Shown here in pieces: positions 1 to 10,732 of a stretch of DNA of 10,732 nucleotides. The translations under genes and the position numbers were made by a program. The notes under the pieces were generated by a model, which ran no database searches, was not told the DNA's origin, and worked only from the letters and a program-made list of their open reading frames with translations. The stretch is from the IMG/VR virus record IMGVR_UViG_2541047163_000014; one strand, 5' to 3'. The stretch comes from a virus. Taxonomy: Duplodnaviria > Heunggongvirae > Uroviricota > Caudoviricetes. How positions within the stretch are numbered: the first letter of the stretch is position 1; the number at the start of each line of letters is the position of its first letter.

Positions 1-68
1 CGCACTGACGGTTTCATCGTGGGTGTCGGTTATAAGTTCTGATTAGCCAGGTAACACAGTGTTATGAC

Positions 69-96
69 AGCCCGCCGGTTCAGGCGGGCTTTTTTG
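69..96 (+). terminator. Rho-independent terminator (8-bp GC-rich stem AGCCCGCC/GGCGGGCT, 6-nt loop, followed by TTTTTT) ending the upstream off-window gene
   Basis: Perfect inverted repeat agcccgcc-ggttca-ggcgggct followed by a T6 run, read directly from the sequence immediately upstream of the tail fibre start. Confidence 0.75.
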
Positions 97-106
97 TGGG
101 GTGAAT

Positions 107-3022
107 ATGGCAGTAAAGATTTCAGGTGTACTGAAAGACGGCACAGGAAAACCAGTACAGAACTGCACCATTCAACTGAAAGCCAGACGTAACAGCGCCA
201 CGGTGGTGGTGAACACGGTGGCCTCTGAAAATCCGGATGAAGCCGGTCGTTACAGCATGGACGTTGAGTACGGTCAGTACAGCGTTATTCTGTTGGTGGA
301 AGGGTTCCCGCCGTCACATGCCGGGACCATCACCGTGTATGAAGATTCTCAACCCGGTACGCTGAATGATTTTCTTGGTGCCATGACTGAGGATGATGTC
401 CGTCCGGAGGCACTGCGCCGTTTTGAGCTGATGGTGGAAGAGGTGGCGCGTAACGCGTCCGCGGTGGCACAGAACACGGCAGCCGCGAAGAAGTCAGCCA
501 GCGATGCCAGCACATCAGCCCGTGAGGCGGCAACCCATGCGACTGATGCTGCGGACTCAGCACGCGCAGCCAGCACGTCAGCCGGACAGGCCGCGTCGTC
601 GGCTCAGTCAGCGTCTTCCAGCGCAGGAACGGCATCAACAAAGGCTACTGAAGCATCAAAAAGTGCTGCCGCTGCAGAGTCCTCAAAAAGCGCGGCGGCT
701 ACCAGTGCCGGTGCGGCGAAAACGTCAGAAACGAATGCGGCAGTGTCACAACAATCAGCCGCCACTTCTGCATCCACCGCGACCACGAAAGCGTCAGAAG
801 CTGCCTCCTCAGCCAGGGATGCGTCGGCTTCAAAAGAGGCGGCAAAATCATCAGAAACGAGCGCAGCCTCGAGCGCCAGTAGTGCAGCCTCCTCGGCAAC
901 GGCGGCAGGCAATTCCGCGAAGGCGGCCAAAACGTCTGAGACAAACGCTAAGTCCTCTGAAACGGCAGCAGAACAGAGTGCCTCCGCAGCAGCAGGCTCA
1001 AAAACAGCGGCTGCATTATCTGCCAGTGCCGCGTCAACAAGTGCCGGGCAGGCCTCAGCCAGTGCCACCGCCGCCGGAAAATCGGCAGAAAGTGCCGCAT
1101 CGTCTGCTTCAACAGCCACAACGAAGGCTGGCGAAGCCACTGAACAGGCCAGCGCAGCAGCGAGTTCTGCTTCCGCAGCGAAGACATCCGAAACGAACGC
1201 GAAAGCGTCGGAAACCAGCGCAGAATCCTCAAAAACGGCTGCCGCATCGTCAGCCAGTTCGGCGGCGTCATCGGCATCATCTGCGTCTGCTTCAAAAGAT
1301 GAGGCGACCAGACAAGCGTCAGCAGCGAAGAGCAGCGCCACGACGGCATCCACGAAGGCGACAGAGGCAGCTGGTAGTGCGACGGCAGCAGCTCAGAGCA
1401 AAAGTACGGCGGAATCTGCAGCAACGCGCGCTGAGACAGCGGCAAAACGGGCAGAGGATATTGCATCCGCCGTGGCGCTTGAGGATGCGAGCACGACGAA
1501 AAAGGGGATAGTACAGCTCAGCAGTGCGACTAACAGCACTTCCGAGTCACTGGCGGCAACGCCAAAAGCCGTTAAGGCCGCGTATGAGCTGGCTAACGGG
1601 AAATACACCGCACAGGATGCAACGACAGCACAGAAAGGGATAGTTCAGCTTAGCAACGCGACCAACAGCACATCTGAAATGCTGGCGGCAACGCCAAAGT
1701 CGGTAAAGGCAGCCTATGACCTTGCTAACGGGAAATATACTGCTCAGGACGCTACGACAGCACAAAAAGGAATTGTCCAGCTCAGTAGTGCAACCAACAG
1801 CGCATCTGAAACGCTTGCCGCGACACCGAAAGCAGTGAAAGCAGCTAATGATAATGCGAATGGTCGGGTACCTTCTGCCCGTAAGGTGAATGGTAAGGCG
1901 CTTTCATCGGATATAACACTGACGCCGAAAGATATTGGTACGCTTAACTCAACAACAATGTCATTCAGCGGTGGTGCTGGTTGGTTCAAATTAGCAACGG
2001 TAACCATGCCACAGGCGAGTTCTGTTGTTTCAATTACGTTGATTGGTGGCGCGGGATTTAACGTGGGGTCACCTCAACAGGCAGGTATATCTGAACTTGT
2101 TTTGCGTGCAGGTAATGGTAATCCGAAGGGGATTACTGGTGCTTTATGGCAGCGCACATCGACAGGGTTTACAAATTTTGCCTGGGTCAATACATCTGGT
2201 GATACTTACGATATTTACGTTGCAATCGGAAATTATGCGACTGGTGTAAATATTCAATGGGATTATACCAGTAATGCCAGCGTGACGATTCATACGTCAC
2301 CAGCATATTCTGCTAATAAGCCGGAAGGGTTAACGGACGGTACAGTTTATTCACTCTATACGCCATCAGAGCAGTTTTATCCGCCTGGCGCACCAATCCC
2401 GTGGCCATCAGATACCGTTCCGTCTGGCTATGCCCTGATGCAGGGGCAGACTTTTGACAAATCTGCATACCCGAAACTTGCAGCCGCTTATCCGTCAGGC
2501 GTGATCCCTGATATGCGTGGCTGGACGATTAAGGGCAAACCTGCCAGTGGTCGGGCCGTATTGTCTCAGGAACAGGACGGCATTAAATCGCACACCCACA
2601 GCGCCAGCGCATCCAGTACGGATTTGGGGACGAAAACCACATCGTCGTTTGATTACGGCACTAAATCCACGAATAACACCGGGGCGCACACGCACAGTGT
2701 GAGCGGTACAGCCGCAAGTGCCGGAAACCATACTCATAGTGTCACAGGCGCATCAGCAGTCAGCCAGTGGTCACAAAATGGGTCAGTACATAAGGTAGTG
2801 TCTGCGGCCAGTGTGAATACAAGTGCTGCAGGAGCGCACACTCATAGTGTCAGCGGCACAGCTGCATCTGCAGGTGCTCACGCACATACTGTCGGTATTG
2901 GTGCTCATACGCACTCTGTTGCGATTGGCTCACATGGACACACCATCACCGTTAACGCTGCGGGTAACGCGGAAAACACTGTCAAAAACATCGCATTTAA
3001 CTACATTGTGAGGCTTGCATAA
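107..3022 (+). CDS. stf: Side tail fibre protein, lambda Stf / StfR-like (the ORF track starts at GTG 101; ATG 107 giving [12 protein letters not shown] is the more likely start)
   Basis: N-terminus [26 protein letters not shown]...[34 protein letters not shown] matches the lambda Stf N-terminal domain as I remember it. It is followed by a long Ala/Ser/Thr-rich low-complexity shaft, three tandem ~42-aa repeats ([42 protein letters not shown]) and a C-terminal module with His-x-His repeats ([15 protein letters not shown]...) ending [11 protein letters not shown], typical of Stf / P2 gpH / T4 gp37-type fibre tips. GGGG lies upstream of the ATG. Confidence 0.93.
1490..1850 (+). repeat. Three tandem ~126-bp coding repeats (42-aa units) within stf
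   Basis: Protein-level triple repeat [43 protein letters not shown] / [44 protein letters not shown] / [30 protein letters not shown]. The DNA copies differ mostly at synonymous positions. Confidence 0.8.
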
Positions 3023-3600
3023 TGGCATTCAGAATGAGTGAACAACCACGGACCATAAAAATTTATAATCTGCTGACCGGAACTAATGAATTTATTGGTG
3101 AAGGTGACGCATATATTCCGCCTCATACAGGTCTGCCAGCAAACAGTACCTATATTGCACCGCCAGATATTCCGGCTGGCTTCGTGGCTGTTTTCAACAG
3201 TGATGAGGCATCGTGGCATCTCGTTGAAGATCATCGGGGTAAAACGGTTTATGACGTGGCTTCCGGCGACGCGTTATTTATTTCTGAACTCGGTCCGTTA
3301 CCGGAAAATGTTACCTGGTTGTCGCCGGATGGAGAGTGTCAGAAGTGGAACGGCACATCCTGGGCGAAAGATGCAGAAGCAGAAAAACTGTTTCGGGTAC
3401 GGGAGGCAGAAGAAACAAAAAACAGCCTGATGCAGGTAGCCAGTGAGCATATTGCGCCACTTCAGGATGCCGTAGATTTGGATATTGCGACGGAGGAAGA
3501 GGCATCGTTACTGGCTGCATGGAAGACATATCGGGTATTGTTGAATCGTGTTGATACAACAGTAGCAGCGGATGTTGAGTGGCCAGTCGCCCCACAATAA
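3022..3600 (+). CDS. tfa: Tail fibre assembly protein (Tfa family chaperone)
   Basis: 192-aa product directly downstream of stf, with the ATG overlapping the stf TAA stop (TAATG). The sequence ([49 protein letters not shown]...EWPVAPQ) resembles lambda/Rac-type Tfa proteins, and the position is the canonical one for a fibre chaperone. Confidence 0.88.
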
Positions 3601-3606
3601 AAAGAA

Positions 3607-3636
3607 AAAGCCATCGACAGAAATATCGATGGCTTT
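3607..3636. terminator. Bidirectional intrinsic terminator between convergent tfa (+) and the acetyltransferase gene (-)
   Basis: 11-bp perfect stem aaagccatcga / tcgatggcttt with an 8-nt loop. T-rich tracts flank it on both strands (CTTTTTCTTTTTATT on the - strand, TTTATGT on the + strand). Confidence 0.75.
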
Positions 3637-3643
3637 ATGTACT

Positions 3644-4216
3644 CTATTTATACAATACAACACCACTCTTTTTAGTTATATATGTGCAGTTTGATGGTAT
3701 ATCTTTATTTATAAAAGACATTGCACCTATTTTTACATTATCCCCAATTTTACGTGATAATCCAATGATGCAACAATTAGCTCCGATATCAACGTTACTA
3801 CCAATTTTTACTCTTGAACTAGGCATATCACCATCTATCTGTCCAATGGTAGTATTCTGTCGTAATACCAGATTTTCACCCGCATCAACAGCAAAATGAA
3901 CAACAATTCCAGCATGATGGGGAATTGTCAACCCTTTTCCAATATTTGCGCCCAATCCTATTTCACAACCAAACTTGTTAATTATTTTACTGTTTAACTT
4001 TTTGGCTGCTTTCTTATGTAATTTATTACCATTAATATACATTTCGTTAGCCAACCGCCACCAGAAAAGGAAATTCCGGTTACGCTGCTTTTTCTCTCTT
4101 AAAAGCCTCCAGATATCCATACGTTTCCGCCGAATTACTTCATGTTTCCAGAAGTTTTTTAAATTAGTAGAGTTTCCAAATAAAACAAAGTGAATTGCCA
4201 TTAAGTAAGATAGCAC
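3644..4216 (-). CDS. Hexapeptide-repeat (left-handed beta-helix) acetyltransferase, serine-acetyltransferase (CysE/WcaB)-like; AT-rich moron. Start probably GTG 4216 (AAGGAG 6 nt upstream) or ATG 4201; the ORF-track GTG at 4249 is less likely
   Basis: Translation contains the SAT-family core ...FWWRLANEMYINGNKLHKKAAKKLNSKIINKFGCEIGLGANIGKGLTIPHHAGIVVHFAVDAGENLVLRQNTTIGQIDGDMPSSRVKIGSNVDIGANCCIIGLSRKIGDNVKIGAMSFINKDIPSN. That is an amphipathic N-terminal helix segment followed by [LIV]-G-x-x-x-x hexapeptide repeats. G+C is strikingly low (roughly one-third by eye) compared with the flanking phage genes. Stop is TAG at 3644-3646. Confidence 0.8.
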   Translation of the reverse strand: MLSYLMAIHFVLFGNSTNLKNFWKHEVIRRKRMDIWRLLREKKQRNRNFLFWWRLANEMYINGNKLHKKAAKKLNSKIINKFGCEIGLGANIGKGLTIPHHAGIVVHFAVDAGENLVLRQNTTIGQIDGDMPSSRVKIGSNVDIGANCCIIGLSRKIGDNVKIGAMSFINKDIPSNCTYITKKSGVVLYK

Positions 4217-4267
4217 GATAATCTCCTTAATTATTATTTCAGACCACACATGTTATAAGGTTAAGAG

Positions 4268-4296
4268 ATTATAAAATCCTGTTATTTGTTATTCAA
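4268..4296 (-). promoter_or_regulatory. Near-consensus sigma70 promoter for the acetyltransferase gene (-35 TTGAAT, 17-bp spacer, -10 TATAAT on the - strand)
   Basis: Read on the - strand: TTGAAT-AACAAATAACAGGATTT-TATAAT, about 50 nt upstream of the AAGGAG ribosome-binding site and GTG 4216. Confidence 0.6.
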
Positions 4297-4372
4297 AAAC
4301 AATTTTCTGAGAAGGACATACAACAGCAAGTCGCCAGTCACCTTCATCAGGAAATTGGCGACATACGTTAAA

Positions 4373-4867
4373 TCAGAGCAGCCCCTTAACTGAGCTGGCC
4401 GCGCTATTAAGGGATGATGTCACCTTATCTTTGAAGCCGGACAGCATATCGCTGAACGATGAGGATTGCAGGCGCTCCCGCAAATCCTCATCACAGCGTT
4501 CAAGAGTCAGTGAAAATTCTATCTTTTTCGCCTTACCGTAGCGATCAAACTCGGAGCGGGTCGTATTCGTTCCGGTCAGGACATACATGCCGTAAATCTG
4601 CCCGACGCCATCAATCAAAGGCCAAGGACGTCCTGTATATGCCTGCGTGGTCAACAACGACAGCGACACTTCGCCACCAGTAATCTCAGGATAAAGAACA
4701 CCAGAAAGAACGATGCGATCATCACCTGCACCGATATACTGCCAGCTTGCTGAACGGTTAACGCGTTCATTTTTCACATGTCGCCAGCTTTTGTTTTGCT
4801 GTAACTGCTGATGCGGCAACGTGCGCAGCTCAAAAACAAACATGCCGTAGATCATCATCATGGCCAT
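4373..4867 (-). CDS. Phage tail protein, P2 gpU-like (true start may be one of the ATGs at 4861/4858 rather than 4867)
   Basis: Translation MAMMMIYGMFVFELRTLPHQQL...IVLSGVLYPEITGG...IYGMYVLTG...KIEFSLTLERCDE... matches the conserved gpU family pattern. It lies immediately downstream of the tape measure stop, as in the P2 FI-FII-E-T-U-D order. Confidence 0.85.
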   Translation of the reverse strand: MAMMMIYGMFVFELRTLPHQQLQQNKSWRHVKNERVNRSASWQYIGAGDDRIVLSGVLYPEITGGEVSLSLLTTQAYTGRPWPLIDGVGQIYGMYVLTGTNTTRSEFDRYGKAKKIEFSLTLERCDEDLRERLQSSSFSDMLSGFKDKVTSSLNSAASSVKGLL

Positions 4868-4873
4868 GACTCC

Positions 4874-5710
4874 TCAATCTTTATCGTAAAAACTGCCACG
4901 CCTGGCACGGGCGCGCCGTTCCATTTCTGCCCTGACCATTTCGCCGACCAGTTTCGCCAGTTCGCGGGGATTCTGCGTAACAACGTTATGCAGATGAACA
5001 TGAATTTCACCGCCAAATCCGGAGGCAACAGGCTCCCGGTTACGGGAAGTTGCAGGAACTGATGCCACTGGCGATCGTATGGCCTCCACCACCGGGCGGG
5101 AGCTGGCCGCAACAACAGGGACCAGCGCCGGAGGCAGCGGAGCCGGGACCACGGGTGTGATATTAATTGCGGGGGCAGGCTTACTGACCTGCGCAATCTT
5201 CCGCTCCTGCCACTCCCCACGAACAGCAAGTGCGCGGGGCAGGTTCTTAAAGACAATATCGCCGGGGCCAATGCGTTTTTTTGTCTCATCAACCAGCTTA
5301 CCTGTGTTATCAGCAATTTTGCTGAGTCTGCGTAGCGTGCCGGTATTGCTGTCTGTGAGAGGTTTGTTGTCTTTGGGTTTATCATCTCCGGTGCCATTGC
5401 TATTTCCCGCAGACTTCGGCGGATTGATTTTCGCAATGTCTCCCTGAAACAGAGCAACCTTGTCCTGAAGAATGGCCGCACGTTGTGCGTCTTCGATTTT
5501 CTTGCGCGCCCTTTCCGCTTCATCCGGAAGCACACCGAGTTTTTCAAGTATCCACGCCAGCGTATCCAGCAACATTTTTGCAGGCGTCAGAACAAGCTGT
5601 AACGCACCACCAAGAACGTTACCGAATACCTCGCCAGCACTGGTACATTTATCCAGCGTTTCCTTGCTGGACTCCATCGGTGACAGCAGCGATTTAAACC
5701 AGTTAAACAC
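4874..5710 (-). CDS. Tail tape measure protein, C-terminal about 280 codons in a different frame (continuation of the gpT-like gene after the apparent frameshift)
   Basis: This ORF overlaps the 3' end of the 5587..7713 ORF in another frame. Its sequence (FNWFKSLLSPMESSKETLDKCTSAGEVFGNVLGGALQLV...) continues naturally from ...FERFGPVFDVIGSG if one base is restored near 5719-5721. It ends 6 nt before the gpU start. P2-type operons have no separate gene between T and U. Confidence 0.75.
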   Translation of the reverse strand: MFNWFKSLLSPMESSKETLDKCTSAGEVFGNVLGGALQLVLTPAKMLLDTLAWILEKLGVLPDEAERARKKIEDAQRAAILQDKVALFQGDIAKINPPKSAGNSNGTGDDKPKDNKPLTDSNTGTLRRLSKIADNTGKLVDETKKRIGPGDIVFKNLPRALAVRGEWQERKIAQVSKPAPAINITPVVPAPLPPALVPVVAASSRPVVEAIRSPVASVPATSRNREPVASGFGGEIHVHLHNVVTQNPRELAKLVGEMVRAEMERRARARRGSFYDKD

Positions 5711-7713
5711 CTGGCTGAACCGCTTCCGATTACGTCAAAAACAGGGCCAAACCGTTCAAAGGTGTCGCGCAACGGGGTCAGCCTTTCCATAATCCCGCTG
5801 AACACCCCGGCAAAGAAAGCCCTGATAGGATCCCAGTATTTCCAGATAAGAACGGCAGCTCCGGCAAGCGCAGCCACGATAAGACCAACCGGACTGAACA
5901 ACGCCCCGATAACGCCTCCCAGTAAAGAAACGGAACCCGTCACCATTCCCCATAGCGCAGGTAACACCCTGACGACATTCATTGACCGGGTAAGAATGTC
6001 AAAACCAAGACGCAGGGTGGCCAGCTTCCCGTAAAGCACCCCAATAACCAGCGACAACGAGCCAATCGTTGCAGTCATTGCCAGCAACGCACCGCCTGCT
6101 ATCAGTAGCTGGCGCGTCAGTACCGGATGGGCCTGCGCCAGCGAGGTGATTTTTTCAAGCACCCGCGTGAGCCACTGCGTGACAGAACGCAGCGGACCGT
6201 CAACCAGATCACTGATGCGAATACGAAGACCTTCCCATGCGCTGTCGAGATTTTTCAGGTCCCCATCAAGATTATCAGCCATTACTTTTGCGACGCGATC
6301 GGCCTCTCCCCTTGCCCCCTGCAATTCTCTGGTCAGTTTTTGCAGCTCTCCTGAACCAGCCGCCGCAACAAGCGTCTGCAAACCAACGAACGCCTCTTCT
6401 CCGGCGATGTCCTTGAAGAAGGAGACCTGGTCCACCTGTCCGTATTTTTGTGTCGCCTTATAGAGATCAAGCAGCACATCCTCCATCGGGCGCATTTTGC
6501 CTCTGGCGTCAGCAACTGACACCCCCAGCTCTTTCAGTGCATCAGCCGCAGCTTTTGGCGGTGATGCAAGGCGGGACAGACTTGCGCGCATGGCCGTGCC
6601 AGCATCGCTTCCGCGAAGACCATTATTGGCAAGCATCCCGGCCATGGCCGCCGCTTCTTCAAGACTGATACCAAGTTTTGCGGCAACCGGACCGGTATAC
6701 TTCATGGTTTCGCCCAGCGCGCGTAAATCAGTATTGGTCCGGGTAAATGCTGCTGTCAGCGTATCGCCCACCCGGTCCATTTGATCGGCTGTCAGGTTGA
6801 ACTGTGTGAGGATATTGGAGCCTATATCAGCCGTCTCGCCGAGTTCGACGCCACCTGCCAGCGCCATATTAAGAACACCGGGCAATGCGGCCTGAATGGC
6901 CTGCGGAGTAAAACCAGCCATTGCCAGAAAGCTCTGCCCACTGGCGGCATCACTCGCAGTAAACTGTGTTTCAGCAAGTTTTAACGCCTGCTCACGCAGC
7001 GCCTTAAACTGCGGGCTGTTTTTGTCGATTCGCGTCAGTGCCTGAACGCGGGACATCTCTTTGCCGAACCCGATCGCAGGCTGCAAAAAACGCCCGGCAG
7101 CATAGCCGCCCGCCGCTGCCGCACCAATTGCCAGCGCACCACCTGTTTTCAGTTTTCCCGCGGTTTCCTGCGCGTGCGAATACCGCTCACGCGCCTGCGT
7201 TACACGCGCAAGCGCCTGCCGTTCGCGTTCAAGCTGGTTGTTGTATTGTTCGGTGCGTCTGATGGCCTGCTGAATGGTGTTATCGCTGCCTGTCAGGGAA
7301 ATGCCGTGGCGTTTCAGCTCTCCGCCAAGTTCCCTCATTTTCTGAATTTCCCGTGTGCGCGATTCATTCAGGCGTTCAAGCCGGGTGCTTAACTGCTGCA
7401 TCAGCTTTTGTTGTTTTTCGCTGAGCACTGTACCCGTGCGTTGTAACTGATTAAGGGCGTTAAGCTGGCGTCGTGCTTTCACGATGCCAGCATCCGCTTT
7501 ACTGACAGCGTCGCGGGCGCGCTCAAATGATCGCGCCTGACGCTCGAGATTTTTGATCGCCCCCTGCGTTCGCTGGATGGAGTCACCAAACTGCCCCATC
7601 AGGCGGCGTGCGTTTTCGGCAGGTCGGGTCAGCCTGTCAACGGCGCTGAAAGCGACCCGGATATCAAGAGTCTTCATTGTCTGCATTCCCGCTGCGAAGT
7701 GCCGCCCGCTCAC
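5587..7713 (-). CDS. Tail tape measure protein (P2 gpT-like), N-terminal about 660 codons; the reading frame breaks near 5715-5740 (likely start ATG 7677 or 7686 rather than GTG 7713)
   Basis: Long, helical, Ala/Leu/Gln/Arg-rich protein with a hydrophobic Gly-rich segment (LIAGGALLAMTATIGSLSLVIGVLYG...GGVIGALFSPVGLIVAALAGAAVLIW) typical of tape measure proteins, positioned between E' and U. The last ~45 residues of this ORF (SARCLTGLNRCCHRWSPARKRW...) look like out-of-frame translation. Confidence 0.8.
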   Translation of the reverse strand: MSGRHFAAGMQTMKTLDIRVAFSAVDRLTRPAENARRLMGQFGDSIQRTQGAIKNLERQARSFERARDAVSKADAGIVKARRQLNALNQLQRTGTVLSEKQQKLMQQLSTRLERLNESRTREIQKMRELGGELKRHGISLTGSDNTIQQAIRRTEQYNNQLERERQALARVTQARERYSHAQETAGKLKTGGALAIGAAAAGGYAAGRFLQPAIGFGKEMSRVQALTRIDKNSPQFKALREQALKLAETQFTASDAASGQSFLAMAGFTPQAIQAALPGVLNMALAGGVELGETADIGSNILTQFNLTADQMDRVGDTLTAAFTRTNTDLRALGETMKYTGPVAAKLGISLEEAAAMAGMLANNGLRGSDAGTAMRASLSRLASPPKAAADALKELGVSVADARGKMRPMEDVLLDLYKATQKYGQVDQVSFFKDIAGEEAFVGLQTLVAAAGSGELQKLTRELQGARGEADRVAKVMADNLDGDLKNLDSAWEGLRIRISDLVDGPLRSVTQWLTRVLEKITSLAQAHPVLTRQLLIAGGALLAMTATIGSLSLVIGVLYGKLATLRLGFDILTRSMNVVRVLPALWGMVTGSVSLLGGVIGALFSPVGLIVAALAGAAVLIWKYWDPIRAFFAGVFSGIMERLTPLRDTFERFGPVFDVIGSGSARCLTGLNRCCHRWSPARKRWINVPVLARYSVTFLVVRYSLF

Positions 7714-8193
7714 GCCAGCTAACCACTTCGCCGGGCGTCATCATGAAGATTTCGGCGGGCGACCAGTTAAAAATAACGGCAATATCTGCCACAAAGTCTT
7801 CTATGTGCTCAAAGCACACAACCGTGATCAGGCTTCCGTCGCCTGTTCGTTCTTCCCGCCAGAGTCCGCACCGCTCAAAAAATTTACGGCAACCACACAT
7901 AACTGAATAAAGTCACGGGATGCCATTTTTTTGATCGTCACTTCATCCAGTCGCGGTGATGTCACGCGTGACAGCAGCGTAAACATGGATTCCGCTTTCA
8001 GATTCAGCACATCAGACAGCGACAAATCTCGCAGAGATCCAGCCTGCTCAATAGCCCCGGTGATCTCCACATACGTGATTTTTTCGCCGCCTCGCTCAAT
8101 TGGTTGGGTAAGTTTTACACCACGCTCACTGGTTTCTTTCACAGTGTCAGTAACTACCGTGTTTTCGGTATCGATGTTTTTCGTCTCTTTCAT
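7664..8193 (-). CDS. gpE+E'-like fusion product made by programmed -1 translational frameshift (E' extension 7664..7875 in the -1 frame)
   Basis: A -1 frame ORF (7664..7900) overlaps the end of E. On the - strand the sequence AAT TTT TTG contains the slippery heptamer T TTT TTG. The -1 frame continues ...KFFERCGLWREERTGDGSLITVVCFEHIEDFVADIAVIFNWSPAEIFMMTPGEVVSWRERAALRSG, resembling the conserved E' tail. Confidence 0.75.
7828..8193 (-). CDS. Tail assembly chaperone, P2 gpE-like
   Basis: 121-aa ORF between the tube and tape measure genes, with AAGGAG 7 nt upstream of the ATG. The C-terminus ...CVVAVNFLSGADSGGKNEQATEA spans the slippery heptamer. Confidence 0.8.
   Translation of the reverse strand: MKETKNIDTENTVVTDTVKETSERGVKLTQPIERGGEKITYVEITGAIEQAGSLRDLSLSDVLNLKAESMFTLLSRVTSPRLDEVTIKKMASRDFIQLCVVAVNFLSGADSGGKNEQATEA
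7876..7882 (-). other. Slippery heptamer TTTTTTG (- strand) for the E/E' -1 programmed ribosomal frameshift
   Basis: + strand caaaaaa at 7876-7882 is TTTTTTG on the - strand, in X XXY YYZ register with the E frame (AAT TTT TTG). Confidence 0.75.
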
Positions 8194-8247
8194 CAGGAAA
8201 CTCCTTTCAGTCAGAGGCGACGCACTGCGCCGCCTGCATATTACTTA

Positions 8248-8760
8248 TCAGCCAAGCCCAAGCGCGGAACGGATGCGATCGGGCACAATGTCCTTGCCGT
8301 CCTTCCGGTAAATGAAGTTCAGCAGGTCAATCTCCCACAACGGGCGATCGTTAACACTCAGCTTGTAGTAGGTGTTTTTAATGGCGTAAGTGTGTGATGT
8401 GGCTTCGCCCTGTTTGGCTTCCCCCATATCAATTTCCGTCACACGTCCGCGCATTTCGACTTCATACAGGTCGCTTTCATCATCGGTGTAGTATTCCCCC
8501 GCAAAACGCAGTAGCGTGCCGTCAATCGTGCCGCCATACTTCAGGAACAGCTCACGAACTGCGCCCCCCATGACAAAGCTCGCATCAAGCGCGGAGTCGT
8601 CCAGGCCGAGGTCAATACTTACCGCACCCATCATGCCACCACCCCGGTAGCTGTCGGTTTTGCGCGTCAGTTTAGGCAGGGTGACGGACGTCACCTTACC
8701 CACTTCGTTTTCACCATCCACAAACAGCGTAAAAAAGCGAAGATGTTTTGGTACAGCCAT
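8248..8760 (-). CDS. Tail tube protein, P2 gpFII-like
   Basis: Translation MAVPKHLRFFTLFVDGENEVGKVTSVTLPKLTRKTDSYRGGGMMGAVSIDLGLDD...YYKLSVNDRPLWEIDLLNFIYRKDG matches the FII tube family pattern (RFFTL.VDG...YRGGGM...YYKLS...EID). The start overlaps the sheath stop (ATGA-type coupling). Confidence 0.9.
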   Translation of the reverse strand: MAVPKHLRFFTLFVDGENEVGKVTSVTLPKLTRKTDSYRGGGMMGAVSIDLGLDDSALDASFVMGGAVRELFLKYGGTIDGTLLRFAGEYYTDDESDLYEVEMRGRVTEIDMGEAKQGEATSHTYAIKNTYYKLSVNDRPLWEIDLLNFIYRKDGKDIVPDRIRSALGLG

Positions 8761-9944
8761 CAGGCACCTCCCAGCACCGCAAATGCGGGACCAAAGAATT
8801 CATCAGTAAACGACTGGTAAAGCTCCATGTCTTCCAGCGGAGGAACGGGCGTATATTTGTAGCGAATACGCACACGCCCCTGACGTAAATTCGTGGTGCT
8901 GTTATCCTCGATGTCATACCAGCACTCCGCGCCAATCAGTTTCCCGGCAGTAACCAGTGAATCCAGTTTTGCCCTGATGGCACTGATAACATCCTTCACG
9001 TTCGCAGGTGTCAGTGGACTGTCGATGGTTTCAAACTGCGCTTCCGCAATTGAATCAGCCAGCACCTGTGCGGTTCGGGTATACACCTCAAAGATGTAGG
9101 CGTTCGTTTCCGGTGTGCGGTTGCCCCAGAAGCGGAACCCGTTGCGACGAATAATGGTCGTGATTTCTTTGTTGTTGAGGCTGTTGGCATCACTGTCTTC
9201 GGCCTGCAACGACCAGAACACATGCCTCGACATCCCAAGCACATTTTTAACCGGAACGTTGGACAGCGATTTGTGCCAGCCCTGCTCATGGTCAATGTAC
9301 GCACGAAGGCCGCACGCATAAGCAGGCGCGGGGAACGTTTCGTTTTTGCCACTTTTCAGGTTGTAGGCGATGAAGTCAGGCCATAAGAGCATCACCTCAC
9401 GTTCGTTGAATTTCTGGCGGTAGGTAATCGCCTCAGCCATCGTGTTACAACCATGACATGTGGCATACACAAACGCGCGCAGTTTACCCGCAATCACGCA
9501 CAGGGATTTTGTTACCGCCTCCGTGTCCAGCTCCGGCGCGGCCAGAATACGCGGACGGTATCCGATGCTTTCATCCTGCTCTGCAACAAGCAGCGCATAC
9601 ATCCCCGTATAGCTGCCGTCAGATTCAGAACCACCGATAACCAGTTGATCCTGCGTCTTACCGCCTTCTTCTTTGTGTTCAGCCACGCGAACGACGATCA
9701 CTTTTGTGCTCACCTGGTCTGCGATAGCCTTAAGCGCACGATAAAGCGTCCCCGTAGTCCCGCATTTTCCCAGCACGTCATTGACGCGGGTCAGCAGTGT
9801 GGGCTTGTTCAGCGGGAACAGCTCCGCGTCCGCATCATCTGCCGTTGCCACGATACCGATAACACTGGAATCAACATCATTAATCGCTGTTACCAGGTCG
9901 GTACTTTCCGTAACACGGGCACCATGAAAACGAGTTTCACTCAT
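8760..9944 (-). CDS. Contractile tail sheath protein, P2 gpFI-like
   Basis: 394-aa product (MSETRFHGARVTESTDLVTAINDVDSSVIGIVATADDADAELFPLNKPTLLTRVNDVLGKCGTTGTLYRALKAIADQ...) resembling P2 FI-family sheath proteins. AAGGGG ribosome-binding site 8 nt upstream of the ATG. It lies immediately upstream of the tube gene. Confidence 0.9.
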   Translation of the reverse strand: MSETRFHGARVTESTDLVTAINDVDSSVIGIVATADDADAELFPLNKPTLLTRVNDVLGKCGTTGTLYRALKAIADQVSTKVIVVRVAEHKEEGGKTQDQLVIGGSESDGSYTGMYALLVAEQDESIGYRPRILAAPELDTEAVTKSLCVIAGKLRAFVYATCHGCNTMAEAITYRQKFNEREVMLLWPDFIAYNLKSGKNETFPAPAYACGLRAYIDHEQGWHKSLSNVPVKNVLGMSRHVFWSLQAEDSDANSLNNKEITTIIRRNGFRFWGNRTPETNAYIFEVYTRTAQVLADSIAEAQFETIDSPLTPANVKDVISAIRAKLDSLVTAGKLIGAECWYDIEDNSTTNLRQGRVRIRYKYTPVPPLEDMELYQSFTDEFFGPAFAVLGGA

Positions 9945-10101
9945 AGCTTCAGCCCCTTGTATCCGTTAAATGATTCGGCAACAATCATCACCCACCACGC
10001 GCGTAATCTCACCCCTGCGCCGTTCTCCCGCCACGGCGACAACAAAAAGCAGTAACCCCCTCCGCACGCACATGCGACCATGCCGCACAGGGAGGGAACA
10101 G

Positions 10102-10368
10102 ATGACCGACACCACCATGCAATTGCTCAGTCAGGGCACAGACCACGTGAAAGTGCCGGATTTTGATATTCTCGCGGAGGGTAAAACGCTGTCAGGCGTG
10201 GCAGAGCGCCTGATGAGCCTGTCACTGACCGACAACCGGGGATTTGAGGCGGACCAGCTCACCATCACGCTGGATGATGCAGATGGTCAGTTGCAGCTAC
10301 CGCCACGGGGCGCGCGCCTGACGGTTCTCATTGGCTGGAAAGGAGAACCGCTGACAGAAAAAGGCACT
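10102..10368 (+). pseudogene. P2 gpD-like tail protein (late control gene D family), N-terminal ~90 codons only; truncated by IS insertion
   Basis: From ATG 10102 (GGGAGGGA upstream): MTDTTMQLLSQGTDHVKVPDFDILAEGKTLSGVAERLMSLSLTDNRGFEADQLTITLDDADGQLQLPPRGARLTVLIGWKGEPLTEKG, which contains the gpD-family N-terminal signature (LSLT.TDNRGFEADQL.I.LDD.DG...PRRGA.L...GW.G). The frame then runs into IS terminal inverted-repeat sequence at about 10369 and stops. Full-length gpD is about 390 aa. Confidence 0.75.
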
Positions 10369-10519
10369 TGTAGATTCAATCTGTCAATGCAACACCCCTT
10401 TCAATTATCTCTTTCGGTGTTTTGAACTTCAGTGTCTTTCTCGGTCTGTTGTTTAGCTGAGCAGCAACCAGATCTTCATGTTGAGTATATTGGGCAAGAC
10501 ATGTCTTTTTAGGAAAGTA
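10369..10519 (-). mobile_element. IS30-family insertion sequence, terminal fragment (inverted repeat plus the last ~47 codons of the transposase gene)
   Basis: TGTAGATTCAATCTGTCAATGCAACACC at 10369 closely resembles the IS30 terminal inverted repeat (TGTAGATTCAAT.GGTCAA.GCAAC) as I remember it. The - strand encodes ...YFPKKTCLAQYTQHEDLVAAQLNNRPRKTLKFKTPKEIIERGVALTD-stop, with the stop inside the inverted repeat, as in IS30-family transposases. The fragment ends abruptly at the IS3-family end. Confidence 0.7.
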
Positions 10520-10732
10520 TGAACCGCCCCGGTTTTCCTGGAGAGTGTTTTATCTGTGAACTCAGGCTGCCAGATCATCGTTTCCGATGGAAGCATAATA
10601 AGCTTTTTCTGCTTCTGCCGGAGGAGTATGGCCCAGCCTTCCCAGCAATCGTCGATTGTTATACCAGTCCACCCACGTTAGTGTGGCCAGTTCCACTTCT
10701 GCACGGTTTTTCCAGCTCTTACGGTGTATTAC
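10520..10732 (-). mobile_element. IS3-family element (IS629/IS1203-like), terminal inverted repeat plus 3' end of transposase orfB; continues beyond the window
   Basis: The end sequence TGAACCGCCCCGG... is a typical IS3-family terminal inverted repeat (TG...). The - strand encodes ...VIHRKSWKNRAEVELATLTWVDWYNNRRLLGRLGHTPPAEAEKAYYASIGNDDLAA-stop (stop at 10562-10564), a typical IS3-family orfB C-terminus. Confidence 0.75.

Follow-up and report, generated by a model that had tools for sequence, protein, structure and literature searches.

Since the early 1990s, mosaic tail fibers that join modules of lambda Stf, P2 H, and T4 gp37 have been standard textbook content. In Ur-lambda, the side tail fiber Stf is a trimer present as four fibers per virion, and it makes adsorption faster; its gpStfN collar domain attaches to the tail where gpV meets gpM, and a coiled-coil rod, a hinge, and OmpC binding have been described as well (PMC12617516). 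Lambda Stf chimeras fused at amino acid 393 or 528 are functional (PMC11338833). In T4 gp37, the needle has seven iron sites bound by HxH motifs, and the residues that contact LPS/OmpC are carried by amino acids 932–959 (PMC6957217). Within the RBP family, the last ~215 amino acids are conserved, with divergence centered on the specificity region (PMC9659904).

The window analyzed here is the whole of a 10,732-nucleotide stretch of viral DNA (IMG/VR record IMGVR_UViG_2541047163_000014). An open reading frame at 101/107–3022 on the plus strand was confirmed in it, and the RefSeq start in the orthologous O157:H7 locus is the ATG at 107. The resulting side tail fiber gene, stf (107–3022), specifies 971 amino acids plus a stop codon, and is identified by its open reading frame, its Pfam architecture, and its near-identity to a RefSeq protein; it also matches PHROG tail-fiber families. 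Six parts were distinguished in the protein: an N-terminal domain, a shaft, Phage_fiber_2 repeats, a module of lower GC content, a collar, and a gp37-type needle. Directly 5’ of stf in lambdoid context is the 3’ end of lom (1–42, plus strand), an Ail/Lom outer-membrane protein gene, and stf is followed by tfa (3022–3600, plus strand), which encodes the tail fiber assembly chaperone (PF02413, E 6e-40). This is the gene order of lambda Stf-type fibers, and in complete genomes the orthologous locus reads L-K-I-J-lom-stf-tfa.

The protein is already known and has been recorded from hundreds of O157:H7 genomes. RefSeq WP_000268883.1, from O157:H7 lambdoid prophages, has the same length and architecture and is identical at 970 of 971 residues (Q18E is the sole difference), with 2 nucleotide differences in 3207. 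The J-lom-stf-tfa locus of O157:H7 ATCC 35150, in which 64 nucleotides lie between the end of lom and the start of stf, aligns with window positions 1–3587 free of gaps, and at least 80% of window 1–3600 is contained in 1360 of 5426 complete E. coli genomes. By the standard of an earlier, sequence-only reading, uniform full-length similarity to a single known fiber with no break in composition would speak against its proposal. In one sense such similarity exists, to WP_000268883.1, but the composition discontinuity remains. Very probably, positions 107–3022 are the side tail fiber gene of a lambdoid prophage from the O157:H7 lineage of E. coli, a recombinational patchwork whose product would work as its Ur-lambda Stf and T4 gp37 homologs do. 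As a discovery this ordinary mosaic prophage side tail fiber matters little. The prophage may be defective, in which case the fiber may never be assembled.

Beyond stf, the window departs from this locus. In complete O157:H7 genomes an intact lambdoid tfa and then host genes come after stf, whereas in the window P2-like tail genes come instead, with an acetyltransferase gene located beyond 3644. The tfa of the window, whose product is 88% identical to lambda Tfa and 29% identical to T4 gp38, is a hybrid, with amino acids 1–61 of the lambdoid allele and 63–192 of the P2-like allele. The pattern of mismatches places the switch from lambdoid prophage (left) to P2-like remnant (right) at 3203–3207: alignment to the O157 lambdoid locus gives 2 mismatches for 1–3207 and 40 for 3208–3587, and alignment to the P2-like remnant of O157:H7 F7349 gives neither mismatches nor gaps over 3203–10732. 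The right part of the contig is an IS-riddled P2-like remnant. A junction inside stf, considered on account of megablast matches to P2-like prophages from 1511, was rejected by SNP mapping: the P2-like H genes are 92–95% identical over 1511–2665, and up to 3207 the lambdoid copy has 99.94% identity.

Most likely, the join arose as a chimera during assembly. The alternative is that a lambdoid prophage and a P2-like remnant recombined through tfa, producing the hybrid gene and a chromosomal rearrangement, which we consider unlikely. Recombination between prophages is documented in O157:H7. The switch falls between diagnostic SNPs at 3202 and 3208, only 6 nucleotides apart, an arrangement that heteroduplex with patchy repair could give but that is out of reach for a simple k-mer graph path starting from the reference alleles. 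However, each half has a 99.9–100% identical counterpart in ordinary O157:H7 genomes, at two separate loci, and neither the join nor the hybrid tfa was found in any of the 5426 complete genomes. In F7349 about 946 kb separate the two loci, which lie in direct orientation, and a real join would therefore mark a deletion; from E. coli gene order, loss of this interval would presumably take out essential genes. The window is moreover an entire draft contig of short length with a repeat at either end (lom at one, IS at the other), and chimeric-looking fragments are frequent in the database for the Stf gene family. Finally, the P2-like tfa of O157:H7 is interrupted by IS629 at window position 3067, which leaves only 136 nucleotides of private sequence, a short branch of the type that assemblers clip. 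With an assembly chimera as the preferred reading, the contig is no evidence for linkage between a lambda-type fiber and contractile tail genes of the P2 type; the apparent linkage is most likely an artifact of assembly. The join has no effect on stf. The hybrid tfa may not exist in the cell, and its doubtful status makes the complete genomes the better source of the cognate chaperone (WP_000885629.1).

The N-terminal attachment domain (amino acids 1–134; 107–508, plus strand) belongs to phage_tail_N (PF08400, E 9e-73), as in lambda Stf-type side tail fibers, and amino acids 1–94 match the solved Ur-lambda gpStfN chain (PDB 9e7m/9mgh, E 2.8e-52). By protein BLAST, this end of the protein is 72% identical to lambda orf-401 (amino acids 1–404) and 96% identical to StfR (amino acids 1–496). 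The shaft that follows (amino acids 135–455; 509–1471, plus strand) is evident from composition, being 75% Ala, Ser, and Thr, and from alignment to orf-401 and StfR; by analogy, its counterpart in lambda Stf would be the proximal rod, a trimeric coiled coil. A lambda Stf-like N-terminus and a long Ala/Ser/Thr-rich shaft were both named in the sequence-only reading, and the modular character it gave the gene is borne out by the Pfam architecture and by the segment boundaries described below.

Three Phage_fiber_2 repeats (PF03406) occupy amino acids 462–590 (1490–1876, plus strand) and match the structure of Mu S (5yvq). Tandem repeats of ~42 residues are the mark of Phage_fiber_2 fibers, which include Mu S, P2 H, and lambda Stf. 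The triple 42-amino acid repeat proposed earlier is correct as to three copies of a 42-residue Pfam motif but not as to its period, which Tandem Repeats Finder gave as 132 nucleotides (44 amino acids; 1500–1845, 2.6 copies, 78% matches). Protein BLAST with P2 H showed 39% identity over amino acids 460–697 and 65% over 504–615. Membership in the P2 gpH family was rejected, as P2 H matches in the repeat region only and the N-terminus has no match.

The DNA comparisons show that stf is a real mosaic whose central segment was horizontally exchanged. StfR of the K-12 Rac prophage and stf of phage 2H10 match window positions 1–1587 and 2387–3586 by blastn, and P2-like H matches 1511–2665 and from 2885 onward. 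The boundaries of these segments delimit an exchanged central cassette at 1588–2386 (plus strand), which is common to the P2-like fiber gene H and absent from the DNA of lambda, StfR, and 2H10. Lambda matches 1–1014, 1320–1577, 2380–2665, and 2873–3584, with no DNA match to 1578–2379 and no protein match to roughly amino acids 500–757, in keeping with the earlier observation that the center is unlike lambda. Identity of the central segment to H genes of P2-like prophages is 92–95% at the DNA level, and across window 1511–2665 it is 94.7–94.9% to H of E. coli 55989 and DEC5E. That the central module was acquired horizontally, as had also been proposed, is supported by this identity together with its absence from lambda, StfR, and 2H10. 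The fiber gene combines an N-terminal half of the Rac StfR/2H10 type, a cassette (1588–2386) of the P2-like myovirus H type, and a needle and tip of the 2H10 type. The joints of the mosaic lie in the conserved Phage_fiber_2 repeat on the left and in the collar on the right. The Collar domain (amino acids 758–812; 2378–2542, plus strand; PF07484, with the Pfam match at amino acids 761–808) is conserved across all relatives compared, with identities of 87–100% in lambda, T4, StfR, 2H10, and P2-like H.

The relatives share different portions of this architecture. StfR and 2H10 Stf have the N-terminal domain, shaft, and first repeat of the window protein (DNA 1–1587 is ~94.5% identical), as well as its collar and needle, but differ in having an unrelated and longer center (the proteins total 1117–1120 amino acids), and the StfR tip is only 26% identical. 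Ur-lambda Stf, which is split into orf-401 and orf-314 in lambda PaPa, likewise has gpStfN, shaft, collar, and an HxH needle (72% identity over amino acids 1–404 and 69% over 758–971; 88% for Tfa). Lambda lacks the central cassette, however; additional FDYGTK and HxH repeats are present in it, and its tip is longer and different (26%). P2-like H of the P88/Xuanwuvirus type, such as that of 55989, has the same repeats, center, and collar (~95% DNA identity over 1511–2665), but carries a P2-type baseplate-binding N-terminus in place of the lambda Stf domain. The tip of its needle is different (11%), and the second HxH motif of the window protein (amino acids 861–863) has no aligned counterpart there.

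The gp37-type needle (amino acids 813–971; 2543–3019, plus strand) is recognized by homology to PDB 2XGF and by its histidine positions. Stf amino acids 744–971 align with T4 gp37 799–1026 with 67% identity over 228 amino acids (E 2.5e-88), and Pfam reports a Phage_fiber (HxH) match. The seven HxH motifs (amino acids 829, 861, 875, 911, 925, 934, and 943) are all in register with the seven of T4 gp37, which confirms the earlier assignment of a T4 gp37-type C-terminal H-x-H region; by analogy, they would bind metal, with about seven ions per trimer. Homology over the last ~215–230 amino acids, the seven motifs, and a gp38/Tfa-type gene downstream are features of the gp37/lambda Stf tip family. 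T4 gp37 has a similar collar and needle and such a downstream gene, but its tip subdomain is only 11% identical, its remainder is unrelated, and Stf of the window would attach as a siphovirus side fiber and not via gp36.

Alignment to T4 gp37 932–959 places the predicted receptor-contact region in a tip subdomain at amino acids 878–904 (2738–2818, plus strand). This subdomain is 100% identical in 2H10, 26% in lambda and StfR, 11% in T4, and 4–11% in P2-like H, and is likely the specificity determinant, judged by analogy. As the lambda tip differs from that of the window protein, its receptor OmpC cannot be assumed for the latter. For host-range prediction and the design of Stf chimeras, amino acids 878–904 are the likely specificity element.

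These homologies suggest how the fiber may work. Stf would trimerize from its C-terminus, assisted by Tfa, and amino acids 1–94 of the N-terminal domain would dock as a collar at the junction of tail tube and tip. The Ala/Ser/Thr-rich segment would form a long coiled-coil rod, and beyond it the Phage_fiber_2 repeats, central knob, and collar would connect to a six-stranded needle stabilized by metal ions on the seven HxH motifs. The tip at the apex (amino acids 878–904) would be the first to touch a surface receptor, in a reversible contact that speeds adsorption.

The knob is the lower-GC portion of the cassette (amino acids 591–757; 1877–2377, plus strand) and is located immediately upstream of the collar. 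It has no match among PDB sequences even at E≤10. An AF2 monomer model, of moderate confidence (pLDDT 76.6), has an all-β fold forming a compact β-sandwich, and Foldseek matched this model to T-even Gp37 proteins and to tailspike and EPS-depolymerase proteins. The top match was WceF (6tgf), with target coordinates absent from the output. WceF has a C-terminal jelly-roll sandwich at residues 531–667 (PMC7949094). A match to the N-terminal domains of WceF was considered and dropped, as the only size-matched all-β domain of WceF is the C-terminal one. The model points to a β-sandwich resembling those of tailspike-like proteins, and our assignment goes this far.

The sequence-only reading took the AT-rich center to be a receptor-binding module whose acquisition changed host range. 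The knob does have properties expected of such a module: it is a globular, portable β-sandwich with its own composition, similar folds occur in glycan-binding tailspike and EPS-depolymerase proteins, and it has clearly been exchanged between sipho- and myovirus prophages. Its position argues otherwise, being proximal to the collar and away from the fiber end, and in T4 gp37 the mapped receptor contacts are all in the tip subdomain (PMC6957217). The needle and tip of the window protein (amino acids 813–971) are 100% identical to those of 2H10 while the central parts are unrelated (12% over the aligned amino acids 702–757); conversely, the knob stretch at 702–757 is 100% identical to that of 55989 P2-like H while the tips differ (11%). 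Judged from these pairs, knob and tip assort independently. An alignment of knob homologs also shows the module preceding several kinds of distal end; these homologs are mostly short partial fragments, usable for alignment and poor for full architectures.

Lying upstream of the collar and assorting independently of the tip, the module is improbable as the receptor-binding part, and we consider it probably a portable structural knob. There is a slim chance that it is a second exchangeable binding site, for a surface glycan for example, working alongside the gp37-type tip; such fibers would then have a two-part specificity code shuffled between sipho- and myovirus prophages. For chimera design, the knob is a separable cassette, flanked by the conserved repeat on one side and by the collar, likewise conserved, on the other.

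The center is indeed AT-richer, as the sequence-only reading had noted, and the peptide strings it quoted are present in the translation. In 300-nucleotide windows, GC content is 0.447–0.487 across about 1700–2500, compared with about 0.60 in the shaft. The contrast between shaft (0.60) and knob (0.45) is inflated, because shaft GC is driven by GC2, that is, by amino acid composition. The knob (amino acids 591–757) has a GC content of 0.451, and its GC3 is 0.365, compared with 0.51 elsewhere in stf (Fisher p=7e-4); in shuffles, a 167-codon window had GC3 as low as this in 0.36% of cases. That the shift reflects only the amino acids of the Ala-rich shaft and is uninformative about exchange fits the shaft itself (GC 0.606 arising from GC2 0.80, with GC3 at the gene average, 0.49), but is highly improbable and largely refuted by the GC3 of the knob (permutation 0.0036) and by the breakpoints at 1587/1588 and 2386/2387, which with 95% DNA identity to P2-like H show the exchange directly.

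The side tail fibre gene stf (positions 107–3022, + strand; a GTG at 101 is an alternative start) encodes a protein of 971 amino acids. At its N-terminus is a phage_tail_N domain (amino acids 1–134; Pfam, E 9e-73), followed by an Ala/Ser/Thr-rich shaft (amino acids 135–455, 75% Ala+Ser+Thr), three Phage_fiber_2 repeats from amino acid 462, a Collar domain (amino acids 761–808), and a match to the HxH 'Phage_fiber' repeat (all by Pfam). Seven HxH motifs are present, at amino acids 829, 861, 875, 911, 925, 934, and 943. Every element named in a sequence-only reading of the gene was found in stf by Pfam, composition, repeat finder, or GC windows. The 'triple 42-amino acid repeat' of that reading does consist of three repeats, but Tandem Repeats Finder detects a 132-nt period across 1500–1845, giving a repeat unit of 44 amino acids; the Pfam motif itself spans 42 residues.

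By protein BLAST, amino acids 1–496 are 96% identical to StfR of the K-12 Rac prophage and amino acids 1–404 are 72% identical to lambda orf-401, while amino acids 758–971 are 69% identical to lambda orf-314 and amino acids 744–971 are 67% identical to T4 gp37 (residues 799–1026). P2 gpH has only the repeat region in common with the fibre (amino acids 460–697, 39%). Comparison with solved structures further bears out both the proposed lambda-type N-terminus and the proposed gp37-type tip: amino acids 1–94 match a 94-residue chain of 9e7m/9mgh named 'Tail fiber protein' (E 2.8e-52), and amino acids 744–971 match the T4 gp37 tip (2XGF, E 2.5e-88), in an alignment that pairs every one of the seven HxH motifs. 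The repeats match Mu S (5yvq), and the collar matches the T4 short fibre (9cuy).

At the DNA level, the segment boundaries in stf are sharp. Matches to StfR and phage 2H10 cover 1–1587 and 2387–3586, and those to lambda cover 1–1014, 1320–1577, 2380–2665, and 2873–3584. P2-like prophages (E. coli 55989 and DEC5E) match through their fibre gene H, at about 95% over 1511–2665 and again from 2885. These boundaries define a central cassette (1588–2386) that is foreign to the lambda/StfR/2H10 lineage and common to myovirus-type prophages. They are direct evidence of horizontal exchange, outweighing the argument from composition, and they agree with the earlier description of a modular mosaic whose exchanged central segment is unlike lambda. 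One mosaic joint falls within the conserved Phage_fiber_2 repeat and the other within the collar, which is likewise conserved. These natural joints are consistent with the finding that lambda Stf accepts foreign C-terminal segments joined to it at amino acid 393 or 528 (PMC11338833).

The discontinuity in composition is real but modest. GC falls from ~0.60 in the shaft to 0.447–0.487 in windows covering about 1700–2500, confirming an AT-richer central segment. The high GC of the shaft is largely GC2 (0.80, with GC3 only 0.49), since C occupies the second position in codons for Ala, Ser, and Thr. Beyond such amino acid effects, GC3 is still low in the central module (amino acids 591–757, positions 1877–2377), at 0.365 as compared to 0.51 in the remaining gene (Fisher p=7e-4); a 167-codon window with GC3 this low occurred in 0.36% of shuffles. 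A further low-GC3 stretch (0.36) lies over the needle tip region (50-codon windows from amino acids 876 and 901). Antisense to the shaft are long ORFs of up to 249 amino acids (604–1353, − strand, and neighbours), and the draft annotation lists one of them as a gene; these look like compositional artefacts of GCN-rich repeats and are comparable to lambda orf206b.

The central module has no match in Pfam and no relative in a PDB sequence search, and is a member of PHROG tail-fibre families. Its homologues come from E. coli, E. albertii, and Salmonella, with one further record labelled Pseudomonas aeruginosa, and have in common a conserved core of ~135 amino acids, downstream of which their distal ends differ. 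An AlphaFold2 model from the homologue alignment is all-β, with about ten strands (mean pLDDT 76.6; several 10-residue blocks of the core at 85–94). Foldseek located this fold in T-even Gp37 proteins (e.g., Shigella phage JK38, TMq 0.70), an Acinetobacter phage fibre, and many EPS-depolymerase tailspikes. The top PDB structural match is tailspike-like WceF (TMq 0.57), whose eight-stranded jelly-roll sandwich matches the module in size (PMC7949094). By tblastn, the module, collar, and gp37-type needle (amino acids 813–971) occur together in some Tequatrovirus fibre genes (e.g., BCH953P2, amino acids 626–971 at 52%). We conclude that the central module is a portable knob, with a predicted β-sandwich fold, immediately proximal to the collar.

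The needle of T4 gp37 is composed of a stem (residues 882–931 and 960–1009) and a tip subdomain (932–959); its HxH motifs hold seven iron atoms, and the mapped LPS and OmpC contact residues are all within the tip subdomain (PMC6957217). The counterpart of this subdomain by alignment is amino acids 878–904, over which the fibre is 100% identical to phage 2H10, 26% to lambda and to StfR, 11% to T4, and 4–11% to P2-like H proteins. On either side of it, the stem shows 74–100% conservation. Needle and tip are 100% identical to those of phage 2H10 over amino acids 813–971, yet the central parts of the two fibres are unrelated (12% identity over the aligned amino acids 702–757); H of 55989 is 100% identical over that part of the knob but has a different tip (11%). 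Knob and tip thus assort independently of each other. Divergence in the T4/lambda RBP family occurs in a specificity region of the last ~215 amino acids (PMC9659904). By analogy, specificity probably resides in the tip subdomain (amino acids 878–904), and OmpC should not be assumed to be the receptor. The sequence-only reading had taken the AT-rich module to be the receptor-binding module and had deduced a host-range change; given the location of the T4 contacts, the divergence within the family, and the independent assortment of knob and tip, this step is unsupported.

In Ur-lambda, a collar built from residues 1–94 of twelve Stf chains sits at the gpV/gpM junction and gives rise to four trimeric fibres. 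Each fibre continues through a flexible linker, then a proximal coiled coil and a hinge, into a distal part that terminates in a receptor-binding domain resembling gp37; these fibres bind OmpC and speed adsorption but are non-essential (PMC12617516). By homology, the fibre encoded by stf most likely works along these lines. Tfa proteins reportedly bind the fibre C-terminus through a variable N-terminal domain, and their conserved C-terminal domain is said to promote assembly, beginning at that terminus.

The gene is already catalogued, its mosaicism is of the classical kind, and the feature is ordinary. Q18E is the sole difference from RefSeq WP_000268883.1, and at least 80% of 1–3600 is present in 1360 of 5426 complete E. 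coli genomes. The J-lom-stf-tfa lambdoid locus of many O157:H7 genomes forms one ungapped alignment with 1–3587 (98.8%), with two mismatches in 1–3207 and forty in 3208–3587.

The window spans the whole of draft contig AVQS01000076.1 (10,732 bp; assembly GCA_000461955.2). Positions 3203–10732 are 100% identical, with zero gaps, to a P2-like prophage remnant in O157:H7 F7349, including the frameshift in the tape-measure gene and the gpD::IS30::IS1203 terminus. The tfa gene of that remnant is interrupted by an IS3-family element at window position 3067, and at each of the four differences in 3076–3202 the window has the lambdoid allele. This identity, along with the mismatch pattern, indicates that the contig switches source at 3203–3207, within tfa (3022–3600, + strand, 192 amino acids), which thereby encodes a hybrid (amino acids 1–61 lambdoid, 63–192 P2-like). 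The fibre gene is wholly on the lambdoid side of the switch and is unaffected by the join.

The contig is likely to be an assembly chimera. Repeats bound it at each end, and the private P2-like branch is only 136 nt. The join was not found in any complete genome searched, nor did any match 2950–3293 at 100%. The parental loci in F7349 (3.066 Mb and 2.12 Mb) are on the same strand, so the junction would imply a deletion of about 946 kb; by E. coli gene order, this would take out essential genes. These observations make a real recombinant in the strain rather improbable, although such an event, or a collapsed-repeat consensus, is favoured by a switch between diagnostic sites just 6 nt apart, an interval not expected from a simple k-mer path through reference alleles. 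Apparent chimeras are also frequent among database fragments of this fibre gene family, which suggests that the family is a frequent site of mis-joins in draft assemblies, in line with a chimeric contig. 'Partial' database proteins P0007, P0020, P0033, P0043, and P0097–P0100 have knob/collar pieces fused to unrelated domains, including terminase Nu1 and antiterminator.

Upstream of stf are the final 42 nt of lom (+ strand). Downstream of tfa is a low-GC hexapeptide/serine acetyltransferase gene (3644–4216, − strand, longest ORF to 4249; GC 0.34, GC3 0.29) belonging to PHROG 2154, a family without assigned function; it is probably lysogenic-conversion cargo of the P2-like prophage family. Its location between tfa and gpU is the site of the Z/fun moron in P2. 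The P2-type tail genes gpU, split tape-measure gene, gpE/E', tube, and sheath follow on the − strand, and a truncated gpD runs into IS sequence on the + strand. A 1-nt deletion at 5719, relative to strain 493/89, splits the tape-measure gene (4874–7713, − strand) into two overlapping ORFs. The lesion recurs in F7349, where it is flagged 'frameshifted'; it is thus not a sequencing error, and the gene is a true pseudogene in a defective prophage. An IS30 end truncates gpD at 10369/10370 (region 9970–10732). Near 10520, IS1203/IS629 in turn breaks into this IS30 end, and the contig stops within the IS; the nested arrangement matches F7349 at 100%. Some P2-like relatives have a macro-domain gene between H and tfa (9620–10522 in the O157:H- 493/89 locus, L001), which the window lacks. 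As compared to phage P2, the FI-FII-E-E'-T-U block of this family is inverted (4373–10425 in the window; 3476–13694 in the E. coli 55989 locus, L010), with H-G converging on U and gpD diverging from the sheath gene, and the inversion also occurs in the apparently intact 55989 prophage.

Follow-up and report, generated by a model that had tools for sequence, protein, structure and literature searches.

A tfa-linked acetyltransferase gene in the Z/fun-equivalent slot of a P2-family Escherichia coli prophage, a candidate modifier of surface glycans

A stretch of viral DNA of 10,732 nucleotides (IMG/VR record IMGVR_UViG_2541047163_000014), hereafter called the window, carries an AT-rich gene for a putative soluble acetyltransferase between the tail fiber genes and the tail block. 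We judge the chances to be about even that this gene is a horizontally acquired moron whose product acetylates a surface or envelope glycan as a lysogenic-conversion enzyme, a reading suggested by its genomic contexts. The narrower proposal that the acceptor is the LPS core is possible, and we make it tentatively on the same grounds. Judging from sequence comparisons, the gene recurs together with the tail fiber assembly gene tfa as a cassette, with a GT9 glycosyltransferase gene as alternative cargo in the same slot, a lead that adds to those of an earlier note on this DNA. Literature searches on the protein accession, on prophage LbetaH acetyltransferases and on Z/fun cargo found no functional study; one report lists the gene as a "fitness" gene (PMC6456863), and another calls the role of the protein unknown (PMC9603915).

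By sequence similarity, the window is part of a P2-family E. coli prophage with a P88-like Peduoviridae backbone. Its tail block is 92 to 97% identical to those of Xuanwuvirus P88, Gemsvirus 500465-2 and Citrobacter phiSM, and P88-like phages carry the FI-U operon in the opposite orientation to that of P2. The prophage is defective, with gpD cut by IS remnants, and in O157:H7 it has degraded further than in the window. The features are as follows.

101-3022, plus strand: tail fiber gene, 973 aa.
3022..3600, plus strand: tfa, tail fiber assembly gene of the lambda Tfa type (Pfam Caudo_TAP, 6.4e-40).
3607..3636, both strands: hairpin terminator of the convergent tfa and acetyltransferase genes, with a 13-bp stem, between the two stop codons.
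3644..4216, minus strand: acetyltransferase CDS (SAT-like LbetaH), 190 aa, from GTG at 4216-4214 to the TAG stop at 3646-3644.
4223..4228, minus strand: Shine-Dalgarno sequence AAGGAG, 6 nt before the GTG, read from the sequence and conserved in the L013 prophage.
4268..4296, minus strand: predicted sigma-70-like promoter, TTGAAT-17-TATAAT, 10/12 match.
4373..4867, minus strand: gpU, last gene of the inverted FI-FII-E-T-U operon (Pfam Phage_P2_GpU, 1.5e-38).
7713-5587, minus strand: tape-measure gene.
8193-7828, minus strand: E.
8760-8248, minus strand: FII tube gene.
9944-8760, minus strand: FI sheath gene.
Beyond FI, plus strand: gpD, interrupted by IS remnants.

The earlier note had described an open reading frame of about 190 aa opposite tfa, preceded by a Shine-Dalgarno sequence and richer in AT than its flanks, and all three points were borne out. 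RefSeq annotates the identical 573-nt CDS. In the copies of P1-like phages, ATG replaces the GTG of the window and ATA occupies the position of its downstream ATG codon (4201), and we therefore placed the start at GTG 4216 rather than at ATG 4201. The GC content was 0.33 to 0.35 over positions 3601 to 4350, compared with approximately 0.50 in tfa and 0.49 to 0.60 in the tail block. Similarly, GC3 was 0.29 for the acetyltransferase gene, 0.41 for tfa and 0.56 for gpU. The AT-rich gene is thus compositionally foreign to the backbone. A search of the gene for tandem and heptanucleotide repeats yielded none, as the earlier note had reported for NeuO-type repeats, and phase variation like that of NeuO was rejected on this basis.

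The slot occupied by the acetyltransferase gene is the positional equivalent of the P2 Z/fun locus, downstream of and convergent with G/tfa; in the P2 annotation, fun(Z) converges on G and comes directly after the terminator of the V operon. Here the slot is bounded by gpU and not by FI, because the tail block is inverted in the P88-like backbone. The position proposed in the earlier note was thus confirmed, with the backbone corrected to a P88-like one with an inverted FI-U block. We surveyed the content of the slot in 80 IMG/VR loci with gpU at least 99% identical, a set whose counts are not phylogenetically independent.

27/80 loci: window-type acetyltransferase, always with the same tfa type.
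5 intact and 1 truncated of 80 loci: second LbetaH acetyltransferase.
6-7 of 80 loci: AT-rich GT9 glycosyltransferase.
Approximately 36 of 80 loci: DNA invertase and alternative fiber/tfa genes, as in the cultured type phages.
Approximately 4 of 80 loci: empty.

The Z/fun-type slot is demonstrably variable among near-identical prophages, in agreement with the variable moron locus that had been postulated from the single sequence. The tfa type was the same in 27/27 IMG/VR loci that have the window-type acetyltransferase and enough DNA, and across the 80-locus survey the lambda-type tfa family accompanied all three sugar-enzyme cargos and none of the invertase loci. The same slot alternatives recur in complete E. 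coli genomes. These genomes also harbor a further slot variant, in which a methyltransferase is added and a fragment of tfa is present.

The slot GT9 protein had its best matches, though weak, with the LPS heptosyltransferases RfaQ and WaaC. As the GT9 family also includes adhesin heptosyltransferases, this link is not exclusive to LPS. The second LbetaH acetyltransferase is 37% identical to that of the window and has a Tyr at the position of His100. In an Orbaceae genome, a homologue of the phage-slot GT9 (36% identity) precedes an acetyltransferase homologue by 44 nt on the same strand, and in Zophobihabitans the acetyltransferase homologue is found among three GT9 genes, a polysaccharide pyruvyltransferase gene and a GT25 LPS glycosyltransferase gene. 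Homologues of both phage cargos lie together in Orbaceae gene clusters of the LOS/LPS-core type. At six Pseudomonas/Halopseudomonas loci, the homologue is beside NeuB, with an HldE-like gene nearby. A kinase-family gene of approximately 200 aa is directly upstream in 5/5 of the Pseudomonas/Halopseudomonas loci with an upstream gene of at least 100 aa, and a representative of that protein matches Pfam APH. In a survey of one genome per species, three immediate neighbors matched the Kdo/WaaP LPS-kinase family. Most homologues in that survey were nevertheless in unrelated contexts, such as next to POT transporter/GGDEF genes or downstream of yejM, and the immediate neighbors were heterogeneous, with no single dominant context. 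The link with LPS therefore rests on a minority of contexts, namely Orbaceae, Pseudomonas/Halopseudomonas and the phage slots.

With most contexts of the homologues uninformative, an intracellular, non-glycan target has to be weighed, such as a xenobiotic or antibiotic, a metabolite, a signaling nucleotide or a protein. The enzyme would then serve in resistance or metabolism, or as a new single-gene factor against phages, and not modify the surface, which we regard as unlikely. The Z/fun locus has been reported as a site of defense genes (PMC13586616; bioRxiv 2024.10.15.618418). The acetyltransferase is very basic, with a predicted pI of 10.15, and the LbetaH superfamily includes the Vat/CatB xenobiotic acetyltransferases, to which the second slot acetyltransferase has weak matches (approximately 1e-5). 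However, the Vat/CatB scores were far under the cut-offs and weaker than the EpsC, CysE and WcaB scores. None of the defense families of PADLOC-DB 2.0 matched the window protein at E values up to 0.1, and its assignment to a known anti-phage defense system was rejected accordingly. A glycosyltransferase as the alternative cargo of the slot, and the co-localization of homologues with GT9, GT25, NeuB and LPS-kinase genes, also argue against an intracellular target. Altogether, the context evidence favors a surface glycan over an intracellular defense role.

As to the protein itself, its description in the earlier note as a hexapeptide-repeat (LbetaH) acetyltransferase of the CysE/WcaB type was upheld by profile scores, prediction of a SAT fold and Foldseek. 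Its only Pfam matches were Hexapep and Hexapep_2; Hexapep scored 24.1 bits on the window protein, just under the threshold of 27, and was recorded for most homologues. It also matched PHROG 2154, a phage family of unknown function, with an E value of 2.9e-87 (residues 13-190 against profile positions 3-181 of 185). A profile built from 24 homologues matched solved serine acetyltransferases, at best with 1.6e-23. AlphaFold run with a 100-sequence alignment gave a pLDDT of 96.4 and superseded a run with 24 sequences, which had yielded a poor beta-helix (pLDDT of approximately 55) and weak Foldseek matches. The model predicts a SAT fold with a helical N-domain followed by a left-handed beta-helix, and its top 50 Foldseek matches in the PDB were all SATs, with a probability of 1.00 and TMq values of 0.72 to 0.76. 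His100, which aligns with the catalytic His158 of CysE, is present in 99/100 homologues, and position 85, which aligns with CysE Asp143, is Asp in 55/100 and Glu in 45/100.

RefSeq and other sources name the protein serine (O-)acetyltransferase. A genuine SAT might serve as an auxiliary metabolic enzyme that raises O-acetylserine and cysteine synthesis in the lysogen, and both the closest solved structures and the conserved His/acid pair would fit such a role, but we consider it very improbable. The scores with the CysE models were 62.4 bits against a cut-off of 210.65 for TIGR01172 and 36.6 against 397 for NF008349. We compared the positions of Asp157, Arg192 and His193, which we take from the SAT structures to be L-serine-binding residues of CysE (E. 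coli numbering), Asp92 and Pro93 being outside the alignment. The Asp157 position is Pro99 here and Pro, Ala, Gly, Phe, Val or Ile among homologues, and the Arg192 and His193 positions are Ser134 and Arg135, both variable among homologues. At 190 aa against approximately 273 for CysE, the protein lacks some 80 N-terminal residues, i.e., most of the N-terminal domain, as well as the C-terminal tail; its homology to SAT chains covers residues 53-180 only, and it ends 10 residues later. The N-terminal domain and C-terminal tail of CysE mediate hexamer formation, CysK binding and feedback inhibition. The sugar enzymes that replace the gene in the slot also argue against a role in cysteine synthesis. 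Identity as a true SAT was rejected on serine-site residues, length and model scores, and these comparisons do not bear out the database name "serine O-acetyltransferase".

Other families were considered in turn. The best NCBIfam model was EpsC, with 76.2 bits against a cut-off of 150, and the WcaB models gave 54.4 to 55.8 bits against approximately 195; no curated equivalog or family cut-off was reached among the EpsC, CysE and WcaB models tested. Membership in WcaB/EpsC was rejected because of these scores and because the gene is in a prophage and not in a polysaccharide cluster. NeuO, which had been put forward as the nearest analogue, turned out to be only a distant relative, and NeuO/NeuD membership was rejected for want of both family-level similarity and a 5' heptanucleotide tract. 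The AT3 seroconversion acetyltransferases were also rejected, as the protein has no membrane acyltransferase-3 (AT3) domain. The maximum 19-residue hydropathy was 1.1, and no membrane-spanning segment is thus predicted. The first 50 residues are specific to the protein's own family.

The gene is present in 530/5426 complete E. coli genomes, about one in ten, and at 66 places on plasmids. Many O157:H7 strains have it with 100% identity, and O103 and O111 strains with approximately 97%. Homology of the window to the P1-like phage JL22 extends as a single block over positions 3000-4215, i.e., tfa, the terminator and the acetyltransferase CDS, with 91.5% identity, and ends at the acetyltransferase start codon. 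In JL22, the gene is within the cin-invertible C segment, between tfa and U', an arrangement also found in the P1-like Ro157c2YLVW. A third type of backbone, that of a prophage whose tail is of the baseplate-J/DUF2612 kind, has the same pair of genes at its end. Taken together, these identities indicate that tfa and the acetyltransferase gene form a transferable cassette. Convergence with tfa also extends to more distant homologues, namely in Citrobacter phiNP (44% identity, downstream of hicAB), in Hafnia yong2 (35% identity), and in 5/80 one-per-species loci, two from Gilliamella and one each from Buttiauxella, E. coli and Salmonella. Other homologues adjoin int at the phage end in ESSI2 P2-like phages, follow hok/gef at one end of a prophage remnant that neighbors copA, or are downstream of bfp on EPEC EAF-type plasmids.

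As a further rival, the gene could be a functionless or decaying hitch-hiker, kept only through its physical linkage to an often-exchanged tfa module. The window prophage is defective, with its gpD cut by IS remnants, the O157:H7 copy is further degraded, and an AT-rich gene may be silenced. Nevertheless, we find this scarcely credible. The dN/dS ratio was 0.14 relative to a P1-like copy and 0.12 relative to a 71%-identical prophage copy, a range that spans P2-like and P1-like copies at dS of at least 0.38. The gene is intact in 510/530 carrier E. coli genomes and persists while adjacent phage genes decay, and its catalytic residues are conserved over 100 homologues. It is thus a real enzyme gene under purifying selection.

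Regarding expression, the near-consensus sigma70 promoter of the earlier note, with TTGAAT at 4296-4291, a spacer of 17 nt and TATAAT at 4273-4268, is present. It is near-identical in the L013 prophage, although the acetyltransferase of that prophage is only 71% identical, and the DNA upstream of the gene is different in the P1-like copies. Promoter-like matches were as frequent in the AT-rich stretch as in shuffled sequence, with 4 found and 3.3 expected, and the predicted promoter is therefore plausible but not statistically exceptional. The terminator at 3607-3636 had been called bidirectional. A stable hairpin was indeed found on both strands, but a proper U-run follows it only in the acetyltransferase direction: on the minus strand, the hairpin has a predicted energy of -20.5 kcal/mol (z of -7.1 relative to shuffled sequence) and is followed by a U-run (UUUUUCUUUUU), whereas on the plus strand it has -16.1 kcal/mol (z of -5.8) with a UUU tail only. 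The terminator is thus strong for the acetyltransferase gene and weaker for tfa. The description of the gene as stand-alone held in part. It has its own predicted promoter, but it follows gpU on the same strand after 156 nt, and the gap between them contains no significant hairpin, the best candidate having a z of -0.65. A terminator between gpU and the acetyltransferase gene was rejected, as this candidate was no better than shuffled sequence. Thus, the late tail operon may also contribute transcripts that read through into the gene, besides those from the predicted promoter.

We propose that the lysogen may express the gene from its own predicted promoter, perhaps with a contribution of late tail operon read-through. 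The product would be a soluble, basic SAT-fold LbetaH enzyme that uses acetyl-CoA and its His/acid pair to O-acetylate an acceptor other than L-serine. LbetaH enzymes are typically trimeric. The acceptor would most likely be a sugar in a conserved glycan of the envelope, modified during glycan assembly at the cytoplasmic face of the inner membrane. The leading candidate is the LPS core oligosaccharide, with enterobacterial common antigen (ECA), colanic acid or the first sugar of the O unit as alternatives. LPS-binding phages would then meet an altered surface, resulting in lysogenic conversion or receptor masking, the latter being among the candidate functions that the earlier note had put forward along with superinfection exclusion and serotype conversion.

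Phages P1, P2 and Mu adsorb to the LPS core. Strains of O157, O111 and O103, whose O-antigens are chemically different, share this enzyme with at least 97% identity, which argues for a conserved acceptor and against an O-unit-specific one. For phiNP, which carries a homologue, the LPS core has been shown experimentally to be the receptor (PMC6456863). The acetyltransferase gene is tail-to-tail with tfa, so that it would move with the fiber-tip/tfa module upon exchange between phages. It may be, although we find it doubtful, that the acetyltransferase and the alternative GT9 both modify the LPS core rather than the O-antigen and form with the fiber tip and tfa an exchangeable cassette for receptor binding and receptor masking. 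LPS-binding myoviruses of the P2-like, P1-like and other types would exchange such a cassette, and the defective O157:H7 prophage would be among them. As the end of the tail fiber operon is generally a permissive site for cargo, adjacency to tfa may also reflect tolerance of insertions and not function. To our knowledge, the characterized LPS/LOS O-acetyltransferases (OafA, Lot3, Lag-1, Oac and GtrC) are membrane AT3 proteins and not soluble LbetaH enzymes.

Essentially identical copies of the gene are found in O157:H7 and other Shiga-toxin lineages, where they survive inside decaying prophages. If the LPS core or another conserved glycan is modified, this would be a lysogenic conversion new for coliphages, in which conversion is known for the O-antigen and not for the core. 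It would also mean that a receptor-binding module and a receptor-modifying enzyme can be passed on together, and it would bear on host-range prediction and on the design of phage therapy for EHEC. Conversion of the LPS core is directly testable in EHEC by means of the cassette and its GT9 alternative. If the function is otherwise, the gene nevertheless stands as single-gene prophage cargo that is widespread and under selection, in a well-studied hotspot.

Among known systems, CysE (4n69, 6wye/7ra4, 8i04 and 1t3d) shares the catalytic His and its acidic partner, and by analogy acetyl-CoA is the probable donor. Compared with CysE, the prophage enzyme is approximately 80 residues shorter, lacks the C-terminal tail and the serine-binding residues, begins with 50 family-specific residues, and scores far under the curated cut-offs; its gene is AT-rich and on mobile elements. 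WcaB, of the colanic acid pathway, and EpsC are of the same size class (approximately 150 to 190 aa), provided the best-scoring curated models, and are presumed to be cytoplasmic and to act on lipid-linked or nucleotide sugars. Nevertheless, the scores were well below their cut-offs, the gene is outside any wca or eps cluster, and the protein differs in carrying an RQNTTIG motif and, in an N-terminal helix, the motif WWR[LI]A.

P2 fun(Z) has the same position, directly downstream of and convergent with G/tfa and after the V-operon terminator, and both genes are non-essential, low-GC cargo of the lysogenic-conversion type in a variable slot. The two proteins are unrelated, however, and the slot here is bounded by gpU rather than FI. 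Lastly, Oac, OafA and GtrC are integral-membrane AT3 proteins, unlike the acetyltransferase described here, which has neither a membrane-spanning segment nor an AT3 match. Sf6 Oac, GtrC/OafA and CUS-3 NeuO are nonetheless prophage-borne, expressed in the lysogen and able to alter surface polysaccharide and phage sensitivity, and they provide our working model for the prophage acetyltransferase.

The slot between tfa and gpU, which is the positional equivalent of the P2 Z/fun position, carries cargo other than the window acetyltransferase in some of the loci compared (L-numbers, from other genomes or IMG/VR records), as exemplified by two genes:

L098:5695-6873 (E. coli XJ6-3), tfa/gpU slot: GT9-family glycosyltransferase WP_001100987.1
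L122:6658-7221, tfa/gpU slot: second LbetaH acetyltransferase

The glycosyltransferase gene, which is AT-rich (GC 0.32-0.35), replaces the acetyltransferase gene and was also found in the slot of the IMG/VR loci L116, L120, L134, L138, L144 and L177. In Orbaceae genomes, homologues of this glycosyltransferase adjoin homologues of the acetyltransferase (L027:6839-7957; L053). The second LbetaH acetyltransferase likewise occupies the slot in L127, L135, L145 and L170, and a truncated copy is present in L130. It shares 37% identity with the window acetyltransferase and keeps the WWRI helix motif, lacks the RQN motif and has a Tyr at the position of His100, the near-invariant catalytic residue of the family.

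The slot varies also where the acetyltransferase gene is retained. In some sister prophages (L013-L017, 6617-7605), an additional class I SAM methyltransferase gene and a tfa fragment lie between the acetyltransferase gene and an intact tfa. The acetyltransferase gene of these prophages is a mosaic, with ends and promoter identical to those of the window and a divergent middle part.

Homologues of the acetyltransferase were found in other settings as well. P0039 (50% identity) is carried by EPEC EAF-type plasmids (L008-L012, gene at 6001-6594). There it is surrounded by IS fragments, and the last gene resembling those of the bfp operon is located approximately 2.3 kb upstream of it. The index of the sequence collection lists P0030 (57% identity; L003-L007, gene at 6001-6573) in 594 blocks. 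Its gene comes after hok/gef, where an HP1/P2-like prophage remnant ends, and is located next to copA.

The window tail-fibre gene contains a long low-complexity stretch rich in Ala, Ser and Thr (400-1500), which gives rise to numerous long but spurious ORFs in alternative reading frames, and its product ends in His-rich repeats similar to those of T4 gp37 and lambda Stf. At L160:7999-9452, three tandem ORFs of approximately 155 aa each adjoin the DNA invertase gene of the slot. They resemble fibre tips and their N-termini are nearly identical to one another, suggesting a multi-cassette invertible fibre system.

At the window end (10100-10732), similarity of gpD to its counterparts in P88 and 500465-2 stops at approximately 10369, followed by transposase remnants:

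last 360 nt of the window, after ~10369, minus strand: C-terminal pieces of IS30-family and IS3-family transposases

This break in gpD homology followed by transposase fragments indicates that the window prophage is defective. The O157:H7 prophage copy is more degraded: its tape-measure gene is truncated and it contains IS1203.

The FI-FII-E-T-U tail operon (4373-10100) is inverted relative to that of P2, and a short region at 9944-10100 lies between the divergently oriented genes FI and gpD. This inverted operon with divergent FI and gpD is the architecture of the P88-like phages (Xuanwuvirus/Gemsvirus).

Follow-up and report, generated by a model that had tools for sequence, protein, structure and literature searches.

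The window, by which we mean the entire 10,732-nt stretch of tailed-phage DNA analyzed here, carries the end of a lambdoid prophage on its left and P2-family tail genes on its right (Table 1). Lambdoid sequence on the left had been anticipated in a preliminary description of this DNA, and positions 1-3587 indeed align without gaps to a lambdoid prophage of O157:H7 ATCC 35150, with the lom stop codon 42 nt into the match. A sister contig, L008, extends 68 nt further on the lom side, and the ORF there matches PF06316 (Ail_Lom). The fiber genes had been assigned to the lambda Stf/Tfa type, and this was confirmed by their Pfam matches and by the presence of lom upstream, with J lying outside the contig. 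The stf gene differs from the O157:H7 lambdoid stf by two mismatches, at positions 154 and 158. The hairpin beyond tfa is predicted to act as a terminator between the convergent tfa and acetyltransferase genes. The latter gene is low in GC (35-37%) and scores below all NCBIfam cut-offs, the nearest models being of the EpsC/WcaB/CysE type. It occupies the equivalent slot in the prophages of 55989, 493/89 and TR01, and also lies 3′ of tfa in a lambdoid prophage. Positions 3644-10368 had been described as a tail module, which is accurate from gpU onward; 3644-4249 is this acetyltransferase gene.

Table 1. Features of the window, with coordinates counted from its first nucleotide.
Feature	Position	Strand	Match or basis
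lom (Ail/Lom), 3′ end	1..42	+	Lambdoid; contig starts inside gene
stf, lambdoid side tail fiber, 971 aa	107..3022	+	PF08400 (E=9e-73), PF03406 repeats, Collar domain
tfa, tail fiber assembly, hybrid, in-frame, 192 aa	3022..3600	+	PF02413
Crossover interval, lambdoid (left) / P88-like (right)	3203..3207		Mismatch maps
Hairpin, 13-bp stem, terminator-like	3607..3636		Consensus scan
Hexapeptide-repeat acetyltransferase, moron between tfa and gpU	3644..4216	-	phrog_2154 (E=3e-87)
gpU-type tail protein	4373..4861	-	PF06995 (E=1.5e-38), phrog_76
gpT tape measure, pseudogene	4874..7677	-	PF10145 (E=7.9e-55), phrog_28
E′ chaperone	7664..7819	- (-1 frame)	PF06528
E chaperone	7828..8193	-	phrog_103 (E=2e-35)
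FII tail tube	8248..8760	-	PF04985 (E=1.3e-47)
FI tail sheath	8760..9944	-	PF04984, PF22671, PF17482
FI/gpD divergent spacer, 157 bp	9945..10101		Intergenic
gpD (baseplate hub / late control D), first 89 codons, IS-truncated	10102..10368	+	98% identity to P88 gp51 N-terminus
IS30, terminal 150 nt, inside gpD	10369..10519	-	Colinear with 493/89
IS629/IS1203-type (IS3 family) end, nested in IS30	10520..10732	-	Contig ends here

Pfam and PHROG matches bear out the earlier placement of FI-FII-E-E′-T-U on the minus strand and of a gpD-like gene on the plus strand. The P2-family contractile tail set (FI, FII, E/E′ with its slip site, T, U and gpD) is all present but not intact, as T is frameshifted and D truncated. 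The gpT gene is split into ORFs of 696 and 233 aa by a 1-bp deletion near 5722; compared with the intact 2808-bp gene of 493/89 the difference falls at 5719/5722, and the gpT sequence is identical in TR01, where the annotation calls it "frameshifted." A slippery heptamer, T TTT TTG, can be read directly from the sequence of E at 7882-7876, and in the P2 annotation E and E+E′ are made via a -1 frameshift. The FI protein has 98% identity to that of PhiR44_2 and 45-47% to P2-group sheaths. The spacer between FI and gpD is 100% identical to that of P88 across the aligned stretch and is partially conserved in the Klebsiella Reipivirus phage. It presumably holds two late promoters, and a promoter search of the spacer identified no late promoters. 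That the plus-strand ORF at 10102 is gpD-like, as first proposed, follows from its identity to P88 gp51, a protein with a PF05954 (Phage_GPD) match and 49% identity to P2 gpD (E=2e-121). RefSeq labels the same fragment "phage late control D family protein, incomplete."

At the right end, gpD is cut by IS30, and the end of an IS629-type element is nested within the IS30. The IS30 transposase gene comes next after the gpD fragment in 493/89, and the same insertion in gpD is found in the sister contigs L008 and L009 and in TR01. The outermost segment, 10520-10732, has 99.5% identity to the end of an IS1203-type IS3-family element, the type being that annotated in ATCC 35150, and 97.7% identity to an IS3-family element of TR01; L008 and L009 are without the IS629-type element at 10520. 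The frameshift in T and the insertion in gpD make the element defective. The preliminary description had called it "rearranged, probably defective," and the second half of that judgment stands for these reasons rather than for an inversion of FI..U.

Crossover within tfa and its two parents

Mismatch maps against the two parental prophages reveal a change of ancestry within tfa. The lambdoid prophage of ATCC 35150 differs from the window at 2 positions in 1-3207 and then at 40 in 3208-3587. Relative to the P88-like prophage of 493/89, mismatches occur at 3026, 3027, 3076, 3114, 3151 and 3202, and the next is found only at 5719. This switch from one parent to the other therefore locates the crossover at 3203-3207, leaving a tfa gene whose 5′ part is the lambdoid allele and whose 3′ part is the P88-like/Sp13-type allele. 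The left parent is the O157:H7 lambdoid prophage beside the ompT/minE region, which shares 99.9% identity over 1-3207, has lom upstream and encodes the PF08400 N-terminal domain; from the last two-thirds of tfa onward, the window instead has P88-like prophage sequence. The fiber tells the two apart as well, since the native fiber of the 493/89 prophage matches PF12571 (the P2 gpH-type N-terminal domain), whereas the window has PF08400 preceded by lom. A junction of two prophages was one of the explanations offered at the outset, and our data support it, although not at the borders then proposed for the tail block.

On the right, comparison with related genomes identifies 3203-10519 as the P88-like prophage found at leuZ in the O157 lineage, in its decayed O157:H7 version, with about 3203-10368 forming the prophage's right-hand part. 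Window 3268-10474 is identical to O157:H7 TR01, without a single difference, and both carry the derived frameshift in T and the IS30 insertion at gpD codon 89. Judging from position and content in related genomes, the P88-like part would correspond to the leuZ-linked Sp13 of strain Sakai. Sp13 is described as a P2-like prophage without most morphogenetic genes, and it excises, circularizes and replicates (PMC2669165). The P2-like prophage has lost its head and baseplate genes in related complete O157:H7 genomes. In the typical leuZ remnant (TR01, EDL933 and similar), IS629 abuts tfa at the position equivalent to window 3066/3067, with replication and partition genes beyond it; the window, unlike these remnants, continues left of 3066/3067 into the 5′ end of the lambdoid tfa, then stf and lom.

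We estimate a probability of about three in four that the window represents a decayed P88-like prophage joined to an O157:H7 lambdoid lom-stf-tfa end by homologous recombination in tfa. Recombination would have taken place in a cassette common to lambdoid and P88-like phages, comprising the stf C-terminus, tfa and the acetyltransferase gene, and its product would be the in-frame hybrid tfa. The exact hybrid Tfa protein occurs on only 3 contigs of a very large collection. The window is otherwise ordinary, a familiar decayed P2-like O157:H7 prophage with little biological weight, and the only new item is this strain-specific lambdoid/P2-family recombinant at tfa. The recombinant is a further example of tail-fiber cassettes bridging unrelated O157:H7 prophages by recombination.

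Probable reality of the junction and possible routes of its formation

The hybrid junction probably exists in the cell and not just in the assembly. The identical crossover is shared by three contigs that were assembled separately and end at different points. The diagnostic sites, 3202 with the lambdoid allele and 3208 with the P88-like allele, are 6 nt apart, and the parental alleles seem conserved over about 270 O157-lineage genomes, as gauged from uniform identity values rather than site by site. Given this spacing and the conserved alleles, a k-mer or exact-overlap join could not give the observed sequence; exact joins would change parents within the identical 85 nt of 3209-3293, with the lambdoid base retained at 3208. 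We weighed, and consider unlikely, an assembly chimera in which the cell has the usual O157:H7 arrangement: the lambdoid stf-tfa would keep its own downstream genes, the Sp13-type remnant would start at IS629/tfa codon 16, and the two would have been joined by the assembler via the near-identical 5′ half of tfa. Several observations are consistent with such an artifact. The window is a whole 10.7-kb draft contig with repeats at both ends, and the three hybrid contigs are short, draft and carry neighboring accession numbers, presumably reflecting one project and one pipeline. The junction was not found in any of the 5426 complete E. coli genomes, of which about 270 are O157-lineage; when 2950-3700 was compared with them, the closest full-length match reached 96.7% identity. 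The crossover sits where the two tfa copies resemble each other most, and an overlap-consensus assembler tolerating about 2% mismatch could join them in 3067-3293, where the parents differ at 5 sites. The three contigs also differ from one another at 2-12 sites in stf 36-247, showing that the repeat consensus of these assemblies is noisy. Finally, a simple chromosomal crossover would amount to a lethal 0.9-Mb deletion. Against this stand the three separate assemblies described above and the fact that just 3 contigs in a very large collection carry the hybrid, so that it is no general artifact of O157:H7 drafts.

If the junction is real, the two prophages must have met by some route. WS4202 carries its two tfa copies as direct repeats separated by about 0.9 Mb, all of which would be lost in a simple crossover between them; this favors insertion of a circle. 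We tentatively propose, as the favored route but one that is possible rather than likely, that an excised Sp13-type circle, a replicating and defective P2-family replicon, re-inserted through one homologous crossover in the lambdoid tfa to give a composite prophage. A P2-family remnant lying inside a lambdoid genome in this way could be mobilized along with the lambdoid prophage. More generally, a real junction would mean that homologous recombination can move the Sp13-type element, mobile though defective, to a new site.

A real junction could also have come from a large chromosomal inversion between inversely oriented tfa copies, with a lambdoid prophage on the other replichore, or following an earlier inversion. 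Inversions near the terminus that are mediated by prophages are a familiar feature of O157:H7, and O157:H7 genomes have at least 3 tfa-like and about 10 stf-like places each. We nevertheless think this route improbable. In WS4202, the one genome checked for both, the best-matching lambdoid stf and the Sp13-type tfa are in direct rather than inverted orientation, and neither product junction of such an inversion was found in any of the 5426 complete E. coli genomes. For ATCC 35150 the lambdoid copy alone was located, its orientation relative to leuZ being deduced from flanking genes and the leuZ prophage taken from LSU61.

Tail gene order in P88-like phages and P2

The orientation of FI..U opposite to D is the native gene order of P88-like phages (Xuanwuvirus, Peduoviridae). 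Window 4367-10369 matches 13 phage records, representing 8 distinct phages, at 91-97% identity, as one colinear piece in most and as two pieces in two IS100-carrying phages. The matching phages include P88, 500465-2, PhiR44_2, P884B11, Citrobacter phiSM and Chuche, with identities in a single alignment of 94.2% to P88 and 96.8% to 500465-2; for the plaque-forming P88, 500465-2, PhiR44_2 and phiSM the range is 92-97%. In the P88 annotation, V-W-J-I-H-G and an invertase segment are followed by U, T, E′, E, FII and FI on the opposite strand, and then by D. The same succession, acetyltransferase gene included, is seen in the prophages of 55989, 493/89 and LSU61, which continue into D-ogr-hok beside tRNA-Leu. 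Of the 5426 complete E. coli genomes, 1357 show the sheath/gpD junction (window 9500-10368) in colinear form. A Klebsiella Reipivirus phage has the same layout, such that the borders are conserved in a second genus. In P88-like phages, the FI-FII-E/E′-T-U operon is read towards the fiber genes and away from a separate, divergent D-ogr unit.

The preliminary description had taken the colinear one-strand order as the rule for P2-like phages and was prepared to yield to a family of intact, inducible phages with the present order. The rule is valid for P2 itself, where FI-FII-E-E′-T-U-D-ogr are annotated on one strand, an order from which the window departs, but P88-like and Reipivirus phages are split. 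Intact phages with exactly this order do exist: P88 is mitomycin-inducible and plaque-forming with a burst of about 65 (PMC5285337), and phiSM is an active, plaque-forming temperate phage (PMC6456863). It had been suggested that the roughly 5.6-kb FI..U segment was recently inverted between 4250-4372 and 9945-10101 within a P2-type prophage, and in P2 the block does lie opposite in orientation relative to D; however, this reading is refuted, with practically no probability left to it, by colinearity with the P88 group at the nucleotide level across both borders, by the same orientation in functional, plaque-forming phages and 1357 complete genomes, by the Reipivirus layout, and by searches that found no inverted repeats at 4250-4372 or 9945-10101 and, in the ORF list and by Pfam, no invertase ORF in the window. 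The invertase of P88 flanks the fiber cassette and not the tail block. Relative to P2, the arrangement is an old inversion fixed in the P88-like lineage and not a recent rearrangement.

The divergent FI..U / D layout is therefore no sign of rearrangement or decay, which is a useful correction: the P2 gene order is not universal in the P2 family, and the split is normal in P88-like and Reipivirus phages. With the P2 FETUD operon (Peduovirus) the window shares the families FI, FII, E/E′ with the T TTT TTG slip site, T, U and D, but P2 has seven genes and ogr on one strand behind promoter PF, whereas in the window D is split off and divergent. With P88 and its relatives it shares U, T, E′, E, FII and FI on one strand, D on the other, and an identical FI/D spacer. 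P88 in turn differs from the window in being complete and inducible, with T and D uninterrupted by a frameshift or an IS, in having an invertase and alternative-fiber cassette where the window has the acetyltransferase gene, and in carrying a P2 gpH-type fiber; in the window, a lambda-type stf takes the place of I-H.

Gene order of the tail module

The window is the whole of draft contig AVQS01000076.1 (10,732 bp; assembly GCA_000461955.2), and ORF listing and profile searches bore out the gene calls made earlier (see table). The gpD fragment is assigned through P88 gp51, which matches PF05954 and is 49% identical to P2 gpD. Within stf (504-1511 and 1502-1851), the Ala/Ser-rich middle is GC-rich (~60%) and strongly AT-skewed, with long spurious ORFs in other frames, and 3′ of it lie ~130-nt diverged direct repeats (78% identity) that correspond to PF03406 fibre repeats. 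The E/E′ overlap carries the heptamer T TTT TTG in X XXY YYZ register (7882-7876, - strand). Since its position is analogous to that of the -1 frameshift site annotated for E/E+E′ of P2, the programmed frameshift appears to be kept in this diverged lineage.

Features of the window and intervals compared with related prophages
Feature	Coordinates	Strand	Remark
stf	107-3022	+	lambda-type N-terminal domain PF08400, E=9e-73
tfa	3022-3600	+	match to PF02413
hexapeptide-repeat acetyltransferase	3644-4216	-	low GC; non-tail gene
gpU	4373-4861	-	P2-family tail gene
tape measure	4874-7677	-	broken into two ORFs
E′	7664-7819	-	P2-family tail gene
E	7828-8193	-	P2-family tail gene
tube FII	8248-8760	-	P2-family tail gene
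sheath FI	8760-9944	-	P2-family tail gene
gpD	10102-10368	+	first 89 codons only; 98% identity to P88 gp51
IS30 end	from 10369		broken at 10520 by IS629/IS1203-type end
lom-stf-tfa of O157:H7 ATCC 35150 lambdoid prophage	1-3207		2 differing sites (154, 158)
ATCC 35150 lambdoid prophage	3208-3587		40 differing sites; homology stops at 3587
493/89 P88-like prophage	3022-3202		6 differing sites (3026, 3027, 3076, 3114, 3151, 3202)
493/89 P88-like prophage	3203-5718		zero differences
typical O157:H7 strain TR01	3268-10474		zero differences

Because P2 is annotated with H-G-fun(Z)-FI-FII-E-E′-T-U-D-ogr on a single strand, the locus, with FI..U on the - strand and D on the + strand, does depart from the P2 layout. 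The preliminary description offered two explanations, an inversion of FI..U between 4250-4372 and 9945-10101 or a joining of two prophage remnants, and the first of these does not hold. The interval 4367-10369, which takes in the proposed border next to U as well as the one at FI/D, aligned to 13 phage records at 91-97% identity, as one colinear piece for most and in two pieces for two phages that carry IS100. These records represent eight distinct phages: P88, 500465-2, PhiR44_2, 520873, 503458, P884B11, Citrobacter phiSM and Chuche. P88 is annotated V-W-J-I-H-G, followed by an invertase and alternative fibre cassette; beyond this its tail genes run U, T, E′, E, FII, FI, encoded on the other strand, with D after them. 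Phages with this order are active: P88 is induced by mitomycin C and forms plaques with a burst size of ~65 (PMC5285337), and phiSM is released spontaneously and lysogenises (PMC6456863). Across the sheath/gpD junction (9500-10368), 1357 of 5426 complete E. coli genomes are colinear with the window, and the layout recurs in a Klebsiella phage from a different genus (Reipivirus; sheath 70% identical). No inverted repeats were found at 4250-4372 or 9945-10101, and a scan of 3500-10732 gave only five weak pairs (15-25 nt, 76-93% complementary), all of them away from these borders. We therefore reject a recent inversion. The tail-module layout is already known and belongs to P88-like phages; relative to P2 it represents an inversion that became fixed long ago in this lineage and split the F operon in two, FI..U and D-ogr, and it does not indicate damage.

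Over the aligned stretch, the 157-bp spacer between FI and D matches its P88 counterpart exactly, and it presumably carries two divergent late promoters. The spacer holds no P2-type late-promoter dyad (TGT-N12-ACA), the sole match in the window, at 2917 inside stf, being below chance expectation, and a sigma-70 scan of the spacer yielded nothing usable, so we continue to treat these promoters as putative.

A lambdoid/P88-like switch inside tfa

A junction between two prophages is present in the sequence, although at neither of the proposed borders. In a base-by-base comparison, the mismatch pattern against both parents (table) places the crossover at 3203-3207, inside tfa, leaving a hybrid gene that is in frame. 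The native P88-like fibre has a P2 gpH-type N-terminus (PF12571), whereas the PF08400 fibre of the window is that of the lambdoid parent. Both phage types have the stf C-terminus and tfa in common, and the acetyltransferase as well: in the tRNA-Leu (leuZ) prophages of 55989, O157:H- 493/89 and O157:H7 LSU61 the gene order is that of the window, the same acetyltransferase separates tfa from gpU, and the right end carries D-ogr-hok; a lambdoid prophage of BEC1-S17 reads J-lom-stf-macro-tfa and then has this acetyltransferase too. This common cassette supplies the homology for lambdoid/P88-like exchange. The tfa of TR01 (L010, equivalent to window 3133-3267) has its own patch of 10 differences from other O157:H7 strains, which suggests gene conversion among the many genomic tfa copies.

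We judge the hybrid junction to be real with a probability of about three in four. The main rival is an assembly chimera produced by a mismatch-tolerant consensus. Consistent with a chimera, no complete genome spans the junction (queries 1-10732, 1-4400, 2950-3700 and 3066-3700), and the exact hybrid Tfa occurs on just three contigs, all of them short, from draft assemblies (GCA_000461955, GCA_000462565 and GCA_000462605) and neighbouring in accession number. Also, the window and its sister contigs, L008 and L009, disagree at 2-12 sites in stf 36-247 while being otherwise identical; lambdoid stf 5′ ends are multi-copy, so this is probably noise in their consensus, and it calls for caution with the repeats of this assembly. 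Against a chimera, the crossover and the sequence downstream are identical in all three contigs despite their different ends. The diagnostic sites flanking the switch (3202 and 3208) are just 6 nt apart, and the parental alleles, judging from uniform identity values, appear conserved in ~270 O157-lineage genomes. A join by exact k-mers or exact overlap would have put the switch in the 85-nt identical stretch 3209-3293 and retained the lambdoid base at 3208, which is not seen. De Bruijn bubble-popping is an unlikely source, because 3202 and 3208 would fall in a single bubble.

The Sp13-type remnant and the origin of the junction

The first description of the element as probably defective holds, though for other reasons than those given there. 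Compared with 493/89 and LSU61, in which the 2808-bp gene is intact, the tape measure has lost 1 bp near 5722; TR01 shares this loss, and the annotation there calls the gene frameshifted. IS30 cuts gpD after codon 89, and 493/89, TR01 and the sister contigs have it inserted at that very site. The reading of two remnants in a defective element thus stands, with corrected coordinates and reasons.

In typical O157:H7 strains (TR01, EDL933, TW14359, EC4115, 86-24 and others), IS629 adjoins tfa at window 3066/3067, and nothing is left of the head, lysis, baseplate and fibre genes. This remnant is a known O157:H7 element, and from its position and content we infer that it is the equivalent of Sp13, which is the only P2-like prophage in O157 strain Sakai and, despite lacking most morphogenetic genes, is able to excise, to replicate following mitomycin C and to be packaged (PMC2669165). 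The only new item is a strain-specific tfa recombinant, the product of an ordinary kind of event.

Sp13 makes replicating circles (PMC2669165), and one homologous crossover joining an Sp13-type circle to the tfa of the lambdoid prophage would produce just such a junction with nothing lost. Inversion through another tfa copy in inverse orientation is the alternative. A simple crossover between chromosomal copies is rejected: WS4202 carries the matching lambdoid stf-tfa in direct orientation to the Sp13-type tfa, ~0.9 Mb away, so it would delete a large region across the terminus.

Insertion elements and moron slots

A nested IS629-type element lies ~150 nt into IS30 in the window contig alone. 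L008 (10437-11294) and L009 (10372-11128) are without it at that point of IS30 (window 10369-10732), and in TR01 (L010 16870-19160) such an element lies ~1 kb into IS30. Its position in the window reflects either a strain-specific hop or the assembler crossing into another IS30 copy.

The interval from tfa/G to gpU acts as a hotspot for morons, occupied by the invertase and alternative fibre cassette in P88, by DUF262 genes in the Reipivirus phage and by fun(Z) in P2. The acetyltransferase found there in the window belongs to phrog_2154 (closest NCBIfam models EpsC/WcaB/CysE, every one under cut-off) and is accompanied by a promoter-like site (4296-4268) and a hairpin (3607-3636). Its recurrence 3′ of tfa at the end of the BEC1-S17 lambdoid prophage suggests a surface-polysaccharide-modifying conversion gene that moves with the fibre cassette. 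In the P88-like prophages of 493/89 (L006 16620-17522) and LSU61 (L007 16485-17387), and also in the lambdoid prophage of BEC1-S17 (L005 14763-15653), the fibre gene is separated from tfa by a macro-domain gene that the window and 55989 lack. The D/ogr gap may be a second moron slot: it holds a YecA-family gene in 493/89 (L006 27347-28486) and LSU61 (L007 25988-27127), and none in 55989 or P88.

Follow-up and report, generated by a model that had tools for sequence, protein, structure and literature searches.

The DNA studied here, a stretch of 10,732 nucleotides referred to as the window throughout, carries a contractile-tail operon of a P2-like element on its minus strand. Genes for tail sheath FI (8760-9944) and tail tube FII (8248-8760) were assigned as open reading frames and from the RefSeq annotation of the identical sequence in Escherichia coli O157:H7 strains Sakai and EDL933. 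Both are situated upstream of the tape measure gene T in the same operon. They are followed by tail chaperone gene E (7828-8193) and its E' extension, for which reading in frame gives a stop codon at 7666-7664 (7664..8193 overall) and a match of the E' part to PF06528 (Phage_P2_GpE, E=7.3e-13 in Pfam). T itself (4874..7677) thus lies between the frameshifted chaperone pair and the gene for tail protein gpU (4373..4861), which is located directly downstream and was identified by annotation and by PF06995 (Phage_P2_GpU, E=1.5e-38). FI, FII, E/E' and U are all still intact open reading frames. On the plus strand, annotation and sequence comparison revealed a 5' fragment of gpD (late control D family, 10102..10368) that is cut off by a copy of IS30, and this copy is in turn interrupted by IS629/IS1203 from position 10520.

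T is not covered by a single reading frame. As already pointed out in the initial annotation, and as is evident from the list of open reading frames and their translations, two minus-strand frames of 708 amino acids (5587..7713) and 278 amino acids (4874..5710) overlap out of phase. The starts at 7713 and 5710 are mechanical calls, and the annotated start of T is the ATG at 7677 (RefSeq). From there, the N-terminal frame comprises 696 codons (5587..7677, minus strand), which encode 653 native residues followed by 43 out-of-frame residues up to a TGA at 5589-5587; it runs ...FERFGPVFDVIGSG and continues SARCLTGLNRCC... until the stop. The C-terminal frame (4874..5734, minus strand) is open for 286 codons from position 5734, where it directly follows a TGA (5737-5735). 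From about 5718 on, it codes for the last ~281 residues of native T, and it reads ...FSQVFNWFKSLLSPMESSKE... to the end of the gene. The translation of the N-terminal frame shows a coiled-coil N-terminus, the tape-measure core and hydrophobic segments. It matches PF10145 (E=7.6e-55, 186 bits vs a cut-off of 33.2, Pfam) and TIGR01760 (E=1.9e-84, 283.7 bits vs a cut-off of 28.8, NCBIfam), such that membership in the tape-measure family is given by two curated profiles. The C-terminal fragment alone did not match any family in Pfam or NCBIfam, because the C-terminal part of tape measure proteins is poorly conserved. Both frames are pieces of a single P2-type tape measure gene (gpT) of 2804 nt, as compared with 2808 nt in intact orthologues. 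An uninterrupted open reading frame for 935 amino acids, as present in functional relatives, is not found in the window. The frame breaks at 5719-5721, and the window's T is therefore a pseudogene of the tape-measure family rather than a functional member.

Alignment of the window's T to intact orthologues allowed the break to be defined at the level of single bases. It falls at codon 654, at 5719..5721 on the minus strand and thus where it had been placed initially. An ancestral GGGATC has been converted to GGTTC, i.e., one base is lost and an adjacent A at 5719 is replaced by T; where the ancestral sequence reads GGAAGCGGGATCAGCC, the window features GGAAGC-GGTTCAGCC at 5719-5721. The change destroys a GATC site. 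The ancestral protein comprises 935 amino acids and reads ...VIGSGISQVFNWFKSLL..., in agreement with the proposal that one added base restores a continuous protein and close to the length of about 940 residues estimated for it. The description as a single-base frameshift holds for the lost base; owing to the accompanying A>T exchange the lesion is, however, not a clean single-base loss. A second lesion, which the initial annotation had missed, is an in-frame deletion of 3 bp (GCT) on the minus strand between 6974 and 6975, where the PF10145 domain begins. It replaces Gly-Ser by Ala at residues 235-236 and turns KLGSETQ into KLAETQ.

The region from 4300 to 8300 of the window is 100% identical to the chromosomes of E. 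coli O157:H7 strains including Sakai, EDL933, TW14359 and EC4115 (megablast), and over the whole 2840-nt T region the O157:H7 genomes listed likewise show 100% identity. In Sakai, the match spans positions 3067-10519 with four mismatches, all of them at 3076-3202, while 3203-10519 is identical. The locus is annotated there as "prophage Sp13, P2-like phage" and the gene as pseudogene ECs_2640. Its counterpart in EDL933, EDL933_RS14220, is listed as "phage tail tape measure protein, frameshifted", the respective gene of strain F7349 is also annotated as frameshifted, and the terms "pseudogene" and "frameshifted" are used by RefSeq. Once mapped to 4874-7677 of the window, the genes from Sakai and EDL933 are identical over their whole length including the lesion. 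The flanks of the window differ from Sakai. On the left, the sequence passes at tfa into a lambdoid tail-fibre locus, and on the right, IS629 resides inside IS30. Strain F7349 agrees with the window at the right end but not at the left. Comparison of the annotation with strains LSU61 and 493/89 shows what IS629 and IS30 events have removed in Sakai-type strains: the genes for head, lysis and baseplate, the greater part of the tail fibre gene, ogr and the C-terminal part of D. Sp13 has been described as devoid of most morphogenetic genes, with one morphogenesis function scored defective, and as unlikely to propagate or to help Sp2 (Asadulghani et al., 2009, PMC2669165). The same study found that excision, replication and low-level packaging persist in Sakai after mitomycin C, and Sp13 is therefore not completely inert. 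It had been stated that truncation of T would abolish tail assembly. This is a reasonable inference, but the point is academic given that most morphogenetic genes are missing from Sp13 in any case (Asadulghani et al., 2009, PMC2669165).

Comparison with the orthologous locus in related strains, as envisaged in the initial annotation, led to intact versions of the gene. O157:H7 strain LSU61 and O157 strain 493/89 harbor an orthologous complete P2-like prophage at the same chromosomal site (leuZ-cysT-glyW/pgsA) with an intact T of 2808 nt (935 aa), and a closely related prophage with an intact T of 2808 nt is present in O55:H7 strain DEC5B. The 493/89 gene (WP_000853407.1) is a single open reading frame of 2808 nt to which the window's copy is identical except for the frameshift lesion and the GCT deletion; the alignment contains zero other substitutions, and inactivation must therefore be recent. 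The closest functional relative of the prophage is Escherichia phage P88 (Peduoviridae, Xuanwuvirus). It shares the gene order FI-FII-E-E'-T-U with a divergent D, and its T (AIZ95153.1) belongs to the same family (TIGR01760/PF10145) with 90% nucleotide identity. While T of P88 is a single 2808-nt open reading frame, that of the window is broken at codon 654 and short of one codon at 235-236. At a query cover of at least 80%, related T genes were detected in 1,368 E. coli genomes. Those fetched are single open reading frames of 2805-2808 nt, and this holds true for all ten full-length T genes that were fetched with annotation and inspected for their frame layout.

These relatives also bear on the idea that the two frames now represent separate functional genes, either a tape measure divided into two proteins or a shortened N-terminal protein that has been exapted by the host. 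In the N-terminal frame, the TIGR01760/PF10145 core is preserved in full, as are the hydrophobic segments, and the remaining tail operon is still open. Nevertheless, a split T is not seen in any of the relatives examined, full-length genes with annotation being single open reading frames in 10/10 cases, and homologues thus do not bear out the notion of two genuinely separate genes that had been considered at the outset. We found no evidence for independent translation of the C-terminal frame, and the GTG start listed for it is a mechanical call. When this fragment was compared with phage genomes by tblastn, it fell inside a single annotated tape-measure gene in most of the best-matching records, with 95-96% identity to P88 and its relatives, while a few of the best-matching records are unannotated or carry the names 'hypothetical' or 'Phage protein'. 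Direct inspection of P88 showed the fragment to be the 3' end of that phage's single tape-measure open reading frame of 2808 nt. A split into two genes was rejected on these grounds. Furthermore, a sister sublineage has destroyed T in a different way (see below), arguing against selection for any part of it, and we consider separate functions for the two fragments extremely unlikely.

The distribution of the lesion is decisive for the question of whether it is a sequencing or assembly indel, in which case the true genome would contain an extra base and a continuous 935-codon open reading frame. The lesion adjoins a short run of G (GGG to GG), and some platforms are prone to miscalls at such places. 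In addition, the left end of the window is an unusual chimeric junction that was found in no complete genome, and the quality of the window's assembly is thus not vouched for. However, 264 complete E. coli genome records, which come from many laboratories, contain a 61-mer across the frameshift without any deviation and always on the chromosome, and none of the O157:H7 records sampled departs from it. The lesion is therefore not confined to one or a few assemblies while missing from independent ones. It had already been recorded in the curated annotations of Sakai, EDL933 and F7349, and a homopolymer miscall would not yield the A>T substitution that is part of it. The ancestral allele, represented by a 62-mer, is present in exact form in 26 records and confined to distinct, older or separate lineages; the O157 strains among them are LSU61, 493/89, PV15-279 and F3113. 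An artefact, one of the two alternatives offered in the initial annotation, thus has a practically negligible probability. The matter is settled in favor of the other alternative, pseudogenization in a decaying, IS-riddled element, by the 264 independently assembled complete genomes, by the annotations of Sakai, EDL933 and F7349 and by intact orthologues in older O157/O55:H7 lineages and in P88.

Strains PV15-279 and F3113, both O157:H7, contain the prophage at the same site. They have kept GGGATC but share the 3-bp deletion, and the GCT deletion is thus older than the frameshift. In these strains, the first 492 nt of T have been lost together with FI, FII and E beside a copy of IS1203/IS629, and T of strain F3113 carries an added nonsense mutation. 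The inactivation of T in PV15-279 and F3113 is an independent decay of the same gene. The 3-bp deletion being common to both sublineages, the order of events was deletion of 3 bp in the common ancestor followed by independent inactivations in the sublineages. Such a pattern of lesions across lineages rules out an assembly error and fits relaxed selection in a decaying prophage. Taken together, we assign a probability of about 95% to the interpretation that the window contains the tail module of Sp13/CP-933T, a defective P2-like prophage (P88-type, Peduoviridae) of E. coli O157:H7, and that its T is a genuine pseudogene fixed in the lineage.

It could be argued that full-length T is still made by recoding. 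With one base lost, a -1 shift rejoins the two frames, and both are open over a zone of 145 nt (5734-5590). This zone contains a T_TTA_AAT heptamer (5692..5698, minus strand), which conforms to X_XXY_YYZ in the phase of the N-terminal frame and is the only in-phase motif of this kind there. Slippage by -1 at this site (5698-5692) would result in an uninterrupted product of 934 amino acids with nine substituted residues (654-662). Several observations speak against a designed signal. In-frame X_XXY_YYZ heptamers occur three times in 695 codons, while about 2.7 are expected by chance, and the bases of T_TTA_AAT exist because the intact gene encodes Trp-Phe-Lys (TGG TTT AAA TCG) at this position. 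Folding of the 92 nt downstream of the heptamer revealed no stimulatory RNA structure as compared with 200 shuffled sequences (z = -1.1; 26/200 shuffles at least as good), and the two-frame layout is not conserved, as 10/10 full-length relatives fetched with annotation have one frame. In E. coli, heptamers without a stimulator increase frameshifting 2-10-fold over a background of ~0.055% (PMC4066793), which is a general range and not specific for U_UUA_AAU; the yield at T_TTA_AAT would therefore be about 0.5% or less. In the light of the chance frequency of the heptamer, the lack of structure in the downstream region and the single-frame relatives, programmed -1 frameshifting in T was rejected. 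T_TTA_AAT is regarded as accidental, and continued synthesis of full-length T by slippage at this site is highly unlikely. Transcriptional slippage was also dismissed, since the sequence does not contain an extended tract of A/T at the lesion or close to it.

The true frameshift site of the operon resides elsewhere. The -1 frameshift leading from P2 E to E+E' represents a conserved tail-chaperone frameshift of dsDNA phages and is located directly upstream of the tape measure gene (PMC3091744). It likewise involves a two-frame overlap, and its genuine T_TTT_TTG is present in the window in the right phase, matching the P2 site described in the literature (PMC3091744). The motif is intact at 7882-7876, in phase with gene E (ATG 8193), while the -1 frame, which stops at 7664, codes for the GpE domain. 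The P2-type E/E' signal belongs to the chaperone gene, precedes the start of T by about 200 nt and is conserved in relatives, whereas the break in T lacks a conserved signal and is missing from relatives. The assertion that programmed frameshifting is not known to give rise to tape measure proteins fits the literature consulted, in which the conserved -1 frameshift belongs to the chaperone gene directly upstream (PMC3091744).

On this reading, a small complex mutation from GGGATC to GGTTC at codon 654, with one base gone, occurred in an ancestor of Sakai/EDL933-type O157:H7. Ribosomes starting at ATG 7677 would keep to the native frame up to residue 653, translate 43 aberrant codons and terminate at 5589-5587, and the last 281 native residues would no longer be made as part of T. 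The in-frame 3-bp deletion (Gly-Ser to Ala, residues 235-236) predates the frameshift, which constitutes one step of ordinary mutational prophage decay. Through IS629- and IS30-associated events, the element had by then lost, or was in the process of losing, its genes for head and baseplate, the late activator ogr and the C-terminal part of gpD. We infer that functional full-length T is no longer made and that the gene is under relaxed selection; a truncated 696-aa product or a trace of frame-restored protein may still be formed. Conceivably, accidental low-level -1 slippage at U_UUA_AAU (5698-5692) could furnish traces of a tape measure of 934 aa in which nine residues are altered and, together with intact FI, FII, E/E' and U, leave the Sp13 tail module marginally competent. 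If so, this competence could come into play, for instance, upon complementation by the Sp2-borne homologue of ogr or by a P2-like phage entering the cell. We give very little credence to this scenario. The intact flanking genes FI, FII, E/E' and U are equally well explained by recent decay (two lesions and zero substitutions vs 493/89).

That T is frameshifted was already known from its annotation as a pseudogene, and as such the case is ordinary. What our analysis adds is the exact lesion, the older 3-bp deletion, the order of events and the independent inactivation in the sister sublineage. As the lesion confirms, Sakai/EDL933-type O157:H7 has a dead Sp13/CP-933T tail module, a result of little significance beyond bookkeeping. 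GGTTC vs GGGATC in combination with the older 3-bp deletion makes up a clean marker for ordering prophage decay along the O55:H7 to O157:H7 lineage, the GGTTC allele separating Sakai/EDL933-type strains from those of the PV15-279/F3113 type, which inactivated T differently. The locus thus provides a textbook case of one gene being independently pseudogenized in a domesticated or decaying prophage.

The frameshift that inactivates the tape measure gene T changes GGGATC to GGTTC at window positions 5716-5721 (minus strand), and a Dam site, GATC, is lost through it. The mutation is a compound event consisting of a deletion and a substitution rather than a simple homopolymer slippage. The tail chaperone genes E/E' (7664-8193, minus strand) feature an intact programmed -1 frameshift of the P2 type (E/E+E') with the slip site T_TTT_TTG at 7882-7876, and E' has been annotated by PGAP as a separate 51-aa 'GpE family' ORF and not as a fusion.

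The genes from FI to D are collinear in P2. The P88-type group differs from this arrangement in that the FI-FII-E-T-U block, encoding among others tail sheath (FI) and tail tube (FII), resides on the strand opposite to gpD and the baseplate and fibre genes, as found in the prophages of O157:H7 LSU61 and O157 493/89 and in phage P88. As P88 is a functional phage, the opposite-strand arrangement is therefore a normal feature of the genus. A serine O-acetyltransferase-like gene with hexapeptide repeats is situated between tfa and gpU (3644-4216, minus strand) and represents moron-like cargo. It is kept in the intact prophages of LSU61, 493/89 and O55:H7 DEC5B, whereas phage P88 carries a DNA invertase in its place.

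At the left end, positions 1-3293 are 99.9% identical to a lambdoid-prophage locus for tail fibre and tail fibre assembly that is present at other sites of O157:H7 chromosomes, while identity with Sp13, the P2-like prophage of O157:H7, extends rightwards from position 3203. The junction falls between 3202 and 3293, with the crossover lying within the tfa gene common to both sides. It was found in none of the complete E. coli genomes of the collection searched and reflects either strain-specific inter-prophage recombination or inversion, or else a chimeric assembly.

At the right end (10369-10732), gpD is cut off at about position 10369 by an IS30 element, which is itself interrupted from 10520 by IS629/IS1203. 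O157:H7 strain F7349 carries this nested insertion with 100% identity, but Sakai and EDL933 lack it. The IS30 insertion in gpD is common to 493/89 and Sakai-type strains and is not present in LSU61; only a partial IS30 is left in the gpD region of PV15-279/F3113, representatives of another O157:H7 sublineage. This distribution could bear on the order in which these lineages branched off, or could be a sign of recurrent insertion.

Follow-up and report, generated by a model that had tools for sequence, protein, structure and literature searches.

A probable P2-type E/E+E' recoding site in the tail module of a decayed P88-like prophage

The window, meaning the whole 10,732-nt stretch of DNA that was analysed, carries a block of phage tail genes on the minus strand. 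Pfam matches give the gene order as FI-FII-E-E'-T-U. The tail sheath gene FI (8760..9944, minus strand) is recognized by PF04984, PF22671 and PF17482. The tail tube gene FII (8248..8760, minus strand; PF04985, 1.3e-47) lies directly upstream of E. The block continues with the tape measure gene T (4874..7677, minus strand), assigned by PF10145 (7.9e-55) and alignment to phage P88, and the tail gene U (4373..4867, minus strand; PF06995, 1.5e-38). A 1-nt deletion near 5718 disrupts T and splits it into ORFs 7713..5587 and 5710..4874. O157:H7 F7349 has the same deletion, and RefSeq labels its copy of the gene 'frameshifted'. A remnant of the late control/tail gene D is found on the plus strand (9970..10369), identified by homology to P88 and by the RefSeq annotation of a 100% identical stretch in O157:H7 F7349. 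The stretch that it shares with P88 and with E. coli 55989 stops at 10369, where IS30/IS1203 sequence starts. The E-E' region is 99.5% identical at the nucleotide level to Escherichia phage P88 (Peduoviridae, Xuanwuvirus). The two differ by 3 substitutions in 661 nt, all of them in E, and E' is 100% identical. An initial sequence-only reading had taken the block for a P2-type contractile tail module. The neighbouring FI, FII, T and U genes and the identity to P88 agree with this, and sequence comparison identifies it as such a module in a decayed P88-like prophage.

Gene E (7828..8193, minus strand) runs from an ATG at 8193 to a stop at 7828 by ORF reading. It encodes a 121-aa protein in the zero frame, assigned as the short product of a tail assembly chaperone by the ORF, phrog_103 and BLASTP against P2 gpE. 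A Shine-Dalgarno (SD) sequence, AAGGAG (8201..8206, minus strand), can be read 7 nt ahead of the ATG. Near the end of the gene, the codons of E read GTA AAT TTT TTG AGC. A scripted register check places T_TTT_TTG (7882..7876, minus strand) as an X_XXY_YYZ heptamer in the zero-frame register within the E/E' overlap, just as the sequence-only reading had described it. A second in-register heptamer, A_AAT_TTT (7885..7879), was overlooked in that reading. The two overlap to form a tandem slippery site, A_AAT_TTT_TTG (7876..7885, minus strand). From 7912 onwards the -1 frame stays open as far as a TGA at 7666..7664, and it overlaps E by 82 nt. It runs 54 codons beyond the E stop and ends 14 nt inside T, whose ATG lies at 7677. 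The continuation of this frame after a shift, E' (7664..7876, minus strand), would comprise 70 aa and a stop, as indicated by translation, PF06528, phrog_1756 and alignment with nine other E+E' proteins. A P2-style join (8193..7876 + 7876..7664) gives an E+E' fusion of 176 aa. The stretch from the heptamer to the E stop (7828..7875, minus strand) is dual-coding, with the C-terminus of E in frame 0 and the N-terminus of E' in frame -1. The heptamer alone is unremarkable, as TTTTTTG occurs 6 times on both strands of the window against 2.8 expected. By contrast, the overlap offers 27 in-register positions, at which chance would supply ~0.004 occurrences of TTTTTTG and ~0.04 of any X_XXY_YYZ heptamer, the latter expectation being derived from the wrong-register rate over 91 related loci.

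Both halves of the predicted fusion are homologous to their P2 counterparts. An alignment with P2 E and E+E' had been proposed as a check, and it bears the assignment out. E matches P2 gpE with 32% identity over 85 aa (BLASTP, E 6e-12), and the 176-aa fusion aligns to P2 E+E' through the junction (BLASTP, 31% identity, E 3e-26). The family phrog_103 takes both the E of the window (2.3e-35) and P2 gpE (6.4e-45), whereas Pfam PF10109 (Phage_TAC_7) gives the former 17.2 bits, under its cutoff of 25, and the latter 47.8. The -1 extension is similar to E' proteins, as anticipated: PF06528 (Phage_P2_GpE) matches fusion residues 135-170 with 45.3 bits (cutoff 23; E 6.1e-12), and phrog_1756 matches the E' part at 6e-39. 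A 10-phage alignment shows an invariant pattern in E', D..AD.A..F.W.P...R..A..R. Tblastn of the fusion against phages returned 2-piece (two-frame) matches across diverse Peduoviridae. Gene E of P2 (NC_001895) carries TTTTTTG in the same register, at aligned F-L codons, and its annotation gives this as the site of the -1 frameshift to E+E'; the heptamer named for P2 in the sequence-only reading is the one present here. This site for P2 is also given by PMC3091744, which reports that P2 makes E and E+E' from one start by a -1 shift (citing Christie 2002 and Xu 2004), and the basis for regarding both P2 products as essential is the GenBank note 'essential tail protein' only. The E+E' profile retrieved nothing from PDB sequences at E<=1, and NCBIfam has no model matching E or E+E'. 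An AlphaFold2 single-sequence model of the 176-aa fusion reached a mean pLDDT of 40.8 and was discarded.

The predicted recoding site is conserved throughout the family. An in-register X_XXY_YYZ heptamer is located within the overlap in 87 of 91 related loci, and TTTTTTG is by far the commonest site (70 of the 91). The other heptamers among the surveyed loci are TTTTTTA/C/T, CCCTTTC/T, AAATTTT and GGGAAAG. The automated scan found no heptamer in 4 loci, comprising phiE12-2 and truncated or degraded loci; phiE12-2 does carry TTTTTTG, and the motif assignment of the scan was wrong there. Over the 91 loci, 105 heptamers lie in register in ~3400 positions, compared with 9 in ~6800 positions of the two wrong registers. 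Of 80 close IMG/VR relatives, 78 share A_AAT_TTT_TTG without change; these relatives are 98-100% identical and informative only on the invariance of the site. A set of 23 distinct relatives showed that the heptamer is the exact point at which the -1 frame takes over from the zero frame as the better conserved. Upstream of it, the zero frame is better conserved (mean pairwise amino acid identity of 0.57 vs 0.30), and from the heptamer to the E stop it is the -1 frame (0.59 vs 0.43). Stop codons close the -1 frame shortly before the heptamer in 14 of these 23 relatives.

Judged from sequence, the site is very probably the orthologue of the P2 E/E+E' recoding site in a P88-like (Xuanwuvirus, Peduoviridae) prophage. 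We infer that it would act through ribosomal slippage. Most ribosomes would translate gene E from its own strong ribosome binding site to the stop at 7828 and produce the 121-aa E. A minority would slip back 1 nt on A_AAU_UUU_UUG (7885..7876), where the tRNAs in the P and A sites would re-pair in the -1 frame (Asn/Phe on A_AAU_UUU, or Phe/Leu on U_UUU_UUG). The shifted ribosomes would read 70 further codons to the stop at 7664, which overlaps the start of T, and would thereby make the 176-aa E+E'. Analogy to P2 and lambda G/GT suggests that the E part common to both products may coat the tape measure and that the E' part may recruit the tube protein, with the E:E+E' ratio presumably fixed by the slippage frequency. 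The -1 frameshift of P2-type tail chaperones is already well known and a textbook case. The paper on P88 (PMC5285337) does not mention the frameshift.

In the genome of the window, the site is likely an inert relic, its signal left intact through recent decay of the prophage and under no present selection. The deletion in T, common to O157:H7 F7349, and the truncation of D by IS30/IS1203 both point this way, and the fusion is of no use in this genome because T and D are inactivated. With E' identical to that of viable P88 and E only 3 substitutions away in the 661 nt compared, the decay is simply recent. The sequence-only reading had remarked that recoding was preserved even though other genes are damaged. 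This holds as a description and carries no weight on selection, given the 99.5% identity to viable P88. An inert relic is compatible with the identity of the site as a P2-type recoding site, and limits only what may be concluded from its preservation.

The P2-type recoding reading leaves two heptamers to choose from. The shift could take place at the upstream A_AAU_UUU (7885..7879), alone or together with U_UUU_UUG, although we lean against it. TTTTTTG, the heptamer shared with P2, would then be one of two operative sites in this genus or no operative site at all. The sister Xuanwuvirus clade, 84% identical in nucleotides, reads GTA AAT TTT ATG; it retains A_AAT_TTT and is devoid of TTTTTTG. 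It includes Citrobacter phage phiSM, described as fully functional and plaque-forming (PMC6456863). Other relatives carry comparable tandem sites, CCCTTTTTTG and GGGTTTTTTG. In E. coli reporters U_UUU_UUG shifts weakly, at 0.12% when unstimulated and at 0.77% when combined with the IS3 pseudoknot, with which AAAUUUU reaches 11.4%; without a stimulator, however, AAAUUUU gives 0.07%, no better than UUUUUUG (PMC4066793 Table S3). No stimulator was found here, and the prevalence of TTTTTTG in the family (70/91 loci) also speaks against the upstream heptamer. The products of the two heptamers lie one residue apart, VNF-FERC vs VNFL-ERC. The predicted tryptic junction peptides of the two alternatives are ...DFIQLCVVAVNFLER or ...VAVNFFER. 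The heptamer differs within one genus, A_AAT_TTT_TTG vs A_AAT_TTT_ATG; the latter belongs to the other Xuanwuvirus subclade (phages 503458, 520873, P88_4B11 and phiSM).

Stimulators of the dnaX/IS3 type were defined as a hairpin or pseudoknot located 5-9 nt past the heptamer and an SD-like element 6-17 nt before it. The prediction of RNA secondary structure downstream of the heptamer, which the sequence-only reading had suggested as a check, returned no such stimulator. The fold of positions +4..+63 has a z-score of +0.68 in the window, with no stimulatory structure. A family fold scan of 84 loci gave a mean z of -0.15, with only 2 loci under -2. RNAalifold with a column-shuffle control gave a consensus of 0.0 kcal and no structure for 30 window-type loci, and Rfam gave no match. 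A hairpin from the single-sequence fold of 7890..7780 (z -1.78) was rejected, as it begins ~55 nt downstream, too far for a stimulator. No SD-like 4-mer is present upstream in the window between -20 and -4. An upstream SD-like element occurs in 8 of 28 window-type loci, compared with all 35 P2-type loci. It is conceivable, if rather doubtful, that the operative site of the P88/Xuanwuvirus lineage is A_AAU_UUU or a two-isoform tandem A_AAU_UUU_UUG, and not the U_UUU_UUG typical of P2. Since U_UUU_UUG performs near background in E. coli reporters and neither a structure nor an SD-like element is visible in this lineage, an unrecognized stimulator could also set the E:E+E' ratio. Candidates for it could be the E peptide as it emerges, the codon context or a factor acting in trans.

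E' might also be a stand-alone small gene with its own start and no frameshift, which we consider very improbable. Candidate starts do exist, namely GTG 7819 for a 51-aa 'GpE family phage tail protein' and, in the -1 frame of the window, ATG 7900 for a 78-aa ORF. A stand-alone 156-nt CDS is listed by GenBank for P88 and by RefSeq for E. coli 55989 and O157:H7 F7349. However, neither start is preceded by an SD sequence, and the sister clade lacks ATG 7900. The conserved W-R-x-E-R-G-G-D-G lies upstream of GTG 7819, in the overlap, where the -1 frame is the better conserved. Stops a few codons ahead of the heptamer shut the -1 frame of relatives, and Serratia phage KSP20 has no ATG, GTG or TTG between that stop and the conserved residues. 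The frameshift product reported for P2 E+E' likewise begins at the E start (PMC3091744, citing Christie 2002 and Xu 2004). E' thus has no translation start of its own, as it lacks an SD sequence, its ATG is unconserved and the conservation of the -1 frame starts at the heptamer. The extent of 7664-7900 initially given for the feature does equal the -1 ORF from this internal ATG, but the relevant E' begins at the heptamer.

Transcriptional slippage usually takes a homopolymer of about 8-9 nt or more, and the run at this site is T6. That RNA polymerase drops one U in this run, yielding the long product with no ribosomal slip, is very improbable, even if U7/A7 runs can give transcriptional indels (PMC4066793): with the same two-frame architecture, AAATTTTA (T4) stands in the sister Xuanwuvirus clade, to which plaque-forming phiSM belongs, CCCTTTC of Klebsiella phage Kp4846-1 and GGGAAAG of Mannheimia phages contain no long homopolymer, and the conserved X_XXY_YYZ codon register (105 in, 9 out) is a constraint that fits tRNA re-pairing and not polymerase slippage.

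The main value of the P2-type E/E+E' assignment is for annotation. Among the records examined for this lineage and the sister Xuanwuvirus clade, those in GenBank and RefSeq treat E and a 51-aa 'GpE family' protein as two unjoined genes in P88, phage 503458, P88_4B11, Chuche, E. coli 55989 and O157:H7 F7349, and the phiSM record leaves out E' altogether. Those records should carry a joined E+E' CDS like that of P2. The finding also confirms the P2-type contractile tail module. The variation of the heptamer within one genus, together with the lack of a visible stimulator for a heptamer that is poor in E. coli reporters, is mildly interesting.

The closest known system is E/E+E' of the P2 FETUD operon (P2p25/P2p26). 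In both, the genes lie between those for tube protein FII and tape measure T, the -1 extension of ~50-70 aa ends inside the T start, T_TTT_TTG occupies the same register at aligned F-L codons, and both halves are homologous, E by a common PHROG and E' by a common Pfam family. The two systems differ in several respects. E has 91 aa in P2 and 121 aa in the window, where it bears an N-terminal extension. The heptamer lies 18 nt before the E stop in P2 and 45 nt before it in the window, so the dual-coding stretch is longer in the window. Alignment places a 14-residue insertion just past the junction in the E' of the window, and the overlapping extra heptamer A_AAT_TTT also sets the window apart. 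The window lacks the SD-like GGTAAGGTG that 35 of 35 P2-type loci carry 4-13 nt upstream. Gene D is divergent from FI in the window and not downstream of U, a layout shared by P88. P88 has the same slippery context and E', but it is viable and keeps both T (935 aa) and D intact, whereas the copy in the window belongs to a decayed prophage. The -1 frameshifts of dnaX and IS3/IS911 also use an in-register tandem-slippage heptamer; the window differs in that neither a hairpin or pseudoknot downstream nor an SD-like element upstream is detectable. Finally, the analogy to lambda G/GT drawn in the sequence-only reading is sound, as both systems have two overlapping ORFs between the major tail or tube gene and the tape measure gene that are related by a -1 shift at a slippery sequence. 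The likeness is one of gene layout, and sequence similarity is not expected. The lambda heptamer is G_GGA_AAG, its tail is non-contractile, and the partner of E' here would be the tube protein FII instead of gpV. The ratio of long to short product in lambda is low and fixed, about 1:30. More generally, tail genes of dsDNA phages use an X_XXY_YYZ heptamer, on which the -1 shift occurs at low frequency, to make products that share their N-terminus (PMC5009743, citing Levin 1993; Xu, Hendrix, Duda 2004).

Gene E of the window encodes 121 aa between 8193 (ATG) and 7828 (stop) on the - strand, with AAGGAG before the start codon (8206..8201). TTTTTTG at 7882..7876 (- strand) is phased T_TTT_TTG within the E codons GTA AAT TTT TTG AGC, the X_XXY_YYZ register that tandem -1 slippage needs, as the sequence-only reading had stated. 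That reading noted only this heptamer. A second in-register heptamer, A_AAT_TTT, overlaps it, giving a tandem site A_AAT_TTT_TTG at 7885..7876 (- strand). From 7912 the -1 frame meets no stop until 7664; it overlaps E by 82 nt, extends 54 codons past the E stop and ends 14 nt within the tape-measure gene T (ATG at 7677). The interval 7664..7900 is the same frame measured from an internal ATG that lacks an SD and is not conserved. TTTTTTG occurs six times in the window versus 2.8 expected; by itself it is unremarkable, and what gives it weight is its register, position and homology. The + strand match at 7927-7933 is an A7 run inside E (7926-7932, - strand; ATC AAA AAA ATG, I-K-K-M), 44 nt upstream of the slippery site. 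The phase of this run, XXX_YYY_Z, offers no tandem-slip heptamer, and a -1 frame stop follows at 7915..7913; a slip there would merely truncate E.

By Pfam, the genes flanking E and E' are sheath FI, tube FII, tape measure T and tail protein U, in agreement with the proposed P2-type tail module. Over the 661 nt surrounding the site, the window shares 99.5% identity with Escherichia phage P88 (Peduoviridae, Xuanwuvirus). The 176-aa fusion, read as E to the heptamer and then in the -1 frame, aligns with P2 E+E' across the junction (31% identity, E-value 3e-26). E alone matches P2 gpE at 6e-12, and both belong to phrog_103; E is below threshold for PF10109, where P2 gpE scores 47.8 bits. The -1 part resembles E', as had been expected, matching PF06528 'Phage P2 GpE' (6e-12) and phrog_1756 (6e-39). 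The P2 record annotates the E+E' -1 frameshift site at GGT TTT TTG, with the heptamer and register of the window, and the junction residues F-L line up in a 10-phage protein alignment; the heptamer that the sequence-only reading named for P2 is indeed the same. In P2, a single start serves both E (91 aa) and, through the shift at TTTTTTG, E+E' (142 aa), and P2-like Burkholderia phages conserve the site without a downstream structure (PMC3091744).

Searching phage genomes with the fusion (tblastn) gave two-piece, two-frame matches across Peduoviridae of Klebsiella, Serratia, Yersinia, Vibrio and Mannheimia. A survey covered 91 loci: 80 in species-representative genomes, located by the E' motif, and 11 in phages or the window. 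In 87 of them the E/E' overlap contains one or more in-register X_XXY_YYZ heptamers; the other four are truncated, degraded or mis-assigned by motif. The overlaps hold 105 heptamers in register versus 9 in the two wrong registers combined. TTTTTTG is present in 70 loci, and others carry TTTTTTA/C/T, CCCTTTT/C, AAATTTT, GGGTTTT or GGGAAAG. In Mannheimia phage vB_MhM_1127AP1 (L091, 706-716), a lambda-type G_GGA_AAG lies further downstream in E, so that within Peduoviridae the heptamer drifts in both identity and position; the submitters of that record remarked on the slippery sequence. Transcriptional slippage could be proposed as the source of the long product, but non-homopolymer sites (CCCTTTC, GGGAAAG and AAATTTTA) are all present among relatives. 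Because the family-wide conserved feature is the codon-phased X_XXY_YYZ pattern and not a homopolymer, the comparison points to ribosomal tandem slippage.

Conservation changes frame at the heptamer. Among 23 distinct loci of the window subtype, mean pairwise identity over the 16 upstream codons is 0.57 in the zero frame versus 0.30 in the -1 frame, which contains stops there in 14 loci. Over the 16 codons downstream, before the E stop, the values are 0.43 and 0.59. The better-conserved frame thus passes from zero to -1, as a frameshift at this position predicts. Databases annotate E' as a free-standing 51-aa GpE gene beginning after the E stop, which is contradicted by a switch that occurs before that stop. 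The E and E' proteins are already filed under the relevant families; the sole gap is the joined E+E' CDS, missing from the examined GenBank and RefSeq records of the genus Xuanwuvirus.

The downstream RNA structure that the sequence-only reading had suggested looking for did not appear. The 60 nt downstream of the heptamer fold no better than shuffles (z +0.68 in the window; mean -0.15 over 84 loci), RNAalifold gave no consensus structure for 30 window-type loci, and Rfam had no match at the site. The 20 nt upstream of the heptamer in the window contain no SD-like 4-mer. In P2-type loci, where the heptamer lies 18 nt before the E stop, GGTAAGGTG is found upstream of it in 35/35. The SD-like GGTAAGGTG(G/A)T of these E genes (P2, 2665-2685, and the 35 loci among L126-L172) ends 4-7 nt before TTTTTTG; of the 28 window-type loci, only 8 have any SD-like 4-mer at that place. 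The P2-type element may act as a frameshift stimulator, or may simply reflect conserved A-G-K-V codons. In E. coli reporters, UUUUUUG gave 0.12% frameshifting without a stimulator and 0.77% with the IS3 pseudoknot, and AAAUUUU gave 0.07% and 11.4% (Sharma et al. 2014, Table S3; PMC4066793).

The other Xuanwuvirus subclade, comprising phages 503458, P88_4B11 and Citrobacter phage phiSM (L085, L175 and L174; 84% nt identity), reads A_AAT_TTT_ATG where aligned to window 7876-7885. With codons GTA AAT TTT ATG, it keeps only A_AAT_TTT; a single T-to-A change, Leu to Met in E and Phe to Tyr in E', removed TTTTTTG. phiSM is reported to be a fully functional plaque-forming phage (PMC6456863). The shift in the window may thus use either heptamer, or both. 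A contribution from A_AAT_TTT there is possible, at somewhat below even likelihood. The two products would lie one residue apart (NFL-ER or NF-FER).

The earlier proposal that recoding is preserved despite gene damage holds in part: the signal is intact, and T and D are broken. T (4874-7677, - strand) has a 1-nt deletion near 5718 relative to P88 (GGGATCAG to GGTTCAG), which yields two ORFs (7713..5587 and 5710..4874). The identical lesion occurs in E. coli O157:H7 F7349, where RefSeq labels the gene 'frameshifted'. The centre of T (~6250-7000) is far more diverged from P88 than its ends, with ~170 mismatches in 750 nt and many small compensating indels, which suggests a mosaic segment. The late control/tail gene D (from 9970, + strand) is cut after ~130 codons at 10369, where its homology stops and IS30/IS1203 sequence starts (IS1203 belongs to the IS3 family). 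The 9970-10732 stretch is 100% identical to F7349, whose prophage adjoins tRNA-Leu/Cys/Gly and pgsA-uvrC. With the T deletion and the D truncation, the tail module is predicted to be unable to work. Only three substitutions in 661 nt, none in E', separate E-E' from P88, and the intact signal would reflect recent decay, not continued selection.

Elsewhere in the window, 101-3600 (+ strand) carries a tail fibre ORF of 973 aa that is intact (PF08400, PF03406 repeats, Collar), together with a tail fibre assembly gene of 192 aa (PF02413). Among the listed complete E. coli genomes covering >80% of the window, the match leaves out the first ~1,510 nt, including the 5' part of the fibre gene, and the fibre N-terminal part appears to be a different allele. 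Between the fibre assembly gene and U, at 3644-4249 (- strand), is a serine O-acetyltransferase-like hexapeptide-repeat gene with NCBIfam EpsC/CysE/WcaB-like matches, all under cutoff. P88 has a DNA invertase at this place. The gene is probably cargo (a moron), and its product is possibly a surface-polysaccharide acetylase.

The host context is a P88-like defective prophage of O157:H7-type E. coli. Sites of this kind are already known; what is new here is minor, namely the tandem arrangement of heptamers, heptamer variation within the genus, and a site without a visible stimulator. The sequence comparisons support the site as the known P2-family E/E+E' programmed -1 frameshift, which, as the sequence-only reading had proposed, is analogous to lambda G/GT (PMC5009743).

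Follow-up and report, generated by a model that had tools for sequence, protein, structure and literature searches.

The right-hand end of the 10,732-nucleotide stretch of DNA analysed here (hereafter the window) very probably holds the right-hand decay front of Sp13, a P88-like prophage of the P2 group, in an E. coli O157:H7 strain near F7349. This front would have formed in three steps, in which IS30 entered the tail gene gpD, the host lineage then lost further parts of the prophage, and IS629 finally entered the inactivated IS30. The evidence consists of sequence identities, junctions, two target-site duplications, empty and filled insertion sites and the state of the same prophage in sister genomes. 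The nesting of insertion sequences in gpD is already known, since it is annotated in public genomes, and is ordinary prophage decay.

Source prophage and matching genomes

Positions 3067-10732 of the window belong to Sp13, a P88-like Xuanwuvirus prophage found in E. coli O157:H7. This part is collinear with O157:H7 strain F7349 and differs from it by four mismatches, none of which lies in 4000-10732. Positions 10000-10732 match a single place in F7349 at 100% identity, and this strain alone, among the 5,426 complete genomes searched, has a full-length match in one piece. Strain Sakai is 100% identical to the window over 4000-10519. The RefSeq annotation of F7349 gives, in order, the tail sheath (minus strand), 'phage late control D family protein, missing C-terminus', 'IS30 family transposase, missing N-terminus', 'IS3-like element IS1203 family transposase', and 'IS30-like element IS30 family transposase, missing C-terminus'. 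In Sakai, the region is annotated as 'prophage Sp13, P2-like phage' with 'IS30 partial'. The chromosomal locus of Sp13, from yecA to leuZ, is common to Sakai and the window prophage, and Sakai Sp13 (ECs_2646/ECs_2647) has the same gpD::IS30 junction as the window. We take Sakai Sp13 to be the CP-933T prophage of EDL933.

An earlier reading of the window from its letters alone (the sequence-only reading) had described the element as a decaying prophage. This description fits Sp13, which is the sole P2-like prophage of O157 Sakai and is defective, with most morphogenetic genes missing (PMC2669165). Despite these defects, Sp13 excises, replicates and is inducible by mitomycin C (PMC2669165).

Judged by its tail genes, the window phage is nearer to P88 (Xuanwuvirus) than to P2 itself. 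Over the 1069 bp of the tail region that were compared, it shares 96-98% nucleotide identity with P88, P884B11 and their relatives. Identity to P88 (Xuanwuvirus, Peduoviridae; gpD = SF19_gp51) is 97.5% in the sheath-gpD region, and the gene order is that of P88, with the tape-measure, gpE, tube and sheath genes on the minus strand and gpD on the plus strand. The sheath-tube-E-T-U block is thus on the strand opposite to gpD (window 8760-10368). In P2, that operon ends with gpD. The divergent orientation of sheath and gpD is normal for Xuanwuvirus, because it is shared by P88 and its relatives. The deposited P88 genome is that of a complete phage, in which the 366-aa gpD is intact, the target AAAAAGGCACTTACATTG is uninterrupted and no insertion sequence is present.

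The left part of the window has a different origin. Window 1-3066 differs from the F7349 RefSeq assembly, and positions 1 to about 3207 belong to a lambdoid prophage rather than to Sp13, with lom, a gene for the side tail fibre and the beginning of the tail-fibre assembly gene tfa. This segment has two mismatches to EDL933 at 1.735 Mb. The switch to Sp13 falls inside tfa, at about 3067-3207, within some 140 bp common to both prophages. Sakai Sp13 has a truncated IS629 to the left of tfa, whereas the window has the lambdoid left 3 kb instead. A search of the 5,426 complete E. coli genomes did not turn up the lambdoid/Sp13 join. Recombination between prophages has been documented in O157 (PMC7430833), and the left join is either a real inter-prophage recombination or the product of a chimeric contig. 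Between tfa and a tail gene at 4373-4867, a serine O-acetyltransferase gene (3644-4216, minus strand) is oriented opposite to tfa. The gene is kept in 493/89, LSU61 and DEC5B and looks like a cargo gene (moron) of this phage group.

The gpD fragment

The intergenic region at 9945-10101 separates the sheath gene (8760-9944, minus strand) from gpD (plus strand) and, according to the sequence and the F7349 annotation, holds the ribosome-binding site GGAGG of gpD. The ATG of gpD follows at 10102, just after this motif, and the frame reads MTDTTMQLLSQG... for 89 codons to 10368. The segment at 10102-10368 (plus strand) is therefore gpD', the N-terminal part of the tail baseplate-hub gene ('late control D'), as identified from its identity to P88 gpD and the annotation of F7349. 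It keeps 89 of about 366-369 codons, in close agreement with the approximately 90 proposed from the sequence, and 87 of the 89 residues are identical to the N-terminus of the 366-aa gpD of P88. The frame continues into IS30 and stops at 10423-10425, which gives the 107-aa product annotated as ECs_2646 in Sakai.

The Pfam domain Phage_GPD (PF05954, 'phage tail baseplate hub') spans aa 91-346 of a full-length gpD homologue (3.9e-17). The 89-aa fragment has no match in Pfam or NCBIfam, and this domain maps beyond it. Thus, gpD' lacks nearly the whole recognisable domain, and the assignment rests on the 87/89 identity to P88, since the fragment scores with no profile. From what is known of gpD in P2, its loss would abolish assembly of the contractile tail.

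The remainder of gpD, for which the sequence-only reading had proposed a search, survives only in part. What persists beyond IS30 in Sakai and F7349 is about 75 bp of gpD, and a further 6 bp are missing there. The deletion that follows, of about 3.3 kb, took away the remaining gpD sequence together with ogr, hok and a gene of the YecA family. Both the IS30 and the IS629 insertions have their far sides beyond the window edge, and these were read from F7349.

The IS30 element

The right arm of IS30 occupies 10369-10519 (151 bp, minus strand), as shown when it is aligned with the 1221-bp elements in 493/89 and SMN013SH2. The 26-bp terminal inverted repeat of IS30, which starts with TGTAGATTCAAT, is present at 10369-10394. 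Its sequence, TGTAGATTCAATCTGTCAATGCAACA, is identical to the right repeat of the K-12 IS30 copy and to that of the 493/89 copy, and the IS30-like repeat noted earlier at about 10369 is thereby identified. The whole of 10369-10519 equals the first 154 nt of the 1221-bp element, counted from the right end, minus a single 3-bp deletion at 10474/10475. On the minus strand, the transposase stop codon lies at 10376-10378, next to 47 C-terminal codons (10379-10519) ending in ...KEIIERGVALTD, and the transposase C-terminus that had been read at 10376-10519 is correct. The 3-bp deletion is in frame and removes TAG on the plus strand, or one Leu codon of the transposase. Sakai and F7349 share it, and the IS30 copies in 493/89, SMN013SH2 and 2017C-4109 do not have it. 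The 47-aa fragment alone had no match in Pfam and NCBIfam profile searches. At the identical site in 493/89, IS30 is 1221 bp long and encodes a 383-aa protein, the length of the IS30 DDE transposase, that matches NCBIfam transpos_IS30 (3e-82).

The flanks of IS30 read ...GGCACT on one side and CTTACATTG on the other in 493/89, Sakai, F7349 and SMN013SH2. The dinucleotide CT stands on both sides as the target-site duplication; one copy is at 10367-10368 in the window and the second lies past the window edge. A 2-bp duplication is typical of IS30 (PMC9333248). The uninterrupted target in gpD, found in P88 and in O55:H7 strain DEC5B, is GGCACTTACATTG. These duplications and strains with an unoccupied site are what the sequence-only reading had named as the way to examine the insertions.

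The annotation 'IS30 partial' in Sakai (1114 bp) suggested an element without its left end. This possibility was rejected, as the left repeat and the CT duplication are both present. The shortfall reflects an internal 46-bp deletion together with the 3-bp deletion. The 46-bp deletion lies outside the window and removes the start codon of the IS30 transposase in Sakai and F7349. The ancestral copy shares its 26-bp right repeat, 2-bp duplication and 383-aa transposase with IS30 of the K-12 type (1221 bp, IS30 family). The IS30 of the present lineage differs from the K-12 element in the 3-bp deletion inside the window, the 46-bp deletion outside it, and the split by IS629. The IS30 piece in the window is one arm of an interrupted element, not a truncated remnant.

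The IS629 element and its junction with IS30

The right end of IS629 (= IS1203v) occupies 10520-10732 (minus strand) and matches the F7349 element base for base over 213 bp, up to the window edge. The boundary at 10519/10520 and the assignment to the IS3 family, with the C-terminus of orfB on the minus strand, had been read correctly from the sequence. IS629 begins at 10520 with TGAACCGCCCCGG, the 25-bp imperfect inverted repeat spans 10520-10544, and the window from 10520 onwards reads TGAACCGCCCCGGTTTTCCTGGAGA. On the minus strand, the stop codon of orfB is at 10562-10564 and is adjoined by 56 C-terminal codons (10565-10732) ending in ...ASIGNDDLAA. The orfB frame leaves the window at its right edge, and orfA lies outside. 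The 56-codon fragment gives a partial match to NCBIfam transpos_IS3 (E 7e-08, positions 329-369 of 369) that is below the whole-protein cut-off, and a weak C-terminal match to Pfam rve_3.

In F7349, the element is 1310 bp long, with 25-bp imperfect repeats and orfA/orfB, for which PGAP annotates a programmed frameshift, in keeping with the -1 frameshift of IS629/IS1203. The orfB product, which in these elements has a DDE (rve) domain, matches transpos_IS3 at 2.9e-94. The element is 100% identical over 1310 bp to the 'insertion sequence: IS629' of phage VT2-Sakai (AP000422) and likewise to 'IS1203v' in phage Stx2 II. Only the last 213 bp of the element lie in the window. Chance similarity is not an issue for either insertion sequence, because the identity to multicopy elements is exact over hundreds of bases.

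The target of IS629 within IS30 can be read in both states. The site is filled in the window and F7349; in the latter, ...AGGAAAGTA precedes IS629 and GTACTGCCG... follows it, with GTA on both sides, and IS30 resumes beyond. In Sakai and EDL933, gpD::IS30 is present but the IS629 target is empty, reading AGGAAAGTACTGCCG within ...AGGAAAGTACTGCC... in Sakai. The copy of GTA in the window lies inside IS30 at 10517-10519. Target duplications of IS629 are 3-4 bp long (PMC3271280). IS30 therefore came first and IS629 second, because the empty IS629 site is present inside the IS30 of sister strains. The proposed nesting of the two elements is borne out by this comparison. Past position 10732, a nested insertion would be followed by the left end of IS629 and then by GTACTGCCGAATTAGCC and the remaining IS30. 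For the window's own genome, the far IS629 junction is assumed from F7349, as the window ends 213 bp into IS629.

Alternatively, the IS30 arm might adjoin IS629 through a deletion or rearrangement associated with IS629, so that the rest of IS30 would not be found beyond it. Such events do occur in this setting. CEC13002 has IS629 at IS30 offset ~887 with the sequence deleted to 4 bp into gpD, excision dependent on the IS-excision enhancer (IEE) makes deletions beside insertion sequences in O157 (PMC9943667), and the window has a second rearrangement signature at its left. However, the 6.7 kb up to the window edge equal F7349 without mismatch, the junction base is identical, and the insertion in F7349 is clean and has the GTA duplication, which makes an adjacent deletion improbable. 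Still less credible is an assembly artefact, in which a contig was chimerically joined through a multicopy insertion sequence: both window ends lie in repeats (lambdoid tail-fibre genes on the left, IS629 on the right), as is typical of short-read contigs, and the left join is unique to the window among the genomes searched, but the gpD/IS30 and IS30/IS629 junctions recur exactly, with matching target duplications, in the complete-level RefSeq assembly of F7349, and the gpD/IS30 junction is present in 256 complete genomes.

Nested insertion, with IS629 lying inside IS30, is thus the preferred reading. A nested IS30/IS911 on plasmid pSFO157 (PMC7175801), likened here by its description, also combines an IS3-family element with IS30 in the O157 lineage; the IS3-family member and the replicon differ from those of the window.

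Sister genomes and the proposed order of events

Related genomes preserve different states of the same prophage. In 493/89, a sorbitol-fermenting O157 strain, gpD contains an intact 1221-bp IS30 and is the sole annotated pseudogene of the prophage. The genes for head, lysis, baseplate, fibre and tail are all kept, as are ogr and hok, and taking out IS30 and one CT gives back a gpD ORF of 369 aa. In O157:H7 strain LSU61, this prophage occupies the same locus, and its IS30 is gone, leaving a scar that reads GACAGAAA-CTACA-CTTACATTG. At this scar (L008, 16730-16750, corresponding to window 10360-10369), 8 bp of gpD are lost and gpD is frameshifted. The CTACA segment equals the last 5 bp of the left repeat of IS30, and the scar looks like an imprecise excision of the element. 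The insertion of IS30 into gpD predates the split of the lineages, because LSU61 keeps this scar. In EHEC, IEE reportedly stimulates IS30-family elements to excise together with neighbouring sequence (PMC9943667), which suggests it as a putative mechanism for the LSU61 scar.

In typical O157:H7 strains (Sakai, F7349), IS30 has the 3-bp and 46-bp deletions and is followed by the gpD remnant of about 75 bp and the gap of about 3.3 kb. The genes from portal to tail fibre, on the opposite side of typical Sp13, have given way to a truncated IS629. The tape-measure gene (window 4874-7713, minus strand) is broken into two ORFs that overlap (5587-7713 and 4874-5710). The F7349 annotation calls it 'frameshifted' and that of Sakai a pseudogene, and it is intact in 493/89, LSU61 and DEC5B. 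By this distribution, the tape-measure lesion is specific to typical O157:H7. The IS629 of F7349 and the window entered an IS30 that was already dead, since the deletion of the start codon is shared by Sakai and F7349.

The distribution of these states across strains suggests the following order of events, with the relative order of the later deletions left aside. In the first step, IS30 would have transposed into gpD at codon 89/90 and duplicated CT in a prophage that was otherwise complete. In the second step, the typical O157:H7 lineage would have decayed through the deletion of about 3.3 kb, which took most of the gpD C-terminus, ogr and hok, the 46-bp loss of the IS30 transposase start codon, and the tape-measure frameshift; the truncated IS629 would mark the lost head and baseplate genes. 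In the third step, an intact IS629 would have entered the dead IS30 in one sublineage and duplicated GTA; it lies 151 bp inside the right end of IS30 and shares the orientation of that element. This last insertion was probably selectively neutral. IS629 is highly active, with 22-25 copies per O157:H7 genome, 62% of them in prophages or prophage-like elements, where insertions carry no cost and accumulate (PMC3271280). These copy numbers also agree with the earlier description of IS629-like elements as a hallmark of certain lineages.

Distribution and possible target hot spots

The gpD::IS30 junction, as counted above in 256 of the 5,426 complete genomes, is far more widespread than the IS629 junction at 10519/10520, which occurs in F7349 alone. 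Other strains have IS629 elsewhere in the same gpD::IS30 copy. The insertion is at offset 49 with a CGG duplication in NZRM4169, at offset ~250 with an AAA duplication in 2017C-4109, and at offset ~887 with an adjacent deletion in CEC13002.

In strain SMN013SH2, a different P88-like prophage, at another locus next to flk, also has IS30 in gpD; the dinucleotide that was hit and the orientation of the element are the same. On either side of this copy, gpD agrees with the P88 allele, with differences from the O157 version at 88 bp to its left and 34 bp to its right. Most simply, this would be an independent insertion. Movement of the same event by recombination is unlikely, given that the flanks are those of the P88 allele and not of O157. 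IS30 prefers hot-spot sequences (PMC9333248). In a single comparison, which is weak evidence, the left half of the gpD target (AAAAAGGC) equals the left flank of one K-12 IS30 copy, whose flanks look palindromic.

IS629-type junctions lie within a few bases of one IS30 position in three independent contexts and in both orientations. In F7349, the junction follows ...AAAGTA. In SMN013SH2, an IS629-like element (95% identical to IS629) follows ...GGAAA in the opposite orientation, with an AAA duplication; it lies 3 bp from the F7349 site (L004, 6103-9748). In a plasmid of strain a15 (L005), the IS1203 junction follows ...AAAGT. There, a 153-bp IS30 right arm adjoins IS1203 one base earlier than in the window (4001-5463). 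Matches to this plasmid junction, near-identical and in one piece, occur in many large E. coli plasmids of poultry, pig and human origin. The far end of the plasmid IS1203 adjoins what we take to be IS1, which fits the neighbouring annotation of an IS1 transposase.

IS629 has been published as an element without sequence-specific targets. The clustering of IS629 at one spot in IS30 is suggestive, and it was seen with queries anchored on this junction, while insertions at other offsets also occur. It is conceivable, if somewhat doubtful, that gpD GAAAAAGGCA/CT/TACATTG is a hot spot for IS30 and that a position about 150 bp from the right end of IS30 (...TTTTTAGGAAAGTA..., around TTTTTAGGAAAGTACTGCC) is favoured by IS629-type elements.

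Implications

Sp13 in the window is a textbook case of stepwise prophage decay by insertion sequences and carries little weight for biology at large. The IS629-in-IS30 junction, found in one of 5,426 genomes, is a possible marker for strain typing, much like IS629 site profiles (PMC3271280). The series formed by 493/89, LSU61, Sakai and F7349 provides a clean, ordered record of how a prophage is dismantled. Should gpD and IS30 really contain hot spots, for IS30 and IS629 respectively, this would add a little to what is known of target choice by these elements.
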